A stretch of DNA of 64,000 nt from a virus (Duplodnaviria > Heunggongvirae > Uroviricota > Caudoviricetes). The DNA lies in the IMG/VR virus record IMGVR_UViG_3300046523_000117. One strand, written 5' to 3'. Position 1 is the first letter of the stretch. The number at the start of each line of letters is the position of its first letter. Of the stretch, positions 1 through 64,000 are shown piece by piece. Made by a program: the position numbers and the translations under genes. The notes below the pieces were generated by a model. It was not told the DNA's origin, did not search any database, and saw nothing but the letters and a program-made list of their open reading frames with translations.

Positions 1-52
1 TGCTCGCCTAGCCGAAATTGCATCATAGGCTTGTCAACATCAGGGAACCGGT

Positions 53-271
53 TCACGCCGCCACCGCCCCGGACACAAGGCGCTTTAGTCGGGCTTTGCA
101 GTTAGTCCAGCTTCGATAATCGGACGGTGTGGAACTGGTAAAAATCGGACTGTTACCCGGCAACATAAACTTTAGGTGTTTGTTCTTGGTTAGTTCCACA
201 CTATATCCGATCCCTTCGGCAAACTTGACTAGTTCGCGCATATCCGAATTTTTAATAAATTGCTTGCACAT
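53..271 (-). CDS. HicA-like (YcfA family) mRNA-interferase toxin-like small protein (putative)
   Basis: ORF 53..319 trimmed to the internal ATG (MCKQF...) directly after the stop of the upstream gene. The motif RELVKFAEGIGYSVELTKNKHLKF resembles the HicA GW..x..GSHH.F core. Confidence 0.35.
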   Translation of the reverse strand: MCKQFIKNSDMRELVKFAEGIGYSVELTKNKHLKFMLPGNSPIFTSSTPSDYRSWTNCKARLKRLVSGAVAA

Positions 272-273
272 AG

Positions 274-621
274 TTAAACCCCTTTGATTTCGTGAACTAA
301 TTCTAGAACTTGCGAACAATTCGCTAATTCATCACCTAACCGGATACTACCATAATCTTTAGATGCAACATACCACAACTTACGGAACAATCCAGAGTTC
401 GCATAGTCCGGGTGTGTATAGGCCGATACAATACGGCCTAGCTTGCTACTCTGAGCTTGTATCAGGATCACCGCGACGTTTCGCCCGTGAACCTGATAAA
501 CGTATCGACTAGAGCCGTTAAACGTCTTAAACAGCATTACAGACGTTCCAGCGATATAGCCCGTTTCCTTATCGGTAATGGTCGGACACTTACCGCACGG
601 CTCTAATAGATCCTTTTCCAT
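274..621 (-). CDS. hypothetical protein (115 aa), possible partner of the HicA-like gene
   Basis: minus-strand ORF; its stop abuts the start of the downstream HicA-like gene. Confidence 0.5.
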   Translation of the reverse strand: MEKDLLEPCGKCPTITDKETGYIAGTSVMLFKTFNGSSRYVYQVHGRNVAVILIQAQSSKLGRIVSAYTHPDYANSGLFRKLWYVASKDYGSIRLGDELANCSQVLELVHEIKGV

Positions 622-632
622 AACTCCCCCGA

Positions 633-1073
633 TTAAATCGCCTTGATGATATCCGCGTTCTTTTCAAACCAGACCGCCAACTTTTGCAGGGCTTCGGCTG
701 GGGTCTTGCCTTTGATCTTGCGGAACTTCAAACCGGCTTCCCGCAACTGCCAAGAGCCAATGCCTTGTTGGATTTCAAACGTTTTTGCAACCGTTCCCGA
801 ACTGTTGCCGTTAAGTTGTAACAGGAACCGCATATAACCGCTAGCATTCATCAGGATTTTAGACGCGCAATCGTCACGGCTGGCGACGTTGGCGAATTCA
901 ATTTCTACATTGTCACCCAACAACTTGCGGGGATACGCACGGGCAATAAAGAACGGGAACACTTGTTCCATTTTGTTGTTAAAGGCTTGGATACCTTCGG
1001 CGGCATTGGCTACAGCTTCGGCTATCAATTCGGCTTGGGATTTGATAACTGTTACAAAATTTTGTTCGGTCAT
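633..1073 (-). CDS. hypothetical protein (146 aa)
   Basis: ORF 633..1148 trimmed to MTEQNF, preceded by AGGAAAcaaaatc; the track start MHQM lies inside the upstream repeat. Confidence 0.5.
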   Translation of the reverse strand: MTEQNFVTVIKSQAELIAEAVANAAEGIQAFNNKMEQVFPFFIARAYPRKLLGDNVEIEFANVASRDDCASKILMNASGYMRFLLQLNGNSSGTVAKTFEIQQGIGSWQLREAGLKFRKIKGKTPAEALQKLAVWFEKNADIIKAI

Positions 1074-1080
1074 GATTTTG

Positions 1081-1158
1081 TTTCCTGTTGTTGGTTTCGA
1101 TATGGTCAGTTTACAGGGTTTTGAATCAAGGTCAAGCATTTGATGCAAATATTTTTAG
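1081..1158 (-). promoter_or_regulatory. PeSL-like early promoter cassette, class B (no GGGG hairpin)
   Basis: GTTTCGATATGGTCAGTTTACAGGG...AAGCATTTGATGCAAATATTTTT; located between a terminator and the next gene start. Confidence 0.55.
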
Positions 1159-1188
1159 AAATAAAAAGCCCCTAGAATCAGGGGCTTA
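1159..1188 (-). terminator. rho-independent terminator (minus-strand oriented)
   Basis: AAAAAGCCCCTAGAATCAGGGGCTT on the plus strand gives a hairpin followed by a U-run on the minus strand, just downstream of gene 1192..1401. Confidence 0.7.
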
Positions 1189-1191
1189 GGA

Positions 1192-1401
1192 TCATTCGAC
1201 TAATTCTAAGTCGTCTTGATTCCAATACTTGCAGCCGTGCAAATCTTGATCTAACCAACATTCGCCGTCGTCACCGTAACAGGCCCGAATCTGCGCCGTG
1301 TGGTTGTCTTCCCGACCTTCTGGGCATACATGATTTAAATGGGCATGTGAACCCGGTTTCAGTCGCACTGTATCGCCTTTCTTTAGGATTCGGTCTGCCA
1401 T
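1192..1401 (-). CDS. hypothetical protein (69 aa)
   Basis: minus-strand ORF. Confidence 0.5.
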   Translation of the reverse strand: MADRILKKGDTVRLKPGSHAHLNHVCPEGREDNHTAQIRACYGDDGECWLDQDLHGCKYWNQDDLELVE

Positions 1402-1411
1402 GATTAACCCC

Positions 1412-1615
1412 TTATGCCCGTGCGTATACGTTGCCGGACGTGCGAACCGATCCGCCGCGTTCGATATGAGCCGCTGTAAATGGTGCCGACAACCCGAAAG
1501 AGTGCTGAGCTACAGGCACGCCCGGATTTTCTGGGCTATCCACTTGAAAGAAGGCACCGGACAGGCTACCGCGTACCACGTTAACTATCACGCCGTTGAT
1601 TTTGATCTTTTGCAT
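1412..1615 (-). CDS. hypothetical protein (67 aa)
   Basis: minus-strand ORF; 10 nt from the next gene. Confidence 0.45.
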   Translation of the reverse strand: MQKIKINGVIVNVVRGSLSGAFFQVDSPENPGVPVAQHSFGLSAPFTAAHIERGGSVRTSGNVYARA

Positions 1616-1626
1616 TTTGTAGCCCC

Positions 1627-1694
1627 TTGCTTAGTTGGTATGGTCAGTATAGCAGGGGTTGCATCAAATACAACCCCTTTGCATCAATTATTTT
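1627..1694 (-). promoter_or_regulatory. PeSL-like cassette, class A
   Basis: GGTATGGTCAGTATAGC AGGGGTTGcatcaaataCAACCCCT TTGCATCAATTATTTT. Confidence 0.6.
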
Positions 1695-1936
1695 GCCCGG
1701 CTTGCATCTTTCATGATAACGCGACCGCTTGGGGTTGTCGCAATCACCACGTTAGCCAGCTTTTCAGGGTTGCTCGACAGGTGCTGTTTAAGGCCCGGTT
1801 GGGTCTTGCCTTCGATCACGTCACCGGCTGGGGTTTGAATGATGAAACTATAAACCGAATTCCCGTTACCAGTGGCGTGCGAGAATTCAAATTTCTTGAC
1901 TTCTACTAGGTCGAAGGTTTGGCGAGTGGTTTGCAT
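1688..1936 (-). CDS. hypothetical protein (82 aa)
   Basis: minus-strand ORF. Confidence 0.5.
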   Translation of the reverse strand: MQTTRQTFDLVEVKKFEFSHATGNGNSVYSFIIQTPAGDVIEGKTQPGLKQHLSSNPEKLANVVIATTPSGRVIMKDASRAK

Positions 1937-2000
1937 GTTCGTATTCCCTGTTTCGGTTGGTGTGAAAGAAGTATAACAGCTATTTGATGCAATGCAAACT
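1937..2000 (-). promoter_or_regulatory. PeSL-like cassette, class B
   Basis: CCCTGTTTCGGTTGGTGTGAAAGAAGTATAACAGCTATTTGATGCAATGCAAAC. Confidence 0.55.
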
Positions 2001-2345
2001 TTATTTTGAATACACGTAACCAGTCCAATCCTCGACTAATTTTAAATCCTTGCCTTCTAAATCCGTTGGATAGAACCAGTATCCCCGGTTATATTCCAGC
2101 TCGACAATACGACCGGACGGCAGTTGTATACGGGTCCGGGTGTTTAGATATGGTTCACCCTCGACAAAATCCGTTTTAGTTTCCGTTTCAGGTCGGCAGC
2201 GAGCCGCGCCCATTTCTTCGGCCACAAATACCGCTTTAGCTTCACACATTGATTTAGTCAAATGCATGGCTTCGATAGTTTCGACGGTATCCATTGGGCT
2301 TGTAGCCCCGGCAACCAAAACTAAACCCATCAATGTATACAACAT
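2001..2345 (-). CDS. secreted hypothetical protein (114 aa)
   Basis: N-terminal signal-peptide-like MLYTLMGLVLVAGATSP. Confidence 0.5.
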   Translation of the reverse strand: MLYTLMGLVLVAGATSPMDTVETIEAMHLTKSMCEAKAVFVAEEMGAARCRPETETKTDFVEGEPYLNTRTRIQLPSGRIVELEYNRGYWFYPTDLEGKDLKLVEDWTGYVYSK

Positions 2346-2346
2346 A

Positions 2347-2556
2347 TCAAGCCCCTTCTGTTATTGGTTTGTCCAGAATATCGACAGCGGTACAAACTGC
2401 CATATAGTCGTGTTCGCCTTTGCCGACGTTGAAAGTATTCCCGACATAATAGGCTAGGATTTCAGAATCGGTTATTTTCCCGTTCATGCTACCACCTTCG
2501 GACCATACCGCCCCGTCTTCGCCTTTCCAGTGTGTTCTAAACGATCTTAAAGCCAT
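2347..2556 (-). CDS. hypothetical protein (69 aa)
   Basis: ORF trimmed to MALRS, preceded by AAGGGGAttcaatc; the upstream part of the track ORF is the repeat. Confidence 0.45.
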   Translation of the reverse strand: MALRSFRTHWKGEDGAVWSEGGSMNGKITDSEILAYYVGNTFNVGKGEHDYMAVCTAVDILDKPITEGA

Positions 2557-2624
2557 GATTGAATCCCCTTGAATATGGTTCATTCTAGCAAGGGGCTGCA
2601 TTTGATGCAACCCCTATTTTTGAA
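2557..2624 (-). promoter_or_regulatory. PeSL-like cassette, class A with flipped loop
   Basis: TTCTAGCAAGGGGCTGcatttgatgCAACCCCTATTTTT; -10 TAGAAT on the minus strand. Confidence 0.55.
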
Positions 2625-2918
2625 TCAGTCCAGATAAATTTTGGTAGCGATTACGCCAGCTTCCCGCAACTTGTCGTGACCTTTGACAGTGATATACGCG
2701 AAGTGTAACAGCGATTCGCCGGGGATACTGGTACGCGAGTCGGCCCGGTTCCGTATTTCTTCGGATTCCAGTTTGATGCGCAGAGACTTGCACAGGGCTT
2801 TAACCGTGGCGTCATTCGAATTGTCCCAAACAAGGGAAAACTTTTTGTAGCAGAATTCGGAATAAATCAGTTTGTCAACCGGTTGTGCTTCGCCCATTTC
2901 AGGATAATAACCGCTCAT
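2625..2918 (-). CDS. hypothetical protein (97 aa)
   Basis: ORF trimmed to MSGYY, preceded by AGAAGGGGctacaaa. Confidence 0.5.
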   Translation of the reverse strand: MSGYYPEMGEAQPVDKLIYSEFCYKKFSLVWDNSNDATVKALCKSLRIKLESEEIRNRADSRTSIPGESLLHFAYITVKGHDKLREAGVIATKIYLD

Positions 2919-3010
2919 TTTGTAGCCCCTTCTGGTTTGTTTTGCTTCGATATGGGTTATTCTAGCAGCTATTTGATGCAATGCAAGCATTTGATGCAAT
3001 TATTTTCAGA
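2919..3010 (-). promoter_or_regulatory. PeSL-like cassette, class B
   Basis: GCTATTTGATGCAATGCAAGCATTTGATGCAATTATTTT, directly after terminator 3014..3045. Confidence 0.55.
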
Positions 3011-3013
3011 CAA

Positions 3014-3045
3014 CAAAAAGCCCCGGTTTATCTGGGGCTTTTCAA
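3014..3045. terminator. bidirectional rho-independent terminator
   Basis: AAAAAGCCCCGGtttatCTGGGGCTTTTC. Confidence 0.7.
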
Positions 3046-3055
3046 TGGTTCGCGA

Positions 3056-3328
3056 TTAGATCAGGTCGGCCAGCTTGTAACCCATTGCAGCCTCGACCAT
3101 AGGCGTGATGGTCCGGGACGATTCACCGTAAACAATCACGCCACCTTTCGGCATCCATGTCAATTGGTCAGGCTTGAAAACATCAATTCGCATGATGTTA
3201 TTCTTTTTCGAGTTCGCGACATACGCCCGACCATGCCCGTCTTTTTCTGCTTTTTCTTGGGCTTCGATCAACCCGGCCAGAATACGATCTTGCATTACCG
3301 GGTGTTTTAGGCTGGTTTGGGTCAACAT
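3056..3328 (-). CDS. hypothetical protein (90 aa)
   Basis: minus-strand ORF. Confidence 0.5.
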   Translation of the reverse strand: MLTQTSLKHPVMQDRILAGLIEAQEKAEKDGHGRAYVANSKKNNIMRIDVFKPDQLTWMPKGGVIVYGESSRTITPMVEAAMGYKLADLI

Positions 3329-3400
3329 GATGATAATTCCGTTTCGGTTGGTATGAGTGGATTATGTTCTGAAATAATCCACTAGTCAAGGGGTTTTAAA
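3329..3400 (-). promoter_or_regulatory. PeSL-like cassette, degenerate
   Basis: CCGTTTCGGTTGGTATGAGTGG...CAAGGGGTTTTAAATCAAATTTGATTC. Confidence 0.4.
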
Positions 3401-3598
3401 TCAAATTTGATTCAGTGTATCCGCTAGAGCTTCGGCGGCAGCCTTGCTTAGTCCGGCCTGTATACATTCGTCAGACTCGCTCATAACCATCCAGCGGCCC
3501 GACAACGGGTTAAACTCGGCCCGGTATACTACAAACTGGCCTATAACGGCGTGTAGGGGCTTAGGCGAGCTTGTAGGGGTAGACATAACCGGCAACAT
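3401..3598 (-). CDS. hypothetical protein (65 aa)
   Basis: minus-strand ORF. Confidence 0.45.
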   Translation of the reverse strand: MLPVMSTPTSSPKPLHAVIGQFVVYRAEFNPLSGRWMVMSESDECIQAGLSKAAAEALADTLNQI

Positions 3599-3669
3599 AG
3601 GAAAATCTCCGAAAAGTTAAAAGCAAGTCAGACTAACAGGGGTTAACCGGATGTCAACCCCTCATTTGA
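3599..3669 (-). promoter_or_regulatory. PeSL-like cassette, variant hairpin
   Basis: AGGGGTTaaccggatgtcAACCCCT then CATTTGATCAAAT. Confidence 0.45.
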
Positions 3670-3945
3670 TCAAATCTTGATCGTTTCCCATGCTTTGCCG
3701 AAGTTCCATAGGGTTTTAGGGTAGTCGCGGTTGCGCTCAAAGGCGATAAGGCTAACCATGCCGTTTGCCTCGACAATGACAAACGCAACACTTTGAACCA
3801 AAATATTTGATTCCAACAACCGGCGAGCCGAACCGCGAGCGTCAAACATGGTAACCACAAGTTCCCGGCTTTCGATCTTGACCAGTGTATCTAGGTCAAA
3901 CAATGCGCGGAGTGGGTTGGTTTTAGCTGGGAGACGAAAGGACAT
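3670..3945 (-). CDS. hypothetical protein (91 aa)
   Basis: minus-strand ORF. Confidence 0.5.
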   Translation of the reverse strand: MSFRLPAKTNPLRALFDLDTLVKIESRELVVTMFDARGSARRLLESNILVQSVAFVIVEANGMVSLIAFERNRDYPKTLWNFGKAWETIKI

Positions 3946-4021
3946 TTTGATAACTCCGGTTCGGGTTGGTGTATGGCTATTCTAGCAAGGGGTTACAATT
4001 GATGCAACCCCTATTTCGATT
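3946..4021 (-). promoter_or_regulatory. PeSL-like cassette, class A with flipped loop
   Basis: TTCGGGTTGGTGTATGGCTATTCTAGCAAGGGGTTacaattgatgcAACCCCTATTTCGATTTTATTT. Confidence 0.6.
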
Positions 4022-4468
4022 TTATTTCAAACCGTTAAACAGTGTTTGCAGGTTTGGTAAATTCAATTCAGAAAACAGCCAGTCGTTAGCCTGATGGATA
4101 AAATCCCCCTCATAACCCGAGCCGATAAAATCCATGCCAACCAAACCCCAGAGGGATTCGATATTGATCCATTCCTCGGTTGGAATCGGGCGAACCTGCA
4201 TCACCGCCCCATAAACCCCTTGAGAGTTCACACGGGCGCGAAACGCTCTCTTTTGGCGTGCCAGTGTGGTTACTTCGATATCCGGGTTAGCTTCCGGGTT
4301 GTAGCAGTCCCCGCAAAGATCCTCAAAACTATAATTATCGTCTTCGACCAAAACGATTCGGAACAACCCGAGCATAAACGCCGAAGTCACACGGGTTACG
4401 TCGGTATTCTTACCCACTGTTTTCAAAACTTCTTTCGTTATGTTCTTGCCGTTGTCTGCATAGTTCAT
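4022..4468 (-). CDS. hypothetical protein (148 aa)
   Basis: minus-strand ORF. Confidence 0.55.
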   Translation of the reverse strand: MNYADNGKNITKEVLKTVGKNTDVTRVTSAFMLGLFRIVLVEDDNYSFEDLCGDCYNPEANPDIEVTTLARQKRAFRARVNSQGVYGAVMQVRPIPTEEWINIESLWGLVGMDFIGSGYEGDFIHQANDWLFSELNLPNLQTLFNGLK

Positions 4469-4546
4469 GATGTTGCCCCTGTTTTGGTTGGTGTATGGTC
4501 AGTATAAAGGGTTTGCATCAATTGTCAAACCCTTTTGCATCAAATT
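4469..4546 (-). promoter_or_regulatory. PeSL-like cassette, class A variant
   Basis: CCCCTGTTTTGGTTGGTGTATGGTCAGTATAAAGGGTTTGcatcaattgtCAAACCCTTTTGCATCAAATTTTAC. Confidence 0.6.
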
Positions 4547-4852
4547 TTACAAATGAGTATCCAGACCAGTGACGCGGGTAAATTCGCTTTGCAGCATGTC
4601 GCAATAGATACCCTCGACTTTGCAAACCATTTTCAGGTTAACGCCGCGAGTGTAATAGAATTCGATGTCATACAAATCCGCTGGGGTCAAGATGATTTTA
4701 ACCAAATTGATTTTATCTTTTGCGAAATTAGAAGGCATTTTGAACTGTAGGAAGTTTTCACCACCAACAAATTGCTTGACACCACACATTACAGCGAACT
4801 TGTGGCCGCCGAGTTGTTGGCGGATGGTTTCGGCTATGATCAATTTGGACAT
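4547..4852 (-). CDS. hypothetical protein (101 aa)
   Basis: minus-strand ORF. Confidence 0.5.
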   Translation of the reverse strand: MSKLIIAETIRQQLGGHKFAVMCGVKQFVGGENFLQFKMPSNFAKDKINLVKIILTPADLYDIEFYYTRGVNLKMVCKVEGIYCDMLQSEFTRVTGLDTHL

Positions 4853-4927
4853 TTTCGTATTCCCTGTTTTGGTTGGTGTGTGGTTAGTATAGCAGGGGTT
4901 GCATCAAATACAACCCCCTATTTGATT
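4853..4927 (-). promoter_or_regulatory. PeSL-like cassette, class A
   Basis: CCCTGTTTTGGTTGGTGTGTGGTTAGTATAGCAGGGGTTGcatcaaataCAACCCCCTATTTGATTTTATTTG. Confidence 0.6.
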
Positions 4928-5131
4928 TTATTTGTGGTTCAAACGATCCAGATAGCCAGACGCATAGTAATACGCGCCCATATTGCAAGGCTTGAACCCA
5001 ACCGGGTTTTCCAAATTGAATTTTTCGATACACGCGGCCAACCCCATGCCCGCGATATCAGCAGCGGCAGATTCCCAACCTTTCATGTAGTCCGGTTGAT
5101 GTTCGGTATGGGTTACAGTGCGAGGGGCCAT
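4928..5131 (-). CDS. hypothetical protein (67 aa)
   Basis: minus-strand ORF. Confidence 0.45.
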   Translation of the reverse strand: MAPRTVTHTEHQPDYMKGWESAAADIAGMGLAACIEKFNLENPVGFKPCNMGAYYYASGYLDRLNHK

Positions 5132-5210
5132 TTTTGAAACTCCGGTTTGGTTGGTGTATGATCAGTATAGCAGGGGTTGCATCAAATACAACCCCTTTCT
5201 ATCAAATTAT
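5132..5210 (-). promoter_or_regulatory. PeSL-like cassette, class A
   Basis: GTTTGGTTGGTGTATGATCAGTATAGCAGGGGTTGcatcaaataCAACCCCT. Confidence 0.6.
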
Positions 5211-5534
5211 TTAAAAATTGTAGTCGTAGAATTTGCGCGGGGCTTCGGCTAATACATGCTTGCCGTAGGCACTGTGAAAGTAACCATCTTTACGCAACCG
5301 GCAACGAATAACCGGGGCGGATTCATCACTGGCATAAATCCATTTTTGGGTTTGTTGGTTTGTACAATGACCAGCAAAGCCACCGGGGATAATGTTCGGC
5401 TTCCAGCTTGGATCTAGGGTTGCCGTCATAGAGCGGACTTCGATAGTCTTTTCGCTTATGACCTTGACAATTTCGAATGGTTGGATATCGCTGTAACCGT
5501 GCATGTTCGCGAATTTCATTTCTGTCATGTCCAT
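5211..5534 (-). CDS. hypothetical protein (107 aa)
   Basis: minus-strand ORF. Confidence 0.5.
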   Translation of the reverse strand: MDMTEMKFANMHGYSDIQPFEIVKVISEKTIEVRSMTATLDPSWKPNIIPGGFAGHCTNQQTQKWIYASDESAPVIRCRLRKDGYFHSAYGKHVLAEAPRKFYDYNF

Positions 5535-5625
5535 TTTATTTCTCCGGGGTTGTTTTGTTTCGATATGGTTAGTCTACGCCTAATTTGATGCAATGCAAGC
5601 ATTTGATGCAAATATTTTAAAATAA
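5535..5625 (-). promoter_or_regulatory. PeSL-like cassette, class B
   Basis: TTGTTTCGATATGGTTAGTCTACGCCTAATTTGATGCAATGCAAGCATTTGATGCAAATATTTT. Confidence 0.55.
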
Positions 5626-5749
5626 TTTTTGGCACATCAATTGCATAGACAAGAATCATGCCAACTCAAATCTCGCCCACCCTCCCTGTTTACCTCTGAG
5701 CCTCCCCAGTAACTATAGAATAGCACACTCAAAACAGAATACAACCCCG

Positions 5750-5780
5750 GAACAAAAATAAACCCGACTTTCGCCGGGTC
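5750..5780 (-). terminator. putative rho-independent terminator (minus-oriented)
   Basis: AAAAATAAACCCGactttcgcCGGGT on the plus strand, read as hairpin plus U-run on the minus strand after gene 5796..6005. Confidence 0.45.
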
Positions 5781-5795
5781 TATTGGTTTGATGCA

Positions 5796-6005
5796 TTACG
5801 CCGGTTTTTTGATGTCGTGGCCCCAGTCGTCAACCGTATTAGGCCCATCGTATACAGCCGCGTATAAGGTCGTAACCGCACTAACCCGGATACCAACCCC
5901 ACAACACAACGCAACGCCTACCAGTGGCTTGCGGCCCGCTTGCACGTTGTATTCCACCGGGCTGTTTAACTTCAATTCTTGCTTACAGTGTGGGCATTCC
6001 ATCAA
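5796..6005 (-). CDS. Zn-ribbon-like small protein (69 aa)
   Basis: CPHCK...CC cysteine pairs. Confidence 0.5.
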   Translation of the reverse strand: MMECPHCKQELKLNSPVEYNVQAGRKPLVGVALCCGVGIRVSAVTTLYAAVYDGPNTVDDWGHDIKKPA

Positions 6006-6008
6006 ATA

Positions 6009-6338
6009 CTACTCCGGGTTTTTGAAAACGTCCGGGTCTTCCCGTTCCATTTCTTCAAGGGTTTGAATCCGGGGAACCTTGATCCCGTTGGCGACAATAT
6101 AAACTTTCAGGGTCAGTTCATAGTCGTTATTGCGCAGGCTATTCAAATAAGCCTTTACAGAGTCGGACAACACGCCTTCGCCTTTCTCAATGAATTCATC
6201 CAGCTTTATCGCTGCATCTGTCATGGTCGGGCCTGTATAGATTTGGAAGCTTGCAACGTGCTGCATATCACCTTTAAGGTTTGGATAGAAAACATCTATA
6301 CAGGTTTTGTAGTAGCCGGGGGTTGATGTCATTGGCAT
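6009..6338 (-). CDS. hypothetical protein (109 aa)
   Basis: minus-strand ORF, 3 nt after the upstream gene. Confidence 0.5.
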   Translation of the reverse strand: MPMTSTPGYYKTCIDVFYPNLKGDMQHVASFQIYTGPTMTDAAIKLDEFIEKGEGVLSDSVKAYLNSLRNNDYELTLKVYIVANGIKVPRIQTLEEMEREDPDVFKNPE

Positions 6339-6341
6339 GGT

Positions 6342-6512
6342 TTATGCTCCAGTATATGGGGTCAGGTCGCGTTCATGAAAAGAGCCAGCATCACCGCCGA
6401 TAGTACCGAACCGGCAGCTATACCAGCCATTGGCACGAACTTCGGTGATAGTCAACCAAAAAGGACCATCAGCCATAACTTTGTCTTTAATCGAGAATTT
6501 GTTATCTAGCAT
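6342..6512 (-). CDS. hypothetical small protein (56 aa, below the ORF-track cutoff)
   Basis: Found by hand translation: MLDNKFSIKDKVMADGPFWLTITEVRANGWYSCRFGTIGGDAGSFHERDLTPYTGA. It fills the gap between a PeSL and gene 6009..6338. Confidence 0.4.
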   Translation of the reverse strand: MLDNKFSIKDKVMADGPFWLTITEVRANGWYSCRFGTIGGDAGSFHERDLTPYTGA

Positions 6513-6585
6513 GATGGCGGTTCCTTGTTGGTGTATGGTCAGTATAGCAGGGGTTGCATCAAATACAACCCCTTTGCATCAATTT
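6513..6585 (-). promoter_or_regulatory. PeSL-like cassette, class A
   Basis: CCTTGTTGGTGTATGGTCAGTATAGCAGGGGTTGcatcaaataCAACCCCTTTGCATCAATTTTTAC. Confidence 0.6.
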
Positions 6586-6828
6586 TTACAGGTATTCGGC
6601 CATATAGGCAGACAGTTCAACCAATACAGGCGTTTTATCGGGGCTATTGAACTGGATAAAATCGTTTGCGCAAAACACATAGACACTATGGTAAGTGTCG
6701 GTTTCGCGGGTCTTCCAGATATCTAAACGGATTTCCCGGCCTTGAGGCGTGACCATTTCAGCCTCAAAAATTTTATCCGCAAGCCCGGTACTGATTTGTT
6801 TCAGGGGTTTAACATCACCGATAGCCAT
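6586..6828 (-). CDS. hypothetical protein (80 aa)
   Basis: minus-strand ORF. Confidence 0.5.
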   Translation of the reverse strand: MAIGDVKPLKQISTGLADKIFEAEMVTPQGREIRLDIWKTRETDTYHSVYVFCANDFIQFNSPDKTPVLVELSAYMAEYL

Positions 6829-6913
6829 TGCGCAAATCCTTGTATTGGTTGGTGTATTAGGATTATGGCATCAACGGCAATAGCTGTCAAGCTATTTGAT
6901 GCAATTATTTCAA
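6829..6913 (-). promoter_or_regulatory. PeSL-like cassette, class B / degenerate
   Basis: TTGTATTGGTTGGTGTATTAGG...GCTATTTGATGCAATTATTTCAATT. Confidence 0.4.
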
Positions 6914-7117
6914 TTAAATTTCATGTTCGAATTTGTGCCCGACATTTTCCCAATAGGTCGCGGTGACCTCATAACCATCCTTCGCCGGGAAACGCTCTCT
7001 AAGGACATTTAACAGCATGATTGCGCTGGTTTCGGTAACCGCCGACCTTTCAGCCGTGGCGAATAGGTGACGGCCTTTATAACTTACGTTGATTTCGTAA
7101 TGCGATTGATTAGCCAT
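6914..7117 (-). CDS. hypothetical protein (67 aa)
   Basis: minus-strand ORF. Confidence 0.45.
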   Translation of the reverse strand: MANQSHYEINVSYKGRHLFATAERSAVTETSAIMLLNVLRERFPAKDGYEVTATYWENVGHKFEHEI

Positions 7118-7118
7118 G

Positions 7119-7409
7119 TCAAGCCCCTTTCATCCAGTTATTCAGTGTACGAATAGAATCACCACGCGGGCGACTCTGATAGGCAAACGAGTATTCTAAC
7201 CAGTCCCACGCCTTACCAGCACGAACCATGCCCATTAGGCGTTCCAGCTTACCGATACGACGATAAACCTTTGCAGTGACCAACCGGGGGCTTTCCCACT
7301 GATAACCATCCTCAGAACCCACACGCACGAACCCATGCTTTTCTAGCAGTGTGTCGCGTTCGGCTTCAAGGGCTTTGTAGTATGCGGTTCGAATGGTTGC
7401 CATGATCAA
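7119..7409 (-). CDS. hypothetical protein (96 aa)
   Basis: minus-strand ORF, 1 nt after the upstream gene. Confidence 0.5.
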   Translation of the reverse strand: MIMATIRTAYYKALEAERDTLLEKHGFVRVGSEDGYQWESPRLVTAKVYRRIGKLERLMGMVRAGKAWDWLEYSFAYQSRPRGDSIRTLNNWMKGA

Positions 7410-7464
7410 ATCCCTGTTTCGGTTGGTATGGGGTTAGTATAACCCCATTTGATGCAATTGCAAA
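7410..7464 (-). promoter_or_regulatory. PeSL-like cassette, variant
   Basis: CCCTGTTTCGGTTGGTATGGGGTTAGTATAACCCCATTTGATGCAATTGCAAATTAATTTTTAG. Confidence 0.5.
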
Positions 7465-7713
7465 TTAATTTTTAGGGATTTTGTCACCCGGCAAATACTG
7501 GCGAACAATCCCGTCATTGCACAACCGTACAAGGTTGCCCAGTTCGTCGCGGTATTGAGCTAAGCACGAATCGCCACGGATTTGACGGACTTTGTTAGTC
7601 ATGATCCGTTGATCATTGCGCGGCAGTTTGGCATAGATTTCAGTTGCATTTTTGTCGGCTATTGCTTGATCGACAAACTGAGTTAGCAACAGTTGTTTTT
7701 TGAATTCGTGCAT
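7465..7713 (-). CDS. hypothetical protein (82 aa)
   Basis: minus-strand ORF. Confidence 0.5.
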   Translation of the reverse strand: MHEFKKQLLLTQFVDQAIADKNATEIYAKLPRNDQRIMTNKVRQIRGDSCLAQYRDELGNLVRLCNDGIVRQYLPGDKIPKN

Positions 7714-7788
7714 TTCAAAACCCTCTTTTCGTTTGGTGTGATAGAAGTATAATAGGGGATTGCATCAAATGCAACCCCCTATTTGATT
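7714..7788 (-). promoter_or_regulatory. PeSL-like cassette, class A
   Basis: TCGTTTGGTGTGATAGAAGTATAATAGGGGATTGcatcaaatgCAACCCCCTATTTGATTTTATTTTG. Confidence 0.6.
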
Positions 7789-8118
7789 TTATTTTGGGTC
7801 TTCGACTGGTTTATGTTTACCAGTAGTCGAAAGAATCCGCACGTTTTCAACTTCGGATATCGGTACAGTTTCACCCTTGCGGATTTCGTTCACGCCGTCC
7901 TCTTTCGTGATTTTGTTCGGCATGTATTCACTAATGGTATAGTGCGCAGCCTTCGGCAGTTCCACACGACACACGACAGTCATAACCCCATCAGGTTTGT
8001 GGCGATTCAAAGTGCTAACCCCTATATAACGGGCAGCCTCCTTTATGGCGCCTTCACGGGTGTCAGCAACACCCCAGCCGTAGGCGGTTGATGCATAATA
8101 GTGGTGATTCATTTTCAA
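7789..8118 (-). CDS. hypothetical protein (109 aa)
   Basis: minus-strand ORF. Confidence 0.5.
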   Translation of the reverse strand: MKMNHHYYASTAYGWGVADTREGAIKEAARYIGVSTLNRHKPDGVMTVVCRVELPKAAHYTISEYMPNKITKEDGVNEIRKGETVPISEVENVRILSTTGKHKPVEDPK

Positions 8119-8495
8119 ACCCCTTTGATTTTCTGGATTGCACCATTGGAAAAGTAAACCACAATATTAGATAACAGTTCCCCGATATCATCCTTTGTAT
8201 TTGGTTCACGCACATAAAAATCAATGATAGCCCGCCCATCGTCTGAGAGTTCCACGCCTTGGGTGAATTGTGACCAGTCAACAGGCGACCACAAATCAGT
8301 ATCAGACCAATTATCGCCAGTTAGATCAGTTACACGGGCGATATTGATATGGGTGTCTTTATCGCGATTGGTCAGGCTTACACGCTCGCCAACTTCGATT
8401 GTTACACGCTTGCGACCAACTTCCTTGCGAGCCGCTTCACGTATTTGAAAGCATTCTTTAGTGCTAGGCTTCCAAACGTTATTGATGATCGACAT
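8115..8495 (-). CDS. hypothetical protein (126 aa)
   Basis: minus-strand ORF with a 4-nt start/stop overlap with the downstream gene. Confidence 0.5.
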   Translation of the reverse strand: MSIINNVWKPSTKECFQIREAARKEVGRKRVTIEVGERVSLTNRDKDTHINIARVTDLTGDNWSDTDLWSPVDWSQFTQGVELSDDGRAIIDFYVREPNTKDDIGELLSNIVVYFSNGAIQKIKGV

Positions 8496-8569
8496 TTCAA
8501 AAATTCCCTGTTTCGGTTGGTGTATGATCAGTATAATAGGGATTGCATCAAATGCAACCCCTATTTGAT
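8496..8569 (-). promoter_or_regulatory. PeSL-like cassette, class A
   Basis: CCCTGTTTCGGTTGGTGTATGATCAGTATAATAGGGATTGcatcaaatgCAACCCCTATTTGATTTAAAT. Confidence 0.6.
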
Positions 8570-8788
8570 TTAAATCTGGTGTGGTGTAAACGTCATACCT
8601 TTAGCCGGACCATCAACCCCCATGCAAACAGATTGGGCCTTGATTGCAGCAGCTTGGGCCTGTTCGAAGGTATCAAACTGCATAGCCAGCTTGATAGAAC
8701 CCATGCAAGCGGTCCCCCACGTATCGCACCACTCATGCAAATAATCAGAACCGGATATCCCATAGGTACGCTTTACTACATAAGCCAT
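8570..8788 (-). CDS. hypothetical protein (72 aa)
   Basis: ORF trimmed to MAYVV, preceded by AAAAGGGGtttgatc. Confidence 0.5.
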   Translation of the reverse strand: MAYVVKRTYGISGSDYLHEWCDTWGTACMGSIKLAMQFDTFEQAQAAAIKAQSVCMGVDGPAKGMTFTPHQI

Positions 8789-8863
8789 GATCAAACCCCT
8801 TTTCGTTTGGTGTGATAGCAGTATAGCAAGGGGTTGTATTTGATGCAACCCCCTTTGATGCAA
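8789..8863 (-). promoter_or_regulatory. PeSL-like cassette, class A with flipped loop
   Basis: TTTCGTTTGGTGTGATAGCAGTATAGCAAGGGGTTGtatttgatgCAACCCCCTTTGATGCAATTATTTTT. Confidence 0.6.
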
Positions 8864-9073
8864 TTATTTTTCCCAATCATGCAAAGTTGTGGTGATTTCC
8901 TCAAACCCATTACCTGCATCATCAAACCAGCACCGCACAACCGCACGACGCCCAGCTATGACCGTTTCGATTTTCGGGTCTTCAACCAAACCGGAAACAT
9001 CACCCAACACTTCAACCGATACGCGATTGGTCCAATTGGTGATTTTTACAAACTTCACGATTTGGTTTGACAT
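8864..9073 (-). CDS. hypothetical protein (69 aa)
   Basis: minus-strand ORF. Confidence 0.45.
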   Translation of the reverse strand: MSNQIVKFVKITNWTNRVSVEVLGDVSGLVEDPKIETVIAGRRAVVRCWFDDAGNGFEEITTTLHDWEK

Positions 9074-9148
9074 TTTGTAGTCCCTGTTTCGGTTGGTGTA
9101 AGATCATTCTATAGGGGTTTGCATCAAATTGCAAACCCCTATTTGATT
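9074..9148 (-). promoter_or_regulatory. PeSL-like cassette, class A (11-bp stem)
   Basis: CCCTGTTTCGGTTGGTGTAAGATCATTCTATAGGGGTTTGCAtcaaatTGCAAACCCCTATTTGATTTTATTTG. Confidence 0.6.
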
Positions 9149-9598
9149 TTATTTGTGGTTCTTTTTGGCTTCGGTCAGGTCAGCAATCAATTTGTTTTGT
9201 TGGTTGACTTCCCATTCAATTTGGTCTACCACATAAACCGCTTGACCTTTTTCGTTTGCACCGTTTTGAACTTGACGGGCCTTCGCTTGTGCTATCCGCA
9301 AATCATTGTAACGGGTTGCGTTTTGGACAGTAGCCCAGCCAGCGGTGTCGCCTTCAAACTTGACACATACACGCAATTTGCCAGTGATAACCATGTAACC
9401 GGTTGGGTTAGTTGCTTTGAAAGCTTCCAGCCGTGCTATGTAGCCTTGCGATTCGGTAATCATGCCGTTAATCATGTCAATCATTGGGTTTACCTTCTGG
9501 TTTAGGTGTTTCAGGCACAGGGCGAACGTGGCTGCATAGTTGTCACCCGGTTGAATGATTTCTTTAGTCAACTTGTGGGCTTGGGCAAATGCGTTCAT
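9149..9598 (-). CDS. hypothetical protein (149 aa)
   Basis: minus-strand ORF. Confidence 0.55.
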   Translation of the reverse strand: MNAFAQAHKLTKEIIQPGDNYAATFALCLKHLNQKVNPMIDMINGMITESQGYIARLEAFKATNPTGYMVITGKLRVCVKFEGDTAGWATVQNATRYNDLRIAQAKARQVQNGANEKGQAVYVVDQIEWEVNQQNKLIADLTEAKKNHK

Positions 9599-9690
9599 GT
9601 TCGTATTCCCTGTTTCGGTTGGTGTAAGGTCAGTATACGCCTAATTTGATGCAATGCAACCCATTTGATGCAATTATTTTAAAATAGTTG
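9599..9690 (-). promoter_or_regulatory. PeSL-like cassette, class B
   Basis: TCCCTGTTTCGGTTGGTGTAAGGTCAGTATACGCCTAATTTGATGCAATGCAACCCATTTGATGCAATTATTTTAAAATAG. Confidence 0.55.
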
Positions 9691-9771
9691 TGGGAAATAT
9701 TCGTGCCAATACCTTTTTGGGGTCGTCAATCCATTTTCTCATATTTTTCTAGGGGATGTCAATACCAACAG

Positions 9772-9800
9772 ACAAAATAAAACCCGGACAATGCCGGGTC
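9772..9800 (-). terminator. putative rho-independent terminator (minus-oriented)
   Basis: ACAAAATAAAACCCGGacaatgCCGGGT on the plus strand, read as hairpin plus U-run on the minus strand after gene 9810..10061. Confidence 0.5.
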
Positions 9801-9809
9801 AAGGTGTTG

Positions 9810-10061
9810 TTACATCACTCGGTTTATCGGATCAATACTAAACAATACTTGCTCATGTAGTGCGGTTTGACAGTCTTGCAGAGTCTTGAATCGATGTTCA
9901 AAGATGGTAACGCCGAGTTTATCCTTGACTGAATAACCGTTATCATGTGCATCGATAACAAAGGTCAGGCAATGCGTCCCCAACATATCAAAGTTAATAA
10001 CAACGTCGGCATGGTAACGCCCGACATATAAGCCACGTAACAAGATCCTATCAATACGCAC
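9810..10061 (-). CDS. hypothetical protein (83 aa)
   Basis: minus-strand ORF. Confidence 0.5.
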   Translation of the reverse strand: MRIDRILLRGLYVGRYHADVVINFDMLGTHCLTFVIDAHDNGYSVKDKLGVTIFEHRFKTLQDCQTALHEQVLFSIDPINRVM

Positions 10062-10069
10062 AAAACCCC

Positions 10070-10282
10070 CTAGAACGCTGTCAGGCGAACGAAAGAACCA
10101 CCCTTTACCAGATCATGTACCAGTTCAGCGCCTTGCACAGCCAGTTCATAGGAACCGTCAATTTGCAGCCAGTGAGTTGAACCCTCATGATAGCTATCGG
10201 TAATCACCCCGATAGTTTCCATGTCTTGGTTGGTTCTGGCTTCTTCGCCCATCAACGCCTTGTGATTATATGTCATGTTCAA
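10070..10282 (-). CDS. hypothetical protein (70 aa)
   Basis: minus-strand ORF. Confidence 0.45.
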   Translation of the reverse strand: MNMTYNHKALMGEEARTNQDMETIGVITDSYHEGSTHWLQIDGSYELAVQGAELVHDLVKGGSFVRLTAF

Positions 10283-10476
10283 ACCTCCTTTACAACAAAC
10301 GCATCAAAGGGATAATCATGCGAAACGTTACCGGTCTTGGTTTCGATAGTCAAGGTGATCCACCCGTCGTGATCCTCGAAACAACGGCTTACTAGTTTGC
10401 CCATGACCAGTTCGCCACTAACTACCATAGCGATGATGTTACCAATTTTTGCATCAACCGCGTTTATCAATTGCAT
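10279..10476 (-). CDS. hypothetical protein (65 aa)
   Basis: minus-strand ORF with a 4-nt overlap. Confidence 0.45.
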   Translation of the reverse strand: MQLINAVDAKIGNIIAMVVSGELVMGKLVSRCFEDHDGWITLTIETKTGNVSHDYPFDAFVVKEV

Positions 10477-10545
10477 GTTTGTCGCTCCCTTGTTGGTGAT
10501 TAGATTCTAGCAAGGGGCTGCAATTGATGCAACCCCTATTTGATG
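10477..10545 (-). promoter_or_regulatory. PeSL-like cassette, class A with flipped loop
   Basis: CCCTTGTTGGTGATTAGATTCTAGCAAGGGGCTGcaattgatgCAACCCCTATTTGATG. Confidence 0.55.
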
Positions 10546-10716
10546 TTATTCGATAGACCAACCGGCAATATCAGACATCAACCATTTAGCATCAGACCGG
10601 CCAGACTTGCGGTTAATGATGTTGATGGATTCGCCGTTGAATTCCACCCGGTACAGAATCAACGAATAAGAATTTGTCCCGGCATCCTCAAACAGCAAAC
10701 GAAAGAGTATAGGCAT
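10546..10716 (-). CDS. hypothetical small protein (56 aa, below the ORF-track cutoff)
   Basis: hand translation MPILFRLLFEDAGTNSYSLILYRVEFNGESINIINRKSGRSDAKWLMSDIAGWSIE. Confidence 0.4.
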   Translation of the reverse strand: MPILFRLLFEDAGTNSYSLILYRVEFNGESINIINRKSGRSDAKWLMSDIAGWSIE

Positions 10717-10718
10717 GA

Positions 10719-10937
10719 TTATTCCCCCAAAAACTTTGCATAGGCAGCTTCACGTTTAGCGGTGCATATGTCTTTTGAATCGGTCAATTGGACTTTTTCA
10801 GCACAGCCAGCCGAATAGCCAGCCTGAAACGTTTTATAGCCATTCGGTTGGGTTGTTGCATTGAATGGGTTTTCTTTATAGTAACCCAGCGAGCCGGCCC
10901 GATAAGCGTATTCAAAGATTTCTTTTTGACTGGCCAT
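10719..10937 (-). CDS. hypothetical protein (72 aa)
   Basis: minus-strand ORF. Confidence 0.45.
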   Translation of the reverse strand: MASQKEIFEYAYRAGSLGYYKENPFNATTQPNGYKTFQAGYSAGCAEKVQLTDSKDICTAKREAAYAKFLGE

Positions 10938-11014
10938 TTCGATATTCCCTGTTTCGGTTGGTGTGATAGCAGTATAAAAGGGATTGCATCAAATTACAAC
11001 CCCTTTCTATCAAA
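10938..11014 (-). promoter_or_regulatory. PeSL-like cassette, class A
   Basis: TTCCCTGTTTCGGTTGGTGTGATAGCAGTATAAAAGGGATTGcatcaaattaCAACCCCTTTCTATCAAATTATTTT. Confidence 0.6.
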
Positions 11015-11326
11015 TTATTTTCCGGCTTTAGTCATCATGACCAGTTCGTTATGGTTACGGCAGATCATGGCCGCGTTAGGGATTTGATTCATCCAGTCCT
11101 CAAACCCATGCTTGACAAACCGAGATTTCATCACATCCAGAACCGCGAATTTCATTTCTTCAACGGTTGGGGATTCTTCCAGCACAGCCCGACGATAATC
11201 ATCGGCAGTTGCATAACCGTTGGTTACAAAGTAACGCATACGATCATTAGCCGACGCCTTCTTACCTTCAAACCATGCCGCTTTGACTTGGGTTTGTATG
11301 TTCGCTGGGAGGCTGGAAAGTTTCAT
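11015..11326 (-). CDS. hypothetical protein (103 aa)
   Basis: minus-strand ORF. Confidence 0.5.
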   Translation of the reverse strand: MKLSSLPANIQTQVKAAWFEGKKASANDRMRYFVTNGYATADDYRRAVLEESPTVEEMKFAVLDVMKSRFVKHGFEDWMNQIPNAAMICRNHNELVMMTKAGK

Positions 11327-11405
11327 GTCATTAACCCTGTTTCGGTTGGTGTATGGTCAGTATAGCCCCTGTACATTCAGAGTCAAGCAATTTGATGCAA
11401 TTATT
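11327..11405 (-). promoter_or_regulatory. PeSL-like cassette, class B
   Basis: ACCCTGTTTCGGTTGGTGTATGGTCAGTATAGCCCCTGTACATTCAGAGTCAAGCAATTTGATGCAATTATTTT. Confidence 0.55.
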
Positions 11406-11409
11406 TTAA

Positions 11410-11445
11410 GAAAAGAAAAAGCCCCTAGAATCAGGGGCTTATTTT
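11410..11445. terminator. rho-independent terminator
   Basis: AAAAGAAAAAGCCCCTAGAATCAGGGGCTTATTTTAG. Confidence 0.7.
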
Positions 11446-11833
11446 AGAATTCTTCTTTTCGTTCCATATCCCGGAAATATCCTTGACTGTCAAGGGTTTG
11501 ATATGCATTAGAGCCGTATCTAGGATCAGTTTCAATCCAGTGCATAGGGTCAAGCTTACCGCCTGCATTCACGAATAACCGGATTCTTTCGGCCAATGCT
11601 TCGGCCTTGTTAGATGATTCTTCGCGAAGGTCTTCAAAAAACACCATGCCGTCGCAGTCCTCACCGCCTTCTATACGCTTAGCAGCATCAAAGCGGGCAG
11701 TATGTATCCACCGTTGGCCGTTAGGGGCTTCGGCTTCAATGTAATAGCGTTCGGCTATGAATGCTTCGCCGTCCTCAGTTAAACCGTAGTTAAACAGATC
11801 AGATGCAACCCCGATTTCTAAAGCCATGATCAA
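11444..11833 (-). CDS. hypothetical protein (129 aa)
   Basis: minus-strand ORF. Confidence 0.55.
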   Translation of the reverse strand: MIMALEIGVASDLFNYGLTEDGEAFIAERYYIEAEAPNGQRWIHTARFDAAKRIEGGEDCDGMVFFEDLREESSNKAEALAERIRLFVNAGGKLDPMHWIETDPRYGSNAYQTLDSQGYFRDMERKEEF

Positions 11834-11895
11834 AACCCCTTTGTTTGGTGTATGGTTATTCTAACAGACCACATCCAACCGTCAAGGGTTTGATG
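11834..11895 (-). promoter_or_regulatory. PeSL-like cassette, degenerate (last copy)
   Basis: CCCCTTTGTTTGGTGTATGGTTATTCTAACAGACC...GGGTTTGATGCAATTATTTTCAAATT. Confidence 0.4.
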
Positions 11896-12111
11896 CAATT
11901 ATTTTCAAATTAGCCGATAGATTGCAACACCTACCGGAATGCAATAGAAAGGACACGCCAGAACAAACCAACCCCAGCGAGTTCTAGACGGTATAGGAGG
12001 CGTGATATTACGGCACCAGCCTATCACCAGCAAAACCAATCCAATGGCAGCCATCGACGCCATAGAGCTGTTAAAATTCATATGTTAATAAACCCTCAGA
12101 ATCGCCCAAAT

Positions 12112-12294
12112 TCAGCCAGAATAATACCCTTTATAAACCTCAGTCCCGGCCACGGTTAAGACAATTAGAATAGAAACAATAATAGACAACCGGAATTGCC
12201 CCCGAGCTTGTGTATCTGTACTAGAACGAAAACCCCAGTAACTAAAACAACCAATAACCAAATTCATCAATCCAAAACCAATCATAGAATTCAT
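12112..12294 (-). CDS. small membrane protein (60 aa)
   Basis: hydrophobic; stop/start overlaps chain it with its neighbours. Confidence 0.45.
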   Translation of the reverse strand: MNSMIGFGLMNLVIGCFSYWGFRSSTDTQARGQFRLSIIVSILIVLTVAGTEVYKGYYSG

Positions 12295-12476
12295 TGATTC
12301 GCCCCAGATCGTTTAAACCATGCACAATATACAACATAAGCACAGGAAACAATAGCAATCAACAAACCAGAATCAAAAGCAATAACCTGCCAAAAGGAAT
12401 GTCTAGGCATATGGTTAATCGCATAGACAATAACCATATTAGAAACAATACAAACGATAAACGCAATATAGAACAT
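12291..12476 (-). CDS. small membrane protein (61 aa)
   Basis: hydrophobic; 4-nt overlaps on both sides. Confidence 0.45.
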   Translation of the reverse strand: MFYIAFIVCIVSNMVIVYAINHMPRHSFWQVIAFDSGLLIAIVSCAYVVYCAWFKRSGANQ

Positions 12477-12742
12477 TATTGACCACGCATCCCAATATCA
12501 TGGGGAATAAAAGAATCACCGATAACCCGGCATTCATATAGGTGAACCAATCCACCATTAGGCAGCTTGTAATAGTTCATATTGTGTCGGGTACAGTCAA
12601 ACTCCTTATTGATGTTAGCCAATAAGAAAGCCTTGTTATCAGCAGTATAATGCCCATAACCAAACAAACCACAGGAACGCCATAGAGCTTTACCGTGTAG
12701 CTTGATACGGGTTAATTTTTTAGGTGATAGATCCATGATCAA
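12476..12742 (-). CDS. hypothetical protein (88 aa)
   Basis: minus-strand ORF in the overlapping chain. Confidence 0.45.
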   Translation of the reverse strand: MIMDLSPKKLTRIKLHGKALWRSCGLFGYGHYTADNKAFLLANINKEFDCTRHNMNYYKLPNGGLVHLYECRVIGDSFIPHDIGMRGQ

Positions 12743-12924
12743 CCCCAGATAATCATTAGAGAGTCATACACAACATATACGTTTAGGCATACGGATACAT
12801 TCAAACCAATGAGTGAACCACGCCAGACAATCAAATTAGGTTTGTCTTGAGCTACCCACAAACCAATCCCGGATAGAATGATAATGACCAATGCTGCAAT
12901 GACCAGATAGAACGCCAAATCCAT
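12739..12924 (-). CDS. small membrane protein (61 aa)
   Basis: hydrophobic; first gene of the overlapping chain. Confidence 0.45.
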   Translation of the reverse strand: MDLAFYLVIAALVIIILSGIGLWVAQDKPNLIVWRGSLIGLNVSVCLNVYVVYDSLMIIWG

Positions 12925-13372
12925 GATGAATCCCCTATCAGTGAGTTACTAGACAATAGATTAGCACATTAGAAACAGAATACAAGGGTTATTTGCATCT
13001 AAATCAACCCATATATTGGGATTGATCAAAATATAATCTATATCGATTTGGAAGGTATTTTATAGGAGGAATATCAGGGGAATAGATATAGGATAGGGAA
13101 TCCACGCGGGGCTTATAGAATAAGGCTTATGGTTGAATGAATCGATGGGGAATAGGTTAGGAATTGATGGTGTATCGATTTCAATACAGTGGAATGAAAA
13201 CGTTACAGTAATTTTAGGGGTTTGTTCATGCTTCCTAGTGAGTGTGTTATATTTTGATGCATTTATTTTTGCATCAAATCCTGCAATAGCATCAAATTGC
13301 AGCAGATTTCACCACAAGTCCCTAGCATGATTCGAAATAATTCACTAGTATTCCATCAAATTGCAGCAGATT
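12925..13372. other. 448-bp non-coding region with short direct repeats and a 9-bp-arm palindrome
   Basis: GGGAATAG x3; TTAGGAATTGATGG; ATCAAATTGCAGCAGATTTCACC x2; TTTGATGCAtttattttTGCATCAAA at ~13246..13273. Confidence 0.6.
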
Positions 13373-13603
13373 TCACCGATACACGGTTTTGGTCTGATTC
13401 CCCGGCAGCATCAGCCACACAATAAACGATACAACAGACAGAACCATCATACCGATATAGACCATTCCCCCGTGGTGGATAATTTGATCCATTTGAACTA
13501 GGCGTAAATGCGGTGGGGTTCTATCCCATGCTGCGAATATACCTAAGAACGCCATAGGCATACTACTAACTACCAGAAAGATTGCGATATAAAAGAGTTT
13601 CAT
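13373..13603 (-). CDS. small membrane protein (76 aa)
   Basis: two hydrophobic helices. Confidence 0.5.
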   Translation of the reverse strand: MKLFYIAIFLVVSSMPMAFLGIFAAWDRTPPHLRLVQMDQIIHHGGMVYIGMMVLSVVSFIVWLMLPGNQTKTVYR

Positions 13604-13666
13604 AAGTCACCGTTTGGGTTAGGAGGTTTGATTAGATGATAGACTACCAAAACAGAATGTCAAGTA

Positions 13667-13695
13667 AAACAAAAAGCCCCGGTTAAGGGGCTTTG
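13667..13695. terminator. rho-independent terminator
   Basis: CAAAAAGCCCCggttaaGGGGCTTTG. Confidence 0.65.
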
Positions 13696-13713
13696 ACTAC
13701 CTATCAGGATCTA

Positions 13714-14211
13714 TTAGACTGGTGTACTCGGTACGGTTCCTGCTTTATAAATCAGTTCCCGCTGGCCGCGACCTTCTGGGAGTTTTTCACCGTATCGGGT
13801 CACAATGCCTTGAGCTTCCAGATAGTTGACAGCGTTCCGGGTTTGGATTCTATCAGCTTTCATTGCTTCGGTCACTTCGGCAATGGTGAAATAAGTAATT
13901 TCTTTCGTTTGCAACGCTTCAATGATAGCGTTACGGATTTCGAGTTGTTCGGCGCTTGGGTTACGACCTGCCGAGCCTTTAGAGTCATTGGCCGGGTCAC
14001 CAGCTCCATTCGGTTGGGTTGCAGCCTTGGAAGCCCTTCCAGAAGCTTTAGGAGGCTTCGAGCCTTGAGCCCCGCCGATACTCGCCAAAGCTTCTTTGGC
14101 TTTGATCAGTGCCGATTCAGCGGAGTCTACCGCCATGTTTGCGAGTTCCAGAACGTTAACCACGTTAGCGGCTTGGGTATTCTGGGTTGCTGCTTTAGAT
14201 ACTTGGCGCAT
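13714..14211 (-). CDS. putative DNA-binding protein (Ala/Lys-rich N-terminal region, C-terminal winged-helix-like region), 165 aa
   Basis: the low-complexity KAAT/KPPKASGRASKAA region is histone-H1-like; no confident family assignment. Confidence 0.5.
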   Translation of the reverse strand: MRQVSKAATQNTQAANVVNVLELANMAVDSAESALIKAKEALASIGGAQGSKPPKASGRASKAATQPNGAGDPANDSKGSAGRNPSAEQLEIRNAIIEALQTKEITYFTIAEVTEAMKADRIQTRNAVNYLEAQGIVTRYGEKLPEGRGQRELIYKAGTVPSTPV

Positions 14212-14412
14212 TTTTGAAACTCCTAAACAATCAAATTGGGTTGGTCGGTTGATAATGCGAACCTAGGCAATTGATGATTAGTGCGTGAATCTTGTTACAA
14301 GTTCCTTTAAATCTGTATTCCCTTTCGGTGATGTCATTATGGTCATGGGGTTCTATGGTGTCAAGCCCCAGAACAAAATATTTTTGATTCAATTCCTAGG
14401 ATTGGATCACAT

Positions 14413-14446
14413 ACGAAAAAGCCCCGGTTTCCCGAGGCTTTTCAAT
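14413..14446. terminator. rho-independent terminator (imperfect stem)
   Basis: GAAAAAGCCCCGGtttcCCGAGGCTTTTC. Confidence 0.55.
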
Positions 14447-14458
14447 GCTTTACAGTTT

Positions 14459-14836
14459 TTACTTTTCGAACGTGGTGATATGTACAACCCGATCAAAGCT
14501 AAAACCGTCTTCCCTTGCTTTCTTGATTGCAGCCACTTCGGCTACCGCATCCGTTAACGCTTGAACCTCATACGTTACTTCTACCGGTTCGCCCCACTTT
14601 CTATGCTGTATTTCCCTGCATTCTATCGTAATGCGTTTATAGACCTTTGTAGGTCGTTCTAGCCTTGGTGCTGGAAGCTTCGCCACCAACGGACCTTTAT
14701 GTTTCCCTAGCTTCTTATCCCGCTTAGCTCGTTTGGCTTGTCGCTTAGCTTCTTCGGCTTCAAGCTTTTGTTGGTGTGCGTATGCTTCCAAATTAGCCCA
14801 CGCTTTTATTTCGGCTTCCAGATCCTTATAACTCAT
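14459..14836 (-). CDS. basic coiled-coil protein (125 aa)
   Basis: minus-strand ORF; KR-rich. Confidence 0.5.
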   Translation of the reverse strand: MSYKDLEAEIKAWANLEAYAHQQKLEAEEAKRQAKRAKRDKKLGKHKGPLVAKLPAPRLERPTKVYKRITIECREIQHRKWGEPVEVTYEVQALTDAVAEVAAIKKAREDGFSFDRVVHITTFEK

Positions 14837-15400
14837 TGCTAACCCCTATATGGTTTGGTTGGTGTATGCCCATTCTATACCATAGAGCATACAAGTCAAG
14901 CATATGATGCAATTAATTTGTACTGATTCAATCAAACCATAACACTACTAGGATAGGAACAGAATCAATATGATGCATTGGGTAGGGTTTGATGCAATCG
15001 GCCCGTGTGCGTGACTACAGGGGCTTACGTGGTGTATTGGATATGATGCAAAGGATTAGGAATTGATGCAATGCGATGGGGACTATTGTGTACCGGATGA
15101 ATGGTAATAGAATCGACTAGTGTATTAGGAATTGATATGGTAGACTAGTGATGGTGGGAGGACTATTGTGTTTCGATAGGGGGTGCTAGTGTGGGAGGGG
15201 TGCCAGGGGTGCCGGGGAGGGGTGAAAATTAAGGTTCCATACCTATGGATTCCTTGGCAGTTTAGTGGATGTGAGTAAGTTATTAGACACCCTCCCCGAT
15301 TCCAAAAAATTTCCATATGTACAGAAATCGACAAAAAGTTTCCTAGATGTCGATTCCAAAAAAATTTTCCACCAAAAAATTCGGCTTCAAAACTTTTTCC
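14837..15400. other. 564-bp non-coding region with iteron-like repeats, a G-quadruplex-capable G-rich tract and an inverted repeat
   Basis: ATATGATGCA x3; TTAGGAATTGAT x2 (a third copy at 13165); GGACTATTGTGT x2; GGGAGGGGTGCCAGGGGTGCCGGGGAGGGG at 15190..15225; GAAATCGACA...TGTCGATTCC; GATTCCAAAAAA(A)TTT(T)CCA x2. Confidence 0.6.
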
Positions 15401-15643
15401 CTATACTTTCTCAGGGGCCAGCAAGCATTCCGGGGTATCATACTTTTCAGCAATCTCCCGAATGGTTTCGATGTATTCATCCGATGGCAGATGCTGGTAG
15501 TAAGCAAGCAATCTCGTTATATGCTCCCGGAACCTTTCATCCCCTCGCTTGAGGAAATACATCATATCCATGATCGCATATTCCCGCATGGAGCTTTCCG
15601 GGGATTCTTGGAGCTTCATGATTTTCTTGCTCCGACATCCCAT
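15401..15643 (-). CDS. hypothetical protein (80 aa)
   Basis: minus-strand ORF. Confidence 0.5.
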   Translation of the reverse strand: MGCRSKKIMKLQESPESSMREYAIMDMMYFLKRGDERFREHITRLLAYYQHLPSDEYIETIREIAEKYDTPECLLAPEKV

Positions 15644-15843
15644 CCGATGATAGCTCTTTCGAACCCCGGCTGGGCATCTTGGTAGTTCATTGAAAACTTT
15701 GGACCCCTCGCCCCGCAGTCATGGCATTCTACCCAACATTTACCCCAATGATGATTAGGGGAGGTTTTACCTTGACAGAATGGGCATACCGATAATACTG
15801 GGTACTTGGCTTCGATTGCATCTAAAGCACTGCCTATGCACAT
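15616..15843 (-). CDS. Zn-ribbon-like hypothetical protein (75 aa)
   Basis: CPFCQ...CHDC. Confidence 0.45.
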   Translation of the reverse strand: MCIGSALDAIEAKYPVLSVCPFCQGKTSPNHHWGKCWVECHDCGARGPKFSMNYQDAQPGFERAIIGWDVGARKS

Positions 15844-16016
15844 TCTTCTATTACCTCGAATGCATCAAATAGAAACCATGTATCATATCCAGCTACCGTA
15901 ATTCTTGGTGGTAGCCTTGGATCGACATTGGTAATCACATAAACCCCACCTACCACTAATTCACCCACACAGGGATGAATCCGCCGAACTTCTTTACCGA
16001 TCAATTCTTTCATCAC
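15834..16016 (-). CDS. hypothetical protein (60 aa)
   Basis: minus-strand ORF. Confidence 0.4.
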   Translation of the reverse strand: MMKELIGKEVRRIHPCVGELVVGGVYVITNVDPRLPPRITVAGYDTWFLFDAFEVIEECA

Positions 16017-16201
16017 ATACCCCTATAGGAACATTTGAAGGTATGGGAATAATTCAGGGTGTCAACCCCACATTCCGAACACCGATATTGTTCAATCAAT
16101 TTCTTATTGAACGCTATGGTCCTTGCTCTGGCCTTGGCTAACCTTTCTTCCGGGGTGCCCATCCTTGCAAGGATCTTATCAAACAAATCATCGGTGGTCA
16201 T
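16013..16201 (-). CDS. hypothetical protein (62 aa)
   Basis: minus-strand ORF; CSEC motif. Confidence 0.4.
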   Translation of the reverse strand: MTTDDLFDKILARMGTPEERLAKARARTIAFNKKLIEQYRCSECGVDTLNYSHTFKCSYRGM

Positions 16202-16373
16202 TTGATCAATTTCCCTTCACTATCCAGATATTGCGATCCGGTGATGGTCTTGGTCCGACCACATTTGATGCATTGGATATCTTGGTAACCCCACAGAGGA
16301 ATTCCAAAAATACCGCTATACCAAAAACTGATTGACTTATATCGATGGTCGCACATAAACCGGGAGAAGAATT

Positions 16374-16577
16374 TCATTCAAGCACCTTCTTGATTCGATT
16401 CAGCTTTCTATTGGCTTCTTTCAATTGATCACGCTGAATATCACGGATACGATGATTTTCGTATATCAGCCCAATCATAGACAACATGATGTCAGGATCA
16501 ATTTCCAGCATTTGCCCTGCTTCCTTCGCTTTCAATGCACGGGCTTGCATGAATCCGTAATCAATCAACAGATTCAT
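16374..16577 (-). CDS. hypothetical protein (67 aa)
   Basis: minus-strand ORF. Confidence 0.45.
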   Translation of the reverse strand: MNLLIDYGFMQARALKAKEAGQMLEIDPDIMLSMIGLIYENHRIRDIQRDQLKEANRKLNRIKKVLE

Positions 16578-16777
16578 CCAATCACCGCATCAGGGTCTTC
16601 CAGCTTATGGATGTTATCGAGGAATTCGACTGGCCTATCACTTACATACCATTCATGTCGATTCATGTTAAAGAATTCCAATACATTCCAAGCCAGACGA
16701 TAGAACATTTCATCATGGAATGCATTTGGATAGACACAATGTGTAGCACCCTTGGGATACTTTCTGATTTTGGTCAT
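16574..16777 (-). CDS. hypothetical protein (67 aa)
   Basis: minus-strand ORF with a 4-nt overlap. Confidence 0.45.
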   Translation of the reverse strand: MTKIRKYPKGATHCVYPNAFHDEMFYRLAWNVLEFFNMNRHEWYVSDRPVEFLDNIHKLEDPDAVIG

Positions 16778-17268
16778 TGGGGATTTTCCAGTTCGACAAT
16801 CCGGTATTTCAAATCAAGGATAGTTTGCTCATGTTTGTGAGCCAAACTACGCCATTGGGATTTGATCATATTGGCATCATTCAACTTTGTTTCAAGTTCC
16901 TTGATGTGTTGTTCCTTCAAATTCCGATGATACCGTGCAAGGTTCTTCTGTTCAATTTCAGCATCCCGATCAGTGGTCATAGCGTCAAGCAGGAAATTCA
17001 GGTTGAACAATTCCTTTCTGTGCTGTTCGCTTTTGGCATTGATGGTATTGCACAGCTCTTGCGGAATCACCGCTGGCCTGACATCATTCAGGTATTTGCT
17101 CAATTCATCCCGAAGGGTTTTCAGGGATTCATAATCTGTGATAATGGTTCGACCATGATCCGGGACTTTGCAGAACAGAGCGTGTTTGAAACTCCCTATC
17201 GGGGCTATCGAAATTCTACCATCAAATTGATTGTAGACATCTTTGATTTGTACTTTCATTCCGAACAT
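16774..17268 (-). CDS. coiled-coil hypothetical protein (164 aa)
   Basis: minus-strand ORF. Confidence 0.5.
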   Translation of the reverse strand: MFGMKVQIKDVYNQFDGRISIAPIGSFKHALFCKVPDHGRTIITDYESLKTLRDELSKYLNDVRPAVIPQELCNTINAKSEQHRKELFNLNFLLDAMTTDRDAEIEQKNLARYHRNLKEQHIKELETKLNDANMIKSQWRSLAHKHEQTILDLKYRIVELENPQ

Positions 17269-17489
17269 GTCCTGACTGTAGAATCTGGATTGAATGCTGG
17301 GGCCATTGCAATACTACGATCATAGAAGGTCACGTAATACACAACACCTTTCTTACAGGTTTCCCCTGCAACATCCACTCGATACTGACCTATATCAGAG
17401 AACCGGGCGGCTATTTGTTTTTCAGATGCTTGTTCACATCCACTGAGCAACATTGCCGCTGCCATAACCAAAATGAAATATTTCATCAC
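17256..17489 (-). CDS. putative lipoprotein (77 aa)
   Basis: MMKYFILVMAAAMLLSGC lipobox. Confidence 0.5.
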   Translation of the reverse strand: MMKYFILVMAAAMLLSGCEQASEKQIAARFSDIGQYRVDVAGETCKKGVVYYVTFYDRSIAMAPAFNPDSTVRTCSE

Positions 17490-17674
17490 ATCGCCTTTAT
17501 ATGATCTTGAATCAATCGCTTGACAAATTTTGAACTGGCCGTATCAATCAAATCAAGGTGTGGAATATAACCTTCGAATTCTTCTTTGGTAGTCCCGTCC
17601 GCAACCATGTCTTGGAACATGGCCCGCAGGTCTGCCATATGCTGAATGATTTCTTGATTCATTATTTGATCCAA
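17486..17674 (-). CDS. hypothetical protein (62 aa)
   Basis: minus-strand ORF. Confidence 0.4.
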   Translation of the reverse strand: MDQIMNQEIIQHMADLRAMFQDMVADGTTKEEFEGYIPHLDLIDTASSKFVKRLIQDHIKAM

Positions 17675-18159
17675 TTCTTATACGGATTATCTGATAGGTT
17701 TGAATTGTAGTATTTCGGATCACCTGTAACTTCTTTGGTAACCCATGCCGGGATTATGATCGATTCTGTTTCGGAAGTCAACTCGACTTCTGCTACGATC
17801 AGTCCGGTGTTGTCACCGTGGAAAATATCAATTTCCCAGATTTTGTCATTGAGGTTTACGACATACCTTGACTTGTCGATGATTCCGGTGCATAGCAACA
17901 TCAACTGCTTGGCTTCTTCGACATCAATTTCCTTTTCCCATTCAAACCGGGATAGGCCGTCATCCGTCGATTTACCCTTTACAGTAATGAATCCACGATA
18001 GCTACCCAATCGGATTCGAACAGTTCGATTGGGATCTTGGCTCAAATAACCTTGGGTAATCCTGATTAGTGTCAATTGGCTGGGATTAACTTGCTTACCC
18101 AGCATCGTGCTATCAACCAAAAACTTACGTTCGATTTCTATCATTGCTCTGCGAACCAT
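17662..18159 (-). CDS. CYTH-domain (triphosphate tunnel metalloenzyme, CyaB/ThTPase-like) protein
   Basis: N-terminal EIERKFLV ExExK signature, ~165 aa size and acidic beta-strand pattern typical of CYTH. Confidence 0.6.
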   Translation of the reverse strand: MVRRAMIEIERKFLVDSTMLGKQVNPSQLTLIRITQGYLSQDPNRTVRIRLGSYRGFITVKGKSTDDGLSRFEWEKEIDVEEAKQLMLLCTGIIDKSRYVVNLNDKIWEIDIFHGDNTGLIVAEVELTSETESIIIPAWVTKEVTGDPKYYNSNLSDNPYKNWIK

Positions 18160-18581
18160 TCTGTAATGGATTTCCAGTATCGATCAGACGCTACAAGGAA
18201 TTCAGCCCACAACAGGATATTATGCTGGTGGGTATCCTCAGTCCATTCACCGCCATTGTATGTATCGCCATATAGGTCGTACAACAATTCTTGATCAATG
18301 CACTTATTACCGGCTTGAATCAAATCGATCAATTCATTGGATCTTTCGGTAAACCCTTTACCCAGCAACCAAAATGCCCACGACACGTCCTTAACCTTAT
18401 CGTGCATGTAATAGTCGGTAAAGCTTTCCCCGGCATTCATTTCCCATTCACGGATTTTAACCGCTAGGACTTCCGCTGATCTTTCCATTAACCTTTCGCC
18501 TTCATTAACAATTCCATCAATTCGAATGCTTCTGTGATTTGCTTGTGGTATTGAGCTTCTGGATCGATCTTTGTACACCAC
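18141..18581 (-). CDS. hypothetical protein (146 aa)
   Basis: minus-strand ORF. Confidence 0.5.
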   Translation of the reverse strand: MVYKDRSRSSIPQANHRSIRIDGIVNEGERLMERSAEVLAVKIREWEMNAGESFTDYYMHDKVKDVSWAFWLLGKGFTERSNELIDLIQAGNKCIDQELLYDLYGDTYNGGEWTEDTHQHNILLWAEFLVASDRYWKSITEWFAEQ

Positions 18582-18736
18582 CCACGATCACAGGATTTGA
18601 TTACCGGCTTTGACCCCGGCTTTACATCAATTCGCTGGTATTCGATGGTTCGACCGGCCTTGAGAACCTTCCAATAGCCTTTGTGGTAGCCGAGAACAAT
18701 ATCCCCGACTTCAATACCATGACCTCTTACTTCCAT
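18488..18736 (-). CDS. hypothetical protein (82 aa)
   Basis: minus-strand ORF; its overlap with 18141..18581 suggests the true start lies further in. Confidence 0.4.
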   Translation of the reverse strand: MEVRGHGIEVGDIVLGYHKGYWKVLKAGRTIEYQRIDVKPGSKPVIKSCDRGWCTKIDPEAQYHKQITEAFELMELLMKAKG

Positions 18737-18936
18737 GCTTTCACCTTGATTACATCAAAGATATAGACCGGCCAGAGCAAGGCTAATCCCAGATAGAAGA
18801 ATTTGTTGTAATGGTCATGCAGAATCAGGAACGCGGCAGACAATACCCACCCAATTCCATAAATGACTGCGATGATAATCAATATGATCCAAATCATTTG
18901 GACACCTTCGGCTGTGGGATAAAACCACCCAAACAA
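18727..18936 (-). CDS. small membrane protein (69 aa)
   Basis: hydrophobic. Confidence 0.45.
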   Translation of the reverse strand: MFGWFYPTAEGVQMIWIILIIIAVIYGIGWVLSAAFLILHDHYNKFFYLGLALLWPVYIFDVIKVKAWK

Positions 18937-19100
18937 TTCAGCGGGTCATATCCGGGTTTGGTAGAAGCATTGATAATACACTTCGGGAATTTGAGAAAAT
19001 CCTCGATGTCTTTGGTTGGGTCCGACAATTGGGTAACCAATTCTTGGTATTGCTTCAATTGCTCAGGGGTCATATTGGCGTGGCTCATTTTTCGGTACAA
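18894..19100 (-). CDS. hypothetical protein (68 aa)
   Basis: minus-strand ORF. Confidence 0.4.
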   Translation of the reverse strand: MYRKMSHANMTPEQLKQYQELVTQLSDPTKDIEDFLKFPKCIINASTKPGYDPLNCLGGFIPQPKVSK

Positions 19101-19267
19101 CTTGTCATGACCGAAACAGACATTTCAGTCCAATTAGCGGCTCTGGTGAAATCCTTGTGTAATTGCGTTTCCGCAGATGTACAGGCTTCGTGGCCGTTGT
19201 ACTCATGGGATTGCAGAACCATGCCTTTCGGGTCTGTCAACAGAACCCACAAAATAAATATTTTCAT
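19085..19267 (-). CDS. hypothetical protein (60 aa)
   Basis: minus-strand ORF. Confidence 0.4.
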   Translation of the reverse strand: MKIFILWVLLTDPKGMVLQSHEYNGHEACTSAETQLHKDFTRAANWTEMSVSVMTSCTEK

Positions 19268-19476
19268 TCAATTTCCTTTGGTACAGGTTTGGGTAACGCC
19301 GCGTAAACCCTTTGGGCGAATTCAAGTGGTAGGTGTGGGATTGCTTCTTTTAGGAGAACACACAACTCCCCAGCGGCCAAGGCTACTTTGAATAGTTCCT
19401 TGACATCGACATATTGACCTTGAGTATCAGGGTACAATCCACCAACACCGTCACGAACTTCTCTATACCGAATCAT
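19264..19476 (-). CDS. hypothetical protein (70 aa)
   Basis: minus-strand ORF. Confidence 0.45.
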   Translation of the reverse strand: MIRYREVRDGVGGLYPDTQGQYVDVKELFKVALAAGELCVLLKEAIPHLPLEFAQRVYAALPKPVPKEIE

Positions 19477-19922
19477 GGATTATGCCCTAATAATGTGTAG
19501 GCATGATTGAGTCGTTCTTTCAGGCCAATGATTCGTTGGGATTGTTCATCCCGTTGTATCCGAGCGGTAGCCTTCATCGACTTTTCAGCGTCACGATCAG
19601 CGGTCATGGTTTCGAGTTGCAATTTCAACTTCTCGATTTCAGTCGCGTAGTAATGTTCGTTCTTGGCAAGGTCTTCATTCGCAACCCCGGACGCCATATT
19701 GTATTCATGGAGTTGGGTCCGCATGTCGGCGGTGTCCTTGATATGTTCCAAAGTCATCAACCGACGAGCTTCGGAAACCTGAGCTTCGACAAACACGTCA
19801 ACCGCATCGGCCTTGACCCATTTACCTTCCGGGGTTTCCTTAATTGATAGAACCCCGACATAGCTTGGCTCGCCCCAACTGGTGGTGTAATCCGCGTAAG
19901 CCGAAATATCGTATTTGATCAT
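19473..19922 (-). CDS. coiled-coil hypothetical protein (149 aa)
   Basis: minus-strand ORF. Confidence 0.5.
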   Translation of the reverse strand: MIKYDISAYADYTTSWGEPSYVGVLSIKETPEGKWVKADAVDVFVEAQVSEARRLMTLEHIKDTADMRTQLHEYNMASGVANEDLAKNEHYYATEIEKLKLQLETMTADRDAEKSMKATARIQRDEQSQRIIGLKERLNHAYTLLGHNP

Positions 19923-20221
19923 TACATCAATTCCATCAAATAGTCTTCGGTAAGATCGCAGAACCCTCTAGGCCAAGCATTCAATCTTGCCCCGGAATCT
20001 GGATACATCATTTTATCTTGAAACTTGAACCCTACGTCGGTGGCTTGTACCACACCACGTTTGATCAAAACCCGGAATGCGTCAAAGATCATCGTTTGGG
20101 AGAACTTGACTTCGTGGATAGCATTCGAGTCGTTGGCCCGTTCTACAAAGCTTTGGGCGGTTTCCATTGCCTTGACATCAGGAACACAAATCCCATCTGG
20201 GTGATATTCTAAAATAATCAT
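19922..20221 (-). CDS. hypothetical protein (99 aa)
   Basis: minus-strand ORF. Confidence 0.5.
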   Translation of the reverse strand: MIILEYHPDGICVPDVKAMETAQSFVERANDSNAIHEVKFSQTMIFDAFRVLIKRGVVQATDVGFKFQDKMMYPDSGARLNAWPRGFCDLTEDYLMELM

Positions 20222-20355
20222 TTCTTCAATCTCTTTTTACCCATGCGGGTTTTACACTCTGGGCATTTTGATCCAATAGCGACTATAGCTTTGTCGCAGG
20301 AACAATACCCTTTACCCAATTTGGGGGATTTGGCTTGGATTCGATTTCTGCCCAT
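20218..20355 (-). CDS. Zn-ribbon micro-protein (45 aa, below the ORF-track cutoff)
   Basis: hand translation MGRNRIQAKSPKLGKGYCSCDKAIVAIGSKCPECKTRMGKKRLKK; TGATG and ATGA overlaps with both neighbours. Confidence 0.45.
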   Translation of the reverse strand: MGRNRIQAKSPKLGKGYCSCDKAIVAIGSKCPECKTRMGKKRLKK

Positions 20356-20555
20356 CACCACCCGCCGCAGATGTTGATACCCATGACTTCGGGCTTACCA
20401 TCTAGTCGATCAATGATTTGAAGTGTTTCCGACAATCTGGAATAACACACATCAATCCCTTCACCATTTAGCTTGATGCTGAAATGGCCGTACTGGTTTT
20501 GATATACATCATATCCCTTGTACCAAATAACCACAGGGGAAATTGCAATGATCAT
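20355..20555 (-). CDS. hypothetical protein (66 aa)
   Basis: minus-strand ORF. Confidence 0.45.
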   Translation of the reverse strand: MIIAISPVVIWYKGYDVYQNQYGHFSIKLNGEGIDVCYSRLSETLQIIDRLDGKPEVMGINICGGW

Positions 20556-21037
20556 TTACCCACCATTACATCAATGTCCTTGACAACTGCATCAATTTCC
20601 GCGAACCACATGTCAGTCGTTGGGTGGGATTTCGAATTGCGGATGTCTTGGATCAACTCACGGAACCGGGTGATTTGCTGATCCCGACGATTCAATTCCT
20701 TGTACAAGGCTCTATCAGTGCGATCCCCGTACTTCGAGAACCGCATTAACCAGTGAGCTTGCTCGTTCTGGATCTTACACAGAGCAAAGTGATAGTTAAT
20801 GCTTCGGCGTTTTTCATCCGGGTACAGGCTGTGCATTCGTTCTTGATCTAGTTTGAGCTTCCGAATTTCTTCTTGGGCGTCAAGTAATAGCTGTTCATCG
20901 ATCAAATTAACGATCTTGGTATTTTGGTCTTTACCGAACAGACGTTCAATAACATCACGATCATCAATACCACACAAATGCAACTTGTTGGTTTCGATAT
21001 TCAATAAGGCCCAACCTACTACATTAGTCGTGGTCAC
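20552..21037 (-). CDS. hypothetical protein (161 aa)
   Basis: minus-strand ORF (GTG start in the track). Confidence 0.5.
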   Translation of the reverse strand: MTTTNVVGWALLNIETNKLHLCGIDDRDVIERLFGKDQNTKIVNLIDEQLLLDAQEEIRKLKLDQERMHSLYPDEKRRSINYHFALCKIQNEQAHWLMRFSKYGDRTDRALYKELNRRDQQITRFRELIQDIRNSKSHPTTDMWFAEIDAVVKDIDVMVGK

Positions 21038-21103
21038 TATCCCAGTCCTCTTGATTACGACGACGCTCTGCCAATTCCTCGGCGTCTTGCCATTCTTGTT
21101 CGG

Positions 21104-21217
21104 TCAATCCAAACTCCTTGTGGGTGAACCACATTTAGGGCAGGTATAGTTTGGCCCCATGAATCGATAGTGTGCCCACCAGCCACACGCGGTACTAACG
21201 CAAGCTACATAACCCAT
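21104..21217 (-). CDS. Zn-ribbon micro-protein (37 aa)
   Basis: hand translation [37 protein letters not shown]; TAATG overlap with the upstream gene. Confidence 0.35.
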   Translation of the reverse strand: MGYVACVSTACGWWAHYRFMGPNYTCPKCGSPTRSLD

Positions 21218-21504
21218 TAGCTAATCTCAATTGGTCTAGTGTATTGGCCCCAATCATCGGATTCTGTAAGCAGAACCGAATCAATGACCTTGTAAGGTTC
21301 CCCTCGTTCTTTCAGGAATTGAATCCCGCCGATACAGGGTTTCGAGTTGTCTTTGTGACATGCCCACGTTTTACCATGATGCACCCGCATGGTGCGGATG
21401 TCCCAAGGCTCTGGAAGGCAGCCGTAGTTTTGAACCTGTTCACTTGCCTCTGTCCATGCGAACGGGCAAGTTGCGTCCGGGTCATCGTGATCGCAAACGC
21501 TCAT
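21217..21504 (-). CDS. hypothetical Cys-rich protein (95 aa)
   Basis: minus-strand ORF. Confidence 0.5.
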
Positions 21505-21661
21505 TTGATGTTTCTCAGTCTAAGCGGATCAACAACCGACCAATAAGCCCGATAGGCTCGAACGTACTCCACGTAGAAGTCGTCAACTTGATCGGACCCT
21601 GTATTGTCCTGATAGTCCAATTGAGCGACAACCAGTTTCATTCGAAGGTCTTCGGTATCCA

Positions 21662-21922
21662 TTAACAATGAATCTCGATTTTAGTAGCCACTGGGTTACC
21701 GTTAACGATTTCCATGATATGGGATAACCGACCGATAGCATTGGAAACCATTGAACATTCTTCACGCCACTTTGTACCATCCCATTGAACTGGAATAGAC
21801 CAGATGGTTGCGTACTGTCCGGGGAACTTCTTATAAACCATACGGTTTCTAGTTCCACTGGCGGATACGGCTCTCAGAACCGTACCAATCGGAATATCAT
21901 CAATATGTAAATGAAGTGTCAT
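21662..21922 (-). CDS. hypothetical protein (86 aa)
   Basis: minus-strand ORF. Confidence 0.45.
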   Translation of the reverse strand: MTLHLHIDDIPIGTVLRAVSASGTRNRMVYKKFPGQYATIWSIPVQWDGTKWREECSMVSNAIGRLSHIMEIVNGNPVATKIEIHC

Positions 21923-22494
21923 TAGCCCACCAACAGGTCTGGACCGTCGATATGTTCAATCCACAGACGTTCCAGCTTCTGGTAATCCGCGATACCCAGA
22001 TAGATTTCCGGCTCGTTGACCAAAAGCATCAATTCCTCAAGGAAATTCAGATTGTGCTTTTTGGTGACTACGGCCTGATACGGCAGCAGGCGGTAGTCGC
22101 TCCACTTCTCAAGGTGCGATGGAGTCAGGTTTTCCAGAACATCCCAGTCGAGGTTCGTCCAGAATTCGTAATTGAAGTCTTCAACAGAACGGCTCAGCTC
22201 GTAGACGTTGATTGAAGTCCGATCACCAACCTTGATGAACCCGAACCATGTGATAGGTTCATACTTGACATTGCGTACCCGAGCGACGGAATAGTCCCGC
22301 CATGCTTTACCAGAATCTCGGTACGCATCCAGCTCAAGGATCTTGACCCCACGATTTACATCAAACTCGGCTTGGGCGACGATATCCTGTTCGGCCAATT
22401 CCGCATTCAGTTTCTGGAGGTACATCAACAAGGCACTGACCTTGCCGTTCAAGTCGGAACCGCTGATTTTCACATAACCGTCAATATTTTTCAT
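21922..22494 (-). CDS. hypothetical protein (190 aa)
   Basis: minus-strand ORF. Confidence 0.55.
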   Translation of the reverse strand: MKNIDGYVKISGSDLNGKVSALLMYLQKLNAELAEQDIVAQAEFDVNRGVKILELDAYRDSGKAWRDYSVARVRNVKYEPITWFGFIKVGDRTSINVYELSRSVEDFNYEFWTNLDWDVLENLTPSHLEKWSDYRLLPYQAVVTKKHNLNFLEELMLLVNEPEIYLGIADYQKLERLWIEHIDGPDLLVG

Positions 22495-22928
22495 ACTTCA
22501 ACCTTATCAATTCGAATTTTGTACCCAATATCCGGGGTATCAAGTTCCCAGAAATTACGACGGGTTTCTGGGATGTTCATGCTACGTGCAAAACTATGGG
22601 CGGCTAGTGAAACTTCATCCCATTCCATAGACGGAAAATCAATTTCCCCTACGCACACGCCATTGAAATACTGGGTGAACACTAATTGAAACAATGGGTC
22701 TGGGGTTACTTGTTCCAGATATTGTTTCTCAACCCGGCATTCCGCATATGATTTCCCAAAGTCTTCTGGGGTGAACCAATACGACACAATCGTATTGTCT
22801 TTGTACTTCCAGTATGCGCGATCCGCGTATACCACATCACCCTTCTTGGCGAAGAAATAATCTTGGATGTACACCAATTTGATCATTTCCCGCTGGGCGA
22901 CCGGTTCGAAGTCGCAATCACACGTCAT
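22491..22928 (-). CDS. hypothetical protein (145 aa)
   Basis: minus-strand ORF. Confidence 0.55.
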   Translation of the reverse strand: MTCDCDFEPVAQREMIKLVYIQDYFFAKKGDVVYADRAYWKYKDNTIVSYWFTPEDFGKSYAECRVEKQYLEQVTPDPLFQLVFTQYFNGVCVGEIDFPSMEWDEVSLAAHSFARSMNIPETRRNFWELDTPDIGYKIRIDKVEV

Positions 22929-23145
22929 CGGATTTCAACCATTCGAAGAATCGTTCGAACAATTTGGCTTCGAGCATACCAGCAAAACCGTAGCACACCG
23001 TAGCAAACATCAAAACGAATGATGTCATAGCCCCGACGAACCCCAGACCGAAGCTATCAATTTGTGGGAAGTAAAACATCCCAACCCAGCTCAAGACGAA
23101 TAACAACCCAACGCCGATCCATTTATGTTTCGATTTCAATTTCAC
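22918..23145 (-). CDS. small membrane protein (75 aa)
   Basis: two hydrophobic helices. Confidence 0.5.
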   Translation of the reverse strand: MKLKSKHKWIGVGLLFVLSWVGMFYFPQIDSFGLGFVGAMTSFVLMFATVCYGFAGMLEAKLFERFFEWLKSDDV

Positions 23146-23591
23146 AGTTCAATATCCGGTGTTTGTGGTAGATAGGCCCAACGTGGGTAACAGACCTTGT
23201 ACATATTCCAGTGAGTCAGGGAAATGATATCCCAACGCTTCTTGTCAACCACCCAGACAATGATGTTACCCCAAGCATCACATAGCTCAAATTCGGGTTG
23301 GTATTCACCGTCAGATGGATAGGTCGCTTGAAGCTTCGCAGCACGGTTCTTATCCATGCTCATTTTCTTCAATTTCAAGGTTCGGATTCGGTCGATGATC
23401 TTTTCGAATTCCATCGCCTTATCCTTCAACGCTTCCTGTTCCGGGGTTTCCGGTTGGTCGCAATCTGGGCAGTCGTCCAGACGATAAAGTGGGCGTTGAC
23501 ACCCGATACAAGGATGCATTTGATTTGCTGCCATGTTGATTCCTCCTTTCGATTTGAGAATTCTACCACGATTCAATTCTATGTCAAACAC
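23142..23591 (-). CDS. Zn-ribbon protein (149 aa)
   Basis: HPCIGCQRPLYRLDDCPDCD. Confidence 0.5.
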   Translation of the reverse strand: MFDIELNRGRILKSKGGINMAANQMHPCIGCQRPLYRLDDCPDCDQPETPEQEALKDKAMEFEKIIDRIRTLKLKKMSMDKNRAAKLQATYPSDGEYQPEFELCDAWGNIIVWVVDKKRWDIISLTHWNMYKVCYPRWAYLPQTPDIEL

Positions 23592-23599
23592 TTTTGAAA

Positions 23600-23633
23600 T
23601 AAAAAAGCCCCGGAAATCCGAGGCTTTTGTATC
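23600..23633. terminator. rho-independent terminator
   Basis: AAAAAAGCCCCGGaaatCCGAGGCTTTTG. Confidence 0.6.
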
Positions 23634-23636
23634 AAA

Positions 23637-23873
23637 TTACTCTGGCACTTCCATCCCTAACAGATTGGTCAGTGCAGATTGAATAGCTTCCGCAAACTCA
23701 AAGTCATCCTGATTCAGAGGTTCAACGCCGACGTTGAAAATGCGATCATCTTGGTTCATCAACAGGGTCGCTTCGACGCTGAATTGCTGAACAGCTTGGT
23801 CTACAGTATCAGCGTCAATCACCGAAGTGATTAAATCATATTCTGATGTTACGACCGATACACCAACGATCAC
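23637..23873 (-). CDS. acidic hypothetical protein (78 aa)
   Basis: minus-strand ORF. Confidence 0.45.
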   Translation of the reverse strand: MIVGVSVVTSEYDLITSVIDADTVDQAVQQFSVEATLLMNQDDRIFNVGVEPLNQDDFEFAEAIQSALTNLLGMEVPE

Positions 23874-24157
23874 ACCACGGCCTTATCGGCGGTTTTGGTA
23901 ACTGGGGTTGGGTCAAGCTTGAGGTGCTTGTAGATCCAATCACGCACTTCATAAGCAAACCCTTGGTCTTCCTGATTCACTGCGGTAACCATCGCGTTTG
24001 AAAACATTTCCTCCGGCGCACTTAACCCCGAAATACGGTTAAGTTCAAATCCGGCGATATGTTCGGCAATGTGTTCATCTGCCAAATCGTCGGGGGTCAG
24101 TTTATGGATGGTTTGCATCAATTGTTTGTCGGTTGCGATTGCGATTGCAATAATCAT
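23870..24157 (-). CDS. hypothetical protein (95 aa)
   Basis: minus-strand ORF. Confidence 0.45.
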   Translation of the reverse strand: MIIAIAIATDKQLMQTIHKLTPDDLADEHIAEHIAGFELNRISGLSAPEEMFSNAMVTAVNQEDQGFAYEVRDWIYKHLKLDPTPVTKTADKAVV

Positions 24158-24696
24158 TCTTTATTCTCAGTTGGTGTGGTATCGCATTTAGGATACCCGC
24201 ATTGAAGGTTGTGGAAAGGACATCCACCTTTTTGTTTCTTGTGTGGGCATAGACCCCATACAGGATCGGCGGCTGGTTCCGGGTATTTGGGTAAAATGTT
24301 CCAAGGAGAATCCCAACGGCTGGCGGTTGCGCGCCCACGGTCATGATCCCTGTTGTAACGCCATCCACCATCAGAGAACCGGGCGGTTTCATAGCCTCTG
24401 GTGTCACTGAGCTGGATGCATTCGACTTCTGTACCGCGAAGGGTTTTGAACTTATCCCCGATCTTGAACGGAATCGATCCACTCATACCTTTGGAGAAAT
24501 TCGTAACCCCGGCCATTTCCAGAATACCGGTGCATTGAAACATTTCATCAATTGATTCTTTGACTGGTTTGGTATCCAGCAGTTCAATTGGCACGTAGCC
24601 TTCGCCTTTACACACCGCACAATCAATCGATTTGTTCAAATCATATTCAAATTGACGGTGACCGTTGCAGGCGTGGCATTTGTACAGAGTAGTCAT
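24154..24696 (-). CDS. DnaJ-type zinc-finger (CxxCxGxG) protein (180 aa)
   Basis: CHACNGHR ... CAVCKGEG repeats. Confidence 0.5.
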   Translation of the reverse strand: MTTLYKCHACNGHRQFEYDLNKSIDCAVCKGEGYVPIELLDTKPVKESIDEMFQCTGILEMAGVTNFSKGMSGSIPFKIGDKFKTLRGTEVECIQLSDTRGYETARFSDGGWRYNRDHDRGRATASRWDSPWNILPKYPEPAADPVWGLCPHKKQKGGCPFHNLQCGYPKCDTTPTENKE

Positions 24697-24959
24697 CAGT
24701 AGAATGCTCGACTATCGGATGGGGATTGGGCACATTCCAATTTGAATTTATCAAATTGCCCCCAACCCGGACTTTCAGCCTGCCAGACGTAATCATTCTG
24801 GATGGTCAACCATTCGCGTGGGAACTGAGTCTGTGCGACAACTGCGCGTGCGTCTTTGCATTCTTGCATCGAATCGAACGCGGTGACATCGAGACTATGG
24901 GTCTGGGAATTGCCAACACCGTGCCAGACGGCCACCAACAACAGGAATTTAAGCATCAC
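24696..24959 (-). CDS. secreted hypothetical protein (87 aa)
   Basis: signal-peptide-like N-terminus. Confidence 0.45.
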   Translation of the reverse strand: MMLKFLLLVAVWHGVGNSQTHSLDVTAFDSMQECKDARAVVAQTQFPREWLTIQNDYVWQAESPGWGQFDKFKLECAQSPSDSRAFY

Positions 24960-25134
24960 GTCTCACTTCAAATGTTTGGACAATATTCAGGTCTTGGAGC
25001 TTCGCATCACGCCAGTGCAAAGCGGTTTCTGAATCCATACCGTTGCACGTAGCATATTCTTCCGAATATTCGACTTGAAGAACCAGCTTACCGAAAAAGG
25101 TACTGCGATAGCGGTATTTTCCGGTAAGTGTCAT
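24949..25134 (-). CDS. hypothetical protein (61 aa)
   Basis: minus-strand ORF. Confidence 0.4.
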   Translation of the reverse strand: MTLTGKYRYRSTFFGKLVLQVEYSEEYATCNGMDSETALHWRDAKLQDLNIVQTFEVRRDA

Positions 25135-25340
25135 TACGCCAACTCGACCGTCGATGTAAGCTGTGTGATCGAAGCTGCGCCGATACCTTCAACTGCGACA
25201 GTTAGCTTTACAGCCTTGACGGTATACACCGCACCATCAATCTCAAATGGGGTTTTGAGTGTTGGTGTGAAAGTTTCGTGGTGAATCCACAGAACCTTAT
25301 CTTGATGTTTAAAAACTGTACTCATTCTATTATTACTCAA
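25134..25340 (-). CDS. hypothetical protein (68 aa)
   Basis: minus-strand ORF. Confidence 0.4.
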   Translation of the reverse strand: MSNNRMSTVFKHQDKVLWIHHETFTPTLKTPFEIDGAVYTVKAVKLTVAVEGIGAASITQLTSTVELA

Positions 25341-25734
25341 ATTTCAGGGTTGGACAAAACTTTTCTTTCTTGGCTTTGATGTAAGCCATGACAATGTTCG
25401 GTTCTTTCAGTACAGGGGAATACGGATTGCATTCCCGGTATTTCTTCAGCAGGTAACGACCACCGAGGATCACACCAGCTAAGGTATAGATTGCCCAGAT
25501 AATCACACCCACGGCCAATTGGTTTGCACTGATCGCGATGATACCCATCAGTGCCAACAGTACGTGCAATGGAGCCCAGCCGAAAAGAATAGCCACACCC
25601 ACCGCAACAAAGCAGAGTAATAGGCTGATCACGATATAGGTCAAAAGCTGCCGAACGTATGGGCACAGACTATCGCTTGGTGATACGTCGAACCAACTGA
25701 TCAGTTTGTAATGCCACGATGTTTTCTTGATAAT
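25333..25734 (-). CDS. membrane protein (133 aa)
   Basis: ORF 25333..25950 trimmed to MIIKKTSW; three hydrophobic helices; the upstream part of the track ORF looks non-coding. Confidence 0.45.
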   Translation of the reverse strand: MIKKTSWHYKLISWFDVSPSDSLCPYVRQLLTYIVISLLLCFVAVGVAILFGWAPLHVLLALMGIIAISANQLAVGVIIWAIYTLAGVILGGRYLLKKYRECNPYSPVLKEPNIVMAYIKAKKEKFCPTLKFE

Positions 25735-25781
25735 CATTCTTGAATCTCTTGGGTTGGGTTGAGTTTGGTATGGGATTGATT

Positions 25782-26009
25782 CTACACACCATTCTGTTTC
25801 GATGCAAGCACTTCGGCAATTTTGTTTCGAACATCTTCTTCGGTAAACAACCGAACAGCATCCTTCGGCCCGGTACTCCAATGCGAAGCATAGGAATAGA
25901 AGAATTCGGAACCTTGCAGTTCTACCGGAACCGGGGATTCCCATCGCCACCCGGCGACCTTCATGCCCATCACGGTTTCACCCACAAGGGTACGAACGAT
26001 ATCCGTCAC
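25782..26009 (-). CDS. hypothetical protein (75 aa)
   Basis: minus-strand ORF. Confidence 0.45.
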   Translation of the reverse strand: MTDIVRTLVGETVMGMKVAGWRWESPVPVELQGSEFFYSYASHWSTGPKDAVRLFTEEDVRNKIAEVLASKQNGV

Positions 26010-26227
26010 TTGACCAGCCTTTCAGCGATTTCGAAATACGTCGATTCAACCGTACCGAACAGTTGACGGCTGGACAGCTTGATTACACCCATGCCGCCAA
26101 TGCGAATGGTCAGGTCGAAGCCGTCTTTATAGACCGCAGAGACTTCATTCAGGTCAATCATCGCCGCTGGCCCGATTTCCATCATATTCTGAGGACGCTC
26201 GACCAAATTTCTAAGCCACGTTTTCAT
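26006..26227 (-). CDS. hypothetical protein (73 aa)
   Basis: minus-strand ORF. Confidence 0.45.
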   Translation of the reverse strand: MKTWLRNLVERPQNMMEIGPAAMIDLNEVSAVYKDGFDLTIRIGGMGVIKLSSRQLFGTVESTYFEIAERLVK

Positions 26228-26523
26228 TTACCACCATCCGCAAGAAAATGATCAATTACAAAGTCATCACCAAGGGCGAGTTTGAAATGTTCAAGGGTAT
26301 GATCATCCGAACCCAAACTCCAAACTTCATTGCCCCGGTCGTAATCTGGGTGTTTCAGGGCCAGTATCGTGTTCGCTGTGAACATAACACGTTCCGGGGT
26401 AACCTTACCTTCCATGCAACTGAATACCCGATCTACGATTTCGGCCCCACATAGACACACGGTTTTGCTGGTGAAGTCGATATAGACACCGGGTTGATAT
26501 GTATCAGTCATTCTGATTCTCAC
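26224..26523 (-). CDS. hypothetical protein (99 aa)
   Basis: minus-strand ORF. Confidence 0.45.
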   Translation of the reverse strand: MRIRMTDTYQPGVYIDFTSKTVCLCGAEIVDRVFSCMEGKVTPERVMFTANTILALKHPDYDRGNEVWSLGSDDHTLEHFKLALGDDFVIDHFLADGGK

Positions 26524-26695
26524 AAAGCTGGATATAGTGTTCCGTCAGGTCACCAAGGAATTGAAGCAATTGCGGGCCTGACAGTTCACCCGCGTCTTGT
26601 CTGATGATCCCAGCCTTTGTCACAGCGTCTTTGATTGAATCTGCAAAGATATCCCGCTGTTGTTCTGGGGTTGGGTCAAGATTAGTCGTATACAT
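26504..26695 (-). CDS. hypothetical protein (63 aa)
   Basis: minus-strand ORF. Confidence 0.4.
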   Translation of the reverse strand: MYTTNLDPTPEQQRDIFADSIKDAVTKAGIIRQDAGELSGPQLLQFLGDLTEHYIQLCENQND

Positions 26696-26960
26696 GCCGT
26701 TCCCATGAGTGCATTACATCACCGCGTCTATTTGATGATTCGAGGTGGAAACTAAAAGTGTCATCACCGATTTCGAATTCACCATGATATTCACCACCCG
26801 GAGTTCCCGGCCCGTAGGAGGAACTTCCGGTGATTCGAACACCATCCACTTTGCCGTCATTCCACATCGCATCGCCTATTCGTTCGAAAATGTCAATGCC
26901 ACCATCGAACGAATGTTCTTCAACGAATTCTTGGAATTCCCAGCAATCGTCACTCGCCAT
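26682..26960 (-). CDS. acidic hypothetical protein (92 aa)
   Basis: ORF 26682..27146 trimmed to MASDDCW to remove the overlap with the upstream gene. Confidence 0.4.
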   Translation of the reverse strand: MASDDCWEFQEFVEEHSFDGGIDIFERIGDAMWNDGKVDGVRITGSSSYGPGTPGGEYHGEFEIGDDTFSFHLESSNRRGDVMHSWERHVYD

Positions 26961-27439
26961 TAATAACCGTAGTCCGACCACATCGATTCCCGGCGAAAAT
27001 TCAGCCGAGTCGCGTTTTGACGTTCTTCGTGGGTCAGGCAACCGGAATTCATCCGATCTGCATAACGCTGGGCTTGGTTTCGGGTCTTGAAAACCCGATG
27101 GAAATTGTAATGCTGTTTCCCAACCGCAACACCAGAATCCCGACACGAATGTTTATTGTGATACAGCGTAGGGTTACCCGTAGCCCAATGATTACGCCAC
27201 TCGGTAGTTTTGTACCAAAGCGCATCGGCAAGAATTGTTCGCATAATACCTTCGCCGCTAAGCGGTTTCAGGTAAGCCCGCGACTGAATGGTGTATTGCT
27301 CTACCCGAGCATTACCACCTTTCGATTCGAGCGGAAACGCCATGACGTAATACAGGGTCTTGCCTTGACGGAAATCTTTGACTTTTACGTTTTTCATGAA
27401 ATCGCTACCGTAATATTGATCATGGTGTACAGCTTCCAA
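26960..27439 (-). CDS. hypothetical protein (159 aa)
   Basis: minus-strand ORF. Confidence 0.5.
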   Translation of the reverse strand: MEAVHHDQYYGSDFMKNVKVKDFRQGKTLYYVMAFPLESKGGNARVEQYTIQSRAYLKPLSGEGIMRTILADALWYKTTEWRNHWATGNPTLYHNKHSCRDSGVAVGKQHYNFHRVFKTRNQAQRYADRMNSGCLTHEERQNATRLNFRRESMWSDYGY

Positions 27440-27585
27440 CTACCAGCAGCACCGAGAATCATCATGATCACCCCGACGATCCCCAATTCCTTCTGGAACT
27501 GGCTGGCGATGAATGTCATGAGGAACCCGCAGAACAGAAGCCAGATGACAACCGCCCACATAATGATGTAACCAAGAGCCCACAT
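27394..27585 (-). CDS. small membrane protein (63 aa)
   Basis: hydrophobic. Confidence 0.45.
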   Translation of the reverse strand: MWALGYIIMWAVVIWLLFCGFLMTFIASQFQKELGIVGVIMMILGAAGSWKLYTMINITVAIS

Positions 27586-27926
27586 TATTGTGCAGCCTCA
27601 TGAATTTGATGCTGGATTTGATGCAACCAGTCAGTCATACCACCGAAGGTCTGGATTTCATCGCAGGTATCGCCATCACCGAGAATATCGATGAACTGAT
27701 CAGCCAAGTCTGGCGAAACATCCTCAATTTCATCGCGGAGTGCAAGTGAAAGCCAAAATGGGCCGAATACGGTCTGGTCTGGAAACTGGGCGTTATAACC
27801 CGGCGTGAATTCACCCACCGCACATGCATTCCAACCATTGGTATGATCGATTTTACGAACCGGATCTTGTTCGGAACAGAATTTGACAAACGCATCGAGC
27901 TTCGGGGTTACAGAGAGGGACATCAT
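27585..27926 (-). CDS. acidic hypothetical protein (113 aa)
   Basis: minus-strand ORF. Confidence 0.5.
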   Translation of the reverse strand: MMSLSVTPKLDAFVKFCSEQDPVRKIDHTNGWNACAVGEFTPGYNAQFPDQTVFGPFWLSLALRDEIEDVSPDLADQFIDILGDGDTCDEIQTFGGMTDWLHQIQHQIHEAAQ

Positions 27927-27986
27927 TCATTCCTTGCTGTTTTGATTTCGAGTAGAATACCAGATTCTGTTCCGGGTGCAAGCATT

Positions 27987-28517
27987 TTATTTCGAATATT
28001 TTCTCTGCCACTTGGCGAGTTTCTTTTTCATGATCGGATAAATCACATCCGGGTCAAGTTCACCAAGCTCTGTGTGGATCATGTCGTAGCCGCAAAGGAT
28101 CAAATCAATAGCTTCACCTACGATACCATCGACTCCAGCAGGGCCGGGTTTGGTTCCGTGGGCGATTCGAACCTCTACGGAAAGCTCTCCCAGTTCTTCG
28201 AGGGCGCTAGCCAGAACATCTTTCTGGTGTTCTCTTGTGTTTCCGACGATTCGGGCGACTTTCTGGATTTCAACAAGCGGATCGAAAGCTTTGATTTCTT
28301 CGACGTAGGCATCATGTCGTTTGGTCGCGCATTCAAAACAATAAGCAGCTCGCTTATCGACGCCATTCCAACAGTCTTTGCAGCCGGTGCAGCGAAACAT
28401 ATATTCACCGGGGGCAAATCCAAATCGAAGAAGGTGTTCCCACTCGGCACGACTGGTGAATGTTTGGACTTCACGAATGACTAACCCTGTATTGGTTGTT
28501 ACTGTAGTTTGTGACAT
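27987..28517 (-). CDS. Zn-ribbon + MazG-like nucleotide pyrophosphohydrolase domain protein (176 aa)
   Basis: C-x2-C...C-x2-C N-terminal ribbon; EELGELSVEV ... EAIDL matches the MazG EExGE motif pair. Confidence 0.5.
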   Translation of the reverse strand: MSQTTVTTNTGLVIREVQTFTSRAEWEHLLRFGFAPGEYMFRCTGCKDCWNGVDKRAAYCFECATKRHDAYVEEIKAFDPLVEIQKVARIVGNTREHQKDVLASALEELGELSVEVRIAHGTKPGPAGVDGIVGEAIDLILCGYDMIHTELGELDPDVIYPIMKKKLAKWQRKYSK

Positions 28518-28726
28518 TCCATCAATCTCATTTTGTTGTGGAAATCGGCTTTCTCACGTAGATAAACCTGATGTGTTCCGACATCCCGGTACATCACCAC
28601 TTCGATGTGTTTCAGGATACCAGCACATTTGATGGTATCGTGTTCCGTGGCATCCAACACCAGTTCATACACACCACCCTTGTTCTTGCCATTTCCGATG
28701 TATTCGTATCGTGGCATCTTAGACAT
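28499..28726 (-). CDS. hypothetical protein (~75 aa)
   Basis: ORF 28499..28804 trimmed to an internal Met to avoid an 86-nt overlap. Confidence 0.4.
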   Translation of the reverse strand: MSKMPRYEYIGNGKNKGGVYELVLDATEHDTIKCAGILKHIEVVMYRDVGTHQVYLREKADFHNKMRLMECHKLQ

Positions 28727-29210
28727 GGGCATCATCCGGTTCCAGCAACATGAAAACTTTCGTGCCAGATTTCGTAAACGTGAAGTTAAATTCATAGAAA
28801 CCATCCGGCGACATCAGAATCTGGCTTTTACCAACACGCTTGAAGAAATCATTTGCATGATCGCCTTTCAATGTGTATCGCATACCCGCACGGGATTTGA
28901 AATAGAGCTGAATGCTACTGGTGCCGTTGTGAATTGCATCAAACTCGAATTCACCACGCATAACCGGAATATGATCCAATTGTTCGTAGTCTTCGAGGGT
29001 TTTATCGGTTTTACGCCAATAATGCCCGAAATTGTACACAGGGGCGGGCAGACCATTGGCGATTGCATCATAAGTAGCTATCAGCTTCTCTTTGATGTCT
29101 GTGTGGTCGTGTTGATACAGGGTGTCGTCGTCAGTCAGAATATCCCCTGTGCTTTTCTGACGAATCAGGCGCCATGCCTTACTGGGAGTTTTTTGGCGAA
29201 TAGTTCTCAT
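28719..29210 (-). CDS. hypothetical protein (163 aa)
   Basis: minus-strand ORF. Confidence 0.5.
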   Translation of the reverse strand: MRTIRQKTPSKAWRLIRQKSTGDILTDDDTLYQHDHTDIKEKLIATYDAIANGLPAPVYNFGHYWRKTDKTLEDYEQLDHIPVMRGEFEFDAIHNGTSSIQLYFKSRAGMRYTLKGDHANDFFKRVGKSQILMSPDGFYEFNFTFTKSGTKVFMLLEPDDAHV

Positions 29211-29548
29211 GCTTTCTCTTTCAATACAAAACCAAATGATAAAACGTAACGGGTGCCTTTAATGATAGGCGTTACGCTGTGTCGATGAATATCGGGACGG
29301 AACAGACAGAAAATTCTGTTCTTGATGATTGAACCGGTGGTTTGGAATTCCCCACCAATCTCGGCTGGTTTGACAAAGATGTTCAATCGGAAATGGCGAA
29401 GACCGGTTTCAACCGGATCGACGTGCCATTTAATGCAACTACCTTGACGGAATCGCAGAAGCCAGACATCGAATTTCTTACCTTGCAAAAGCCGGAGTGT
29501 GTCGTACCCACTGTTTTGTCGCCCGTTCTGCCACTTTAGCCAAGCCAT
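29207..29548 (-). CDS. putative 2OG-Fe(II) oxygenase-like (double-stranded beta-helix) protein (113 aa)
   Basis: WHVDP (HxD) ... H ... RYVLSF (RxS) arrangement. Confidence 0.35.
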   Translation of the reverse strand: MAWLKWQNGRQNSGYDTLRLLQGKKFDVWLLRFRQGSCIKWHVDPVETGLRHFRLNIFVKPAEIGGEFQTTGSIIKNRIFCLFRPDIHRHSVTPIIKGTRYVLSFGFVLKEKA

Positions 29549-29678
29549 TTCGAATCATCCCCATATTGATGCAATAGGTGCAAAGATCCAGATCGGCAAC
29601 ATAAACACCAGTATGAATGGTTCTGTTACACCGATCACAAACCGTTGCCCATTGAGTGTTGCCGATCTGGATTTTCAT
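29478..29678 (-). CDS. Zn-ribbon hypothetical protein (66 aa)
   Basis: CDRC...CTYC. Confidence 0.4.
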   Translation of the reverse strand: MKIQIGNTQWATVCDRCNRTIHTGVYVADLDLCTYCINMGMIRNGLAKVAERATKQWVRHTPAFAR

Positions 29679-30070
29679 TAGCCGTGGACGCCCATCATGT
29701 GGACGTGGAACATTTCAGGGCTGATGTTATCATCACCGGACTCGATCCAAACACGATACGAAAACCCATTGATTTCGTCATCGTGATAGAGCTGCCAATC
29801 CGTGCAGAGTTGTTCCATTTTCTCGGTGATATCGAATCCGAGCGAATCCGACATTGCCCGTACAACTTGGCTGGTATCGGCACACAGAGACTCCAGTGAT
29901 TCCGAATAAACTTCATCGACAATCAGGCAACCGACCGCACACATCAAGCCATTGTCGCCCCGATAGGCACAGCTTGGGGTTTGCGAACCGCCATAGGCGG
30001 TTTTCGACTGCTTACGCTGTTTGGTTAGGTGGTCCCGGATCTTTTCCGAGATTAGAATCAAATTCGACAT
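29678..30070 (-). CDS. hypothetical protein (130 aa)
   Basis: minus-strand ORF. Confidence 0.5.
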   Translation of the reverse strand: MSNLILISEKIRDHLTKQRKQSKTAYGGSQTPSCAYRGDNGLMCAVGCLIVDEVYSESLESLCADTSQVVRAMSDSLGFDITEKMEQLCTDWQLYHDDEINGFSYRVWIESGDDNISPEMFHVHMMGVHG

Positions 30071-30205
30071 GCTTTAAATCTCACAACGCCTAAGAGGCTC
30101 TGTAAGCCTCTGTAAGCCATTTAATCAAATTCCCAATACCATCGCATAGGGAATGGTTTAAAAACGTCTGTAACCGCGACACAGCTCGTTGCTGGCGCTA
30201 TTGCA

Positions 30206-30415
30206 TCAAACCTTCGGCGGTGTTTTAGTGTTTCTAGTCTTGAGCCACCCGAGGGTACTCGCGACCATGCAGCCCAAAAACAGAAAGAAGCATGACGTAC
30301 CGATCAAAAAATTGTTCTCAACCGGAACCCAGCCGATTATGTACAGGCTGAATGCTATCCCCATCATTGATAGCGTCATATTGATGTAATGCAAACTCTT
30401 TAGATATGTACCCAT
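30206..30415 (-). CDS. small membrane protein (69 aa)
   Basis: two hydrophobic helices. Confidence 0.45.
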   Translation of the reverse strand: MGTYLKSLHYINMTLSMMGIAFSLYIIGWVPVENNFLIGTSCFFLFLGCMVASTLGWLKTRNTKTPPKV

Positions 30416-30529
30416 GCTTCTTCCACCATTAATTTGATATTATTCGATATTATTCCTTACCCAACCGCTTGTCGGGTTGTTACGCCAATGATACACCTGA
30501 TTTGGTTGAATCTAAACAGAATTCGAAAT

Positions 30530-31234
30530 TTAATTTTGAATATTGTGGGTATACAACACAAAATTGATAGGTTCGGGATGCTTCATCACCATACCCGCCG
30601 TAACGGCTCGGATATTGTTGAAAGCCTCTTTCGCCGGTCGCTGTGTAATCCCAAGCATTTCCAAAACATAACCACGGGTGTTCATGTCATTCCACGGCTT
30701 TTGATCGGGCCAGACCTTACCCAATAGTTTATGTTCACCTTCGTAATGGAAACGATCATTGGATTCTGCGATAATACCTAACCGCCGATCTAGTTTGACA
30801 ACACCACGGATCAATTGTTCCTTCTGGCGTTTCTGTTCCTTATAACCATTGTCGCCGGGTTTGAACCCACGGTCATCGAACGCACCACGATTGTAATACT
30901 TTCGAATCCATTCTGGTGAAATTGCAGAGACGAATTCAAACTCACTCTTGCGGCGCAGAAAATGTTCGTGGGTAATCGGGGAATCCCCAACACTCCAAGC
31001 CTTTTCCGCTGTCAACTGGCGAGTTGTCCGGTACACAAACACCGGGTCACTCGGAAGCATCATGATCGCTGACATACAATGCCCAGCAGTCGGAGCCACA
31101 CAAATACGCTTAACACGCGGTTCGTCCTCACCAGCCGAATACGGCAAGCGTGGGGACAATTCCATCGTATTACCCATAAAGTCTTGGGTGACAAAATACC
31201 AGTAGCGCTTAGTCTTTTGAATTCGTTTGCTCAT
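30530..31234 (-). CDS. hypothetical protein (234 aa)
   Basis: minus-strand ORF. Confidence 0.6.
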   Translation of the reverse strand: MSKRIQKTKRYWYFVTQDFMGNTMELSPRLPYSAGEDEPRVKRICVAPTAGHCMSAIMMLPSDPVFVYRTTRQLTAEKAWSVGDSPITHEHFLRRKSEFEFVSAISPEWIRKYYNRGAFDDRGFKPGDNGYKEQKRQKEQLIRGVVKLDRRLGIIAESNDRFHYEGEHKLLGKVWPDQKPWNDMNTRGYVLEMLGITQRPAKEAFNNIRAVTAGMVMKHPEPINFVLYTHNIQN

Positions 31235-31884
31235 TAGATTTTACCAGTTGCGCGCAACTCGCTCAGGTTGAACTGCGGAAATGATGTAATGAATTGATCA
31301 ATTGGCATTGGGTTATTGATCAGGTTTTCCATACCATGCGATTTGACGGTGGACAGGGAATCACCCTTGCCGCAATACCAGCTATAACTAGTTTCAAACC
31401 CATCGACATAGGACCGGTTATAAGAACCCGGCAAATACCCTTTGGCGATCTTTTTCAGGTAATAAGCCTTCTCACCATCAAAATAATTACGGTCTTTCAA
31501 CCACTCGGAACGTGATTCCCCGAACATGTCTTGGGAATTGCCATTCAGTTTCATAACAACACCGGACCAAACATTGGTGTTACGGTCTTGTACAATCGCG
31601 ATCAGGTAACGCCAAGTAACTTTCGGCTTTTCAATCGGCTTGTTCGGGTCGAGTTTGTCTTTATACTTCGCCCGTTCCGAATCCATCCAACCGGTTTTAC
31701 CCGAAACGTGGAATTGTTCCGTAGAAACCATCAACTGTGCGGGACCATACAGACCACAACTGGTTCGAACCATCGTCGGGGTATACCCAGTCACGACGCC
31801 CTTACTGAAACTGCGATTGTTCACTGCTACGACGAAATCACCGATCTTGATAGGTACTTCCAAAAAATCCTTGTATTCCATCAT
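31234..31884 (-). CDS. hypothetical protein (216 aa)
   Basis: minus-strand ORF. Confidence 0.6.
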   Translation of the reverse strand: MMEYKDFLEVPIKIGDFVVAVNNRSFSKGVVTGYTPTMVRTSCGLYGPAQLMVSTEQFHVSGKTGWMDSERAKYKDKLDPNKPIEKPKVTWRYLIAIVQDRNTNVWSGVVMKLNGNSQDMFGESRSEWLKDRNYFDGEKAYYLKKIAKGYLPGSYNRSYVDGFETSYSWYCGKGDSLSTVKSHGMENLINNPMPIDQFITSFPQFNLSELRATGKI

Positions 31885-32078
31885 TTACGCATATCCGCCA
31901 ATTTCTCAAAGTGCTTTACCGCAAGTTCTTTTGTTTTGAGTGGGTTCTTCGCCCCGAAGAAACATGGGTCTTTCAATTCTGATTTGATCTGGGAGTCTTT
32001 CCAACTCGCCAGCAGCTTGCGACCGTGTGGGGTGGCTGCCAGAGCCAAACGAACATTCTTAACCAAAATATCAAACAT
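31881..32078 (-). CDS. hypothetical protein (65 aa)
   Basis: minus-strand ORF. Confidence 0.45.
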   Translation of the reverse strand: MFDILVKNVRLALAATPHGRKLLASWKDSQIKSELKDPCFFGAKNPLKTKELAVKHFEKLADMRK

Positions 32079-32083
32079 GCTTC

Positions 32084-32284
32084 TTACTCTCCCATACGAT
32101 CAGTAATACGTTCGGACCAATCGATAGTGCGTTCAACAATGCCCGCGATATCGTGAAAATAGGACTCTACGTCGGATAACATCAAATCTTCTACAGCCTG
32201 CCCGGTGCGAACGGAAAAGTCTTCCATTACAGCACGGGTTGGATCGGATTCAATCTTTGTATCAAATTCTGTGAAAAGGATCAT
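32084..32284 (-). CDS. acidic hypothetical protein (66 aa)
   Basis: minus-strand ORF. Confidence 0.45.
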   Translation of the reverse strand: MILFTEFDTKIESDPTRAVMEDFSVRTGQAVEDLMLSDVESYFHDIAGIVERTIDWSERITDRMGE

Positions 32285-32619
32285 TTATACTTCCCGGCCA
32301 TATGACCTTTGCTGGTCGCGTGCCACCCGTCACAGTTTTTGCAGTGATAGACATTGGTTGCTGCGTGTTTGCCTTTTGATTTGACCATACCCACAGATGT
32401 AACAAGTCTTGCATCAGCTTCGGAGGCGTAACGTTTCTTGAAGCAGATGAATTGATTCGAACCGAGATTCCAACCCACAATCCGACCATCAAACAGAACT
32501 TCGGACACATTGAACCGTTCGTACAGGGATTTAACTTTCTGACGGCGAAGGTTTGGGTCACGATATTCGCGATAGGTAGCAACGGCGAGGTCGCGACTGA
32601 ATTGGGTGGTTGAGTACAT
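32281..32619 (-). CDS. hypothetical protein (112 aa)
   Basis: HCKNCDGWH motif. Confidence 0.5.
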   Translation of the reverse strand: MYSTTQFSRDLAVATYREYRDPNLRRQKVKSLYERFNVSEVLFDGRIVGWNLGSNQFICFKKRYASEADARLVTSVGMVKSKGKHAATNVYHCKNCDGWHATSKGHMAGKYK

Positions 32620-32742
32620 AATTTGCTCCTAATTCTGTTTCGATGATGGCGTATCTGCCTTGTGTGGTTATCATACCGTGTTTTCATTCAGTTTCAAACA
32701 CTTTCGGGACAAATATTTCTGTTTCAATTCAATCAGTAGGCA

Positions 32743-32770
32743 ACAAAAAGCCCGGACGAACCGGGCTATT
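32743..32770. terminator. rho-independent terminator
   Basis: CAAAAAGCCCGGacgaaCCGGGCTATTG. Confidence 0.55.
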
Positions 32771-32774
32771 GAAA

Positions 32775-33305
32775 TTACTTGCCGTAGCTGACAAACATCG
32801 GGTCAATTTCTCTCCGATGCTTCTTCATACCACTTTGCCACCACGGATCTGTGAAACCATACCGTTTCCGGTAGTGCTGCACACCAAGCAGGGTGTATTG
32901 CCAATCAGCCGGGTCAAACCCAGCTTTGTCATCAACGATAATTGATGTATAAAACTTTGCATCAAAGTATCCAGTCTTGGTGTTAGCCTCAAGAGGATTG
33001 GTATTGACAGCCAGAACCTTGATACCCGCATCTGCGAAGAATTTAACCACTGCCGGAATTTCTTCCGGTTGTAGCGAACTCCAGAGGATGAAATAGGTTT
33101 CATCAAAATCTGAGAGCTGTTTCAAGATACCCGGAATGTCCGGGTGAATCCATTCGTAGGTGTTTTGCTGGTAGTTACCATGCAGCACCGTACCATGCAG
33201 GTCTAACGACCAGTAGATACGCTGCCATCCACGTTCTTGGGATACCCGATACGCACGATCAATTGCTTTGAGAAGTGACAAATTCTTTAATCTTCGCGGA
33301 GCCAA
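32775..33305 (-). CDS. HAD-like phosphatase / 5'(3')-deoxyribonucleotidase-like protein (176 aa)
   Basis: WSLDLHGTV resembles a HAD motif I; weak. Confidence 0.35.
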   Translation of the reverse strand: MAPRRLKNLSLLKAIDRAYRVSQERGWQRIYWSLDLHGTVLHGNYQQNTYEWIHPDIPGILKQLSDFDETYFILWSSLQPEEIPAVVKFFADAGIKVLAVNTNPLEANTKTGYFDAKFYTSIIVDDKAGFDPADWQYTLLGVQHYRKRYGFTDPWWQSGMKKHRREIDPMFVSYGK

Positions 33306-33483
33306 TCACACGATCACCAGCTTCTGTAATCATGGTTGGGAGTGAACGGATTGTGTTTGCCTGAGCTACGTCCGGGAACTGATCGATATCGATGTATTCG
33401 TAGGCTACGCCCTGTGCATCCAGAAACTGTTTGGCGGTTTTGCAGTTACCGCACCATTCAGCGCCAAAAATCTTATGTGTCAT
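33259..33483 (-). CDS. glutaredoxin/NrdH-like thioredoxin-fold protein
   Basis: CGNC active-site motif at the N-terminus; ~74 aa; SLP cis-Pro region. Confidence 0.65.
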   Translation of the reverse strand: MTHKIFGAEWCGNCKTAKQFLDAQGVAYEYIDIDQFPDVAQANTIRSLPTMITEAGDRVIGSAKIKEFVTSQSN

Positions 33484-33700
33484 TACTGTTTTCTAAACCT
33501 GTGTTGATTCGATGTAATGCGCAGTCCAGCAAGTCGATGTGGTCTTGATCGACTGGTTTACCCAATTCCATCAATTCACGTAGAGCTTCAAGGGCTCTGG
33601 TCGCTTGTTCGATTTGCATTACATTCGAGATTGATATTTCGATTATTTGTGGATCACTCATTTGTACCGCCCTTCCGGTAGAAGCTCTTTCGGATACCAA
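33473..33700 (-). CDS. hypothetical protein (75 aa)
   Basis: minus-strand ORF. Confidence 0.45.
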   Translation of the reverse strand: MVSERASTGRAVQMSDPQIIEISISNVMQIEQATRALEALRELMELGKPVDQDHIDLLDCALHRINTGLENSNDT

Positions 33701-33972
33701 AGGGCCATACGTGGTATTTTGATGGTTTGCTTCAATCGGGCCGGGGTATAAGACCGGATTACGTCACGCTGAAAAATATCTTCATAGATTGGGGTGTGTT
33801 CGTGGACGGCTACATAGCCTTCTTTCGGATAACCTTCAACAAGGTACAAACGCCCTTCGTTGTGTTGATCCATTCGAATGAACCATTCACCCGGAACCAC
33901 ATCCCTACCATATCTGTCAACAAGCATTACCGACATCCATTCTGTTTTGGTACGACCATAATACCATACCAA
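33658..33972 (-). CDS. hypothetical protein (104 aa; TTG start in the track, start uncertain)
   Basis: minus-strand ORF. Confidence 0.45.
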   Translation of the reverse strand: MVWYYGRTKTEWMSVMLVDRYGRDVVPGEWFIRMDQHNEGRLYLVEGYPKEGYVAVHEHTPIYEDIFQRDVIRSYTPARLKQTIKIPRMALWYPKELLPEGRYK

Positions 33973-33989
33973 AACAGAATTACAAACAG

Positions 33990-34301
33990 TTAGTGGAAAT
34001 ATATGCTCATATTAGGATGGGTTTCATCCACGAACTGAATGTAGCCGGGTGGGAGGATTACACCACGGGATGGCGTTTGGATACAGGACTTGCGTTCACC
34101 AACCACATAATACGGGCCAATGAATGCATAAGGCGGCTGTGAATCGCGCAATCGACCTAATTTGTGGGTACTGATATTTCCCTTCTTTTCATCGATCTTT
34201 CGAACCACATGAATTTGGGTGACCGCCGACCGACCACTGAGGGATGAATAAACAACGATGTCACCAACTTTATACGGTTGGTCGATTTTATCAATTATAG
34301 G
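33990..34301 (-). CDS. hypothetical protein, paralog of the next gene (~103 aa)
   Basis: ORF trimmed to MPIIDKID; shares M..PI.D......VG...Y and V(I/V)LP(D/P)GY with 34291..34566. Confidence 0.45.
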   Translation of the reverse strand, partial: PIIDKIDQPYKVGDIVVYSSLSGRSAVTQIHVVRKIDEKKGNISTHKLGRLRDSQPPYAFIGPYYVVGERKSCIQTPSRGVILPPGYIQFVDETHPNMSIYFH

Positions 34302-34566
34302 CATAAAGTTCTTCGCGGGTGTTGAAGTAGCCATCAGGTAGGACAACAGCGGATGCTGGGAATTTGAGGCAAACTGTCTTGTCACCCCCACGGTAGAATG
34401 GTTCGCCTATCTCTTTCTGATAATATTCAATCGCAGAAATGGTATCGCTATTTCGATTAAGCTTGGCAACCTTGTAAACACCCATACCACCAGACGATGT
34501 GGCATACGCGATGAAATGACCGACCATAATTTCACGGTCGGCGTAATCTAGAATTGGTTCCATCAA
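34291..34566 (-). CDS. hypothetical protein, paralog of the previous gene (91 aa)
   Basis: MMEPILDYADREIMVGHFIAY ... VVLPDGY. Confidence 0.45.
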   Translation of the reverse strand: MMEPILDYADREIMVGHFIAYATSSGGMGVYKVAKLNRNSDTISAIEYYQKEIGEPFYRGGDKTVCLKFPASAVVLPDGYFNTREELYAYN

Positions 34567-34577
34567 ATTATTCCGAG

Positions 34578-34612
34578 CAATAAAAAAGGCGGCTAACGCC
34601 GCCCTTTTAGGG
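34578..34612. terminator. rho-independent terminator
   Basis: ATAAAAAAGGCGGCtaacGCCGCCCTTTTAG. Confidence 0.7.
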
Positions 34613-34620
34613 GGTTGTGA

Positions 34621-34956
34621 TTATTCTTGGGTTTGTGCGACCGGTGCCGGTGTCTGGATCACAGTCGGTGACGTGCTGATTTCGACCATTCGATCACATG
34701 CCAACGACCGGGCGACTTCTTCACAGTCGTATCGGTTTTGTTTGGTCTTCGGACCATTCAGATAGCATTGGTTGAACTGTTGGATCACCAATTGCTTCTG
34801 AATCAGGGATGAACAGTTATAGAACACCCGTGTAGAGTCTGTGCGATTTTCACTGTGATTGACTTCTTCTTTCGAAGCACAACCACCCAGAGTGACAAGG
34901 GCCAGAGCCAGTACAATCAATTTACCTTTCATGCGGAATTTCCTTTTGTTATCCAA
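34621..34956 (-). CDS. lipoprotein (111 aa)
   Basis: MKGKLIVLALALVTLGGCAS signal peptide plus lipobox. Confidence 0.6.
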   Translation of the reverse strand: MDNKRKFRMKGKLIVLALALVTLGGCASKEEVNHSENRTDSTRVFYNCSSLIQKQLVIQQFNQCYLNGPKTKQNRYDCEEVARSLACDRMVEISTSPTVIQTPAPVAQTQE

Positions 34957-35560
34957 TCGGATCAGTGAGAACTAGTTGACCGGTGGGGCGAATCATCCAG
35001 TTTGACCCGTGACAATCCACTTTCGCATCCGGTAACCCAGCCATCCAAATCACGATATCTGCTAGGTTGTTTGTATTGTAGTTACGGTTCCCGCGCATGT
35101 CAAACTGATTCCGCAAAAAATCTGCAATTTTCTTTCGTTTACCATTCAGGGTTTTAAACTGATTGATAAACCATTGATTTCTACAGAGTTTTACGACATT
35201 CGACATTCCGACACTATGAACGATTTCGCTTTCATAGAGCCGTTCCATACAGGCTATTGCTCGACCATCATCCACAAACATATTATAAATTTTTGGCATC
35301 AATGGATTTGAGTCCATATGCCGGGTGACATGCTCTGCGTACTGAATCCAAGGGTCAGACCCTTTCCACGACAGTTTGAACACCCGCTCAGAATCGATTT
35401 GCCCAATCACCGACGAGTAAAACCCGGTTCCGTGATATTTCCATCCAACCGGCATCAAGCGTTGAAGCTCTAGGGTTTCGTGGAAGACGCGGGGAGCGTG
35501 TTGCATTGCTCCCTGCAAATCACCAGCAATCAGACAATCAATTAGTTTTGCGACATCCAT
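34949..35560 (-). CDS. atypical protein-kinase-like fold protein (203 aa)
   Basis: HGTGFYSSV Gly-loop-like, VFKLS Lys, DCHGSNWMI (DxHxxN catalytic-loop-like), LVLTDPIG (DFG-position); paralog of 35542..36375. Confidence 0.45.
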   Translation of the reverse strand: MDVAKLIDCLIAGDLQGAMQHAPRVFHETLELQRLMPVGWKYHGTGFYSSVIGQIDSERVFKLSWKGSDPWIQYAEHVTRHMDSNPLMPKIYNMFVDDGRAIACMERLYESEIVHSVGMSNVVKLCRNQWFINQFKTLNGKRKKIADFLRNQFDMRGNRNYNTNNLADIVIWMAGLPDAKVDCHGSNWMIRPTGQLVLTDPIG

Positions 35561-36375
35561 GAAAACTTAGTGCCTTGCTCCAGTTGCGTGTAGCCATTCA
35601 AAATGTCACAGATTGGGTCAGTCAGGACCGGGAAGCCATCGCGATGCATGACGTTGCTTGAGCTGATATCGTCACAGCCACGTACAGAATTTCGGTGGTC
35701 TTCGTAAACCCTAGCAGCAACAATTGCATCAATCGGACTGTGCTTAATGAACTGCCCGAACGTAAATTCGGCATTTTCCATGTAGCGGTCCACGTCGAAG
35801 TCTTCGAAAAAGGATTCGTCGGCCAGATCACCGAGCGAACCATCCTCAAAGGACAGGCCGACGCCAAGATGCAGATGCTCTACCACAGCGATGTACAGAT
35901 GTCCACGTTGTTCAATCGATTTGATGTTAGGGATATACGGGTTCCCTTGGTGCTGCGTGCAAGTCTTCATCCAACCAAACCCACCATCTACAGGCGAATA
36001 AAAGTTGTCCCGGCAGTTGACTTTCAACACCCACTCAGGGCCGAGGCTAAACACCTCTGCGAAAGATCCATTGCCGATGAAAATAAAGCACTTAGCAAGC
36101 ACTTCGGAGATAAATTCGAGGTCATACCCACTATCAGGTACGCCATCTACCGGAGTAAACTCACTGCCGAGTTTATCCTTGGTCGCATACTTGCCGAAGA
36201 TTTGAATCAAATTCTTCGGCAAGTTACGGATATCATCTTGTACGGCCTTGACATCAGCAACTGCTTGATGTACTAGATCGTCGTAGGACGGACCAATTTT
36301 AACTACACCACCTGCAAAGGAAATGCAAAAACTATCTGCACACCCCATATCTGCAACCGCTGCAACTGCGCCCAT
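35542..36375 (-). CDS. atypical protein-kinase-like fold protein (277 aa)
   Basis: IGNGSFAEVF glycine loop, WVLKV lysine, VMHRDGFPVLTDPI catalytic/DFG-like segment. Confidence 0.5.
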   Translation of the reverse strand: MGAVAAVADMGCADSFCISFAGGVVKIGPSYDDLVHQAVADVKAVQDDIRNLPKNLIQIFGKYATKDKLGSEFTPVDGVPDSGYDLEFISEVLAKCFIFIGNGSFAEVFSLGPEWVLKVNCRDNFYSPVDGGFGWMKTCTQHQGNPYIPNIKSIEQRGHLYIAVVEHLHLGVGLSFEDGSLGDLADESFFEDFDVDRYMENAEFTFGQFIKHSPIDAIVAARVYEDHRNSVRGCDDISSSNVMHRDGFPVLTDPICDILNGYTQLEQGTKFSWMSQN

Positions 36376-36402
36376 TCCGTTTTAGCCCCAATGCCCTAGG
36401 TT

Positions 36403-36603
36403 TTATGTTGGTTGTTTTTTGTGCAGCTTGTAATCTGCTGGGCAGTGTTTGTTCCAGATCGAAGCGTCCAGATCCAAAATTCCCTGTTGACGACAAAGTG
36501 TCTCGAACGATGTTCTCCCCGCGTGGTACACCTTGCTGTCATCGCTATATTGATAGAACCAATCGTGCTTTGCAAGCAGTTTTTCGTAATCAGACAGTAA
36601 CAT
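36403..36603 (-). CDS. hypothetical protein (66 aa)
   Basis: minus-strand ORF. Confidence 0.45.
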   Translation of the reverse strand: MLLSDYEKLLAKHDWFYQYSDDSKVYHAGRTSFETLCRQQGILDLDASIWNKHCPADYKLHKKQPT

Positions 36604-37072
36604 TCAGGGTAAATTCCGCTTTTTCAAGTTCGAGCCAAGCTTTGTGGTAGGTCTGGACGCGGGCGATGTCGCTAGGACGCACGCCCTTGAGCCGGGTGAT
36701 GCACGAATTGTGCTGTAGGTCACCTTTTTTGATCCGAATAATATCTACCCGACCTGCGGTAATCAGTCGCTGAATGAAATCCTCATAGGGTTCATCCTTA
36801 CGACGGGTCAACAGATCCAGACCAGATTCGAATTCTTCCAGAACGTCATATGCTCTGGCTTGGACCAACAAATGTTGAACCATTTCTGGGTGGTCTTCCT
36901 TGACATCATGACAAACCGCCAGTGCAAGGCTTACCGGGTTGGTAACGCCAAGTTTCCGTGCATTTTCCATGACGGTAATACAGTGCAAAATGTATGCCTT
37001 ACCGCCCTTGTCTACATCAAATTGATGTGCCATCGCAGCTACTGCAAAAACACCACCCAGAAGAGTTCCCAT
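36590..37072 (-). CDS. HD-domain hydrolase, RelA/SpoT-type (small alarmone hydrolase-like)
   Basis: YILHCITVMENARKLG...SLALAVCHDVKEDH matches the Rel/SpoT HD signature (HP...AALLHDVxED); 160 aa single domain. Confidence 0.6.
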   Translation of the reverse strand: MGTLLGGVFAVAAMAHQFDVDKGGKAYILHCITVMENARKLGVTNPVSLALAVCHDVKEDHPEMVQHLLVQARAYDVLEEFESGLDLLTRRKDEPYEDFIQRLITAGRVDIIRIKKGDLQHNSCITRLKGVRPSDIARVQTYHKAWLELEKAEFTLNVTV

Positions 37073-37434
37073 TACTTGACTTCCTGTGCCTTGGATACGT
37101 TAGGGAACCAGCTAAAGAACTGGACGCGCACGCCATTGGTCTTGAATGTGTACTTGGTGTCTTTCTTGATTTCACCGTACATGTCAGCGGAATTGAATTT
37201 CCAATTCAGCCACGAATCACGGTTTTCCAGAACACCTTTGTCGGTATAGATCAGGTACTTGCAATTACCCTGAGACGAACAACGCTCGCCCTTGTCGGTT
37301 ACGGTCGCGGTTACTTCGTCGCTGGTCGCCAGATACAGAACAGCTTTGGCACCACCGAACAACAGAAAGATCGCCAGAACTGTACCGTAGAGCAACAGTT
37401 CAACCGCCGAATTACCTTTTTGACTTTTCATCAA
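37072..37434 (-). CDS. membrane-anchored / periplasmic hypothetical protein (120 aa)
   Basis: N-terminal TM AVELLLYGTVLAIFLLFGGA. Confidence 0.5.
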   Translation of the reverse strand: MMKSQKGNSAVELLLYGTVLAIFLLFGGAKAVLYLATSDEVTATVTDKGERCSSQGNCKYLIYTDKGVLENRDSWLNWKFNSADMYGEIKKDTKYTFKTNGVRVQFFSWFPNVSKAQEVK

Positions 37435-37439
37435 ATCCC

Positions 37440-37739
37440 TTACTTCGTGTAGTGGCTGGCAATCGCCAACAGATTATTAAGCTCTTTGGACAGTTCAACC
37501 TTGTCCAGCTTTGGTTCGTTTTCAACCGTACTGATCAGAGCCATGATGTTTTTGCGTTCTTCGAACGAAATCGGCAGGTTATCGGCAACCCAGCTAAGGA
37601 TTGTAATAGCCGAAACAGTTGCGGTTTCATAGAAGGTCTTGCGGGCCATCAGATCCCGAACATCACCGATATTCAGTTTGATCTTTTGGGAATCGGCGGT
37701 AGCCGAGTATTGAACCAGTGTGTCGTTAAGTTTGCTCAT
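37440..37739 (-). CDS. hypothetical protein (99 aa)
   Basis: minus-strand ORF. Confidence 0.5.
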   Translation of the reverse strand: MSKLNDTLVQYSATADSQKIKLNIGDVRDLMARKTFYETATVSAITILSWVADNLPISFEERKNIMALISTVENEPKLDKVELSKELNNLLAIASHYTK

Positions 37740-37791
37740 GAGCCTATTCTATATCAGTTTTGAGTTGTTTTAAACAGAATCGAAAAATATT

Positions 37792-38094
37792 TTATCGATA
37801 GCTGGATTCGTAGGTGCCGGTAATGCCGATTTCGATTGTGAAATCATCACCCATATTGAATTCGTTGAATTCCCATCCACTTAGATACAGCAAATCCCGA
37901 CCGTTGGCTTCGAAGAAATCCCAACATGCGGGAGAAACCTTTACATCAAATTCCAGCTTTAGGGATTTGCGATTCAACCCAGTAACCGGGGCATTCACCA
38001 TCGCCTTTGCAATGGCTTCCCGAGCTTCGTTAAGGTGAATCTGTACACGCTGCGAAAAGATCGTAACCGGCGTTGGTACTGAAACCTGATTCAT
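37792..38094 (-). CDS. hypothetical protein (100 aa)
   Basis: minus-strand ORF. Confidence 0.45.
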   Translation of the reverse strand: MNQVSVPTPVTIFSQRVQIHLNEAREAIAKAMVNAPVTGLNRKSLKLEFDVKVSPACWDFFEANGRDLLYLSGWEFNEFNMGDDFTIEIGITGTYESSYR

Positions 38095-38629
38095 TCTGCA
38101 TCAATTCCTGTGCGTAGATTTTATAAAGGGCTTCCCGATCTTGGGGCTCCCAGAGATTGAACGTGGTGATTCTCAAGCCCTTGGCCAGATTGAACGCTGT
38201 AGCCGTACCACCCTTGACCGTTCGGCCTCTTGGTGGGGCACACGCGACAACCAAATCAGCCTTTGACTTTAGGTCGTCACCCAATACCTGAAACACGTTG
38301 CGGGTATGGGCGTTCTGTGCGAATTCATCAATTTCATCAAATCTTGGATGTATTCTTCTGGCGATGTCCTGAGCTTCAAACCACAAGTCCCCAAATTCGC
38401 TGGGGACTTTGAAACAATCAGCATTGGATCGACCATTGAAATTTGGTTCAGGTAGATAAATCGTTTTCCGATCCGATTCTACAAACCCCAATTCCCAAGC
38501 GCTATCCGCGCCTCTAGCACCACCAGACCGCAGATGCCAGCCTTTATTAGCGAGGACTGTAGCGAGGTTCTGACAAATCTTAAATTGGATTGCATCAATT
38601 TCCCTCGAACCGATTCCAGTAACGATCAA
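38030..38629 (-). CDS. DprA/Smf-like (SLOG superfamily) Rossmann-fold protein (199 aa)
   Basis: IVTGIGSREID ... LRSGGARGADSAWELG ... VVACAPPRGRTVKGGT parallels DprA GxGxxG / SGGARGID motifs; standalone domain. Confidence 0.5.
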   Translation of the reverse strand: MIVTGIGSREIDAIQFKICQNLATVLANKGWHLRSGGARGADSAWELGFVESDRKTIYLPEPNFNGRSNADCFKVPSEFGDLWFEAQDIARRIHPRFDEIDEFAQNAHTRNVFQVLGDDLKSKADLVVACAPPRGRTVKGGTATAFNLAKGLRITTFNLWEPQDREALYKIYAQELMQNESGFSTNAGYDLFAACTDSP

Positions 38630-38898
38630 AGCTGTTCCATCAAAAGACGAATCAGTTCATCACCGTCTACGTTGGTGCCTTTCATGTCAGTCAAGAAGCC
38701 TTTCAGGGCTACCGGGTTGACAGGTTGAACCAGAACATAATCGGTTTGGTCATCGAACTTGGTGTAATGCGACTTCATGTTTTCAGTGAAGCGGCGTTTG
38801 ACAATCGATGTGCTGTGTCCAACTTGACCGTATTGATAACCGTCTTGGGCACGAACAGAAGCATAACCTTTTAGAAACAAATTTTCTATCTTTTTCAT
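38626..38898 (-). CDS. hypothetical protein (90 aa)
   Basis: minus-strand ORF. Confidence 0.45.
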   Translation of the reverse strand: MKKIENLFLKGYASVRAQDGYQYGQVGHSTSIVKRRFTENMKSHYTKFDDQTDYVLVQPVNPVALKGFLTDMKGTNVDGDELIRLLMEQL

Positions 38899-38926
38899 AT
38901 TAAAAACCCGGCTTTCGCCGGGTTCC
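38898..38926. terminator. rho-independent terminator
   Basis: TTAAAAACCCGGCtttcGCCGGGTTCCTTATT. Confidence 0.55.
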
Positions 38927-38941
38927 TTATTCAGTTTTGAA

Positions 38942-40291
38942 TTATTGAGCTACTTTCATATCCAGCAGAAGGTCTTTTGCCGCTTTGGCACCTACCACGT
39001 TCATGAAATTGGCGGTTTCGGTTTGACGACCGTTATCACCAGCACCACCCATAACCAGTTGTGGAACCTTGGCTTTGGAGTATGCATCAGCCCAAACTTT
39101 TTCGATTTCGACACGGGCTTGCAGTTTCTGAGTCAAAGCACCGTCAGCGAGGATCACGGCTTTCTTGGCGTAGGCTTCCGCTTCGGCCTTTTCTTTCGTG
39201 GTCTTTGCATCAATTTGAGCTTGTTCAAACTTGATTTGAGAAGTTGCTTTCTCAATCGAAGCCTTTTCTTGCTCACGGGAAGCGTTGGTCAGAGCCAGTT
39301 GTTTTTCAGTTTCGGCGTTGGTGGTACGAATTACCTGATCTTTCATGGTCAGTTGACGTTGTGTTTCAACTTCCATTTCACCGTTTGCAGTAGCAAGTTT
39401 CTTTTGTTCGTCGGCAGTGATACGGCCTTGGCGAGCATAAGACAAATCAGCTTGCGATTGTTGAACTTTCTTCATGCGCTCTTTGAACTGAGGCGATGGA
39501 TCGATGTTCAAAATGTTCGCATCGGCAACAGTTACACCCAGTTTCGAGAACTGACGCTCCAGACGAATCGGCAGACCAGATTTTGCATCCAATACCTTTT
39601 CGGTAATTACAACGGTAGTTGTATCGGCACCGAATGAACCTTGTTCTTTACCATTCTGGGCAACAGCGCCTTGAGTGGCATCACGGGTATTCTTGACTTG
39701 CTTTTCAATTCGCTTGACGACATACGCACCGTCTGCAATTTGATCTTGGAAGCTCTGGCGGAATTCTGTTGCACCACCGTTGTAGTAATCGTCAGCCGAC
39801 ATCAACTGTGCAGTCGATTGCAGCGTGGATTTCATGACCGGCATGATCGATTGAAGAACAAAATTGTCGGGGCTGCGATAAGTACGAGCCAGTTGCAGGA
39901 ACTGTTCACCGTCCGGCAGTGCAACACGAACGTTCGCATCAACAGTAGCAACTACACCACCGAGGAAGGTCACCGGGAATGCTGGAATCAGAGAAGAACC
40001 CAATCCATCAAAATCACCCTTGGGTAATGTTGCGGTATCCAGTACAGATTGAACCGACATCTGGCGAGGCCACGGGGTTACCGTACCAAAACCGATGTAG
40101 GTGTAACCGGTGGTGCTTACAACCTTTTCACCTTGGGTTGGGAACTTGGTCATAACCTGAGTGATGTAACCGGCGCTGTTGTAATAGAACATGCTGCTAA
40201 ACATGAGCCAAACGAACAGAATTGCCGCTACAACGACCGCAGCCGTCCAACCGAGTTTCTTGTTTACTTCAAATCCGAGAATATTGCTCAC
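38942..40291 (-). CDS. SPFH/band-7 (stomatin/flotillin-like) membrane protein with long C-terminal coiled coil (449 aa)
   Basis: N-terminal TM (WTAAVVVAAILFVWLMF), SPFH-like core, Ala/Glu/Lys/Gln-rich flotillin-like tail. Confidence 0.55.
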   Translation of the reverse strand: MSNILGFEVNKKLGWTAAVVVAAILFVWLMFSSMFYYNSAGYITQVMTKFPTQGEKVVSTTGYTYIGFGTVTPWPRQMSVQSVLDTATLPKGDFDGLGSSLIPAFPVTFLGGVVATVDANVRVALPDGEQFLQLARTYRSPDNFVLQSIMPVMKSTLQSTAQLMSADDYYNGGATEFRQSFQDQIADGAYVVKRIEKQVKNTRDATQGAVAQNGKEQGSFGADTTTVVITEKVLDAKSGLPIRLERQFSKLGVTVADANILNIDPSPQFKERMKKVQQSQADLSYARQGRITADEQKKLATANGEMEVETQRQLTMKDQVIRTTNAETEKQLALTNASREQEKASIEKATSQIKFEQAQIDAKTTKEKAEAEAYAKKAVILADGALTQKLQARVEIEKVWADAYSKAKVPQLVMGGAGDNGRQTETANFMNVVGAKAAKDLLLDMKVAQ

Positions 40292-40440
40292 TAATCTTTC
40301 CTTTGTTTTGTTTGTGGTCCTAATGACCGGGTTACATGTACATCATACTACGTTTTGAATCTGTTTCAAACACTTTCGAAACTTTATTTTTTGTCGCGTT
40401 CTGTTTCGATGTCGCCATTCTATAGATTCAAAACACATTG

Positions 40441-41247
40441 TCAATGGATTCTGTAAAAACTTTTTTCGAGAAATCCGGTGTCGTCTTGATCTGGGTAGCC
40501 ATACGGGTTGCAGATAACGTTGGTGTCGCCAATCATGTAGTCATGAACGATATGGACGTGACCGTGGCACCAGAAATTGATGTTAGGTCGATCCAGAATG
40601 AATTCGCTCAAATCGCTGTGATAGCCGAAGTTCATGTAATATTCGTTGGCAAATTTCGGGTCGAGGCTTTTAGCACTTGGTGGGTGATGGGTCACGACCA
40701 CACAAGGTTCCATCGAATTGCCGACTTCTTCTGCGATGTATTCCAGATCCTTTTTATGCTCGGCTTGCCAGTGACGCGGCTTGAACTTCCCATAATGATC
40801 GAATTTTTCATCGTGGTAGTCGATTACCCGGAAATCGTTCATCCCGGTACTCAGGGTGAATTCCACCACCGGGTTACCGCGATCCATATTGGTCCAGAGC
40901 GTAGCCCCAACGAATCTAATTCCATCAATTACCACAGAGTCACGAATCAGGAAGTGGATGTTATCCAAGCCTTCTGGGTTCATTTTCTGGAAATTGAACA
41001 GGTTGGTAATCGGTTTGATTACGCTGCCGTAGTATTCGTGGTTCCCCGGAACGTACACAACCGCTTTGAAGCGGTTTCCGTATTCGGTCAACAGGGGTGC
41101 GACGTTCTCAGCACGTTTCAGGGTGTGAAAATCCCCGGCGATTACCAGAACACGTTCTTTGTCACCGTTGATATGCGGCAACGACGGCATTGCAAATGAG
41201 GCGTACCACTCAAGGTGGCAATCGCTAATAAGTCTGAATTCCATCAA
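40441..41247 (-). CDS. calcineurin-like metallophosphoesterase (class-III phosphodiesterase-like)
   Basis: GDFH ... GNHEYYG ... H ... GHVHIVHD motif set. Confidence 0.65.
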   Translation of the reverse strand: MMEFRLISDCHLEWYASFAMPSLPHINGDKERVLVIAGDFHTLKRAENVAPLLTEYGNRFKAVVYVPGNHEYYGSVIKPITNLFNFQKMNPEGLDNIHFLIRDSVVIDGIRFVGATLWTNMDRGNPVVEFTLSTGMNDFRVIDYHDEKFDHYGKFKPRHWQAEHKKDLEYIAEEVGNSMEPCVVVTHHPPSAKSLDPKFANEYYMNFGYHSDLSEFILDRPNINFWCHGHVHIVHDYMIGDTNVICNPYGYPDQDDTGFLEKSFYRIH

Positions 41248-41498
41248 TTACTCCACTTTACCCGGATGACGCAGGTATGAATTCTGTTTTTCTTGTCCAT
41301 ATATTCGATATGGGTCAGGATCGCTTTGTTGCCGACTCGATCTGTAAAGTTTTCTTGCCACTCTTTCACGACAGAACACCCATTCTGTTTGTAGAATGGG
41401 ATGTGTGGAATGACTTTGATTACCTTTCCGGCCATCAAGCCGTCAGGTTCACTGACATTTTTCAAGGGCTTTGTCATACAGATCACCGGCACAATCAA
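41244..41498 (-). CDS. hypothetical protein (84 aa)
   Basis: minus-strand ORF with a 4-nt overlap with the phosphoesterase gene. Confidence 0.45.
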   Translation of the reverse strand: MIVPVICMTKPLKNVSEPDGLMAGKVIKVIPHIPFYKQNGCSVVKEWQENFTDRVGNKAILTHIEYMDKKNRIHTCVIRVKWSN

Positions 41499-41649
41499 TC
41501 AAATCCTGTTGATGGTGGTCGTAGTGCAGATTCGAAGAAGCGTTATCGCCGGATCGGTCAGCAAGGCAGTAATTCAAAATGAATTGAAATTTACGTTCGT
41601 TGAATTCCGAGCTAGCTTGCGGGAGGCTATCGCCAATTTCGTCGTACAT
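41449..41649 (-). CDS. acidic hypothetical protein (66 aa)
   Basis: minus-strand ORF. Confidence 0.35.
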   Translation of the reverse strand: MYDEIGDSLPQASSEFNERKFQFILNYCLADRSGDNASSNLHYDHHQQDLIDCAGDLYDKALEKCQ

Positions 41650-41702
41650 TCTTAATTCCTCATTAGAAACAGAATCATATCACAGTTTCGATTCATTCTA
41701 AA

Positions 41703-41735
41703 CAAAAAAGGAGCCTTTCGGCTCCTTTTTATTTG
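41703..41735. terminator. rho-independent terminator
   Basis: CAAAAAAGGAGCCtttcGGCTCCTTTTTATTTG. Confidence 0.75.
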
Positions 41736-41741
41736 CATCAA

Positions 41742-43259
41742 TTACGGAATGCGAATTTCGCTAAACGCCCACTCCATAATGTGGTCACCGTCTTCCCACA
41801 CCGTAACCATTTGGTCAACGATTGTGTGATTGGTTTCTTGCAGCTCGATACGATCCGAGAAGAATTTCCCGTTCGAATCTTTGAACGTGGTCACACGACC
41901 TTTCTTGGACCGTTTAACCGAGTCGGTATCCGGGTCTTTGTACAGGTCACGCCACACACCATCTACACACAGTGCAGACGCTTTCATGGCGAATTTGAGC
42001 CAATCACGGTCGCAGTGTTGCAGAAGGGCACCACCCATACCGAAAACGATGTTATCGGCAGAGTAACCAAGTGCGAACATGTTCGCATAGATTTGACGAA
42101 TGCTGGATTCGTTGATGCCGTCGCCTTGCAGAACACGGATGCAATCTGGCAGGACTTTGTAACCTTTGCTGTTGATCGTGTAACCAAAACCTTCCATCAA
42201 AATGCCGATGATTTCTACCGGGATTTCGGTTGCTACACCGGAATCTGGGCGCAGTACAAACGTACCACCAGAATTCATGATTCGAGTTTTGATCGGATCA
42301 GTTGCACACCACTTGGCGAAGCGGCGAATGCTATAAGTATCACCCACACAGGCTACGATGCCTTTGTGTTTTTCCAGCAGTTGGATCGCCATTTCCAGAG
42401 CGTTGGAATCGTCGCGGGTTTCAGCGTCAGAGTTTGCACAAACAACACTGTGTTCCGTTGCACGAACCGAGAAGGCGGGCATTTCGCCTTTCTTCACGCC
42501 GTAGAACTGTTTCAATTCGATGATAGCTTGAATGGTATCAGTACCCATCCAACCGGCCATCAAGTGAGCAGCACCGCCGATGCGAGCAGATTCGACACTG
42601 GACACACCACGGAAACCGAAGTCGTGCAGCTTGAATTGACTACCAACGCCTTCATCAACCGATTCGCGGAAAGCTTGTTCAACCACTTGACGGATGCTGT
42701 ACGAAACAGAAGCCACGGTGATTGGATACCACGCTTGCAGGAACAGCGGTTCGAAGTACGAAACCAGCCATGCAAAGTCCGGGTGGGTGTTTTCAACAGT
42801 CCACAGAACGTTGCCGGTCGGAACAATCGTGCCTTCTTTCAGGCAGCGAATGCGCAGTGGCAGACGGCCTTTGAATTTTGTCACGATTGCTTCCCAACCT
42901 TTACGGTTGAAAACGTTCGGACCCATGTGCAGTTCTACCAGTTCTTCGGCTTCGTCCACATCCTGCATGGTCAGACGACCAGAGAAGTGACGTTTCAGAA
43001 TGGCTTGCAGGCCGACAAATACGGTGTAGGTGTAACCTTCGTTGACACCGCGTACTTCGTGCTGGTCAGATCCACGCGATTCCCCGTAGGAATACAGGTA
43101 CTGTGCCCCGGCTGGGATCATTTCCCAGTGGTCGCCTTTGTACGAATCGGATTTCAGGATCAGGTTGTTTGGGTTGAAATCAAGATTAATATTGAGACTG
43201 GTCATTCTTTCGAACTCCTCGAAAATTGAATTAGTTGTTTTGTTGCGCAGCACGACCAA
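41742..43259 (-). CDS. nadV: nicotinamide phosphoribosyltransferase (NAMPT/NadV)
   Basis: 505 aa; conserved NAMPT blocks (DSYKGDHW, GYTYTVFVGLQAILKRHF, LPLRIRCLKEGT, FGFRGVSSVESA, GTDT). Confidence 0.85.
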   Translation of the reverse strand: MVVLRNKTTNSIFEEFERMTSLNINLDFNPNNLILKSDSYKGDHWEMIPAGAQYLYSYGESRGSDQHEVRGVNEGYTYTVFVGLQAILKRHFSGRLTMQDVDEAEELVELHMGPNVFNRKGWEAIVTKFKGRLPLRIRCLKEGTIVPTGNVLWTVENTHPDFAWLVSYFEPLFLQAWYPITVASVSYSIRQVVEQAFRESVDEGVGSQFKLHDFGFRGVSSVESARIGGAAHLMAGWMGTDTIQAIIELKQFYGVKKGEMPAFSVRATEHSVVCANSDAETRDDSNALEMAIQLLEKHKGIVACVGDTYSIRRFAKWCATDPIKTRIMNSGGTFVLRPDSGVATEIPVEIIGILMEGFGYTINSKGYKVLPDCIRVLQGDGINESSIRQIYANMFALGYSADNIVFGMGGALLQHCDRDWLKFAMKASALCVDGVWRDLYKDPDTDSVKRSKKGRVTTFKDSNGKFFSDRIELQETNHTIVDQMVTVWEDGDHIMEWAFSEIRIP

Positions 43260-44316
43260 TCATGGTCATGATGATGTTGTGATGGTCTTCGAAAAAGTCA
43301 GCCGCGTGTTCCGGGGCAGCGATTTCAGAGATTGGAACCCAGAACGCTTTATCAGCGTCATCGGAACCGTAAACCCGTGGCAAGCTACCGTCATGATTTG
43401 TATCAATCTTGAAAGTAAATGCGAAGGTCATGAGCCGACCGCGAAGGGAACGTTTCGGATTATCGAACCGCTTTTCGTCAATGATCGACTTGCGCAGCAC
43501 CTTTTCAGGCACATGCAGTTTTGTTTCTTCATCCAGTTCACGAATCGCACCGTCTTCAACCGTTTCATTGGTATTGACGAATCCACCGGGTAGAGCAAGT
43601 TTGCCCTTACCGGGAATGTTTTTACGACGAATCAACAGGATGTGGCTTTTGCACAGAACTACCGCGTCTGCGGTTACGTCGTTGATCGGGTATTTGGCCC
43701 GACGATGTGCGGGATACGCTTTGTGGAAATTGTATTCGGCCAGCAGTTCCCGGAACATATCAGAACTGATGAATTTTGTGTTGACATAATCCCAGACACC
43801 GGAAGGCATCATTGGGCCAGCGTCACCAAAATACCCTTCGAACATCAGTTCGCGGATTTTGGTTGCCGCCATTTCTTCGTCGCCGTGCATTTTAGCACCG
43901 GATTCGATGAAATCCCATGTTGGGAACAAATCGAGATAGAATGAACTATCATCTTTCTTGTGCCCAACGATTGCGATTTTCGGAGCTTTGATGCCGGAAA
44001 TGTAACGAGTCGAAAGACGCATTACCTCGGCAGCCCACAAATCGTTCGATGGCATGTCGTTGATGAAACTGATTCCAACGCCTTTGATACCAGCGTCGAT
44101 GGTTGCCAATTCAACCATAGCCGAACGATCACGATTACCGAATGGGTTACGTTCATCACGCGGGGCGTTTGCACTCCCCAGAATCACGACCACTCGATCA
44201 GCAATCGAATCTGCCAGTTTGATGTTGTCCAAATGGGCGTTGTGCAGTGGAGCCATTCGCCCGATGAAAATTGCTAGGTCGTACTTTTTAACGTTGGTCA
44301 CTACTGATCCCCTCAA
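43231..44316 (-). CDS. natV: bifunctional NMN adenylyltransferase / Nudix (ADP-ribose pyrophosphatase) NatV-like
   Basis: The N-terminal cytidylyltransferase fold carries an HxGH-like motif (GRMAPLHNAH). The C-terminal Nudix box is GGFVNTNETVEDGAIRELDEETKL. The gene overlaps nadV. Confidence 0.8.
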   Translation of the reverse strand: MRGSVVTNVKKYDLAIFIGRMAPLHNAHLDNIKLADSIADRVVVILGSANAPRDERNPFGNRDRSAMVELATIDAGIKGVGISFINDMPSNDLWAAEVMRLSTRYISGIKAPKIAIVGHKKDDSSFYLDLFPTWDFIESGAKMHGDEEMAATKIRELMFEGYFGDAGPMMPSGVWDYVNTKFISSDMFRELLAEYNFHKAYPAHRRAKYPINDVTADAVVLCKSHILLIRRKNIPGKGKLALPGGFVNTNETVEDGAIRELDEETKLHVPEKVLRKSIIDEKRFDNPKRSLRGRLMTFAFTFKIDTNHDGSLPRVYGSDDADKAFWVPISEIAAPEHAADFFEDHHNIIMTMIGRAAQQNN

Positions 44317-44324
44317 TGTGTGAC

Positions 44325-44385
44325 TATTGAAACAGAATGGAATTGCGGATGCAACCCCTATTCTGTTTTTATTTTAGCTCTGTGC
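44325..44385. repeat. degenerate PeSL remnant / 8-bp inverted repeat
   Basis: AACAGAATggaattgcggATGCAACCCCTATTCTGTTTTTATTTTAG. Confidence 0.4.
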
Positions 44386-44859
44386 CCGAATCAGCCAGCC
44401 ACGTAGGTAAACACCCAGAGACGGTTTGGTTGCGACCAGTCCTTTGTAGTAATCAGCCTGAATTATACGGAATGAAGCCAAGAACCGTTCCGCGTCAGTG
44501 TTATTCAGTGCTGCAATAGATGCAGGGCCGAAAATCCCGTCTTCTGTCAGGTTCTTACCGTTTTGGTTCAAGGCTTTCTGGGCAAATCGATGCGCTCGTT
44601 TAGCTCCGACGTTGATAGCGGTATCAAAGATTTTGGTAGCCGCGTCATCATTGCTAATGGTGTCGTATCGGTTTGGCAGCCACCAGTCGTGTAGGTAGAT
44701 GCGTTTCGCGTCTTCTACAGTCAGGTTTTTGATGTCTTCATTCGGATACGAACGCTTGGAAATACCATATTTGGTTTCCCCACCCGGATCTGTATCGGAA
44801 TCTACATAACCACCTTCGTGGGCCAGAACGATTTTAATTGCTTTTTCAAAATTTGACAT
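44374..44859 (-). CDS. GH108-family muramidase-like protein (161 aa), candidate endolysin
   Basis: LAHEGGYVDSDTDPGGETKYGIS (catalytic EGGY motif) plus a C-terminal peptidoglycan-binding-like region. Confidence 0.65.
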   Translation of the reverse strand: MSNFEKAIKIVLAHEGGYVDSDTDPGGETKYGISKRSYPNEDIKNLTVEDAKRIYLHDWWLPNRYDTISNDDAATKIFDTAINVGAKRAHRFAQKALNQNGKNLTEDGIFGPASIAALNNTDAERFLASFRIIQADYYKGLVATKPSLGVYLRGWLIRAQS

Positions 44860-44904
44860 TAGTGATGTCCTCCAAAGGTATTTACCCTTGGAGGATTACA
44901 TCAA

Positions 44905-45948
44905 TTATGCGAAATCGAGGGTGAGCCATACCGGTTTGATTACCGATGCCGCGTGGGCACCGACTCGCTTACCAAGGACGTTCCATTCTTCGGTTTCTTG
45001 GGCCTTGTACCCATGATCTTTTTCGAAGTCTTCCAGAGCGTCACGGGTGAAATCCCCTTGCAGCCTACCGAACGACTTCTGGTCGTATACAGATTTTGAT
45101 ACAACCGCGTTAACCCGGTTCTCGCTCATGTAAGAGCAGACCTTATCCAGCAGAGCCTGTTGCTCGTCTGACAGGTTCACCGCCGACTTGATTTTTACTT
45201 CCTTGACCTTTTCACCGTACAGATGGTTCTTTTGTTTCAGAATCACCCGTTCTTCGCCCATATAGAAGTCTTCTTCATACCCGCAGATCACAAAACCTTC
45301 CGCGTAGTCAACCGGGGCTTTCTCACGATGTTCTGTTTCAAGACCAAATGCTTGTGGCACATGGGTATAGAACAACGGATCAATTTTGATCAGTTCTTCC
45401 AGCGTACCGATTTTGATGATCGGAGCATGACGCATACGGTCTTCGAACGACAAGCGAGCGATGAAGTTTGCATCAAATAGCAGGTCAACCAAATCCATGA
45501 ACGGAACGTAACGGCTGATACCGGTATCGAACGTCAGTTTCAGGTCGAATGCCATGAATTCGTTATCAGGGTGGTAGTTCACACCACCTTGAACTTTCTT
45601 GGCGGATTGAGCGCTAATCCCGTTATACGAACCACCGAAAATTTCACCGAACAGATTGATTTGAACCAGACCGGGGAACTCGCTCTTGACCAGACCAAAC
45701 AGAGCTTGGACAACTGGTTTGTATCGGGAGAAGAACCGGGAATGACCATAGAAGGTTTCAAGTTCATCGATCAAATCGTTACGGCTGGCAACCCGAATAG
45801 TAGTTCCGTCAGCAATCCACGAAAAGTTGGCACCGTGGATTTTCTCCACCGCCACCATCTGAGCATCCCCAACATGCATAGCGCATTTGTCGAGGAATCG
45901 TTGTTGGTAAGAGTTTTCGATGGAACTGTATTTAACAAATTCGCTCAC
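44905..45948 (-). CDS. rnlB: RNA ligase 2 (Rnl2, T4 gp24.1-like)
   Basis: The GTG start is preceded by AAAGGA. (V)SEFVKYSSIENSY...EKIHGANFSW aligns with the T4 Rnl2 MFKKYSSLENHY...EKIHGTNFSL KxHG ligase motif I. Confidence 0.8.
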   Translation of the reverse strand: MSEFVKYSSIENSYQQRFLDKCAMHVGDAQMVAVEKIHGANFSWIADGTTIRVASRNDLIDELETFYGHSRFFSRYKPVVQALFGLVKSEFPGLVQINLFGEIFGGSYNGISAQSAKKVQGGVNYHPDNEFMAFDLKLTFDTGISRYVPFMDLVDLLFDANFIARLSFEDRMRHAPIIKIGTLEELIKIDPLFYTHVPQAFGLETEHREKAPVDYAEGFVICGYEEDFYMGEERVILKQKNHLYGEKVKEVKIKSAVNLSDEQQALLDKVCSYMSENRVNAVVSKSVYDQKSFGRLQGDFTRDALEDFEKDHGYKAQETEEWNVLGKRVGAHAASVIKPVWLTLDFA

Positions 45949-45958
45949 AATAGATCCT

Positions 45959-46291
45959 TTATTTCTTTGGACGACCAGAATTAAGCCGGTCGTATAACAA
46001 TGTTTGTTGCAACTGGGTGATAGGCACATCCCCGTTTGCATGACCAAGTATTTTGTCCACGATGATATCTCGAAGACGTTTCATCGATGATTTGTTGAAC
46101 TTCCCTTCATCCGTATCAATACTGATGTTCACATATCCAATGTTGTTGGAATGCTTAAAAAATATCGTCAGGTAATCGTGGATAATGTCAAAGATTGTTT
46201 CTGGTGTTTCTGCGTAATACCGCGTAATTGTTGACGTAGTAACAGTCGGAGCGACTGTCACCACTTCAAATCCAACAATTAGGGCTCTCAC
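45959..46291 (-). CDS. hypothetical protein (110 aa)
   Basis: minus-strand ORF. Confidence 0.45.
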   Translation of the reverse strand: MRALIVGFEVVTVAPTVTTSTITRYYAETPETIFDIIHDYLTIFFKHSNNIGYVNISIDTDEGKFNKSSMKRLRDIIVDKILGHANGDVPITQLQQTLLYDRLNSGRPKK

Positions 46292-46566
46292 TCGGCCAAT
46301 CCCATGAGCGCACCGGCAAGGATATTAAATTTGACTTGATCTAGCATCAGATTACATCCAGCGTTGTCTTGATTAGTCATAAAACTAACCCCTTCTTCAC
46401 TATCAGAGTTATCCTGTTCACCCACGATCATTACAAAGTCACATTTGCCGGTAAGAATCTCGCCGTACATTTCATCCAGAGCTTTTTTAATTTCTGGGGT
46501 AATCTTTTCTGATGGCTTGGCAGCCGACACCAATTGAAACACTTTCTTATCTGTCATACTTCGCAC
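46288..46566 (-). CDS. hypothetical protein (92 aa)
   Basis: minus-strand ORF. Confidence 0.45.
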   Translation of the reverse strand: MRSMTDKKVFQLVSAAKPSEKITPEIKKALDEMYGEILTGKCDFVMIVGEQDNSDSEEGVSFMTNQDNAGCNLMLDQVKFNILAGALMGLAE

Positions 46567-46575
46567 CGGTTTAGA

Positions 46576-47433
46576 TCAAAAATTACCCGGCGCAACTTGG
46601 TAGCAGCGAAGCCCCATGCTACGCCAAGTCCTCACAACTTGATCACGGTCATCAAACACACCTTTTACGTTGTAATACGGTGCGATGTAACGGTGATACA
46701 AATCGTGTTTTACAGCAGAATCTTTGATATGCGATCCTTCTGGACGCATACGCAATCCATCGTAAGGCAAATCATATCGCCACAACCAATCCATAGTTTC
46801 TTCGCGACAAACTTCATCACGACCAGAAACACCGATCAGTTTATTACCAGCCGCTTCCAGAATTTTCAGAACTTCGATTACATCCGAATGCGGTTTATCA
46901 TGTCCGACTTTCTTCCAATCGAATGGGCCACGAACTCCAGTCATATCGGCAACGGTGCCGTCGATATCGTAAAGGAATGCGTCAGCTTTCAATGGATCAT
47001 ATGCCGGTGCCATAATCGGGAATTGATCCCGATACATAGCGTACATTTGTTGCACCACACCCACAGGTACAACTTTGGTCTGATCATCGCGATTTGCATT
47101 GCGTTGGATCAAATCATCAAGCAGCAGATACGGTGCAACATGAACAATTTGAATCTCAGCACCGAAGCTAGACCCAAATTTGATCAAATGTTCGCGGGTA
47201 GTCGGATTGATATTCGTATCAGATACAAATACATTCAGGTCACTCAGCAGAGCATTTCGAATCAGTTGTTCGTGTTCGTAAGTCACATGCTTTTCATCAA
47301 CGCCGTTTCCGTACCAAGATCCGTAGAGCTTTTTACGCAACAGGTCGCGTTCAACCTGTACATACCCTTGCGACACAAATTTATGCGCAAGGGTGGACTT
47401 ACCGGAGCCGGGGACTCCGATAGTCAGAACCAT
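46576..47433 (-). CDS. pseT: polynucleotide 5'-kinase/3'-phosphatase (Pnk/PseT-like)
   Basis: MVLTIGVPGSGKST P-loop at the N-terminus as in T4 Pnk; DxDGT-type phosphatase half (LYDIDGTV); the track start was TTG, so it is trimmed to the ATG one nt after the rnlA stop. Confidence 0.8.
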   Translation of the reverse strand: MVLTIGVPGSGKSTLAHKFVSQGYVQVERDLLRKKLYGSWYGNGVDEKHVTYEHEQLIRNALLSDLNVFVSDTNINPTTREHLIKFGSSFGAEIQIVHVAPYLLLDDLIQRNANRDDQTKVVPVGVVQQMYAMYRDQFPIMAPAYDPLKADAFLYDIDGTVADMTGVRGPFDWKKVGHDKPHSDVIEVLKILEAAGNKLIGVSGRDEVCREETMDWLWRYDLPYDGLRMRPEGSHIKDSAVKHDLYHRYIAPYYNVKGVFDDRDQVVRTWRSMGLRCYQVAPGNF

Positions 47434-47434
47434 T

Positions 47435-48568
47435 TTAGTCAGACGATGTTCCTTCAAATTCTTTCAAGATATAATTGGAATAGTTCTTTTGCATGAACTC
47501 TTTGGCCTGTGTTTCCCAATCACGCCCAACAAATCGGGACATTTGGATGTTAAACACCCAATCGGAATATTCGGCCTTCGCAGCAATGGCGTAGTCTTTT
47601 TGAGACAGATCCTTGTTACGGTCATGAAATGATTCTACCACAGAACAGGTATGGTTATAAACAGAACTGATAGAAATTTCGTAAGCATTGATTTTGTCCA
47701 ATACCGCTTGGTCGTCCGAGAACAAAACCTTGAGGTCGTCAATCTGTTCCGAAAGAATCAGTTCGATCAACGCACGGGTGTTCTGTACGTTGTCCTTGTT
47801 ACGGTGCAACGCCAGATACCACGGGCATTTCATTTTGAAGTAAACCCCATTTTTGGTCAGGGCTACAACGCCTTCGGTGCCGGTCAGGTTGTTGATTGCG
47901 GTTGCCAGCAAGCCGGTGTACTGGAATTCTTCAACCCAGATATCATCAACCCCGGCCAGACCCAAATCATCAATCAGGTCTTGTCCGTAAACAGTTCCGG
48001 TATGATTGTCAATGATGCTCAGGCCAATCAGTTTTGGTTGTTGATAACCGACCACGATACGGTTCCACGGCGCACACCATTCAAGATTAGTCGTGAAGTC
48101 GCGGGATGCGAGGAACCGCAGATCCGCCAGCAAGGCTGGTTGGGTCTTGAGGAACGCCATTGCATCATTACATTGAACCGATCCGGTAGAACCTTTCGAT
48201 TTCAGACGCAATTCGCCGTTGGTATGCAGGTAGGTAGACATCAACGAACCGTCTTCCTTGACCATGCACATTGCCAAATCATCCATCGGCAATTCCATCG
48301 TGAATGGATTTTCACCCAGATTGAAGAATTTCTTCGGAGGACGGCAAACCAAATCGTCAAAGTTGCCTTTGCGATCTACCAGAAACATGGTGCCACGACA
48401 TTCCAGCGCACCGGGTTTGCAGAAATCCGAATAGCTTGCCAGACGGTAGTTAAAGATCCGGTACATACGTTCCGGGTCGTCCGCTGGGAAGTCTTTGAAG
48501 AAGAATGCATCACCGGTCAGGGTCAATTGCATCAATTGATCGTAAAGCTGGAATGGGTTGGTGGACAT
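47435..48568 (-). CDS. rnlA: RNA ligase 1 (RnlA, T4 gene 63-like)
   Basis: 377 aa; YRIFNYRLASYSDF ... LECRGTMF ... KKFFNLGENPFTM ... VKEDGSLMSTYL match T4 Rnl1 blocks including the KxDG nucleotidyl-transfer motif. Confidence 0.85.
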   Translation of the reverse strand: MSTNPFQLYDQLMQLTLTGDAFFFKDFPADDPERMYRIFNYRLASYSDFCKPGALECRGTMFLVDRKGNFDDLVCRPPKKFFNLGENPFTMELPMDDLAMCMVKEDGSLMSTYLHTNGELRLKSKGSTGSVQCNDAMAFLKTQPALLADLRFLASRDFTTNLEWCAPWNRIVVGYQQPKLIGLSIIDNHTGTVYGQDLIDDLGLAGVDDIWVEEFQYTGLLATAINNLTGTEGVVALTKNGVYFKMKCPWYLALHRNKDNVQNTRALIELILSEQIDDLKVLFSDDQAVLDKINAYEISISSVYNHTCSVVESFHDRNKDLSQKDYAIAAKAEYSDWVFNIQMSRFVGRDWETQAKEFMQKNYSNYILKEFEGTSSD

Positions 48569-48585
48569 ACAAACTCCGAATTTGA

Positions 48586-48921
48586 TTAAATTTCTTGCAG
48601 CCAGAAATGTTGGGTATTGCCATTGAGGGGTTCCAGCACCGCACCATCGACCACATTTTGATCCAAGGTAAACAACCTATCATCAAATTGACGGGCGAAC
48701 AGATGCACAGGATTTGATTCCGAGTCTTCGGTAAGGAAGTAATCAATTACTTCACCATCCGGGATCGTAACCGTCTCATATATTGGGACGTAGTAGAATT
48801 CAGACGGGCTCCATTGAACAACCCGCTTGAACGACAGCTTGGCAACACCGGGAGCAATCTTTACCCGGTATTTTTTCCGGGGCTCATTTACAATCGGCCC
48901 CAGACGACTTTCAGTGGTCAT
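48586..48921 (-). CDS. hypothetical protein (111 aa)
   Basis: minus-strand ORF. Confidence 0.5.
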   Translation of the reverse strand: MTTESRLGPIVNEPRKKYRVKIAPGVAKLSFKRVVQWSPSEFYYVPIYETVTIPDGEVIDYFLTEDSESNPVHLFARQFDDRLFTLDQNVVDGAVLEPLNGNTQHFWLQEI

Positions 48922-49301
48922 GCAGCACCCGCCAGATAGCGTCCGATATGATTGATGGAATTGATCGTTTCTTGAACAACCGTGTTCATGTCCGTAATGA
49001 TTTTGTTCATTTTCGGAGCCTGCAACAGCTCAGACTTTTTCAGGTAGATCACGGTTTCGCTACCGTTTCGCAGGTAGTCTTCGACGGTGAAGAATGGTTT
49101 CTTCGATTCATAGAACTCGAATCGGAAAATAACCCCGTGCTTCTGGTCTGCCTTTTCGTACATACGAATTTTATGCTTCGGGAATTCAATCCACGACACA
49201 TAGCCTTCATCGTCTTCACGGAACTTAGCGACACCGCTGCATTCCAGAAGGTTTCTGTTCTGGAGAATTCGAGTCACCAACAACACTGCCGAATGGGTCA
49301 T
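48918..49301 (-). CDS. hypothetical protein (127 aa)
   Basis: minus-strand ORF. Confidence 0.5.
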   Translation of the reverse strand: MTHSAVLLVTRILQNRNLLECSGVAKFREDDEGYVSWIEFPKHKIRMYEKADQKHGVIFRFEFYESKKPFFTVEDYLRNGSETVIYLKKSELLQAPKMNKIITDMNTVVQETINSINHIGRYLAGAA

Positions 49302-49309
49302 ACCTACTC

Positions 49310-49990
49310 CTAACCGTTTTTACTGACATAAAATGTGTGGGAACCAATCTTTGCGGTCTTATTGAACGCATAGACCCACTTTGGTTTTGATGTAACCTTT
49401 GACTCGTTAAGGTAATGCGTAGCCCCACGGGTGATGTCTTTCAAGTCACCTTCGTAAGCCACCCACGCCACATAACCAGCCATATATTTTGAATCGGTAT
49501 CAGTCATCCGCCGATCTTTCAACTGGCACATATAACTAAACTGACACACCCACCCGGTTTTCTTGTTGTATTTCTTCTGATTCACAACACCCGCAATAGA
49601 GCCGGGATACCCTTCGGTGTTGGTTCGATTCATCACGACATTGGCGACCGCTTTCATGCCCTTCAAACCGCCCCCGCGATCCTCAAAATAGGTCGCTTCC
49701 GCTAATTTGTAGCATTCCCAGTGTTTGAAACATTTTTGTGAGTACGCAAACATCTGGTCATCAGATGGTGTGTAATCAAATGTCGGTTTCGAAACAGATT
49801 TAGGCTTTGCTTCAACCTCTTTCTGTTTTGGAACAACTGGTTTAGAGACAGCTTTATGCTGTTCGGTCAATTCAATTTCGTTGAGTTGCCGCGCCTGATC
49901 CGGTACATCTGCTTTGTGTAGCTGCGCGACCAACAAAACTGATAGGCAGGCTGATACCACGATCAGCCCCTGTTCAATCCGTTTGGTCAT
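49310..49990 (-). CDS. membrane-anchored cell-wall hydrolase, SleB/Hydrolase_2-like (226 aa)
   Basis: N-terminal TM/signal-anchor (GLIVVSACLSVLLVAQL), Lys/Pro-rich linker, C-terminal MKAVANVVMNRTNTEGYPGSIAGVVNQKKY SleB-like block. Confidence 0.6.
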   Translation of the reverse strand: MTKRIEQGLIVVSACLSVLLVAQLHKADVPDQARQLNEIELTEQHKAVSKPVVPKQKEVEAKPKSVSKPTFDYTPSDDQMFAYSQKCFKHWECYKLAEATYFEDRGGGLKGMKAVANVVMNRTNTEGYPGSIAGVVNQKKYNKKTGWVCQFSYMCQLKDRRMTDTDSKYMAGYVAWVAYEGDLKDITRGATHYLNESKVTSKPKWVYAFNKTAKIGSHTFYVSKNG

Positions 49991-50001
49991 TTTCTTTTCT
50001 C

Positions 50002-50292
50002 TTATTCGAGCAGAATCGCATACGGCTCAGAAGTGATTTTTTCGTAGATATGCATCAAACGGTCTTCTGGGCATCGAGCCATCAACTGGCGATAGCTCAT
50101 GTACGTGAAACGTGCCCCGGTAATGGACACCGGGGGATTTGGCAGTTCATTGACAAATGCAACAAAATGCTCGTCGTTATTCGCGGTATCGTCCATACCA
50201 AATTTGAACAAAACACCGCGAATGACTAGCAGGTCTTCGATAATGGTTTCACGTTTGACTTGTTGGATTTCACGCTTTGACAATTCAGACAC
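50002..50292 (-). CDS. hypothetical protein (96 aa)
   Basis: minus-strand ORF. Confidence 0.5.
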   Translation of the reverse strand: MSELSKREIQQVKRETIIEDLLVIRGVLFKFGMDDTANNDEHFVAFVNELPNPPVSITGARFTYMSYRQLMARCPEDRLMHIYEKITSEPYAILLE

Positions 50293-50355
50293 TTACAACA
50301 ACCCCCGGTAAAAACGGCCCGATCATTCAGGCCGTGCGATTAATGCTGGAACAGA

Positions 50356-51654
50356 TTAAATCTGTTCCAAATCTTCTATGAACAACCCAGCAGGGGTCGC
50401 ATTCTTCCAGTAATTCCGTTTCGAGTCAAGGGCTTTCGCCTTGCCCATCTGGACTACAATTTCATCCTTGGTCAGCGAGTAGAATTCCATTCCTAATAGA
50501 CTCGGAACAATATCCTTGTCGAAGGTCGCAGTCAACTCCTTTGTGAGTGCTGCTTTGGTTTTCCCTTTAAAATCAAGCTGTTGGCCGAGGATCATACCGA
50601 TAAATTTGATCTTTGCAACCGCCACCTTGAAATTATGTTCCGATTCCGCCAATTGTTTTGCAATCCTATCAGAATAGAATGGCAAACGGAAGTCGCAAAA
50701 CTCCCGGACAACCTCATGCGGCCCGCTGAATTTCCGTAGCTTACGATCCTGATCCAGTACCGTAAGGTTTTCTGTGAACGACGACCGAAGCTTGAACATT
50801 TTGATCAATTCTTCATTCGACTTTGTATCAAATCCACGCTTCAAATCCACACTGAATCTAAAGCCGTGGTCGCCGCAGTCCTCGTCATACCGCAGGATGA
50901 TTCCATTCTCTTGCAGCTCGTCGAGGACTCTGATATAGCCAACCCGGTCGTATTTGAACGGGACTTCACTGATGATGGCTGTAGTCTTACCTTTCAGTTC
51001 GATAATACCAACCTGATCAAAGCCACCTTTTGGGTTGCGTTCGATCTTACCCTTGAACCCGTAAAAGGTTGGGGTTACATCAATTGTGCTGATATCCTTA
51101 CCCTGAACATATTTGATGCACAGATTTTTTACATCATTTAACGCATACGGCGGAATGTCGGTGGCATAGCCAGTCGCAACCCCGGAAACCCCGTTAACCA
51201 GAACCATAGGAATGATCGGCAGGTAATATTTCGGTGGAATGTGTTCCGGGTCTTCATGGGCTGGACAAAGATCGTTGTCTTTGAACAGCTTTTGGACCAT
51301 CGGGTGAACCTGTGCGAACACATACCGAGGCGCGGACGGTTCTTGAACCAGCCGGTCGCCAAAGTTACCATCACCAAGCAGGCACGGTTGATTGTTAGAC
51401 CAATCCGCAGCCATCTTTTGAGCGGTTTCCTGAGCGGCTGCATCGCCGTGGTGATAACCGTATTCAGCAATCGCCGCCAGCGATGAAACCTTGAGCCAAC
51501 GATTTGATGCATTCTTAAACGCTGAATACATAATGAATCGCTGCGATGGTTTGAACCCGTCGATCAATGAAGGGATGGCCCGCTCACTGATCGTGTACAG
51601 GGAGAAATCACGCCAAGGCCCAGCGGCAAATTGACTTAATGTAGTTTCGGTCAT
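50356..51654 (-). CDS. 52: DNA topoisomerase II medium subunit (gp52, GyrA-like)
   Basis: 432 aa; GyrA N-terminal-like breakage-reunion region; adjacent to gp39. Confidence 0.85.
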   Translation of the reverse strand: MTETTLSQFAAGPWRDFSLYTISERAIPSLIDGFKPSQRFIMYSAFKNASNRWLKVSSLAAIAEYGYHHGDAAAQETAQKMAADWSNNQPCLLGDGNFGDRLVQEPSAPRYVFAQVHPMVQKLFKDNDLCPAHEDPEHIPPKYYLPIIPMVLVNGVSGVATGYATDIPPYALNDVKNLCIKYVQGKDISTIDVTPTFYGFKGKIERNPKGGFDQVGIIELKGKTTAIISEVPFKYDRVGYIRVLDELQENGIILRYDEDCGDHGFRFSVDLKRGFDTKSNEELIKMFKLRSSFTENLTVLDQDRKLRKFSGPHEVVREFCDFRLPFYSDRIAKQLAESEHNFKVAVAKIKFIGMILGQQLDFKGKTKAALTKELTATFDKDIVPSLLGMEFYSLTKDEIVVQMGKAKALDSKRNYWKNATPAGLFIEDLEQI

Positions 51655-53477
51655 ACGTCACCAATTAATTTCTTACGGGCGTCACCAAATTTATTGTATG
51701 CGCCATACATTGCATCAAATAGAAGCGGATCATCGATTTGTACAGTTATCATTACCGGGCTTGCCAGAATGTCTTTGTACTCAGTTTTGCGCAGCGATCC
51801 AAGACCTTTGATGTATCGAATTTCATAACCCTTCAAACCACTAGCCGCTGCATCATAATCGGCTTTATCATAGAAGTATTTCCGTTCATCTTTCTTGGTT
51901 GCCACGTAAAGAGGCGTCCGAACGATTTTGATTCTATTCTGGTAATACAGATCCGGCCATAGCCAGAAGAAATTCAGCAACAGACCTTGGATGGAAAATC
52001 CATCAATATCTTGGTCAGTCATAATCGCAATCGTACCGTAATCCGGTTCAATTGCTTTTTGACCAATTTTCAAATTAAGGATATTGATCAAATCACCAAG
52101 CTCTTTGGTTTTCAGAATCTCAGTGGTGGTCATGCCGGTAATGTTTGGGATCTTACCGCGCAGTGGATACCCACCGTAAATCTTCGCCAGATCCTGTGTA
52201 CGGGCCGAAATGAACGGACCAATAGCAGAATCGCCTTCTGTAATGAATAGGGTCTTAGCACTCGCTACACGACCTGTAGCGGGGATATGTTTTTCAACCT
52301 TCTTGGACTGCAAGGCTTTTTCAGCCATTGTCGCAGCCCGAGCATCCGCAGCCATTTGTTTGGCTAGCTGTGCCTGAATGATCGGCATAATCAAAGCTTC
52401 ATTTTTCATGATGCCTTGAGCCAGCTTGTCGAACTTGACATTGGCAAACAAACCGGATACTTCACCACGCGGGTTGGTGATTCGTTCCTTGGTCTGAGAA
52501 TCGAATTTCATGTTCTTCATGCCACGTATCACAGAAACCACTTGTAAATGGCTCCGAATCTGACCGGGGGTAACTTCGAGCTTGTGTTTCTTTTTAATCA
52601 ATTCCCGTAGGGGGTCAATCAGTTGACCAATCGCATAATCAATATGCGTACCACCCTGACTGATGTTCAACCCGTTGACCAGAGACAGGCAGCGGAATTC
52701 TTCATCCTTACAATTCATGATACCAAGAATGATGGAATCATCATGGTGCAGAACGTTTTCAACAGAGAACTTATCCACCCATGCTTTAGCCGTGCCAGTC
52801 TTGATAGGCTCGCCATTGAGCTTGAACGTGATTGCCGGGTAGCAAATCGCCAGATTGACCAGACGGCTTTTAATCAAACCCATCATGGTTGCATCAATCA
52901 TCTGGACACCAAACCGAGGGAAATCCGGTTCGATATAGACTTCGGTGAATTTCTTGGTCGATTTCTTGACCGAAACGTCACGGATAGTCGCATTGTCTTC
53001 ACAGGTAACCACCAGATGCATTTTACCATCCGAGGTTGTACCTATGAATTTGGAACTGAATATGTTAGCCAGTGCAGAACCCACGCCGTTCATACCGATT
53101 GTGTCGCGGTCTGTATCAGAACCAAAGTTCGAACCAGCCTTGGTTTTACACCACGCGGCCACAGGGGTATAGATTTTCTCGCCGTCTAGGTCATCGACTA
53201 GGACAACAGGGATACCGCGACCGTTATCTTTGATCCAAAAGCTCTTTGCATCAACTTTGATATCAATAGCGTTAGCGAATTCGCCATTGGTCCGAATGTG
53301 TTCATCGATTGAGTTGTCAATCAGTTCGTTGATGATCTTGAACAGACCCGGTACAAATTTCGCACTTGTCCACTGATAATTCAGGAACAGGGACTGGGTT
53401 TCTTCGACCACAGATCCGCAGTACATCCCCGGTCGGAGCAGGATGTGGGCCTTATCATCTAGAATCTTGAAGCTCAT
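51651..53477 (-). CDS. 39: DNA topoisomerase II large subunit, fused gp39+gp60 (GyrB-like ATPase + TOPRIM)
   Basis: 608 aa; ELIDNSIDE GHKL ATPase motif at the N-terminus; the TOPRIM region continues in the same ORF with no separate gene 60 and no bypass element. Confidence 0.85.
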   Translation of the reverse strand: MSFKILDDKAHILLRPGMYCGSVVEETQSLFLNYQWTSAKFVPGLFKIINELIDNSIDEHIRTNGEFANAIDIKVDAKSFWIKDNGRGIPVVLVDDLDGEKIYTPVAAWCKTKAGSNFGSDTDRDTIGMNGVGSALANIFSSKFIGTTSDGKMHLVVTCEDNATIRDVSVKKSTKKFTEVYIEPDFPRFGVQMIDATMMGLIKSRLVNLAICYPAITFKLNGEPIKTGTAKAWVDKFSVENVLHHDDSIILGIMNCKDEEFRCLSLVNGLNISQGGTHIDYAIGQLIDPLRELIKKKHKLEVTPGQIRSHLQVVSVIRGMKNMKFDSQTKERITNPRGEVSGLFANVKFDKLAQGIMKNEALIMPIIQAQLAKQMAADARAATMAEKALQSKKVEKHIPATGRVASAKTLFITEGDSAIGPFISARTQDLAKIYGGYPLRGKIPNITGMTTTEILKTKELGDLINILNLKIGQKAIEPDYGTIAIMTDQDIDGFSIQGLLLNFFWLWPDLYYQNRIKIVRTPLYVATKKDERKYFYDKADYDAAASGLKGYEIRYIKGLGSLRKTEYKDILASPVMITVQIDDPLLFDAMYGAYNKFGDARKKLIGDV

Positions 53478-53487
53478 TAGGGATTCC

Positions 53488-53522
53488 TTTAAAATAGAAA
53501 AGGCATTCTATCACGAATGCCT
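53488..53522. terminator. bidirectional rho-independent terminator
   Basis: TAGAAAAGGCATTCtatcacGAATGCCTTTTCTTC. Confidence 0.7.
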
Positions 53523-53537
53523 TTTCTTCTAAACACA

Positions 53538-54182
53538 TTACAGGTCAGTGATTTCCATTTGACCCATTGCAAGCTTGACGCAGTTCTGCATTTCGATGAC
53601 AGCCTTAGCGATGTCGTGTCGTGCATCGTGCATACGGAAACCCGGAATTGTTTTGTATTCCCGGTCGTCCTTGTACAGCGTGGTCGCGGTCAGATCCATC
53701 AAAGCCCCGGAAATGAACGAACGGATATCACGGGAGTTCCAGAAGGCACCCGGCAATTTCATTCCAACGGTCGCCATCGCATCATCCATAATCGGGATAT
53801 CGAAATCCTGACCACGGCAGAACCGATAGGTACGCTTCTCGCTGCCTTTGTTGATTCCACGTTCGGCCAGATATTCGATAATCTGTTTCGAACCTTCTTC
53901 GAGGCTCACATCTTTCGCAGACGGCATCAGCTCACGGCGAACAACGTCGTCCTGTTTCTTCCACCAATTCAAGGTATCTGGATCGATCTTACGTCCAGCA
54001 TCCTTCTGTTGCTTCACGCTGAATTTGATGTAAAGAGCATCGTTGACATATTCGTCAAACGTTTTTGTTTCGTTGAAGTCGAAAACCAGAAACGCCGCCG
54101 ATACGATTACACAACCTGCTTTGGTGCCCAAGGTTTCAATGTCGAAACCGTACAGTTTGCTATCGTTACCGACTGTAAGCAT
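53538..54182 (-). CDS. dexA: exonuclease A (DexA, DEDD 3'-5' exonuclease)
   Basis: YGFDIETLG exo motif I, ~214 aa as T4 DexA. Confidence 0.75.
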   Translation of the reverse strand: MLTVGNDSKLYGFDIETLGTKAGCVIVSAAFLVFDFNETKTFDEYVNDALYIKFSVKQQKDAGRKIDPDTLNWWKKQDDVVRRELMPSAKDVSLEEGSKQIIEYLAERGINKGSEKRTYRFCRGQDFDIPIMDDAMATVGMKLPGAFWNSRDIRSFISGALMDLTATTLYKDDREYKTIPGFRMHDARHDIAKAVIEMQNCVKLAMGQMEITDL

Positions 54183-54763
54183 TACTGACCACCAACCATA
54201 TGCAGGTCGGCTTCTTTGACGAAAATACCGTCGATCATTTTGCCTTTACGGTCTTTGATCACGTTGTAGGATGCCAGCAAAGCGTCATCAAAACCTTCTT
54301 CGACCAGCAGGCAGCCAGACAGGGCGCTTACCAAACCGAGTGCATGACCCAGAGCTTCTTTCGCCAGTGGTGCGTTTTTCTTCGCGATACCGGTTGCCAG
54401 CTTACCGAACTGGGTAGACATCGCACGGATATACGCCGAATATTCGGTTTCGTCATCGAAGTAAACGAAAGTACGTTCCATGCCTACAGCATATTCAAAA
54501 CATTCTTCGATGGTAGTACCCATCTGAGACGCCAGAATGGTCAGAACAACCGCTGTATCACCGAGGCCATCTTTGATTTCGGCATAATTGTCTTCTTCCA
54601 TGCCAAGTGTAACTTCACCGAATTCTTCACACAGTTTCACGAACTGCGCTTGCGGGGTTGCACCCAGAATCAGGTTGCGGTCGCTACCCCACTGACGAAT
54701 AAGATCAAATACAGGTACGGTTGCTTCATTAATTGGGGATGTCATAAGGGTGCTTTTTTCCAA
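54182..54763 (-). CDS. MazG-like (all-alpha NTP pyrophosphatase) protein in the position of T4 gp56 dCTPase
   Basis: KLCEEFGEV...E / DGLGDTAVVLTIL MazG-type motifs; location between dexA and gene 61. Confidence 0.55.
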   Translation of the reverse strand: MEKSTLMTSPINEATVPVFDLIRQWGSDRNLILGATPQAQFVKLCEEFGEVTLGMEEDNYAEIKDGLGDTAVVLTILASQMGTTIEECFEYAVGMERTFVYFDDETEYSAYIRAMSTQFGKLATGIAKKNAPLAKEALGHALGLVSALSGCLLVEEGFDDALLASYNVIKDRKGKMIDGIFVKEADLHMVGGQ

Positions 54764-55764
54764 AGGTTAAATTCAAGTTGGGCTTGTAGCCCTGTCACAA
54801 TATTTGATTCAAAATACCGCTGAATCTCGCGGGCTTTCACGCCGTTCTGGACGCAAAGGTTTACGTCCTTCCAAGGGTATTTCCAATTCCGCCAGTTCAC
54901 GAACCGGGCTTTGCGATCAATCAATTGTTGATATCGCCGCAGAACCGAGACGTTACGGGGTTCATTGTCTAAAACGAAAATCCAGTCGTAACCCGCAGGG
55001 AGTTCGCCGGGGTTGACCGATCCACCAAAGATGCCCGTAGCGTTAGCCAAGAACATTGCATCAAATGCACCTTCCAACAGGAATAGCGGTTGATCCTTTT
55101 TGGCCCGGTCCATGCCCCACAATTTGAGGCAATCTTGAACCTTCACGGTCAGGTATTTCTTTTCTTCCACTTCCGGGTCGAGGCTTCGCCCCTGAAAGCA
55201 GATCAATTCCCGCTTCTCGTTGTAAGCGGGAATCACAATCCGAGCTTCCTCGGACTTGATTGTTTTGTACGTGTCTGGTTCGAACTGATTCGTCAGCTCT
55301 TTCCAGCTTTCACAGAAATACAGCTTTTCCAACCAATGCGTAGGCAGTTGTCGGTTTTCAATGTATTGCCGTGCAAAATGATCGTGTGGCAGGCTTGCAA
55401 TCGTCGGCAGGTCGTGAACCAATTCTGGGTCACCCGCATGACGCACCGGCTTTTCTTCCGCAACAGAAGTTTGCCGTTTGCCGTTACCATACTCCCGGAA
55501 CTTTTCCAAGGCCCATTCAGAATACAATGCTGGGTCTTGACGTTTCAGGAAGAACCCGAAATCAGATCCGCAGGTATCATCGTTAAAGCAGTGGAACCGG
55601 GTTTTGTTATCGGTACTGAAAAACCATGCACGCGACTTATACTTATTTTTAGCCGAGTCGCCGCAGATTGGACATCTAAAGTTATAACGACCGGGCGATT
55701 TCTGCTTGAACTGATCTAATCGGAGGGAAACCCGTCCGATGTACGCTTGGTCTATATGATCCAT
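54742..55764 (-). CDS. 61: DNA primase (gp61)
   Basis: N-terminal Zn-binding CPICGDSAKNKYKSRAWFFSTDNKTRFHCFN as T4 gp61; TOPRIM region. Confidence 0.85.
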   Translation of the reverse strand: MDHIDQAYIGRVSLRLDQFKQKSPGRYNFRCPICGDSAKNKYKSRAWFFSTDNKTRFHCFNDDTCGSDFGFFLKRQDPALYSEWALEKFREYGNGKRQTSVAEEKPVRHAGDPELVHDLPTIASLPHDHFARQYIENRQLPTHWLEKLYFCESWKELTNQFEPDTYKTIKSEEARIVIPAYNEKRELICFQGRSLDPEVEEKKYLTVKVQDCLKLWGMDRAKKDQPLFLLEGAFDAMFLANATGIFGGSVNPGELPAGYDWIFVLDNEPRNVSVLRRYQQLIDRKARFVNWRNWKYPWKDVNLCVQNGVKAREIQRYFESNIVTGLQAQLEFNLWKKAPL

Positions 55765-55769
55765 CTTAC

Positions 55770-56051
55770 CTACTCAAAGAATTGATCCAATCTTGGGTTA
55801 GCCAATTCAATCAAAATATCACCGTGGCATTTCTTCGGTTTGCACCAGCAAATCAAATCCTTGCCGCAGAGTTCATGAATGTCCTTGATCAACCCAGACG
55901 AATAAAGGTACGCACGAAACTTGTGAATCACTTCCGTGCGATTTCCATCAATTCCAATTTCATATGGATTCTCCCATTTCGAAGGGCGTCCGATATAGAC
56001 AGCCCCACGCGGGAGATTAGACTGGTTTCGGTTCCAGACTTGGATACACAT
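55770..56051 (-). CDS. hypothetical protein (93 aa)
   Basis: minus-strand ORF. Confidence 0.5.
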   Translation of the reverse strand: MCIQVWNRNQSNLPRGAVYIGRPSKWENPYEIGIDGNRTEVIHKFRAYLYSSGLIKDIHELCGKDLICWCKPKKCHGDILIELANPRLDQFFE

Positions 56052-56415
56052 GCTTTTCTACGAATTTGAGATAATCACGTTCGTATCGACCGGATCGCAA
56101 ACCGCCGACATGTCCACCATCCACCCGGACATCAACAGTCGCATTGGAAATCGAGACGATGGAAACCAATTCCAAACGTGGTTGGTCAGGAACCTTCACC
56201 CACCACTTTTGATTGACCGTAGGCACTTGCTTGACGGGCACTTCACCACTGGTAGAACTTGCTGTACGGGTAGAACCAGCACGGTTCGGAAAATATCGAT
56301 CCAGCAGTACACGATCCGATGGGGAAGTTGATTCCCGCAACATACGTTCAACCTGATCCCAATCGATAATAAAATGGTTCGGGACATTGAAACGGTTCAA
56401 ATCGTTCATGTGCAT
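56017..56415 (-). CDS. hypothetical protein (132 aa)
   Basis: minus-strand ORF. Confidence 0.5.
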   Translation of the reverse strand: MHMNDLNRFNVPNHFIIDWDQVERMLRESTSPSDRVLLDRYFPNRAGSTRTASSTSGEVPVKQVPTVNQKWWVKVPDQPRLELVSIVSISNATVDVRVDGGHVGGLRSGRYERDYLKFVEKHVYPSLEPKPV

Positions 56416-56717
56416 TATTGAACTACCGGGGCAACTGGTTTGACGCCGATCAGTGCGGCCAGATTGGTTTGCGCGGCTGTAGCCTGATCGATTTCTTCTT
56501 GGCTGGTCTTGTTGGCTTGTGCCAGAGCTTCGATCTGCGCTTCGTTTTCAGCGATCTTGGTGGTGTGTGCTGCGACTGCCGATTTCAGATCGGTAATCAG
56601 GGAATTGATACCAGAGAGAATCTGGGATACTGGTTTGGTAGCTTCGTTGTTACCAAACAGCGAGGAAAAGGAGAAGGGCTTGCTCATAATGTATGTATCC
56701 GGTTGGGTTGTTGTCAC
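56415..56717 (-). CDS. coiled-coil hypothetical protein (100 aa)
   Basis: minus-strand ORF. Confidence 0.5.
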   Translation of the reverse strand: MTTTQPDTYIMSKPFSFSSLFGNNEATKPVSQILSGINSLITDLKSAVAAHTTKIAENEAQIEALAQANKTSQEEIDQATAAQTNLAALIGVKPVAPVVQ

Positions 56718-56853
56718 AAGAGAATTGAACTATACCACCGATCCGATAGATTCTAAACAGAATCGCTCAGAATTTGTTTTGGGAGGCTTTACACCGAACC
56801 CCATACCATCGCATGGAATTTGATGTAAAGCGTCTCAGAACTGATTTGCGGGC

Positions 56854-58296
56854 TTACCACTGTACCTTTGCGGCCTCTGGGTTGTCAGGCTTCTTACGTC
56901 GCCCCGGCACCTTCGAATCATTCGCTATAGAAGCCGACTGATGCTGGGATTGAGGCTTGTTAGGTTGCTCTGCCACTTCTGCGAATCCATTATTAGGAAG
57001 CTCAGACCAGCGTTGTAGACCTTTATCCACGGCAATGAAGAACCGGGACCATTTCGACTTGTCACCGTATCGGGATTTGACCTGCTTGAACATCTGTTGA
57101 CCTTGCTGGGCCAATTCGTCGGTTTCAACGATACCCAGAATAAAGTCAGCAGTGTGAACCAGACCAGCCGATTCAGCGGTATCGCCCATGTCGATGTCGC
57201 TCTTTTCCCACGAACCACGGGTAGTCTGTGCAGCGGACCAGATGCAGGTATTGGTTTCGATAGCCATACCGCGTAATTCCTCTGCAATCGCCTTCACGTA
57301 GCCGTAAGAGTTTTCACCACCGTAGCCCACCCGAGAACTGGCACAGATCCCGAGGTAGTCAATGATGATGACTTGTGGAACGAAATTCTTCTTGGTTTTC
57401 AGCTCTTGCAGCAGGGTACGGAAATGCCCTACGTGCGCAGCCCCAGTTGGGAACTGTTTGAAGAACAGCTTACCTAGAGTCTTTTCCTTGAGCTTGGCGA
57501 TTCGTTGGCCGAAATACTCTTTAGGAATTGCATCCAAATCATCCATGCTGACATTCAGCAGGTTTGCATCAATACGTTTACCAATGGATTCTTCCGACAT
57601 TTCCATCGAAATATAAAGAACGTTCAAGCCCTGATTCAGATAGCCAGCGGCCAAATGGCACAGTCCAAGAGACTTACCGGCGTTGGAGCCAGCGAGAATC
57701 AGGTTAAGGGTTTTGTACTCGGCACCACCTTTGGTGACCCTGTTCAAAATCTCAATATCGAACGGAATCTTGGCTTCTTTGTTGTGATACGACTCGTAAC
57801 GAGTTTCCCAGTCTTCCATGTAGTTATGGCCGACCGATGTATCAAAACAGACGCCCAATGCATCACGCAGCATATCAGGAATGCAACCGATGTCTGCAAG
57901 CTTTTTGTTTCGTTTGTCCGGGGACATTTCAGCGTTAGCCTTAATTTCCAGTGCATCTTTCAATGCATTGTACAAAGCTTGCTGCTTACAGAAATTCTCG
58001 GTTTCTTCAACCATGAAATCTGTAAGGGATAGATCCGGCCCCGCGCCCTTGAGGTTGTCGATTTGAGCCGACAGAGTTTCATATACCCCTTCATTCAGGG
58101 ATGTATCTTTCTCAAGTAGCAGTTTCAGAACAGTAGGGTCAGGACGTTTGTTGTACTTGTCGCCAAACCCTCTGATATACGAAAACATACGCTGATCAGC
58201 GAAGTCCGAAAAGTATTCTTTTTTCAGATGTGGAATGACTGTACGAAAATAATCTTCGTTGTAAATCAAATTTTGGAAGATACTTTCTTCGATCAT
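56854..58296 (-). CDS. 41: replicative DNA helicase (gp41, DnaB-like)
   Basis: 480 aa; Walker A GSNAGKS; DnaB-family architecture. Confidence 0.9.
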   Translation of the reverse strand: MIEESIFQNLIYNEDYFRTVIPHLKKEYFSDFADQRMFSYIRGFGDKYNKRPDPTVLKLLLEKDTSLNEGVYETLSAQIDNLKGAGPDLSLTDFMVEETENFCKQQALYNALKDALEIKANAEMSPDKRNKKLADIGCIPDMLRDALGVCFDTSVGHNYMEDWETRYESYHNKEAKIPFDIEILNRVTKGGAEYKTLNLILAGSNAGKSLGLCHLAAGYLNQGLNVLYISMEMSEESIGKRIDANLLNVSMDDLDAIPKEYFGQRIAKLKEKTLGKLFFKQFPTGAAHVGHFRTLLQELKTKKNFVPQVIIIDYLGICASSRVGYGGENSYGYVKAIAEELRGMAIETNTCIWSAAQTTRGSWEKSDIDMGDTAESAGLVHTADFILGIVETDELAQQGQQMFKQVKSRYGDKSKWSRFFIAVDKGLQRWSELPNNGFAEVAEQPNKPQSQHQSASIANDSKVPGRRKKPDNPEAAKVQW

Positions 58297-58305
58297 GCTA
58301 CACCT

Positions 58306-58542
58306 TTAATCTATATCAATTGGTTTGTTGTTTAGTTCATCGCGTTCAACTTCACGGCGCAGAAGGTCTTGGAATGCTCGGTTAAGCATCAGCTCGATTT
58401 CTTCGTTCGTGAACTTGCGTTCTTTGTCGATACACACCCAAGTGCATCGAAGCTGGCCGGTATCATCGATACCAGCCTCCGTAACTCCGATATTCTGCCC
58501 GTTTAGATCAAACAGAATATAATGCTGTTGGGCATCAGTCAT
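58306..58542 (-). CDS. hypothetical protein (~78 aa)
   Basis: ORF trimmed to MTDAQQHY to avoid overlapping uvsX. Confidence 0.45.
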   Translation of the reverse strand: MTDAQQHYILFDLNGQNIGVTEAGIDDTGQLRCTWVCIDKERKFTNEEIELMLNRAFQDLLRREVERDELNNKPIDID

Positions 58543-59629
58543 TCTTGGACTCTTTGAGGAAGTCTGTGAATTCCGCCTCATGGTTTGTATCCATTTCGGT
58601 CGCTTTCAACATATACGTGTCTTCAACGAAATCACGGAACGACTTACGGCGCATGATTTCCATCAAATAGTTGTTGGTAGCTTCCAGCTCGGCACGACGG
58701 AATTTCTTCCCTTCGTACAGGACTTCCCCGGTATCCTTGTTCACCAATTGATAGAATCCTTTGGTTGGGCTGATAATCGACCCTTCCTCAAGACCCAGCT
58801 CAAAGATGCCGGACATCGGTTGCACACCACCCGCGAACGATACGTGGATTGGGAACTTGGATTTTTCAACCACGAATCGCGATTTCTCGATGATCAGTGT
58901 GAATTTGAATCCGGTTAGGTCTGTACCGTCTTTATCTTGCGACTTGGAGATAAACAGAACTGTGTTCGAGGACAACATACCGCCCTGACCACCACCCATG
59001 ATTTGTTTCGGATACATACCCTGTTCGTTGTACGTGTGGTTAATCACGATACAAGGGATGTTCTTCGACTGGAAATGCGGGGTGATAATACGGAACATCG
59101 ATTTCAGTTGTTTCGCACGAGTCATGTCAGCAGCGCTGTTTTCACTCAATGCGTCATCAACTTCTTTCTTCGAAGCCAAGTTACCGATGGAATCCACCAA
59201 GAACACAACCTTTTCGCCACGCTTGATGTTGTCCAGCAACTGGGCGAATTCGAATTTCAGTTGTTCGATGTTGTAAATCGGTACGTGCATAACACGGCTC
59301 GAATCAATACCAAACGATTTCAGGTATTCGTCGGTGATACCAAACTCGGAGTCCAACAGAACGCACATGGCGTCTTTATGTTTCCGCAGATAGGCCGCAA
59401 CCAACAGCAACGCGAAGTTGGTTTTAAAGTGTTTCGATTCCGCCGCAATGGACAGAATACCCGATGGAAGTCCACCGGTAATTTTGCCGCTCAACGCCAC
59501 GTTCAAGATCGGAACGGATGTTGGGGCAAAATCTTTCTCATTGAACAACGTCGATTCCGACAGTACCGCAACATCCTCGCGGGTTGTAGCTTTTAACAGA
59601 CGTTGCATCAAATTCGATTTTTCGCTCAT
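58535..59629 (-). CDS. uvsX: UvsX recombinase (RecA-like)
   Basis: 364 aa; RecA core. Confidence 0.85.
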   Translation of the reverse strand: MSEKSNLMQRLLKATTREDVAVLSESTLFNEKDFAPTSVPILNVALSGKITGGLPSGILSIAAESKHFKTNFALLLVAAYLRKHKDAMCVLLDSEFGITDEYLKSFGIDSSRVMHVPIYNIEQLKFEFAQLLDNIKRGEKVVFLVDSIGNLASKKEVDDALSENSAADMTRAKQLKSMFRIITPHFQSKNIPCIVINHTYNEQGMYPKQIMGGGQGGMLSSNTVLFISKSQDKDGTDLTGFKFTLIIEKSRFVVEKSKFPIHVSFAGGVQPMSGIFELGLEEGSIISPTKGFYQLVNKDTGEVLYEGKKFRRAELEATNNYLMEIMRRKSFRDFVEDTYMLKATEMDTNHEAEFTDFLKESKND

Positions 59630-59635
59630 ACTTAC

Positions 59636-62158
59636 TCACATAAAGAAGTCTTCAAGACAGATGGAATCTTTGTATTTCCATCCAATTGCATCACAAATTG
59701 TTGCTAGTGGTTTGATGAATGATTTCTCAAACATCAAATTCCGATCCAAATACCGAAGTACCGTATCTGGGTCCATCGCTTCCGGGATTCGCGAACCTGC
59801 AAGGTAGGCAAATGTTTCGGAACCGTATTTATTCGGAGTTCTCAGGCGAACCATAGCGATTTTCTCGCCTTCTTTGATCGGGTCTACACCATCGGTCTTC
59901 TGGGCCAACCGGTTGTGGGCCAGAACGCCTTTAATGTGTCCGGGGCATCTGAAACCCGGCAGCAAACCCGGCAAGCTGTACTTCTGTAGGTTGTTTGCGG
60001 AGGACACCCCGGCAATCTCCCTGTAATCCACGGTCTGATAGTGTTTCTCAGCCGCTGTAACCAATTGAATCAAATCCTCACGCTTTTCCCCAAGGATCAT
60101 ATCGATTGCATCTTTCAATGCAGTTCGAACGTAAGCCGGGGTACTACCACGCTGGGTTTCAATCCCCATGATTTTTGTTTCTGGTTCCTTGTAGCGGTAA
60201 CCTTCCATGTCCCACACCCAAAGGGCATAACGTTTCTTCGCGATAAAAAACCCGGTCGAAGAAATCGCTTCACGCTTCATGTACATGACAGAATCGTAAT
60301 GGTTCATGTAGGTAGCTAATTCGGCGTACCATTTGTTCAACAGTGGCTGTACTTTCTTCTCAGCGAATTGATCCAACATGTTCACGGTGTCATTGATGGA
60401 ACGATCTGGGTAGAACTTTTGAACCAAATCATCAAAACACACGTAGCAAGAGTCAGTATCGATTGCCACAACCCGATCTTTCTTCGGACCACCAATTGCG
60501 TTGTTCAACATTTCATTGAAGTGGTTAGCCGACCATTTGATGATAACCTGACCGGTTAGGGTCACAGCCTCGGCGTTGCGAAGGTCGTAGTACCGGAAGA
60601 ATGCGTTACCCAATGCACCATATGCAGAGTTGATCGCGATCTTTGCTGCTTTCTGCAACAGGTCATACTTACGAACGTCATCGTCATTGCCAGCGTGCTT
60701 GGCTTCTTTCATCAAATTCTTGAAAGTCTTCCGTTGGTTGAATACCAGTTCAACTACGGTTGGAATCACGCCACGAATATCTTTGCGGTAGCGAGTGCCG
60801 TTAGCACCAATCGAATATTGCTCGCGGTCCAGCTTCACGTTGCCATTAACGAAATCGTCAACGTTCGCGGTGTAATACTGATCAACGATGGTTTCAGGAC
60901 TGATATTTAGCTGACGAATAATCCCCGGATACAGGGATTCCAAGTCGAACGACATTATCCATTTCCAGAACCCTACCAACGGGTCTTTTACATACGCACC
61001 TTCAAACGCTGACGGTGTGCTACGACGCTTCATCGGTACAATTTTTTTCAACTTCCGAAGGTGGTTGAAAATAATCGAATCCCACTGTTTGATAGGCGAA
61101 TAGCCGTCCTCAAACGTCATCCCGGCATCATAGGTCATGTACATCATTAGATCGATCAGCAGAAGCTTATCGTTGATGCGCTTGACCAGTTCAACGTCCA
61201 CGATGTTGTAATCTAGGTAGCGTTGCGGATCTTTGATCGCCAGTTCTACTAGAGAGCCTTCAAAGTCCAGCTTGGTTTCGCCAAGTTCAATGGTTGCAAT
61301 TGCACCCAGTCGGAAACTAGAACGCGGCTCAAGTACGAACTTCTTGTACAGCTCAATGTAATCAAGCTGTGCGATACCCAGCAATTTGATGATTTGACGC
61401 TGGCCGTTCTGGTTATCCTGCATGGTCTTGATTTCAGAACGACCATACGGGCTCAGGGAATCAGCTACAGACTCGCCTAGGACCATTGTGATACGGCGGT
61501 GCAGATACGGGATGTCGAAGCTGTTGGAATACCAGCCAGTTACGATATCCGGGAAATTCTCTCTCCAGTCTTGTACAAACTCTTGGAGCATTTCCTTTTC
61601 GTTTACAAACTTGTGAAACCTTACCTTTGCCAGCAACTCAGGCTTGAGAGACGATTTGGTCTTAGACCATTCTCGATACGAATACACGTCGTAACGATCA
61701 TCGATGTTGTCATACATCGTGATTGCATCAACGGGCCATTTGCATATCTCTGGATCTGGGAACCCGTCTGCCTTGGCGGTCGATGGGTCATTTGGATCGG
61801 TATAGGTCGCGGCATGAACTTCGATGTCGAGGTTCTTGATACGGACTAGTTTCGTATCTGGTTTTTGATCGCCAAACACGTCTGAAATAAATGCGAGGGT
61901 GAAGTTATCCATCCCGTTCACAACACCGTTCGACACAGCTTGAGTATCACGAATGTAAGCCGATGCTTCATACATGTTATCAAAGTGCATTGGCAGTTGG
62001 TTTACACCGTAAATGTCGGTATAGCCGGTCTGCTTATGGGTTGGAACAAACAGCGTGGGGGAATAATTGTACTTCTCACGAAACGGGATACCATTTTCGT
62101 ACCCACGAACAAATATGTGCTGACCGATTCGATCAACAGCAGTAAAAAATCTTGACAC
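59636..62158 (-). CDS. 43: DNA polymerase (gp43, family B)
   Basis: 840 aa; N-terminal exonuclease and pol motifs; collinear with RB69/T4 gp43. Confidence 0.9.
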   Translation of the reverse strand: MSRFFTAVDRIGQHIFVRGYENGIPFREKYNYSPTLFVPTHKQTGYTDIYGVNQLPMHFDNMYEASAYIRDTQAVSNGVVNGMDNFTLAFISDVFGDQKPDTKLVRIKNLDIEVHAATYTDPNDPSTAKADGFPDPEICKWPVDAITMYDNIDDRYDVYSYREWSKTKSSLKPELLAKVRFHKFVNEKEMLQEFVQDWRENFPDIVTGWYSNSFDIPYLHRRITMVLGESVADSLSPYGRSEIKTMQDNQNGQRQIIKLLGIAQLDYIELYKKFVLEPRSSFRLGAIATIELGETKLDFEGSLVELAIKDPQRYLDYNIVDVELVKRINDKLLLIDLMMYMTYDAGMTFEDGYSPIKQWDSIIFNHLRKLKKIVPMKRRSTPSAFEGAYVKDPLVGFWKWIMSFDLESLYPGIIRQLNISPETIVDQYYTANVDDFVNGNVKLDREQYSIGANGTRYRKDIRGVIPTVVELVFNQRKTFKNLMKEAKHAGNDDDVRKYDLLQKAAKIAINSAYGALGNAFFRYYDLRNAEAVTLTGQVIIKWSANHFNEMLNNAIGGPKKDRVVAIDTDSCYVCFDDLVQKFYPDRSINDTVNMLDQFAEKKVQPLLNKWYAELATYMNHYDSVMYMKREAISSTGFFIAKKRYALWVWDMEGYRYKEPETKIMGIETQRGSTPAYVRTALKDAIDMILGEKREDLIQLVTAAEKHYQTVDYREIAGVSSANNLQKYSLPGLLPGFRCPGHIKGVLAHNRLAQKTDGVDPIKEGEKIAMVRLRTPNKYGSETFAYLAGSRIPEAMDPDTVLRYLDRNLMFEKSFIKPLATICDAIGWKYKDSICLEDFFM

Positions 62159-62203
62159 TCATAATCCTTGCAAGCGTAAGGGCGATGCATACCCAATTAT
62201 ACA

Positions 62204-62245
62204 ATAAAAAAGCCGTGTCTTAAACACGGCTCTCAGTTTTATTTG
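62204..62245. terminator. bidirectional rho-independent terminator overlapping the regA stop
   Basis: ATAAAAAAGCCGTGTcttaaACACGGCTCTCAGTTTTATTTG. Confidence 0.7.
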
Positions 62246-62612
62246 CGCCGATGTTGTACTTGTAAACCTTTTTCCAGCCACCTTCATTTGCTTCTGTGTA
62301 AGAGATAATCCTAAACAAGTTGCGTCTTTCGGATGTTGCTAGATTTGGATTAACAATTCGGCATAGCTTCCACTCTTGTAAGAGCTTGGCAATGTCGTTT
62401 CGACGTTCGGTGTCTTCTTCTGTCATCAGGGCAACACGCCCATCCAGTTCCAGAAGTTCTTTAAAGTGGACGATATAAACTTTTCCACGTTTGTTCAAGA
62501 TATGACAAGACTGGTAAATTACCTTGGACTTGTTATTTGCAATACCAATTCGAGTCAGCGTTTCCCGGATCTTGGGAAAGCTATCCTCTTGGCTCAGTTC
62601 AATTTCAATCAT
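62220..62612 (-). CDS. regA: translational repressor RegA
   Basis: MIEIELSQEDSFPKIRETLTRIGIANNKSKVIYQSCHILNKRGKVYIVHFKELL closely matches T4 RegA MIEITLKKPEDFLKVKETLTRMGIANNKDKVLYQSCHIL. Confidence 0.9.
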   Translation of the reverse strand: MIEIELSQEDSFPKIRETLTRIGIANNKSKVIYQSCHILNKRGKVYIVHFKELLELDGRVALMTEEDTERRNDIAKLLQEWKLCRIVNPNLATSERRNLFRIISYTEANEGGWKKVYKYNIGANKTESRV

Positions 62613-62628
62613 CGTGAAATACTCCTAA

Positions 62629-63033
62629 TCACCGAGTATTTACAGCGTTCCGACCACCGAAGTTTGTAACCTTGGCTCGGAGAATTTTCAATTGATCCGT
62701 GCTTAGTCGCTCACAGAGTTCCGAGGCTTTTTGCATACTGACCTTGTAATAGGTCACTACGTCATCCAGATACTCATGTTTCTCGTTCTTTACCCACTTG
62801 CCATACCGCTTTGTTTTGCGAAGCCCATGATACAAATAGTCATATTGCATCTTATTAGGTAGCTTCGAATGCCGATTCAGAAATTCGACAAACGGCATAG
62901 AATCTAATGTCGCACTTAGCGTCCGGTTGATAACGAACGGCAAATACTGCCGTTCGATCAATGGGCTAACCATGATATATTTCTTGTCGTTGATTGAATT
63001 CACAAAATCGAACGGCGAGAATTTTTCACTCAC
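62629..63033 (-). CDS. 62: clamp-loader small subunit gp62 (C-terminal ~134 aa; GTG start in the track)
   Basis: KTKRYGKWVK vs T4 gp62 RGKRYGKWAK; lies between regA and gene 44 as in T4. Confidence 0.65.
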   Translation of the reverse strand: MSEKFSPFDFVNSINDKKYIMVSPLIERQYLPFVINRTLSATLDSMPFVEFLNRHSKLPNKMQYDYLYHGLRKTKRYGKWVKNEKHEYLDDVVTYYKVSMQKASELCERLSTDQLKILRAKVTNFGGRNAVNTR

Positions 63034-63214
63034 GAATAATCTCCATCACTTCGATTTTCGTGAAGTCCGGGATCATATTGCCATTAAAGATCAATCGCCA
63101 CGTTCCATCCGGGAGTTCATCCAAGTGGATCATCCGTTTATCGGTTTTAATGGCAGTGACCTTTGACAGTTCCAGAACTAAATCCGTTCCTGTCAATTTG
63201 ATCGCCCGTCTCAC
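63026..63214 (-). CDS. hypothetical 62-aa ORF between gene 44 and gene 62 (possible detached or frameshifted N-terminal part of gp62)
   Basis: ATGA overlap with the gene 44 stop; 8-nt overlap in another frame with the gp62 ORF. Confidence 0.35.
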   Translation of the reverse strand: MRRAIKLTGTDLVLELSKVTAIKTDKRMIHLDELPDGTWRLIFNGNMIPDFTKIEVMEIIRE

Positions 63215-64000
63215 ACGAATTCCACGTTCGTCATTAGTTGAACCATTAGCCAGTTCATGTGAATTTCAAGATCCGGCACACGGCTATACGCTTCCTGATT
63301 CATACCGATGATTTCAATCATGGTCGGAATACTGGCAGGCTTCGCCAAGGTGTACAAAGTGTCATAGATCGCACGAATGAACGTCGGATAGTCGCTCGCG
63401 AACTTCGGAACCAATGCCCGAATTTCGTTGAACTTCTTCGCTTTCAAGTGACCAATCATGACTTCGACATCAGAACCGGAAGTAACCCGGCCTAAAATAC
63501 CTTCGTCAATCACACCTTTCATCGAATAGGTCTGCAACGTTACCAACATCGCCCGGTTGTCTGGGAACTTACGTTTCACCAGCTCAGCCACGGCCATCTT
63601 GCTATCAACCTGAATGCCTTCTTTAGCCAGAATTTCAAGGCAGCGCATAATCTGGCCTTTCATCATCGTAGCTTTTTCAGCTTGCGGGATCGAAAATTCG
63701 TATTGCATCATTCGGCTTCTGATCGGTTCAATGATCTGATTCACGTAGTTGCACGTCAGAATGAATCGGCACGATACCGAGAATTCTTCGATGATCCCAC
63801 GGAAAGCTTTTTGAGCCGCGTCCGACAGGTTATCAGCTTCGTCCAGAATGATTACCTTGCAATTCGACATCATCGAAATCGTTGATGCGAACTTGGTTAC
63901 ATCATTTCGAAATACGTCAATACCGGACTCTTTAGAGGCGTTGATGAACAACACATCGGCATCGAGTTCGTTGCAGATAGCTTGGGCTACCGTCGTTTTT
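63211..64000 (-). CDS. 44: clamp-loader large subunit gp44 (AAA+), 5'-truncated by the window end
   Basis: The reading frame stays open to the window end. KTTVAQAICNELDADVLFINAS matches T4 gp44 KTTVAKALCHDVNADMMFVNGS. DEAD Walker B is present and a sensor region follows. Confidence 0.85.
   Translation of the reverse strand, partial: KTTVAQAICNELDADVLFINASKESGIDVFRNDVTKFASTISMMSNCKVIILDEADNLSDAAQKAFRGIIEEFSVSCRFILTCNYVNQIIEPIRSRMMQYEFSIPQAEKATMMKGQIMRCLEILAKEGIQVDSKMAVAELVKRKFPDNRAMLVTLQTYSMKGVIDEGILGRVTSGSDVEVMIGHLKAKKFNEIRALVPKFASDYPTFIRAIYDTLYTLAKPASIPTMIEIIGMNQEAYSRVPDLEIHMNWLMVQLMTNVEFV

What the first reader, a model, noticed from the sequence alone, without database searches (positions are those of the whole stretch)
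41742..44316. NadV-NatV NAD+ salvage pair (NAMPT + NMNAT/Nudix), a two-enzyme NAD+ reconstitution pathway
A 505-aa nicotinamide phosphoribosyltransferase with the conserved NAMPT sequence blocks overlaps a 361-aa protein that fuses an NMN adenylyltransferase domain to a Nudix hydrolase (box GGFVNTNETVEDGAIRELDEETKL). The same arrangement is known from Vibrio phage KVP40. It was, to my recollection, reported in 2024 as an NAD+ reconstitution pathway (NARP2) that lets phages rebuild NAD+ from the nicotinamide plus ADP-ribose left by NAD+-depleting immune effectors (Thoeris TIR, SIR2, SEFIR). Its presence here argues that this phage meets such defences, and is a pointer toward a KVP40-like (Vibrio or Aeromonas T4-type) lineage.
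Basis: established knowledge. Interest (0 to 1): 0.7.

Follow-up and report, generated by a model that had tools for sequence, protein, structure and literature searches.

The report
Phage NAD+ salvage gene pair (NARP2-type)
This uncultured T4-like phage, related to Pseudomonas phages, carries two adjacent genes for rebuilding the cofactor NAD+ from nicotinamide; this is a known phage trick against bacterial defences that destroy NAD+, so it is a sound but ordinary annotation.

Summary
Both genes are real and correctly identified. One is a nicotinamide phosphoribosyltransferase (NAMPT/NadV). The other is an NMN adenylyltransferase fused to a Nudix hydrolase (NadM-Nudix/NatV). The 505 aa and 361 aa lengths and the "overlap" come from reading the longest ORFs. 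The likely genes are 41742-43205 (487 aa) and 43231-44301 (356 aa), separated by a 25-nt spacer with a Shine-Dalgarno site. Gene calls on the source contig agree.

All 16 NAMPT residues checked are conserved. Its specificity helix is Nampt-type, not the NARP1 Namat type, and no Adps gene is in the window. The NMNAT motif reads HNAH, not HxGH. Both histidines are invariant, the variant recurs in other lineages, and the domain is under purifying selection, so I do not treat it as disabling.

The pair matches KVP40 NadV and NatV (42% and 37% identity), the proteins that define NARP2.

- The two genes are 43 kb apart in KVP40.
- NARP2 starts from PRPP plus nicotinamide. The direct ADP-ribose route is NARP1.
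- The nearest relatives are Pseudomonas phages Astolliot and Milchi, not Vibrio or Aeromonas phages.

This is a new member of a known kind, of low interest. Activity and any counter-defence role are inferred, not tested.

The parts
43231..44301 (-). natV-like gene: bifunctional NMN adenylyltransferase (about residues 1-185) plus Nudix hydrolase (about residues 200-356), 356 aa, GTG start
   Evidence: Pfam CTP_transf_like and NUDIX. Full-length alignment to Synechocystis NadM-Nudix 2QJO (E 2.5e-72) and Francisella 2QJT (E 1.7e-48). 37% identical to KVP40 NatV. The same 356-aa gene call is made on the source contig. dN/dS is 0.15-0.18.
44309..44314 (-). Shine-Dalgarno GAGGGG, 7 nt upstream of the natV GTG start
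   Evidence: Read directly from the sequence.
44233..44262 (-). NMNAT ATP-binding motif GRMAPLHNAH (residues 14-23), a variant of GxFxPx[H/T]xxH with M for F and HNAH instead of HxGH
   Evidence: Survey of 120 homologs. Published signature from PMC5889475.
43852..43872 (-). Second NMNAT motif MAATKIR (residues 144-150), equivalent to ISSTxxR, with Thr and Arg conserved
   Evidence: Aligns to SSTAIR in 2QJO and NATEFR in 2QJT.
43516..43587 (-). Nudix box GGFVNTNETVEDGAIRELDEETKL (residues 239-262), fitting Gx5Ex7REUxEExGU with K in place of the last G
   Evidence: The downstream block FDNPKRSLRGR matches FDAPGRSLRGR of 2QJO.
43206..43230 (-). 25-nt intergenic spacer containing Shine-Dalgarno GAGGAG (43215-43220), with no promoter-like or terminator-like site
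   Evidence: The spacer is 20-27 nt with GAGGAG or GAGGGG in all six clade members examined.
41742..43205 (-). nadV-like gene: nicotinamide phosphoribosyltransferase (NAMPT), 487 aa, ATG start
   Evidence: Pfam NAMPT_N and NAPRTase. NCBIfam PRK09198 at 497 bits, above the 405 cut-off. PDB 7yqo at 1.9e-112 and 2gvl at 4.5e-95. 42% identical to KVP40 NadV. All 16 active-site residues checked are conserved. The clamp helix is Nampt-type. dN/dS is 0.11-0.17.
42450..42452 (-). Codon for His252, equivalent to the catalytic, autophosphorylated His247 of human NAMPT
   Evidence: Alignment to 2gvl. The ATEHS block is conserved in all homologs aligned.

Best explanation
The two genes form a co-directional, probably co-transcribed cassette (natV then nadV) encoding a two-enzyme nicotinamide salvage route to NAD+.

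Proposed steps:
1. NAMPT condenses nicotinamide with PRPP to give NMN.
2. The N-terminal domain of NatV adenylylates NMN with ATP to give NAD+.
3. The C-terminal Nudix domain most likely hydrolyses ADP-ribose to AMP and ribose-5-phosphate. Host PRPP synthetase can turn that into PRPP, linking the pathway indirectly to the debris left by NAD+-cleaving effectors.

The pathway should raise or restore NAD+ during infection, so it can blunt host defences that abort infection by destroying NAD+. These include TIR, SIR2 and RES-type effectors. This is the NARP2 strategy.

Shown here: gene boundaries, domain architecture, catalytic residues, Nampt-type rather than Namat-type specificity elements, homology to the characterised KVP40 and bacterial enzymes, purifying selection, and conserved linkage.

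Inferred: enzymatic activity, co-transcription, early expression, Nudix substrate, and the counter-defence role.
For: Homology:
- KVP40 NadV 42% identical (E 1e-111) and NatV 37% (E 1e-63). These two proteins abolished type I Thoeris and DSR2 defence and raised NAD+, and also cancelled aRES and Nezha.
- Full-length matches to solved NAMPTs and to NadM-Nudix 2QJO and 2QJT.

Catalytic residues:
- NAMPT equivalents of human D16, Y18, F193, R196, D219, H247, R311, D313, G353, D354, G383, G384, R392, K400, K415 and K423 are all conserved.
- The clamp helix reads GMGGALLQH, like KVP40 GMGGGLLQQ. It is unlike the aromatic GVGSYTYQY of a NARP1-type Namat (discriminator from PMC12774641).
- NMNAT: both His of the motif and the T..R of the second motif are invariant in 120 homologs. 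The Nudix REx2EE core is intact.

Selection and linkage:
- dN/dS is 0.17-0.20 for the NMNAT domain, 0.09-0.10 for Nudix and 0.11-0.17 for NAMPT.
- No Adps/Prs homolog in the window.
- natV-nadV adjacency with a 20-27 nt Shine-Dalgarno spacer is conserved down to 55% NatV identity. The genes are linked in more distant lineages and in cultured phages YB07 and RHph_X66.
- Iyer et al. 2022 report that every NadM-encoding phage also has NadV.

Context: the pair sits in an early-type region with AsiA, next to the Rnl1-Pnkp-Rnl2 RNA-repair set.
Against: - No activity was measured.
- The NMNAT motif departs from the canonical GRFQPFHxGH at four positions (GRMAPLHNAH). All five cultured-phage NatVs checked, including the characterised KVP40 enzyme, have HxGH, as do 2QJO and 2QJT. 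No HxAH-type NadM-Nudix enzyme is known to me to have been assayed.
- NatV scores 292 bits or less against the NCBIfam PRK05379 equivalog models, below their cut-offs of 354-449.
- No PRPP synthetase was found in the window or in Milchi's annotation, so PRPP supply depends on the host.
- The counter-defence role rests only on analogy with KVP40 genes tested in heterologous hosts.
- NARP2 also raises NAD+ without any defence present, so a purely metabolic benefit cannot be separated from counter-defence.
- The host and its defence repertoire are unknown.
Confidence: 0.78

Rival explanations
1. The pair is a general metabolic booster, an auxiliary metabolic gene set. It raises NAD+ to support the high redox and biosynthetic demand of a large lytic phage, or the phage's own NAD+-consuming enzymes, independent of host immunity.
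For: - NARP2 makes excess NAD+ even in cells with no defence system.
- KVP40 itself encodes a Sir2/CobB NAD-dependent enzyme.
- The pair is enriched in medium and jumbo phages.
- This reading is not mutually exclusive with counter-defence.
Against: - No ADP-ribosyltransferase, sirtuin, Macro domain or NAD+-dependent ligase was found among the screened window ORFs.
- None is annotated in Milchi, whose ligase is ATP-dependent. Most genes there are hypothetical, and 111-125 kb was not fetched.
- NARP2 is costly and somewhat toxic, which argues for a strong specific selective benefit.
Confidence: 0.15
2. The NMNAT domain of this clade has lost or changed its activity because of the GRMAPLHNAH motif, for example by preferring NaMN or another nucleotide. 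NatV would then act mainly as an ADP-ribose or NAD(H) pyrophosphatase, and the host's own adenylyltransferase would complete NAD+ synthesis.
For: - Four substitutions in the most conserved motif relative to 2QJO, 2QJT and KVP40.
- The NMNAT domain evolves about twice as fast as the Nudix domain.
- The CTP_transf_like Pfam hit is only weak in some clade members.
- NatV scores below the NCBIfam equivalog cut-offs.
Against: - Both catalytic His and the second-motif T..R are invariant.
- HxAH arose independently in 16 of 85 non-clade homologs.
- The published NMNAT signature, GxFxPx[H/T]xxH, does not require Gly.
- The position where the window has M varies among F, M, Y, H and C in the family.
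- dN/dS of 0.17-0.20 shows the domain is maintained.
- The strict natV-nadV coupling makes sense only if NMN is consumed by NatV.
Confidence: 0.05
3. The phosphoribosyltransferase is really a NARP1-type Namat that ligates ADPR-pyrophosphate with nicotinamide. That would rebuild NAD+ directly from ADP-ribose.
For: - Namat and Nampt are homologs sharing the catalytic core.
- KVP40 Nampt shows a minor side activity on ADPR-PP.
Against: - The clamp helix lacks the Namat aromatic residues: the window has A393 and H397, where a NARP1-type Namat has GSYTYQY.
- 33% identity to the NARP1-type Namat, against 40-43% to NARP2-type Nampts.
- No Adps/Prs-like gene in the window (best tblastn E 0.024) or in Milchi's annotation.
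- An Nmnat partner is adjacent, which is the NARP2 hallmark.
Confidence: 0.02

Closest known systems
NARP2 of Vibrio phage KVP40 (NadV KVP40.0264 + NatV KVP40.0162; Osterman et al. 2024; biochemistry by Lee et al. 2017, cited from memory, paper not held)
   Same: Same two protein families and domain architectures. The window proteins are 42% and 37% identical over nearly full length. The clamp helix is Nampt-type. The Nudix box and catalytic histidines are conserved.
   Different: - The genes are adjacent here (25-nt spacer) but 43 kb apart in KVP40.
- The NMNAT motif is GRMAPLHNAH here and GRFRPFHNGH in KVP40.
- The host lineage differs: relatives infect Pseudomonas, not Vibrio.
- Each window protein scores higher against a bacterial enzyme than against the KVP40 one. 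NAMPT: Xanthomonas 380 bits against 327. NatV: Synechocystis 247 bits against 194. The bacterial scores are from phmmer and the KVP40 scores from BLASTP, so they are only roughly comparable.
Pseudomonas phages Astolliot (OM982621) and Milchi (PQ464597), gene pairs annotated as phosphoribosyltransferase plus adenylyltransferase/cytidyltransferase
   Same: - Closest cultured relatives: NAMPT 80-81% and NatV 64% aa identity.
- Same order, strand and short Shine-Dalgarno spacer.
- Same flanking genes: metallophosphoesterase, GH108 endolysin, Rnl2, Pnkp.
- Same HxAH motif (HTAH).
   Different: - About 75% nt identity, and only over the pair itself.
- The window phage also carries Rnl1 next to Pnkp, which was not found in the fetched parts of Milchi.
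- Milchi's natV annotation starts 20 codons too late, cutting off the motif's Gly-Arg.
- Astolliot labels the enzymes as nicotinate-specific.
Bacterial NadM-Nudix (Synechocystis slr0787, PDB 2QJO; Francisella, 2QJT/2R5W) and bacterial or mammalian NAMPT (Xanthomonas 7yqo; mammalian 2gvl)
   Same: Full-length alignments at E 2.5e-72, 1.7e-48, 1.9e-112 and 4.5e-95. Catalytic residues are conserved.
   Different: - Phage-encoded.
- HxAH instead of HxGH.
- The window NAMPT has a long beta1-beta2 loop, similar in length to mammalian NAMPT and longer than in Xanthomonas or KVP40.
NARP1 (Adps + Namat) and NARP3 (PnuC + NadR-like)
   Same: Same end product and the same presumed purpose: NAD+ reconstitution during infection. 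Namat is a homolog of NAMPT.
   Different: - NARP1 needs a Prs-like Adps gene and a Namat with an aromatic selectivity clamp. Neither is present here.
- NARP3 uses nicotinamide riboside through PnuC and an RNK-NMNAT enzyme. No such genes were seen among the window ORFs screened or in Milchi's annotation.

Membership tests
NARP2 (phage Nampt + Nmnat NAD+ reconstitution pathway) | Phage genome encodes a homolog of KVP40 Nampt (the original survey used E < 1e-5) | tested here: met
   BLASTP against KVP40 NadV gives 42% identity and E 1e-111. The phage context is T4-like: AsiA, topoisomerase II, gp43-like polymerase, clamp loader and RegA-like repressor.
NARP2 (phage Nampt + Nmnat NAD+ reconstitution pathway) | The same genome encodes a homolog of KVP40 Nmnat (NatV) | tested here: met
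   BLASTP against KVP40 NatV gives 37% identity and E 1e-63. The gene lies 25 nt upstream of the Nampt gene.
NARP2 (phage Nampt + Nmnat NAD+ reconstitution pathway) | The phosphoribosyltransferase belongs to the Nampt clade (prefers PRPP), not the Adps-associated Namat clade | tested here: met
   The clamp helix GMGGALLQH lacks the Namat aromatic residues (criterion from PMC12774641). No Adps/Prs homolog in the window. Substrate preference itself was not measured.
NARP2 (phage Nampt + Nmnat NAD+ reconstitution pathway) | The pair restores NAD+ and relieves NAD+-depleting defence | not testable with these tools
   This needs NAD+ measurements and plaque assays on defence-carrying hosts.
NAMPT / NadV (nicotinamide phosphoribosyltransferase) | NAMPT_N plus type II PRTase barrel, above curated thresholds | tested here: met
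   PF18127 at 86.5 bits (cut-off 25), PF04095 at 128.9 bits (cut-off 20.8), NCBIfam PRK09198 at 497 bits (cut-off 405).
NAMPT / NadV (nicotinamide phosphoribosyltransferase) | Catalytic and substrate residues: autophosphorylated His247, nicotinamide-selective Asp219, stacking Tyr18 and Phe193, and phosphoribosyl-binding Arg196, Arg311, Asp313, Arg392, Lys400, Lys415 and Lys423 (human numbering; residue roles given from established knowledge) | tested here: met
   All are conserved in the alignment to 2gvl. In window numbering they are H252, D223, Y22, F196, R199, R319, D321, R400, K408, K423 and K431.
NadM-Nudix bifunctional NMN adenylyltransferase / ADP-ribose pyrophosphatase | Two-domain architecture aligned end to end with a solved family member | tested here: met
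   Query residues 6-349 align to residues 6-339 of 2QJO at E 2.5e-72. Pfam finds CTP_transf_like and NUDIX.
   The motif is H-N-A-H within GRMAPLHNAH. Both His are present. HxAH is fixed in most of the window clade and occurs in 16 of 85 other homologs.
NadM-Nudix bifunctional NMN adenylyltransferase / ADP-ribose pyrophosphatase | [quoted passage not shown] | tested here: inconclusive
   G, P, H and H are present, but M replaces F. Homologs carry F, M, Y, H or C at that position. The second motif is MAATKIR, which keeps T and R as Francisella NATEFR does. Sequence alone cannot settle whether the M/A variant is fully active.
NadM-Nudix bifunctional NMN adenylyltransferase / ADP-ribose pyrophosphatase | Nudix box Gx5Ex7REUxEExGU with catalytic glutamates | tested here: met
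   G-FVNTN-E-TVEDGAI-RE-L-D-EE-T-K-L. Only the last G is replaced, by K, as in many homologs. The FDxPxRSLRGR block is shared with 2QJO.
NadM-Nudix bifunctional NMN adenylyltransferase / ADP-ribose pyrophosphatase | NCBIfam PRK05379 equivalog score cut-off | tested here: not met
   The best score is 291.7 bits, against cut-offs of 354-449 for the seven sub-models. This is a divergent subfamily by that curated standard.
NARP1 (Adps + Namat) | Prs-like Adps gene next to a Namat with an aromatic selectivity clamp | tested here: not met
   No Adps homolog (best tblastn E 0.024), and the clamp helix is Nampt-type.

The most novel reading that the evidence does not exclude
The clade-specific NMNAT motif (GRMAPLH[N/D/T]AH) marks a functional shift in NatV. 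The shift could be altered nucleotide or pyridine-mononucleotide specificity or altered regulation. Alternatively, the Nudix domain may also destroy ADP-ribose-derived immune signals such as Thoeris gcADPR. Either way, this tightly coupled cassette beside the RNA-repair genes would do more than canonical NARP2.
Probability: 0.07. Interest if true: 0.5.

Novelty: new member of a known kind. Interest (0 to 1): 0.2.

Why it matters
It adds one more uncultured T4-like phage lineage, related to Pseudomonas phages and to soil or compost metagenome contigs, to the roughly 1% of phages reported to carry NARP2. In this lineage the two genes form a compact, conserved cassette rather than being scattered as in KVP40.

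Practical points:
- The corrected gene boundaries and the motif survey are useful for annotation. Milchi's natV is called too short, Astolliot labels the enzymes as nicotinate-specific, and PHROGs names NatV only as a cytidyltransferase.
- The HxAH variant is a cheap biochemical question.

Nothing here changes the current picture of phage NAD+ counter-defence.

Tried and rejected
1. Metallophosphoesterase (40441-41247) as a third pathway component, prompted by its recurrence near the pair and by the report of NARP1-associated phosphatases. Rejected for three reasons. The NARP1 phosphatase is a Macro-domain protein. The metallophosphoesterases in distant lineages L018 and L019 are not orthologous (E 0.26 or worse). 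The window's version has a KVP40 homolog (KVP40.0051) that is unlinked to natV and nadV. It also has no PDB sequence match.
2. SPFH/Band-7 neighbour, which recurs in the window clade, RHph_X66 and KLB3. No sequence similarity was found between them, so the recurrence is at domain level only. I left it as a note.
3. NARP1/Namat reading. Rejected on the clamp residues and the absence of Adps.
4. Promoter and terminator scan of 40.2-46.4 kb. The counts are at or below the shuffle expectation, and nothing lies between the two genes. It was not informative about operon boundaries.
5. Rfam scan and tRNA scan of the whole window found nothing.
6. Megablast of window 1-25000 against phages found nothing. 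At the protein level this part matches Milchi's right end only patchily.
7. Search for NAD+ consumers or a PRPP synthetase in 30 window ORFs and in Milchi's annotation found none. Milchi 111-125 kb was not fetched.
8. The primary KVP40 biochemistry paper (Lee et al. 2017, J Bacteriol) is not in the library. Its content is cited only through Osterman et al.
9. Structure prediction was not run. The full-length sequence matches to solved structures made it unnecessary.
Full report
**Observation**

The quoted Nudix box is in the second. Both begin at TTG only because those are the longest possible readings.

- For the first gene, an ATG at 43205 is preceded at 9 nt by GAGGAG. The Milchi and Astolliot proteins begin at the aligned Met.
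- For the second gene, a GTG at 44301 is preceded at 7 nt by GAGGGG.
- The window's own sequence sits on an 82,123-bp metagenome-assembled contig (Logan SRR26076529). An independent gene caller there gives 356 aa and 487 aa with a 25-nt gap.

So the genes are adjacent, not overlapping. The corrected coordinates are 43231-44301 (natV-like) and 41742-43205 (nadV-like).

**What the proteins are**

The downstream gene is a nicotinamide phosphoribosyltransferase.
- Pfam NAMPT_N and NAPRTase, and NCBIfam PRK09198 at 497 bits against a cut-off of 405.
- PHROG 448.
- Xanthomonas NAMPT 7yqo at E 1.9e-112 and mammalian NAMPT 2gvl at E 4.5e-95.

The upstream gene aligns end to end with the bifunctional NMN adenylyltransferase/ADP-ribose pyrophosphatases of Synechocystis (2QJO, E 2.5e-72) and Francisella (2QJT, E 1.7e-48). 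It has Pfam CTP_transf_like and NUDIX domains. It scores below the NCBIfam PRK05379 equivalog cut-offs (292 bits or less against 354-449), so it is a divergent member of that family.

In the alignment to 2gvl, every NAMPT residue I checked is conserved. In human numbering these are D16, Y18, F193, R196, D219, H247, R311, D313, G353, D354, G383, G384, R392, K400, K415 and K423. The roles of these residues come from established knowledge.

The NMNAT motif does not read HxGH. It is GRMAPLHNAH, where 2QJO, 2QJT and KVP40 have GRFQPFHxGH or GRFRPFHNGH. I surveyed 120 homologs and found the following.
- Both histidines are invariant, as are the Thr and Arg of the second motif.
- HxAH is fixed in nearly all of the window's clade (P0001-P0035, at least 55% identical).
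- HxAH also occurs in 16 of 85 more distant homologs on otherwise canonical motifs, such as GRFQPFHNAH and GRFQPLHNAH.
- The Phe position is F, M, Y, H or C across the family.

The published NMNAT signature is GxFxPx[H/T]xxH plus ISSTxxR, so Gly is not a defining position (PMC5889475). Pairwise dN/dS within the clade is 0.17-0.20 for the NMNAT domain, 0.09-0.10 for the Nudix domain and 0.11-0.17 for NAMPT. I therefore read HNAH as a tolerated variant rather than a loss of function. However, no enzyme carrying it has, to my knowledge, been assayed, so I record the literal test as not met.

**NARP2 or NARP1**

Nampt (NARP2) and Namat (NARP1) are homologs with the same catalytic core. PMC12774641 shows that Namat specificity comes from a selectivity clamp whose helix carries two extra aromatic residues, and that NARP1 needs a Prs-like Adps gene.
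- The window protein has GMGGALLQH at that helix, like KVP40 (GMGGGLLQQ). A NARP1-type Namat from Bacillus phage LBC2 has GVGSYTYQY.
- It is 40-43% identical to NARP2-type Nampts and 33% identical to the Namat.
- tblastn with the LBC2 Adps finds nothing credible in the window (best E 0.024).

**Comparison with KVP40**

BLASTP gives 42% identity (E 1e-111) to NadV and 37% (E 1e-63) to NatV. Those two KVP40 proteins define NARP2. Expressed together, they abolished type I Thoeris and DSR2 defence and raised NAD+. They later also cancelled aRES and Nezha.

The pathway runs from PRPP + nicotinamide to NMN, then to NAD+ with ATP. ADP-ribose can enter NARP2 only indirectly, through ribose-5-phosphate made by the Nudix domain and a PRPP synthetase. 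No PRPP synthetase is in the window or in Milchi's annotation.

The KVP40 genes are not arranged as they are here. natV is at 94.5 kb and nadV at 138.2 kb. They are also unlinked in the KVP40 relatives VH7D, D483 and nt-1.

**Lineage**

The only megablast hits to the region are Pseudomonas phages Milchi (host P. poae) and Astolliot (host P. syringae), both about 174 kb, at roughly 75% nt identity. At the protein level NAMPT is 80-81% identical and NatV 64%.

The window is collinear with Milchi from about 5 to 52 kb. It carries T4-type genes: AsiA, topoisomerase II, primase, helicase, UvsX-like, DNA polymerase, RegA-like repressor and clamp loader. Its first 17 kb matches Milchi's right end only patchily. 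Vibrio and Aeromonas phage homologs are only 35-42% identical. The phage is T4-like, but the pointer to a KVP40-like Vibrio or Aeromonas lineage is not supported.

**Linkage**

The order AsiA, cell-wall hydrolase, Rnl1, Pnkp, Rnl2, (GH108 endolysin), NatV, NAMPT, metallophosphoesterase, Band-7 is conserved in metagenomic relatives down to 55% NatV identity. The NatV-NAMPT spacer there is 20-27 nt and always carries GAGGAG or GAGGGG. The scan found no promoter-like or terminator-like site between the two genes, so co-transcription is likely but inferred.

In more distant relatives (46% identity or less), two small ORFs separate the genes. Direct adjacency also exists in cultured phages YB07 (21-nt spacer) and RHph_X66 (2-nt spacer), but not in XacN1, KLB3 or KVP40. 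The arrangement is therefore not new.

**Rivals**

- A purely metabolic role cannot be excluded, because NARP2 makes excess NAD+ even without a defence system. I found no NAD+-consuming enzyme in 30 screened window ORFs or in Milchi's annotation.
- An inactive or altered NMNAT domain is unlikely, for the reasons given under catalytic residues.
- The Namat reading is rejected.
- A metallophosphoesterase or an SPFH protein as a third component was considered and rejected, or left as a weak note.

**Verdict**

This is a correct identification of a known system in a new, uncultured member of a Pseudomonas-phage-related T4-like clade. Interest is low (0.2). The only mildly unusual feature is the clade-wide HxAH/Met variant of the NMNAT motif.

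Noticed in passing
window 44905-48568 (-): A complete T4-type RNA-repair set lies directly upstream of the pair: Rnl2 (44905-46047), Pnkp (46576-47457) and Rnl1 (47435-48568). Rnl1 is present in metagenomic relatives L012, L014 and L015. It has no homolog in the fetched parts of Milchi (1-111 kb and 125-175 kb).
   Followed up: partly
window 42001-44000: This bin has the highest GC in the window (0.494 against about 0.46) and the only non-negative GC skew. NatV is 48.6% GC and NAMPT 50.3%. This could reflect acquisition from a higher-GC source or simply the composition of conserved enzyme genes.
   Followed up: no
window 40441-41247 (-): A calcineurin-like metallophosphoesterase (phrog_1649) sits just downstream of NAMPT and is conserved there across the clade. 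It has a KVP40 homolog (KVP40.0051, 31% identity, E 9e-27) unlinked to natV and nadV. It has no PDB sequence match. The metallophosphoesterases near the pair in L018 and L019 are not orthologous.
   Followed up: yes
window 38942-40291 (-); L025 5328-6032; L026 1389-2315: An SPFH/Band-7 (prohibitin-like) gene lies within about 1.5 kb of NatV or NAMPT in three lineages: the window clade, Rhizobium phage RHph_X66 and Klebsiella phage KLB3. The proteins show no detectable sequence similarity to each other.
   Followed up: partly
window 34949-36375 (-): Two adjacent paralogous ORFs (203 aa and 277 aa) match phrog_15752, a protein kinase annotated as an inhibitor of host transcription. Milchi has a further pair at 153.6-155.2 kb.
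   Followed up: no
window 17662-18159 (-): A 165-aa ORF with a CYTH domain (E 7.7e-16), which marks triphosphate-tunnel metalloenzymes. It is 60% identical to a hypothetical protein of Milchi.
   Followed up: no
L001 9442-10467 (Milchi) and L002 (Astolliot): There are annotation problems in the cultured relatives. Milchi's natV is called 20 codons short, starting at MAPLH and losing the Gly-Arg of the motif. Astolliot labels the pair as nicotinate-specific enzymes. Astolliot's record also gives the genus Otagovirus (Vandenendeviridae), which looks inconsistent with a 173-kb T4-like gene set.
   Followed up: partly
L007 4160-5053 (KVP40.0259): KVP40 has a second, shorter ORF annotated as matching PF04095 (NAPRTase family), about 3 kb upstream of nadV and next to two radical-SAM genes.
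   Followed up: no
window 1-64000: The window has no tRNA gene and no Rfam family hit. Milchi carries a large tRNA island at 58-79 kb, just beyond the region collinear with the window. Window 1-17 kb matches Milchi's right end (157-172 kb) only patchily and had no megablast hit in any phage.
   Followed up: partly
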